Assembly: GCA_010093995.1 (NCBI GenBank) | Contig: ML992506.1 | Location: 1,616,992-1,636,991, forward strand | Source: Elsinoe ampelina | Lineage: Eukaryota | Length of the DNA stretch: 20,000 nucleotides | Direction of reading: 5' to 3' | In this document: positions 1-20,000 of the stretch, piece by piece | How positions within the stretch are numbered: the stretch's first letter is position 1 | Layout of the letters: every line of letters begins with the position of its first letter | The notes under the pieces: generated by a model | Told to the model about the DNA's origin: nothing | The model's database searches: none | Seen by the model: the letters and a program-made list of their open reading frames with translations, nothing else | Made by a program: the position numbers and the translations under genes

Positions 1-186
1 AGCGAATCCTCCCTCGGACAGGTACTTCTCGATCACAACCCGATGCGATCCCACCTGAACTTTCGTGCCTGGTGCAAAGGTCCCTGGTGGTGCGCTAGTG
101 ACAGCCATCTGCTGTGGTCGATGGCCTGGAACTGCTCTTTGCGCCATCTGGCTTGATCCAGGTGCTGGGTAATTCATGGTTGCCAT
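1..186 (-). CDS. 5' end of an Ark1/Prk1/Akl1-like (NAK family) Ser/Thr protein kinase; continues beyond the left edge
   Basis: Manual translation from the ATG at 186 gives MATMNYPAPGSSQMAQRAVPGHRPQQMAVTSAPPGTFAPGTKVQVGSHRVVIEKYLSEGGFA. The PGT.VQVGSH.V.I.KYLSEGGFA stretch is the typical start and Gly-rich loop of fungal NAK kinases. It is absent from the ORF track because it is truncated. Confidence 0.9.
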   Translation of the reverse strand, partial: MATMNYPAPGSSQMAQRAVPGHRPQQMAVTSAPPGTFAPGTKVQVGSHRVVIEKYLSEGGFA

Positions 187-575
187 AGCTGAAAGTGGAT
201 GCCTGAGAACCGACCAGGTCTGAGGGGGGATTGCTCTACCGCATGTCTTGTGAGGTGGGTCGGTGAAAGCTGTATGTACAGGGCTCCTCGGTATCCAAGT
301 GTGAAGTCAATTGCTTATGAAAGGCAATGTCGCGAGCCCGTCGAGTCAAGTGGTCGAGACGGTTGAAGCTCGTGCCTTCGTCATGGGGTGGATGCCGAGA
401 CCATTTCAGGGACCGACTCGTTGCAGTCTCCCTTCAGCCGCACGCTTCATCGTGCTTCCTTTCTTCCATCATCAATACATATTTCAGTCATCGACACGCC
501 TCCCTGAAACTCATCATATGACAGTAGACAGCAGTGTCAGCCACGATGCGAGCTCTTGGTTACTACACATGTATG

Positions 576-1436
576 CTATGAAGGCCATTTGACAGCAAGA
601 TGGTCGATCAACCATCTCCGGATCTTCTCATAATCTCTACATTTGTGCCTGGAGTCGAAGTCTGACCTCTCCCCAATCGGCGCCTCGGGGTCGATTTCAA
701 CGAGCATGGGTGCCGTATCGCCATAACACATCAATGTCTTCCGGAGCTCTTCGATACAATGGTCGGTGTGCATGCGCCGACCCACCGCTGTACTCTTCTG
801 CGGATTGGTGAGGTTGTGACGCTCATAGTAATCGCCCCAAGTGTACTGGCGGATGTAGTCGAGACAATGCAGCTGATGGAAGACACCGATAGCCGCTGCG
901 TAGCCGCCGCCCTTGTCGGATGCCACTGTCTTCCAATTCTTTTCTACTTTGACCCCGGTCACGAGATGGTGCAGTTTATCACGAGGTACGCTGACTTCAC
1001 CATCTGTCAAAGTCAGAGTCCGCACAGTATCGAAGGTGAGTTGCATACAATCCCACAATTCTTGCCACAGCTTCTCTCGCTCTATGGTTGGTGGACCTCG
1101 GAATGGGGTCTTATGGGAGAACATGTTATCGAAATTGTGTTCGTAGTATTCGACCGCTTCGTTGGCAGGGGCTAGGATTATCAGCAAGCAGGAAAGAATA
1201 GGCTGAGAAGTCCCACAATAGACGCTCAATCTTTTGACACACTCGGCTTCAGCCACGGGAAGGAACATGAAGATGGCGGCGGCGATGGATATTCCAGCCG
1301 CGAGAGACAGCATCATCAGAGAGGCTACAACGGGCCCCGGCCATGGCACTAGGCTATTGACTTTGGGCTTCCTGTGCTGGCCCAGCAATGCCTCATTTTG
1401 CTCATCGTCTTCGCTCTGATTGTGATCGGAGTCCAT
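576..1436 (-). CDS. DUF3328 / UstYa-like oxidase, ~256 aa, 3 exons
   Basis: Two HXXHC motifs (FHQLHCLDYIR, HTDHCIEELRKTLMCYGD), a C-terminal HKCRDYEKIRRW and one N-terminal hydrophobic helix. Predicted introns are 1216-1172 (GTGGGA..CTAG, giving LSVYSPA) and 1048-1004 (GTATGC..CAG, giving WDYGEV). The first ATG is at 1436; the ORF-track start at 1457 is TTG. Confidence 0.92.
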   Translation of the reverse strand: MDSDHNQSEDDEQNEALLGQHRKPKVNSLVPWPGPVVASLMMLSLAAGISIAAAIFMFLPVAEAECVKRLSVYCGTSQPILSCLLIILAPANEAVEYYEHNFDNMFSHKTPFRGPPTIEREKLWQELWDCMQLTFDTVRTLTLTDGEVSVPRDKLHHLVTGVKVEKNWKTVASDKGGGYAAAIGVFHQLHCLDYIRQYTWGDYYERHNLTNPQKSTAVGRRMHTDHCIEELRKTLMCYGDTAPMLVEIDPEAPIGERSDFDSRHKCRDYEKIRRWLIDHLAVKWPS

Positions 1437-2551
1437 TGCCTTTCTTAGAGTTGTCAACGACAGTGACGATAGAGGCTAGAGATCAACCCTTACTAGACAT
1501 GTATACTGGCCGAGATGGGCCGACCAAAGTGGTTGGACGAGGAAACCTGGATTCGGCCAGTCTCTACATGGTCAGCTGATGATCAGCTTACCAGCTTGAC
1601 ACAACACACACGCCAATCCCGGCAAACCACTTCCGCAACCCCTTCGGTCTGTCTCCTGATCAATGTCGTTCGAAATCATCTCGATACGCTATACAACGTA
1701 CTACACGAGACCCATACACGATGCAAGTGCACACCATCGTCACGACGCTTCTGCTCGCTACCTGGCGATTCGTCTCTGCTCTGCCGATACCTATCAACAT
1801 TCCTCCTGGCGCCGACACCTCAAACATTAGCTATGCCTACCAGGATGAAATCGACGCCGCAGATCCTTTCGAAGTTCTAGGAGAATAATGTGTCGGAGAC
1901 CTAGCTAGCAGGGGATGGAGCTATCAGATCAATCGAGACACTTGGGGACCATGCAATTATCGGCTTCATATGATCAACACCGAAAGGTCAGTTGCTGTAA
2001 GAAGAGGATTAAGGGCGCTCGGGTTGAAGAGAAGCAAGAGAAGCATGACACGCAGAAGATGGTCGACGGATGATTGGGTCATGGTACTCAGATACTCGAG
2101 TATTTGTGGTTCGATGCACTTCTCGCTTTCGAGAGCCAGGCAACGGACGACAATGGCAGTGTTCAGGTTCAAGGTCGACAATAGTGACGGCCAAATTGTA
2201 GACTCGATCATGTAATACATTTGAGCGCAGAACAAGTGCGACGATAGAAGGCTGCGTCTTGTGAAACAGTCCCTATTCGAGATGCGCATGATCAATGATA
2301 TTGTTATTGTCCTAGACCGAGAACGGCGTAGCTTCCGGTCAGGCGACCTCGAGATTGCTACACTCGGCAGGTACATCTGCACCTTTTCGCGACTGACAAC
2401 AAAGTGGCGCTCGTTAGTTCATCATGCCGCATGAGCTGAAACGCGTAGCTATCAGTCAGCATATCGCGTTAAACACAATGTAGCACCGATATATACAGCT
2501 CTCTTACCGCTTCTCGAGCATAAAGCTTGTCCAAAGCTTGTCGATTCTATC

Positions 2552-5500
2552 ATGACTTCGCGGAGCTGTCTATCAGCTGCCGACGGCGTGTTCGGTCCTA
2601 GTGTCGACGGCTGTCGTGATGGCTTCGACTTCACATTGTCTTTTGAGAGATACCTATTCAACCTGGTCCCGTCAGTCTTATTCATTGTAGCTGCTGTGCC
2701 GCGGGTCTGGTATCTGGCACGCAAGGAACGATGTATCAGTCATTCCCGCAGCGAGTACACCAAGCTGGTGAGTCTCAGCTCTCGGTGACCCGGTGAAGTC
2801 ATTCACATCTCCGCAGGCCACAATTATAGCTCTTGGAGTGACACAGCTGGCTCTTCTGGTGCTATGGAGCCGCGACAGAGGACTCACTGCGTGGGAGCAG
2901 TCGGTCGCCGCATACAGCTTGTCACTATTCACCTGCATCGTAATGGTCCCACTATCATATCTGGAGCAAGCACGATCATTACGGCCTTCTGTACTGCTGA
3001 ATGCTTATTTACTTGTAACCGTCATCCTTGATGCCGCTGTTGTGCGGACATTATGGTTGCTCGACAGTATACCGAAAAGCATAACGGGCATGCAAACAGC
3101 AGCTCTTGCTTGCAAAATTGCCATTCTTATCTCGGAAAGTCAACACAAGCGGAATCGTCTGGTGAAGTCTGTTAACGAGAAGAGTCCAGAAGACTTCAGC
3201 GGCTTGTACAGCCAGAGCCTGTTCTGGTGGTTGAATCGCATCATGTGGCAGGGTGCAAAGATGGTGTTGAGCCCAACTGACCTCTACCCCATTAGCAGTG
3301 ATATTGCAGCCAAGCAGCTGAGTGACAGATTCGAGGAATACGCGGTGACTGTAGCTGCCAAAGGCCGGCAAATCCACCTGATATCTGCTATTATCAGTCT
3401 TCTGAGATGGCCCATTGTCCTTGCAGTCTTACCACGCATCGCCCTTCTAGGCCTCACTCTCTGTCAGCCACTACTCTTGCGACGACTCTTGAGCTACTTG
3501 CAGGCTGGAGCGCTCAACAGAGATGCCAACACAGGGTATGGTTTGATCGGTGCCTACGGCGTTGTCTATGTTGGGATCGCTGTGAGTAAAGACTTCCACA
3601 AACAAGACCAGCGGAGCTGACATGAATGGCAAGCTTGTATCCGCTCTATACTGGCACCGTCAATTCCGGTTTCTTACCATGATGCGCGGCATCTTGACAA
3701 CTGCCATCTACAAGAAGGCCCTTGACTTGGACATCAACGCTGAAGATCGAGCGGCTTCCGTCACACTCATGAGTACTGACGTCCAGAGGATCATCAGAGG
3801 TTTTTTGGACATCCACGACATGTGGGCGAACATTATTCAAGTCGGCGTTGCATCGTACTTGATCGAGACCCAGTTAGGCACTGCCTTCGTCGGGCCTCTT
3901 GCTGTTGCCATCGGTAAGTGCCATCCATTATCATGTATGACCAGCGTCTGATCGATGAAGTCGCTGTTGGAGCATCCCTTGTTTTGGCAAGGTTTGTCAC
4001 TTTCTTCCAAATGCAATGGATCGGAAAGATTCAAGAAAGGATCAGTAAGGTCAACTTTCGACGAACACAGACAGTTATTGACCCTTTCACAGCCTTCATT
4101 ACATCAGCTCTGGGATCCATGAAATCGATCAAGATCGGCGGCCTGGAAAACATCGTCACACAGCTCCTGCACAACGCTCGGAAAGCTGAATTGGATGCGG
4201 CGGGCAAGTTCCGGCTCCTCTCCGCTGTGGCAGTATGCATTGGTATGCAAATTCGAAGAACAAGACCTGTGCACAGCAGAACTGACGTTGAAAAGCCCAG
4301 ATGCCCATGCTCTTGTCGCCGGTCATTACATTCGCCATCTATCTTGGCCTGCCAGAATCTCGCGATACCGGAGCAGATGTCGTCAAGTTGTTCACCTCTT
4401 TATCTCTTATCGTGCTCATGGCTGAACCCCTCTTTGGCCTCCTCGAGAGCGTCATGGATATTGTCTCGGCCTTTGCTTGCATTGCCAGGATTGAGACTTT
4501 CCTTCAAAAAACATCCAGGCATGGCTTTGGCTCTCCAGTGATGAATTCGCTGGGTGATCGTAAGTATGCACCAGTCGATGAAAGCCAAGTGATCGATGTT
4601 CGGAATGCTACATTCACCTGGGAAGGTAGTTCATCGCCCACCCTACACAACATCACAGCCTCTATCCCATCCCGGGATCTGACAATGGTTGTTGGTCCCG
4701 TTGCAAGCGGCAAGAGCACATTGCTCAAGGCTTTCTTAGGCGAGGTGAGGAAGACAACAGGTGAGATGACTGTTCACGCATCAGGCCTGTCGTGGTGTGA
4801 ACAGACACCGTGGCTGCAGGTGAGTCAGTGTCCCCTCACAAGAAACAGTCGCTGATATTACAGAACCAAAGCATCAAGTCAAACATTTGTACCTTTGCAG
4901 ACTTCGACAGCGAATGGTATCACGCCGTGGTCAATGCTTGTGACCTGCAGCGTGACTTCGACGGCTTGACGAATGGCGATGAAACCATGATTGGCAGCAA
5001 AGGTACGGCACTCAGCGGTGGTCAGAAGCAGCGAATAGTACGTCAATTCCTTCAAGTCGGCGAGACTTGGGGCGGTAACAGCTGACCGTGTAAGGCACTT
5101 GCACGAGCGGTGTACGCAAGACGACAGCTTAACATACTCGATGACGTCCTGAGCCAACTAGATGCAGCCACACAAAAGCTCGTGTTCAGTCGTCTGCTTT
5201 CCGAGGGCGGTCTTCTGCGTCGCGGTGATACTTCCGTCATTCTTGCCACGCATGCTGGTCAGTCCAACGGGATGGTATGATCGCCATTCACTAACGGGAG
5301 CAGTGCATTTATTGCCGAACGCCGATCATGTCATCGTGCTATCGAGTTCCGGTACCGTCCTTGGCCAAGGGACCTATACCAATCTACAACAGGCTGGGAT
5401 CTTGGATCACTCTGACTTCCATAACAGTGCGCCTTCTCCAGACGGCATTGACTCAACGAATTCAGTGACAAAGGACACACCTGCAAGCACGGATGCCGTG

Positions 5501-7547
5501 AAGGCACCTGACTCCGCCCAGAAGATCACTTCAGACCAACGGCGACTGACTGGAGACATGTCGATCTACAAGTACTACTTCAGCAAACTGGACAACAGCA
5601 TAGTCATCATCTTCCTGATCCTCCAGATTGCCTACGCTTTCTTTTCAACGTTCCCATGTAGGTCAACTTAAGGGTATAGGCCCTGAACGACGTATTGACT
5701 TCAACGCAGACATCTGGTTGAAATGGTGGACCGATACCAACCAGCAGCAGGAAGCGAGAAACAGCAACTTCTACATCGGCATCTATGCAGCACTTCAAAT
5801 GGCCGGACTTCTGTTCGCAGGAGCAACCACAATTTGGTCCTTCAATGTCATGGCCGTCTCAACAGGCACTGCACTACATGACATTCTTGCGAAGACAGTG
5901 ATGTCGTACGTTTCACCTCTGCCATACATTGAATCTTCTGACCATAGTAGTGCCTCATTTCCAGTCCTTGGTCGTATTGACACTGGAGCCATCTTGACAC
6001 GATTCAGTCAAGATATTCAGCTTATCGACATAAGCTTGCCACTAGCTCTGCAAGTTGTCGTCGGAAGTCAGTACAGCTTCAGCGTTCCATGATGCAGTAC
6101 TAAAGAACGTAGATACACTCATCTGCCTTGGTCAAATGGGCTTGATTGCATCAGCCTCCGCCTATATCGCTATCTGCTACCCTCCTCTTTTCATCATCTT
6201 CTACTATGTGCAGAAGTACTATTTACGTACATCACGCCAGATGCGGCTTCTAGACCTCGAAGAGAAAGCTCCAATCTAGTAGGATTCGTATTCCATGTCA
6301 CATACACTACTGACGGTACCGTAGCACTCAATTCACAGAGACTATTGAGGGGCTGGCGACAATCCGAGCATTTAACGGGAATGTGGCTGCTATTCAGAAA
6401 AACCATGAGCTGGTTGATAAGGCACAGAAACCCTTCTACCTGATGTATGCCATCCAGCGCTGGCTAGCGTTGGTACTGGATTTGATCGTTGCGGCACTCG
6501 CCGTAATCATCGTCGGCGTAGCCGTGGGACTGCGGGATGCAGCTTCACCGGGTTTGACCGGAGTCTCTCTGACACAAATCATCTCCTTCACTTCTGCGCT
6601 GAAGCTGTTGATCATGTTTTGGACGCAGCTGGAGACCTCTATCGGAGCAGTGACTAGGGTCCGAGAGTTCGAAGCAGACACACCCACGGAGCATAAGGCT
6701 GATGAAATGGCTGAGCCGCCTGAGACCTGGCCCGAGAAAGGCACGTTGGAGATGCAAGGTATTCGTGCCCAGTACAAGTAAGGCTCATCCCATCATGCGA
6801 CGCAGCGAGTTTCTGACGACAACAGGGCTGGATCACAGGATTGGGCGCTACAAGACATCGATATCTCTATTGAGCAAGGTCAAAAGGTCGCCTTGTGTGG
6901 AAGGACAGGTAGTGGTAAAAGCACCATGGCGCTGACATGGTCACGACTTCTCGATGAAGCGGATGGCAGTATTTACATCGACGGACTGGATCTATCGACC
7001 ATCAATCGCACTGTCCTACGATCTCGTCTGACATACATCGCTGACGATCCCTTCATCCTCCCTGGATCGGTTCGAGACAACATTGACATCTTCCAAGTTG
7101 CTGAGGACGAGACCATTACCTTGACGCTCAAGAAGACGTTGTTACTGGACGTTGTAACAAGCGCCGGAGGACTGGATGCACCAATGTCGTCTCTGATCCT
7201 GAGTCAAGGACAGAAGCAGCTCTTGAACTTCTCAAGAGCTCTGCTAAAGAAGAACGGGAAGCTTATCCTCCTTGACGAGGCTACGAGCAGGTATAATGAT
7301 CCTATCTCTCACGACTTCGTTCGCTGACTGCGAAAGTGTTGATCAAGAAACCGACAAGATCATTCAGAAGCTGATCCGGACGGAGTTCAAAGACCATACA
7401 GTCATTGCCATTGCTCATCGCCTTGATACGATCCTCGACTTCGACTTTGTAGGAGTCATGGACAGTGGGCGGCTTGTCGAGTATGGAAAGCCTTCGGATC
7501 TGCTGCAACAACAGTCACGATTTCGGGCACTGCGTGATTCCGCATAG
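2552..7547 (+). CDS. ABCC/MRP-type ABC transporter of the kind common in fungal secondary-metabolite clusters, ~1438 aa, 15 exons
   Basis: N-terminal C...D..FGP.V..CR..FDFTL.FE motif. NBD1 has GPVASGKS, LSGGQ and ILDD; NBD2 has GRTGSGKS, LSQGQ, LLDEATS and IAHRL. A continuous frame results from introns 2768-2816, 3582-3633, 3914-3960, 4045-4092, 4243-4295, 4820-4863, 5038-5094, 5258-5303, 5658-5709, 5906-5950, 6067-6112, 6279-6324, 6778-6825 and 7291-7336. Confidence 0.95.
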
Positions 7548-7717
7548 ACGTGCACAGACAAAGGATGGCTGCAGGAGGAGGCATCAGCTTACTTTCCATG
7601 TACCACGTCGCCCAAATTCGTTTGGAAGCATATCAGGCATCTCCTAGCACGTCGACTTGAAGGACCAGAGCTTCTAGTGTACTGTCGTTCTACAATTCCC
7701 CATCTCATTCCCTATTC

Positions 7718-8658
7718 ATGGCAGAAGTCGAAACGATCAGGGCGGGAGCCTCCAAGGAGGATTACATCCGACAACCTTCGGGTTGGAAAACCACTGATCC
7801 AGTGCCTCTCACTCGTCAATCTTTCCTAGACCTGTTGGCTGGCCATACACCTTTGATCAAGATCCCCAACTTCATATCGTCCGAACAGAGCACTGCTCTG
7901 TTCAACCACCTCTCCCCAGCTTTCACTCCCTACATCCATGCTACAGGTCCTGCAGTGGAGAAGGTTGGCATAGCACAATTCGAGTTCCAAGCCCAATCAC
8001 AATCCGACTTTCATTCTCGAACAGGCGACGGTATGGCCCCCTCAAACACTCCATTCTTCATCGCTGATTCGTTCAAGAAAAGCACCGCTACTTCACCGCC
8101 GCCTCGCAGCTCCAATCTCTCCACTCGTCTCTCACTGCCGTGACTGACACTAACCTCCTTGACAAATTCCTTTCCACTGTCCGCTCCCTCGTCCCCGAAT
8201 GGGACGTCGATATCGCCACCGAGCCCGACGGCAGACGCTACTTCGCCGGTATCTTCCGCAAAATCAACGGCGGCACACCCATCCACTGCGACTGGTGCCC
8301 CTACGACTGTTTGACCGAAGACTGGATCCTGAGCAAAGTGACATGTCAAGCGGTCTTCAACCTCTACCTGTCCGAGACTGATGGTGGGGAGACGACGGTG
8401 TATGATACGCAATGGACCGAGGAGGCTTTGAGGTTCAGGGATGAGGAGACGTATGGGTATGGCAGTGGCCTTGTGGAGGGGAGGCAGAAGGTGACGTTTA
8501 AGCCGAGGAAAGGGGAGTTGTGGTTGTTTAATTCGAGGAATATGCATGAGGTTGCGCCGGTCAAGGGAGAAGGGATGAGGGTGGCGATGGCGAGTTTTAT
8601 GGGGTTGTTGCCGGCTGAGGTCACTGGTGGGAGGCCGAGGTTGATGTTTTGGTCGTGA
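7718..8658 (+). CDS. Fe(II)/2-oxoglutarate-dependent dioxygenase (probable hydroxylase), ~297 aa, 2 exons
   Basis: Intron 8031-8077 (GTATGG..GCTGAT..AAG) joins the two ORFs. The HXD...H triad is PIHCDW...FNSRNMHEV, with DSBH-like strands FNLYL..TDGGETTVY and PRKGELWLF, and a downstream Arg (GMRVAMASF) at the 2OG-binding position. Confidence 0.85.
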
Positions 8659-8761
8659 GGGAGTCTGGTGATCGTTGGCCGTAGTCGAATGCAATGATTG
8701 TGGTCCCTACGTCCAGCTCATGAGTGGCTTGAGTAGCCATATTGCTCGGTGTTGTGTTCAT

Positions 8762-9679
8762 TCATGATAGAAAGAGCGTCTCGTAGTGCCGCTGACAGTA
8801 CTCTGCCAATGAGCCAGCGACCATGGTCCCTCCAACCAACCAGAAGTTCGTGTAGAACCACCAAGCACAACTCTCCGGCTTCTTCAGATCCACCAAAACC
8901 ACCATAGCCGCCAGAGTCACCGCCGTCCCAGAGCACCCGATCAGGTGATACGCCCACCCAAAACCCCCAATCACACCAACCCTCACCAAACACCCAACCT
9001 GCACCGCCCCGAGCACTGTACACAACGTCTTCGTCTCCCCCCTAAACCTAACAGCCATACTCTTCACCCCAGCCTTGACATCATCCTCCAAATCCTGATG
9101 CGCATAAACCGTATCATAAATCATCGTCCAAACCACATTCGCCCCACAAAGACACCCGGTCGCCCACCCCCTCCCTTCAGCAAACGGATCCACCCCCACC
9201 GCATAACAAGCAGACACAATCCCCCCAGCAAACGGAAACCCCAGAATAACCTGCGGGTAATGCGTAAACCTCTTCCCGAACGGATACACCATGAACAGCA
9301 AATACACCCCCACCACAACCCCCCTGCACTCCCCCGGCCACAACCCCATCATCCCCCACCCCATCCCCGCGAGCACGACCGTGACCCCGTGTCCCTCGAG
9401 CGACGTCACCGCCCCTCTCGCGATGGGCCTGTTCTTGCACCGCGCGACCTGCCGGTCGAAGTCTTGATCGACGTTATCGTTCCAGGCGCAGGTGGAGCCG
9501 CGGAGGAGGACGCAGAAGGGGAGGAAGAGGAGGGCGGTGCGCAGGAGGAGGGAGGGGGGGAGGAGGGTAGCCGAGGTGGAGGCGGCGAAGGCGAGGCCGA
9601 TGAGGTGGGGGAGGTAGAAGGCGTAGAGGCCTGAGGGGCGGTCGAGGCGGATGAGTTGGAGGTAGGGGTGGAGGGGCAT
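8762..9679 (-). CDS. UbiA/Coq2-like membrane aromatic prenyltransferase, ~305 aa, no intron detected
   Basis: PYLQLIRLDRP, first Asp-rich motif CAWNDNVDQDFDRQVARCKNRPIARGA, YPFGKRFTHYPQ, second motif YDTVYAHQDLEDDVKAGVKSMAV, and multiple TM helices. The first in-frame ATG is at 9679; the exact start is uncertain. Confidence 0.92.
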   Translation of the reverse strand: MPLHPYLQLIRLDRPSGLYAFYLPHLIGLAFAASTSATLLPPSLLLRTALLFLPFCVLLRGSTCAWNDNVDQDFDRQVARCKNRPIARGAVTSLEGHGVTVVLAGMGWGMMGLWPGECRGVVVGVYLLFMVYPFGKRFTHYPQVILGFPFAGGIVSACYAVGVDPFAEGRGWATGCLCGANVVWTMIYDTVYAHQDLEDDVKAGVKSMAVRFRGETKTLCTVLGAVQVGCLVRVGVIGGFGWAYHLIGCSGTAVTLAAMVVLVDLKKPESCAWWFYTNFWLVGGTMVAGSLAEYCQRHYETLFLS

Positions 9680-10334
9680 GGTGGGTGGAGTGGGAGAGGG
9701 GTCGATGGGGTGGTGAAGGCGTTGGTTGTGAGGGGGTTGATTGATGGTGGGTTGTAGTTGCAAGTTGGTAAGATGGAGGAGAGGATGAGATGTACGGGAG
9801 CTGTCGAGCTGGGGTGATGTTTGAGTAGGTAAAAATTGGGTTACCGAGGGTTGTGCAGTCTGTCTTCGCCAAGGGTCGGCGGAATGGATCTCTGCAGGGC
9901 TGTTAGTACACCTTCAGTCTATGATCAGATCTGAGAGTTCCTTTGTACCTCTTATCGTGTATCGGTATTCGGGACTGCAGCTTCTTGGCAGTACAGCAGG
10001 AGATCGGTCCTATTCCAGCGTCCTACTTAACAAAGTCCTACTAGTCCATTGTGTCGTTCCGAGGAATGGTCTAACAGTCATTGTAGCTAATTAGCTAGTC
10101 TGATGATTATATTTGTTGCACAACATAAGGTAGGGTCACAATTGAAAGCCCAATGGAAAGGATGACCTCCTAGCAGATGGAACTATAGTGCTGTAGCTGC
10201 TCGAGCAAAGAGAATATAAGCTGAGATCAGGAGTGAAAGGGTCAGCTTACCTGGCAGTACTTACCGGATCATGCAGATGTGGAGGTTCACCCGAGCGAGT
10301 AAAGTGTCACTGGAAAAAGCTATGGAACCTCAGC

Positions 10335-11746
10335 ATGGCTACTGACATGTCCATGGAGACCCTTGTTGGTGAAATCAGACGCACTTTGGATGCTGTATCT
10401 GGTCTGTGCATATCCGAATGCGAGCAAGGACATCGCAAGGAAGCTCTCGAATTAGCAAGGACGCTCTCAAGGAAGCTCGAGGAACCACGAGAGACTGCAT
10501 TTCGTCATGCCTTTGAGGTAAGGTGCCCGCCACACAGCGTTTGCGTGGTATTGATACTCCCTAGTCGCACAATCGAAGTCTCTGTCTTCGACTGGCGGTT
10601 GATCTGAGGCTGTTCCACACGCTGAGTCGACTGGGAATCGCAACGGGTCAAGAGCTGGCTAAAGAATGTGATGCCGAAGAGCGACTGGTTGGTAGGTGCT
10701 CTTGGGTTCCGACTATTGCGCACTCTCTCATTGGATGACCTAGTCCGCATTATGCGAATGCTCTCCGCGGAGGGATATTCCGAGGAGATCGCCGAGTGGA
10801 CGTGGTCACCGACAGATTTGACGACAACTATGACCAACGCCTCTCTAGAGGCGTGTGTCGTTCACAGGTAATGTCCCCTGATAGATAAGGCACATTTCGG
10901 GAGCAGCGTTGATTCCGCAGCTTCGATATAACGGCTAGGGTACAATCCCATCTACCGGAATACTTCCAACAAGTCGGCTACCAGAGTCCGACATCCCACA
11001 GGGATGGTCCGTTCCAGTACGGTATGCAAACCGATTTGAGCTTCTTCGACTTCCTGCATGCTCACCCCGAGAGAGCATTGACCTTCGATGCCTATATGAC
11101 AGGCAACAGAAGTACACGCAAGCATTGGCTAGAATGGTTTCCGTTCCGTGAAGAAGTTCTGGATCCATGGATACAGAGGACAAGACATGATGACGATAGC
11201 GTGCTCCTTGTGGATATGGCCGGAGGTAGGGGTCGCGATGTCACCCTGCTGACGCAACGATTCCCAGAGGCAAGAAGCCACGTCGTTCTCCAAGACCTGG
11301 CAGGTACTCTGCAGGACTTACGGATGGATCGAGATAAAATCAGCGTTTGTGCTCATGACATTTTCGCTCCGCAGCCAATTACAGGTTCGTGGAGAAGGGC
11401 CGAGTCTTGCGCTTACGGGCTAATGCTAATGATAGGTGCTGAAATCTACTATACCCACTTCGTCCTGCACGATTTCTCGGATGAACGTTGCGTGATTATG
11501 CTCAACCATGTCAAGGCTGTAATGCGACCACATTCAAGGATTCTCCTCAATGAGATCGTATTACCTGAACAGGGTTGTCCCTCCTTCTTCGCGGCTGCCG
11601 ACATCACCATGATGACCAACCTGTCAGCATTGGCAAGGTCCGAGAAGCAGTGGAGACATTTGATTGAATCTGTTGGGTTGGAAGTGGTCCGGATATGGAA
11701 ATCGCCAGATGCCGAGGATTGGGAGGCAGTGATTGAAGTAAAATAG
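10335..11746 (+). CDS. SAM-dependent O-methyltransferase (COMT/Methyltransf_2 type, fungal OmtB-like), ~402 aa, 5 exons
   Basis: Introns 10518-10564, 10692-10743, 10868-10920 and 11385-11435 give one frame. It has an N-terminal dimerisation region (LRLAVDLRLF), SAM motif LLVDMAGGRGRD, VVLQDL, HDIFAPQP, catalytic VLHDFSD and RSEKQW. Confidence 0.92.
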
Positions 11747-11990
11747 AGCCTGCGAGCAATGAACTGAACAGAACAGCATTAGGTTAGCGTACGCTGGGAG
11801 ACGTGTTTCGATCCAAATGGCACTTGATGACTCCGATAAGCCTAAGTTGTAGTCATGACCACACTGTATAAGGACTGGAATGAGAAGACGTCGGAGATCG
11901 CATCTTGAAGCCAAGACGACCACGCCAAGGCCCCCCGGCGCCACGACAGTGAGGCATAATTGCAACTCAAGCACTCCATTGGTAATCGAC

Positions 11991-14900
11991 TCAGTCTACG
12001 AGCGTTCCCCGGAGCTTTGCCGCATCGGGACTGTGCTGTATGAGGTCGTGAAACGCACCTCGTGCTTTGTACAGGTCCTTGGGCGCGCCGCATTCGACCA
12101 GCCTACCGGCATCCATGACCGCGACTTGTTCGAGATCCAGGACGGTGCTCAATCGATGCGCAATGATAATCAAAGTGCTTTTCCCGCACGTTGAGCGAAG
12201 TGTGGTTTGAATGCAGTCCTCAATATCTGCATCGACCGAGCTGGTAGCCTCGTCTAGTATGACTATCCGGGCGTCCCGAGCGAGGCCCCTTGCCAGGCAT
12301 ATCAATTGACATTGACTCTGTGAGAGGTTCTGTCCGCGCTCCGTGACCTCAAAGTCTAAATCAAGAGATTGGCGCGTACTTTGGCTCGAGCTGGATTGTG
12401 TGTCCACCGATGCGGGATCACGCGCTAGGCCTACGTCCTGGAGCGCTTGATTCAAGGACGAGTCACGCAATGTCGCCGAAGGATCGAGATTGTAGCGAAT
12501 TGTGCCAGCAAACAGCATCGGGTCTTGAGGTACAAAGCAGATGCGCGCTCGAAGCTCAGCAAGTGGGACATCCTGGATGTTGAGGCCATCGATCTTGACG
12601 AATCCCGAGCTGAAGTGCAGACACCGAAGCATTGCTTGTGCGAAGGAAGACTTCCCAGCTCCGGTCCTACCGACAATTCCAACGCGGCTTCCCGGCGGTA
12701 TGTCGATCGTGATTCGTTTGAGGACAGAAGGCTCCCCAGGAATGTAGCTTGCACAAAGATCTTGAATAGCCACATGACCATGACTCGGCCAGTCTTGAGG
12801 AATGCTAGCTCCAGAGTAGTCTTCGCTCGGGACTCTGGCGTACTCTACGATACGCTCAACTGCGTTCATGTCTATCTGCAGACTTGCATATCTTGAGATT
12901 GCCTCTTCAGCATGAGCAGAATATCCAAGCGCCAAGGTCAGAACCAGTCCAGCCAAAGAAGGATCGATGTCGAGATTCGCAACGTACAGTGCTACAACGA
13001 GCACGAACGCTGAGCCGATCATGCCCATGCGGAAGTCCATCCACTGGTATACGAGCGAGAATGCTTGACTGGCTCTGATCTGGTCATCCAAAAGCTTATG
13101 CATGCGGCGAAGATAATACTGCTCCTTGCCAAAAGCTCGAATGGTCGATGAACCAAGGCTGCAGGAGCTCAGGAGGTCTAGCACCGGAGACCGAGTGACC
13201 GCATCCAGTCGCCTCGTACCACGAGCCGCTCTTAGATAGATCACTGAGTACCAGAGTCCGAGCACCATTAGGAGGCTCTCTGGTATGATGAGCAGCGGAG
13301 AAATCAACAAAGCCGCCACAGTCAAGGTCAGTAGACCAAAGACTGATGAGAAGAGCATGTGCCCGTCTCCGGGGAGCTTCGTATCCATCAGAGTGCAATC
13401 GGCAGACATGCGATTCTGGATCCGCCCAGTCGGCGTCTTGCTAAACCATTGCAAAGGAGCATGTAGCAGACCGGCCAATGTGGCTGCGAAGAGCTTCTCG
13501 GACGCAGTAAGCGAGCCGCGATAGAAGAGCCAGCATTTAGCTCCCTCCAGCAAGGCTGCTGACATAGAAATTGCAACGTACAGAAAGAGATAAGCCAGTA
13601 AGTGCAACGTCTGGGACTGGATTCTTGAAGATGGTTCAGCCGGCTTTGATCCAGCGTCCTGCCAGGTCCAGACAGCTAGTGCAAAGTTGCGTGCTAGAAA
13701 GACTGCTTGAGAAAGCCCGACGGTCAGAAGTGCCAAGGTCCAGAAAGAAGGTGTGCCTGCCGCTCCTGAATACTTTGCGTAGAGGGACCATGGGACGTGG
13801 CCAGTCTCTGTGTGCTCGTCTGTCTGGTCTCCGATGTCGTTTCCCACAAGTTGATCACTGCAAACGTGCCCACGATGTCGTCGATCCACGAGCGAGTCGG
13901 GAGTCGTCTGCATGAGATTTGTCTGCCTGGCCCGGCACTCCTCGTTGTTGGCATATACATGCGCAGGGTGACCATGCACGAGTTCGACAGCATAAGCTGC
14001 GTCGCTCAAGAACCTGTCTGGCTGGTTACTCGCCACAATGACTGTTCGTTCGCCCGTCAGCGATCCCATGACACCGAACTTTGCAATCTGTTGAGCTGTC
14101 CTGGTGTCGAGTGCGCTGAACATCTCATCAATCACAATTGTTTGAGCGTGCGAATACAGGGCTCGAGCTAGGGAGAGTCGCAACCTTTGTCCGCCGCTCA
14201 GTCTGAGACCCTGAATTCCGATGTTGGTAATGTCGCCGTATTCCATCGCCTCAATGTCCGGACCCAGGGCAACAGCCTCGAGAACCTCGTTGTATCTCTT
14301 GGTCTGGTAGGGTGACCCAAAGAGAACAGCATCTCTCACGCTGACAGCTTCGAGCCAGGGGTCCGACGCAACGTATGCTATGGGACTGATCACATTCTGA
14401 TCGGAGCTGCGATGCCCTTGATGCCTGGCTGAACTCTCGGCAATGATGAGCTGACCATTTGTCAAGTACGCTTCACCGAGGATTGCGTTGAGCAGCAGTG
14501 ACTTCCCCGTGCCGCTCTGTCCAAATACAAGACTGGACTACTGATTAAAGACCGCTTTCCATGTCGTCGCAGAAAATTGCACTGACCTGAAAGATCTGCT
14601 TGGAAAAGCACAGTTGACCCGTGCCAACATGAATGATCGGTCAGTGTCAGAGTCTTTGCCAGGACTCCATGCTATTGTGGCGTTCTGTAGCTCCACTTGA
14701 CTTCCAGGAACCCTAAGATCTGGCTGCTCGAGTCGATGGAGGTACTTTGCAATTCTCGCACAGCTACTAAGGGCGTCTAACGATTGTATGAGGCCGTAAG
14801 GCAATAAGGAGAGCGCAGATTCGAGGTTTGAGAACGTCGCCAAAGCAGTAAAGGCGATGGCAGGATTCAGTGCACCAGCGATGAACGCATAAGATCCGAG

Positions 14901-16544
14901 AGAGAGCACAGCGAGCAGTATAGGAGACAAGATCCAGAAGACTCGTAGGATGACAGTCCATCGGAAGGCCATCCGCTGTTCGTTGAGCTCGTCTTGACGT
15001 TGCTGCATGATCTTACGCTGCCACCGATCTTCGGCACCTGCAAACTTGATCTGGCGTATGCCGTCAAGAGCTTCTTTGGTAGTAGAGAGCCTCGTGTCTC
15101 GAAAGGCCATTAGTTTTGACTGACACTGAGCATACCTTTGCGAGGCAGCCGCATTCAGAGGCATAAGAAGTAGCGGTCCAAGAATGCCGATCAATGTGGG
15201 TATCCAACCGATCAGGTTGAAGAGAAGGCCAAGTGATGCAACGACTGTGATCAAGATGTTCAGAAACACGTGCTGTCTCGCCGCAAATTCTGCCACTCTT
15301 GGGGCGTCCACGCCGACGAGACTGACCACATCCTGGGAGGCTGATTTGTCCGCTTGTACCTGGACGTATCTTTCATCTTTCTGTGGCGATATCCCGAGCT
15401 CTGCTAGATGGATACCGTCCGATTTGTGGTCGTGGGGAAGCCCAACCTGTGAAGCGTCCATGTCGACCGCAGAGGCGGGAGTGCTATGAGAATGCCGTTG
15501 CAGGCACCGTTCAAAGATTTTACAGGAGAGTTGCGCGCGTATCGGTAATTCCAGTCTCGATGAAGAGGTCCACAGGAGGCTATAGCGATTAGCTCTGAAG
15601 AATGCCTGACGGTGGTGCTCATCTCACTGTGACTCAACCATCTGTTGCACAAAGCACGCCAGGCCGAAAACGACCGCACATTCAATTCGCTCTAGCTGAG
15701 CGTATGTGCTGGACGAATCAATTGATTGCAAAAGCCTAAGCAAAGCAATCTGGGTAAATAAAGCTGATAGCGCTAGAGTTCCGGACAAGACCCACTGCAA
15801 GTAGCAGGAGAATCGGTGAGATTGGAAAAGAGCCAGGACCAGGCCAGAATGACTAGACCATGCTCGATTGAAGTTGACAGTCAAAGAGGAGGTACTTGAG
15901 ACAGTCCATATGCTCGGCAAGGACCGAAGCTGCAGTCTTTCTACAACGGATGCATGATCAAGAATAGGTTTCGCCCAAGCAAAGGTCAAGCTGCTCGAAG
16001 TCAGCTTTGGTCATACTGTCAATCTTGTAGTACCTACGATCGCCAATGCGTACTTTGCCTGCTGTTACCATGTTCATCGTGCCTTCGGTGCCGTGGCGAC
16101 AACTGGGAACACCCCATGATAAGAGCCATTTGCGTCAAGCAAAGAGTTGCCATGGAGATATAGAAACACAGCAATGCCTTCTGCGAAGATGGCAACGGTG
16201 CCAATGTTGCGTTGAGCGAGTTGTTCTTCAACTCCGAATATGCAATCGCAAGGATCAATGCTTGTGGGGGCAACGCCAACCAGCCATTGTACTTACCTAG
16301 CAATTTTCGATGCTGACAGTGTACAAGGGTCGCTAACGATAGCAAGAACAGCTTAAGGCGAATGAGCTGCTTTGCTGCGACCCGTATACAACCATGTACT
16401 TACCCAGCTTCCAATGATGACGGTCGCGGCCATTTCACGCGGCCGGACGCTTGCTTTGTTGACCGACTGTTGTGCCTGTTGAAACTCCACTATCGCAGCC
16501 AGAATGGTGCCAGCCACATTGATGGCGATCATCAATGCATCCAT
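11991..16544 (-). CDS. Second ABCC transporter (Ybt1/bile-acid-transporter-like), ~1450 aa, at least 5 exons; 5' end uncertain
   Basis: Introns 16403-16352, 16037-15991, 15627-15580 and 14586-14533 give a continuous frame. Motifs are LTFAWAKPIL, EALDGIRQIKF, NBD1 GQSGTGKS / LSGGQ / IDEMFSALD, and NBD2 GRTGAGKS / VPQDPMLFAGTIRYNLDP / LSQSQ / ILDEATSSVD / IAHRL. Confidence 0.9.
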
Positions 16545-16980
16545 GGGGTCGTGGTAGGTTTATCCGCAACCATGGAAGTGAGGGTGCAAGAGCGTTGTAG
16601 TTTCTCACCAGCAAGCTAATATGGCTCGTCGGAAGATGTGTAGAGCACGTCGTGATGGTGATCGATGCGAGACTTTGTCGCCGCACAATCCGACACAATA
16701 ACCCGTCTAGCGACTTCTACTCTCGCTTCCAGTCCTGGCCACATAACCAGTGAGCTGATGTTCGTGGGACATGTTGCACAGCATAGCTGGGGACTGAGGT
16801 CGACGAGCGCATCCTTGCGGTCGGTTTCGTGGTCGTGGTACACCATGCTCCGACCAAGTGTCAGCTTACATAGCAGTATGAAGAAGCAGGGGAGCTTGAA
16901 AGAGGATGGGGAACAAGAAGGTCGAGGTACAGTAGCGTGCGGCTCAACGCGACGCGTCAAAACGGCTGACTAATCCACTG

Positions 16981-17122
16981 TGTTGTAACTAGCAAATCGG
17001 ATCGAGAGACGTGTGTTTCATTCAGAGAGTTACAATAACCGATTTATCTACTGTGCGTGCGCTGACTCATCAGTACCAGTTCTTTAGTACTAGAGAAGCT
17101 ATACTAGCATTCTATTATAACA
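16981..17122 (-). repeat. Putative 3' LTR (142 bp) of the Copia element
   Basis: The ends TGTTGTAA...TTATAACA form an 8 bp inverted repeat with one RIP-type mismatch. They are immediately followed on + by CTCCCCCT, which is the PPT on the minus strand. Confidence 0.75.
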
Positions 17123-17130
17123 CTCCCCCT
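17123..17130 (-). other. Polypurine tract (AGGGGGAG) preceding the 3' LTR
   Basis: The minus strand reads AGGGGGAG-TGTTATAA, the typical Copia PPT/LTR junction. Confidence 0.75.
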
Positions 17131-17281
17131 CTAGTATAGATTACTAAAGCTAGAGAACTGTCCTATTACATGTAAGTAAAGTGATTAGCTTATTACTTTA
17201 TCTCTTTATAATTGCTTATAATTGTTAGTGTTAGCTAATTATTAGTAAGAATTTACTATTAGTTTAGCTTATAATTGCTAG

Positions 17282-17491
17282 NNNNNNNNNNNNNNNNNNN
17301 NNNNNNNNNNNNNNNNNNNNNNNNNNNNNNNNNNNNNNNNNNNNNNNNNNNNNNNNNNNNNNNNNNNNNNNNNNNNNNNNNNNNNNNNNNNNNNNNNNNN
17401 NNNNNNNNNNNNNNNNNNNNNNNNNNNNNNNNNNNNNNNNNNNNNNNNNNNNNNNNNNNNNNNNNNNNNNNNNNNNNNNNNNNNNNNNNNN
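17282..17491. other. Assembly gap (210 N)
   Basis: Run of N characters. Confidence 1.
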
Positions 17492-18899
17492 ATAAGCGCT
17501 ATAGTATAGTAATAGCTAGGTATTAGTAGTATTACTACTAGTACTAGTGCTCTAAGTAGTCTACTAGGTAGTAGAGGTAGTAGTAAGAAGAGAAATTCTC
17601 TATTAAGGTTACCTAGTACTTCTAATGTTAATTATAATACTACTATAAGACTAATTACTTGTCTTAATGCTCTTAGTAAGTAGCTATAAAGTATTAATAG
17701 CATAAGCTAACATTAATAGCCTAATTAACTTAGACTTTAACTTAATAGTTAGCCGACATAATCTAGAATACTCTCCTTAGGCTTAGGATAATTAGTTATT
17801 ATAACTATACTAACTTATATCCTATCTAGAGGTCTATAGTAGTCTAGGCCTTTAGTACCTATAGTGTATATCTAGTAGTTACTAATCCTATTCTAGTTAA
17901 GGATCTAACTAAGTAAGTTAACCTTACTAGATCTACTAACTACTCTACTACTTTAATAGCTTCTAGTGCTACTAGTAGAGTAGTCTACTATAGCACTAAT
18001 TACTGTACTAAGTATTAGGGATCTAACCCTAGCAATAATTAGAGCAAGGGTAGGGGTAGTAAGTTTAGTAAGTATATTACTTTACCTAGTTAGCTTAATA
18101 AGGCCTACACTTACTATACTTATAGTAACTAATATGCTAGATGTTCCTTAGCTAACTATACTCTAACTCTAAGGCCTATTAGCTCTCCTAAACCTATAAG
18201 GACCTTAAGTAGCTTAAGAGTTATTACCTAGCCTATTCTATATAGCTTAATATATCTACTAATAGAGCTCCTAAGGTCTATCTCTTTTAGTAGTGCTTTA
18301 CCTTAGAGGTTCTTACTAAGGGCCTATATACTAGGGGCATTATTAGGTATAGTTAACACCTCGATAACTTATACTAACTCTTGCTACTTTATAGTAGTCC
18401 CTACAAACTTTGTAGATTCTACTAACCTAACTACTACTAAGGTTTATAACTTAGCTACTATAGTAATAAACTATATAGTAGAGCTTATAAGAATTATAGC
18501 TACTAGCTACCTTAGTTAGCTTTCTTCTATTTATGCCTTTATACTAGGCCTAGTACTAATAAGGCATAGTAGGTCTAGATCTAACACTTCTATAAGGTCT
18601 ACTAGTAGTAATAAGGGAAGAAGTTCTCCTTCTATAAAGAAGTAATTAGAGGTAGAGGATAGGTAAAAGTTATTAAAGGTAATAATAGTACTAAGTAGTA
18701 GATATAGCTTAGGTATAAGTAGCTAGTAATAGAGTTATAATAGCTTTTTCTTTCTCTCTTCTTAATAATAAAATAATTTACTTTAAGCTTTAGACAAATA
18801 AGATAGCTTATTAAGTAGTAGTAGTATAAATAATATACTTAAAATAATAATATATATAAAATCTAAATAAGTATATAGTGTAGATATATACTAAGTAAT

Positions 18900-20000
18900 T
18901 AGCCTTTACTAATTAATTAAGGATCTTGTTAAGAGACTTAGGCTTTATAAGTACATTAGCTAATTACTAAGTTATATTAATATACTTAAGCTTAATTACT
19001 TTAAGTTTATACTACTCTCTATAGTAATAATTCTTTAAATTAACATACTTAGATCTTCTTAAATTAGTATAATCTCTTATAAGTTTAATAGCTAACTTGT
19101 TATTAACAAAGACTATAGTTAGGCTAAGGTAAATATTAGTAAGTAGCCTAAGTTTAATAATAAGATTTCTTAACTAATTAATCTCTCTATAGGTCTTAGT
19201 AAGGGCAAGGTATTTAGCCTTAGTACTTAATAACATAATAATCTTCTATAGCCTTAATTTCTAAATAACTAGTATACTAAGTATATAAATAATAGTACTA
19301 GATATAGATCTTGTAGTTAATCTATCTCTAGCAAAGTCTAAGTTAGAGTAGGCCTTAATTGTGTTAACTAATAGTCTATTAGTCTTCTTAAAGGTAAGGC
19401 CCTTTATAATAGTCCTATTAATATACCTCTAGATCTACTTAGCTATAACTACATAAGCTATAGTTAGATTCTAAAGGAACCTAGCTAGGTAATTAGTAGC
19501 ATAGCTAATATTAGGCCTTATATTATTAGCTAGATATTACAATTTACTAATAATTCTATTAAATGTCTTATAGTACTAAGTATTAACTTAGCTATTAGTT
19601 AGTTTATAGAGTTGATTAATAAGATGCTTTATAGTTCTTACTTAGTAAAGATTATAACTTTTAAGCTTCTTCTTTAAGTAGTGTAATTGCTTAATCTTAA
19701 TTAAGTCCTTAGTTCTATAAAGTTAAACACTAAGGAAGAGGTTTAAGTTTATAATCTTTATTAGAAACTTAAGATAAAGATCTTTAACTAGCTTATCTAT
19801 ATACTTCTACCTAGTAGTAATAATCCTAAAGTTATTAACATACACAAGAACTATATAATACTTATTAATAAAGAGATAGGTATTACTATAGGATCTAATA
19901 AAACTAAGTAATAGAAGTGCCTTAACTATAGCGTTATACTAGAGGGTAGTAGCTTACTTAAGCCTATATAAGCCCTTTATAAGAACAATAAGCTTGTCCT
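18900..20000 (-). pseudogene. Copia pol relic: reverse transcriptase + RNase H
   Basis: The minus frame matches Copia motifs after reversing RIP changes: KGLYRLK*A (LYGLKQA), LVYVNN at 19842-19831 (YVDD), IRPNISYA (TRPDISYA), AYSNLDFARD (YSDSDFAGD), LSTKAKYLAL (SSTEAEY), VNNKLAI (DNKSAI), RSKYVNLK (KHVD) and LANVLIKP at ~18960-18940 (LADVLTKP). The left end is approximate. Confidence 0.9.

Follow-up and report, generated by a model that had tools for sequence, protein, structure and literature searches.

A probable nonribosomal-peptide cluster of Elsinoe ampelina with unusual tailoring enzymes, divided by an assembly break inside a Copia element

Meroterpenoid pathways of the mycophenolic acid type (MpaA/MpaG) combine a UbiA prenyltransferase with an MpaG-like O-methyltransferase (OMT). 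Prenyl-aromatic clusters that have no core enzyme also exist in fungi, and fungal peptides are usually prenylated by DMATS enzymes. UcsF/EcdK-type amino-acid oxygenases belong to NRPS and PKS-NRPS clusters, UcsF acting in the making of methylproline precursors, and ToxE and APS2 are basic-region-ankyrin regulators of cyclic tetrapeptide clusters. In the dikaritin systems (ustiloxin, phomopsin, asperipin-2a) a DUF3328 gene lies beside a small secreted, acidic-tailed peptide and a transporter. DUF3328 enzymes tailor NRPS products as well; in the cyclochlorotine (cct) system of Talaromyces islandicus, an NRPS product is modified by a DUF3328 copper enzyme that is membrane-anchored and lumenal and carries two HxxHC motifs; cct holds three DUF3328 genes (PMC12435403).

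Here we compare these systems with a 20,000-nucleotide stretch of the Elsinoe ampelina genome (the window; contig ML992506.1, positions 1,616,992 to 1,636,991, contig C6 below). The window probably holds one half of a single nonribosomal-peptide cluster, the genes for tailoring and transport, with the core across a Copia element on a second contig, C3.

Genes of the window

The original prediction listed six intact genes, and all six have stop-free models with Pfam matches: a DUF3328/UstYa copper-oxidase-family gene (1436-576, minus strand; 256 aa; PF11807, E 2e-37), the ABCC-type transporter ABCC1 (2552-7547, plus; 1438 aa, 14 introns), a WelO5-like Fe/2OG dioxygenase (7718-8658, plus; 297 aa; PF22814, E 2e-12), a UbiA prenyltransferase (9679-8762, minus; 305 aa, single exon), an OMT (10335-11746, plus; 402 aa, 4 predicted introns; PF00891) and a second ABCC-type transporter, ABCC2 (16544-11991, minus; 1450 aa, 4 predicted introns). 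That list overlooked a seventh, unannotated ORF of 55 aa (1721-1888, plus) with a signal-peptide-like N-terminus by hydropathy. The window itself contains no PKS, NRPS, DMATS or transcription factor, as had been stated, and to the left of the cluster lie a kinase and housekeeping-type genes, named from their translations alone.

In RNA run X3, 14/14 introns predicted for ABCC1 and the one intron of 2OG were present as RNA joints, and these were the only spliced introns among the joints shown. The DUF3328 and OMT regions were covered by unspliced contigs, with no splicing seen. One of these, unstranded, covers 466-2205; it spans both predicted DUF3328 introns (1216-1172 and 1048-1004, minus) and the 55-aa ORF, and ends after the stop of that ORF but before 2410, where the ABCC1 transcript starts. 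UbiA had almost no contig cover in four RNA runs, cover being no gauge of expression here; the contigs, compared over the window side, cannot rank genes by expression.

The DUF3328 protein carries the two HxxHC motifs and, judged by eye, the hydrophobic N-terminal membrane anchor of the UstYa family. In WelO5-type halogenases Gly or Ala replaces the iron-binding carboxylate, as is also seen in the PDB alignment; the window 2OG has neither there and aligns with the Gly-to-Asp form of WelO5, its PDB matches to WelO5 being weak. Because the triad H174-x-D176...H261 (H174-C-D176 in the sequence) and R272 are retained, the enzyme is, by its residues, hydroxylase-type rather than halogenase-type. 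An atlas search with it returned WelO5-family clusters. UbiA scores above the Pfam cut-off and carries both Asp-rich motifs, as expected of an aromatic prenyltransferase; it is closest to 4-hydroxybenzoate polyprenyltransferases and is a separate paralogue from the COQ2-like gene of this genome (39% identity). The best PDB match of the OMT is MpaG' (E 1.5e-32). UbiA and the 2OG are 90% and 93% identical, respectively, to their E. batatas relatives.

The 55-aa ORF is divergent from DUF3328 and contains Tyr residues. Its best match was P0248 (E 6.7e-7), a protein with three KR-delimited repeats; 13/23 residues are identical to each of two repeats and 12/23 to the third, and the alignment score was reached by 0/5000 shuffles. 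Beyond its signal-like start, the ORF thus resembles the tail of a Kex2-type repeat, in a single copy. In its own translation there is one unit only, with no KR site and no repeats, so that it may be vestigial. The protein collection searched did not contain the exact sequence, P0248 gave no match against the genome studied here (uninformative), and an atlas search with P0248 gave matches only under 0.9. The Kex2-repeat table of PMC7329392 has no entry for the corresponding accessions of E. australis or T. islandicus, and single-core precursors are possible according to PMC12048977. The ORF is a candidate single-core or vestigial RiPP precursor.

The Copia junction and the synthetase on C3

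The window end is the exact end of contig C6 and falls inside a Copia element, correctly described before as RIP-mutated (TpA/ApT ~2). Its 3' half (16981-20000, minus), with the 3' LTR (16981-17122, minus), PPT and RT/RNase H remnants, is cut by the contig end, so that the far side is not on C6 at all and the apparent lack of a core is an assembly effect. The complementary 5' half (5' LTR, PBS and internal element) stands at the end of contig C3, and its LTR is 95% identical to that of the window. The 5-bp target-site duplication CAGTG (element strand; 16976-16980, minus) also flanks the C3 5' LTR. When LTR flanks were compared (30 loci per search out of 192 LTR candidates; 841 comparisons, in which about one chance 5-mer match is expected), CAGTG was found at 1/29 3' LTRs, the window's, and 1/29 5' LTRs, that of C3; in the control, 10/11 same-contig LTR pairs shared their 5-bp flank. 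Aligned with a copy on C19, the two halves are collinear with ~0.6 kb missing and no overlap. We infer from the two halves of the element that the C6 end joins the C3 end and that the NRPS is physically linked to the window genes. Among other contigs considered, C22 was rejected as the continuation because its 3' LTR has a different flank, marking a separate insertion, and the core genes of C30, C19, C17, C12, C2 and C1 had no matching end in the stretches examined.

Inspection of the far side of the element, by way of C3, revealed an intact NRPS of 4410 aa (C3:2262668-2249342, minus), a bZIP-ankyrin transcription factor with a basic region and C-terminal ankyrin repeats (C3:2248135-2249218, plus), a 2OG enzyme whose best solved relative is UcsF (C3:2246138-2247276, plus; E 2.6e-59) and an ankyrin-repeat ORF. 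The earlier option of a cluster without a core, with UbiA alone forming the scaffold, is not supported. The alternative offered with it, a split cluster of which the window carries the tailoring arm while the core lies beyond the transposon, is supported by this four-module synthetase. The NRPS has the build of an intact fungal multimodular A-T-C synthetase, (A-T-C)x4 followed by a Ser-less terminal T (4 A, 4 Ser-bearing T and 4 C domains). In the first A domain (A1), Leu occupies the position of Asp235 (aligned to 1amu), so the amino-binding Asp is missing from module 1; the P-loop Lys of A1 is changed to Ser and its A7 motif deviates, so that A1 may be inactive. The pocket of the module 2 A domain is acidic and would fit a basic residue. 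Module 3 may be proline-like by specificity codes, although a literature check on the proline code found 0 papers; one A domain of the L006 NRPS has the same pocket residues as A3, at 50% identity. The joined locus showed no gene for a pyrroline reductase, and 0/7 KS matches in the genome lay on C6 or near the C3 end, whereas a PKS-derived meroterpenoid cluster would have a non-reducing PKS. With an NRPS rather than a PKS as the core, the meroterpenoid (MpaA/MpaG-like) framing is weakened.

A shared 9-mer, a proposed pathway and its alternatives

The two contig halves share the exact 9-mer TCAGCTTAC. It is present in the divergent promoters of DUF3328/small ORF (1583-1591, plus) and UbiA/OMT (10242-10250, plus), upstream of 2OG (7584-7592, plus) and ABCC2 (16861-16869, plus), and, on C3, as an exact match ~235 bp before the NRPS start. 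These 5/8 upstream regions compare with 2 copies in 220,000 background bases, and five regions were reached by 0/500 shuffles and 0/500 random region sets. Upstream of ABCC1, the transcription factor and the C3 2OG the 9-mer was missing even with one mismatch allowed. A genome-wide pattern search with a longer version was uninformative (6 matches versus 19 for the reversed control). Because the motif occurs on both contig halves, they probably form one regulon.

The joined order would be DUF3328, small ORF, ABCC1, 2OG, UbiA, OMT, ABCC2, [Copia], NRPS, bZIP-ankyrin factor and UcsF-like 2OG. The Copia would have entered the ~0.9-kb promoter region from which ABCC2 and the NRPS diverge, and the assembly would then have broken within the element. 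The bZIP-ankyrin factor would, rather likely, drive the cluster genes through TCAGCTTAC. We lean slightly towards the two 2OG enzymes oxidising amino acids for modules 2-4, with a basic residue at module 2 and a proline-like one at module 3. Given that module 1 lacks the amino-binding Asp, it could load a starter other than an amino acid; in the simplest case UbiA would prenylate an aromatic acid and the OMT would O-methylate it, a step we put forward only tentatively; otherwise UbiA may act on the peptide, or A1 may be inactive. The last C domain would release or cyclise the chain. One ABCC transporter might then carry the peptide into the secretory lumen, where by analogy with cyclochlorotine the membrane-anchored DUF3328 enzyme would hydroxylate or chlorinate it, a proposal with about an even chance of being right, and the other would export it.

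Two co-regulated pathways might instead meet at the locus, the NRPS and a RiPP pathway in which DUF3328 acts on the 55-aa peptide as a single-core precursor. The divergent arrangement around TCAGCTTAC, the signal-peptide-like start, the match to a Kex2-repeat unit, the Tyr residues, the RNA contig reaching past the ORF to 2205, before the ABCC1 transcript start, and the possibility of single-core precursors (PMC12048977) all speak for it. However, the ORF has neither KR site nor repeat and may be a vestige, its exact sequence is missing from the protein collection, the matching E. australis and T. islandicus accessions have no entry in the PMC7329392 table, the RNA support is one unstranded contig, and DUF3328 enzymes serve NRPS products too; we regard this reading as unlikely. 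A compound version, in which one regulon makes both a terpene-aryl-peptide hybrid, started on the Asp-less A1 by an aromatic acid that UbiA has prenylated, and a single-core, Kex2-independent RiPP from the 55-aa peptide via DUF3328, is improbable; its UbiA-starter part alone has a somewhat better, still minor, chance.

The Copia might also have uncoupled the NRPS, UbiA and OMT in a decaying or partly silenced cluster that properly expresses only ABCC1 and 2OG. It lies ~430 bp from the start codons of both ABCC2 and the NRPS, the X3 joints shown include spliced introns of ABCC1 and 2OG alone, and the A1 core motifs deviate. Yet all ORFs are intact and free of a RIP signature, each side of the insertion retains its own copy of TCAGCTTAC, and UbiA and 2OG stay close to E. 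batatas in sequence, so little probability falls to decay. Finally, UbiA was originally proposed as a stand-alone scaffold-forming enzyme, on a primary aromatic acid, which would make the adjoining NRPS a separate pathway. Its kinship to 4-hydroxybenzoate prenyltransferases, the MpaG'-like OMT, the precedent of core-less prenyl-aromatic clusters and the absence of UbiA beside most 2OG-NRPS loci examined fit this proposal; against it, the UbiA/OMT promoter has TCAGCTTAC in common with the NRPS and 2OG, UbiA is linked to an NRPS-associated 2OG in four genera and to DUF3328 in two, and an Asp-less starter module is available for an aryl acid. We consider it very unlikely. The single nonribosomal-peptide cluster is the reading we prefer.

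Relatives and comparison with known clusters

Linkage outside this genome was judged mostly by the spacing of accession numbers or locus tags. With E. ampelina counted, DUF3328, 2OG and UbiA are linked in four Elsinoe species (within 4-5 consecutive accessions in E. fawcettii and two E. australis assemblies, on one contig in E. batatas), and four distant genera have two of the three linked. The distance from UbiA to 2OG is 5-7 accessions or locus tags in T. islandicus, P. odoratum and L. subvulpina; in two genomes of Rhypophila, UbiA and DUF3328 are 6 apart. Trapelia has its best matches to 2OG and to UbiA on different contigs. The T. islandicus relatives PISL3812_06638/06646 presumably have locus tags other than those of the cct genes. 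UbiA, DUF3328, OMT, ABCC and the small ORF were found in the examined flanks of 0/18 metagenome 2OG loci, and the complete set is therefore not typical of the family. Of 10 metagenome loci with ORFs listed, 5 have NRPS or NRPS-like domains beside the 2OG, and the PMC7530617 supplement gives 8 co-occurrences with NRPS for 18 genes of this 2OG group (p=0.034). The WelO5-like 2OG family of the window travels with NRPSs in other fungi.

The tables of PMC7530617 give the halves of this genome as two unrelated clusters, c21 (NRPS) and c22 (class 'n.d.'). The expectation that core-based miners would miss the window half is borne out there: the NRPS is in the antiSMASH sheet, and ABCC1 and 2OG, among the rows listed, are only in a separate class-less CO-OCCUR singleton. 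Once joined, these two orphan fragments of a grapevine pathogen become a single testable cluster of nine or more genes, which has relatives in several classes of fungi. The case also shows that target-site duplications of LTR elements can be used to reconnect clusters that an assembly has split. For the WelO5-like fungal 2OG family, which has no annotated function, a role in amino-acid oxidation for NRPS modules is suggested. If UbiA does supply the NRPS starter, peptides would be prenylated here by a new route.

No characterised cluster with a matching gene set was identified in the literature (MIBiG lay outside the search). Like cct, the locus pairs an NRPS with DUF3328; it has one DUF3328 gene rather than three, and additionally UbiA, OMT, two 2OG enzymes and the Asp-less first module. 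As in dikaritins, DUF3328 adjoins a transporter gene and a small, putatively secreted peptide whose tail is acidic; in contrast to them, this peptide has a signal-like start but no repeated cores or Kex2 sites, no tyrosinase or peptidase is present, and a full NRPS shares the motif. The UbiA and OMT recall mycophenolic acid-type pathways, but the joined locus has neither PKS nor terpene cyclase and its core is an NRPS. The C3 2OG resembles the UcsF/EcdK kind, here with no visible pyrroline reductase gene. The basic region and C-terminal ankyrin repeats beside a four-module NRPS resemble ToxE/APS2 by description; the motif here is TCAGCTTAC, and neither fatty-acid synthase nor epimerase domain was seen. 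CO-OCCUR family221 and Macph1_c26, uncharacterised Dothideomycete NRPS clusters, likewise hold a 13-15 kb NRPS with the 2OG groups of the window and of C3, in Z. tritici (Mycgr3_90558), M. phaseolina, B. dothidea and O. disseminans (Ophdi1_312349); their rows contain no DUF3328 or UbiA among the selected genes tabulated and name no product, Macph1_c26 has a DMATS, and the O. disseminans cluster also has two ABC transporters and an OMT (PMC7530617). The gene next to the O. disseminans OMT, of group MCL010389, was not counted as a UbiA because one member of that group is in an 'indole' cluster and it may be a DMATS. Set beside these systems, the locus is an uncharacterised NRPS cluster, divided by the assembly and unusual in its tailoring enzymes, which point to an undescribed compound.

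A probable NRPS core across the Copia element

Six intact genes had been proposed in the window, and each has a stop-free model with Pfam agreeing with its label: DUF3328/UstYa (256 aa), ABCC1 (1438 aa), a WelO5-like 2OG enzyme (297 aa), UbiA (305 aa), OMT (402 aa) and ABCC2 (1450 aa). Both proposed boundaries were also found: a kinase at the left, together with F-box/LRR and GST-like genes (all named from translations), and at the right RIP-mutated Copia DNA from 16981 onward. The last base of contig C6 is the end of the window. The original prediction of a cluster without a core synthase does not hold, because an NRPS lies beside the end of contig C3, probably across the Copia. A condensation-domain search of the genome gave 19 matches, including a long NRPS frame <6 kb from this end. 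At its end, C3 carries a Copia of the same family as the window's element, represented by the 5' LTR, the primer-binding site and internal sequence; the 5 bases preceding this 5' LTR are those following the window's 3' LTR. This 5-mer was found at one of 29 3' LTRs and one of 29 5' LTRs examined (30 loci fetched per search out of 192 candidates). As a control, both LTRs had the same 5-bp flank in 10 of 11 same-contig pairs; in the single miss the LTRs were in reverse order, and thus from different elements. About one chance match is expected among the 841 comparisons made; given this and the number of loci fetched, the flank by itself does not prove the join. The Copia halves from C6 and C3 are collinear relative to the C19 copy, with ~0.6 kb missing and zero overlap. 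The NRPS at the C3 end, the matching LTR flank and the collinear halves together support the other proposed option, a split cluster with its core beyond the transposon. Prior to insertion, a single divergent promoter of ~0.9 kb (436 + 429 bp) would have served both ABCC2 and the NRPS.

Flanks (5 bp) of the same Copia also pair the C7 start with the C19 start (L113/L085) and the C16 end with C52 (L101/L082); the pairing of C18 with C83 (L099/L067) may be chance. Such pairs are usable for scaffolding. Elsewhere in the genome, two PKS-NRPS clusters directly adjoin RIP-mutated repeat blocks (L033, C22:1-10000, with P450-like and enoyl-reductase-like genes judged by eye; and C1:3232000-3245000).

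Shared upstream motif, transcripts and the small ORF

The C3 NRPS (4410 aa) is arranged as (A-T-C)x4 with a terminal T domain without serine. Downstream are a 345-aa basic-region/ankyrin regulator, a 2OG enzyme (best solved relative UcsF, E 2.6e-59) and, next to the latter and probably marking the far edge, an ankyrin-repeat ORF (L057:4792-5778). The exact 9-mer TCAGCTTAC was present upstream in five of eight regions (DUF3328/small ORF, window 2OG, UbiA/OMT, ABCC2 and NRPS) and missing from those of ABCC1, the regulator and the C3 2OG. Other own-genome loci held 2 copies in 220,000 bases, and the best shared 9-mer reached five regions in 0/500 shuffles and 0/500 random region sets. We infer that the C3 regulator binds this 9-mer.

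The joints listed for RNA run X3 include those of all 14 introns of ABCC1 and of the one in 2OG. A single 5,476-nt contig spans ABCC1 into the 2OG gene (2410-8600), so their transcripts overlap or abut. X3 contigs across DUF3328 (466-2205) and OMT (10399-12478) were unspliced. The two 45-nt introns of DUF3328 keep the reading frame, so a transcript that retains them would still encode a full-length protein; over OMT, the cover may come from antisense read-through out of ABCC2.

The 55-aa product of the small ORF (1721-1888) begins with a hydrophobic stretch. Against 1.84 billion proteins it had three matches. The best (E 6.7e-7) is secreted and carries three repeats delimited by KR; the remaining two seem to match repeats by chance. 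The 23-residue tail common to the ORF and its best match scored above 5000/5000 shuffles. No KR site or repeat was found within the ORF, and the accessible part of the Kex2-repeat table of PMC7329392 has no row at the matching accessions. This leaves two readings of the ORF, a precursor with a single core or a vestige. Another locus (G000:C4:622278-627360) carries approximately three DUF3328 genes in tandem and is likely a separate RiPP locus.

Relatives in other genomes

Linkage was judged from accessions, locus tags or contig. DUF3328, one unread gene, 2OG and UbiA have consecutive accessions in E. fawcettii; DUF3328, 2OG and UbiA fall within five accessions in two E. australis assemblies and on one contig in E. 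batatas. UbiA and 2OG are 5-7 accessions or locus tags apart in T. islandicus, P. odoratum and L. subvulpina, as are UbiA and DUF3328 by 6 in two Rhypophila genomes. Counting against linkage, however, the Trapelia 2OG and UbiA matches are on separate contigs, and other cluster genes were found beside the metagenome 2OG in 0/18 loci within the fetched flanks, half of them <10 kb.

NRPS or NRPS-like domains lay beside the 2OG in five of ten metagenome loci with ORFs listed. In the accessible part of PMC7530617, this 2OG group co-occurs with NRPSs (8 co-occurrences for 18 genes, p=0.034), several clusters contain both 2OG groups and an NRPS of 13-15 kb, the combination that the C6-C3 join gives, and the two halves described here are entered apart, as c21 and c22. 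At metagenome locus L006:5774-20895, the same 2OG (63%) accompanies an NRPS whose domains include A2-like and A3-like ones; ~4 kb off is an ORF with Kex2-type repeats. L009/L010/L012 combine the same 2OG family with an ATP-grasp ligase, a threonine-aldolase-like gene, a second 2OG and a P450, an NRPS-free peptide-ligase cluster (domain scan: L009 only).

Proposed chemistry and comparison with known clusters

A1 has Leu at the position of Asp235 in GrsA, a P-loop Lys to Ser change and a deviant A7 motif; judged from these residues, it would either load a non-amino acid or be inactive. An A domain at L017:5782-6399, in an NRPS beside the same 2OG family, also lacks this amino-binding Asp, and its sequence context is similar; modules without the Asp may thus form a conserved type. 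By eye, the A2 pocket has acidic residues and the A3 pocket resembles what we take to be proline-type codes, for which a literature search gave no confirmation.

While the genes, the evidence for the join and the shared motif are observations, the chemistry is what we infer from them: the product is likely a four-unit acyl-peptide or cyclic depsipeptide. UbiA is nearest to 4-hydroxybenzoate prenyltransferases and separate from the COQ2-like paralogue, and OMT is MpaG-like; most simply, the pair would prenylate and methylate an aryl compound that A1 takes as starter. The 2OG enzymes would provide oxidised amino acids, the window enzyme being of predicted hydroxylase type since it retains the iron-binding Asp. 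DUF3328 would act after transport, in the lumen. According to the accessible portions of the sources, an NRPS peptide is hydroxylated in the lumen by the copper enzyme CctR (PMC12435403), and the DUF3328 family is not confined to RiPPs (PMC12048977).

No characterised cluster with the same gene set was found in the literature searched, which covered few subscription journals, or in the accessible parts of PMC6941272 and PMC13608686. As an NRPS cluster it is of a known kind; the set of UbiA, DUF3328 and WelO5-like 2OG and the Asp-less starter module are unusual.
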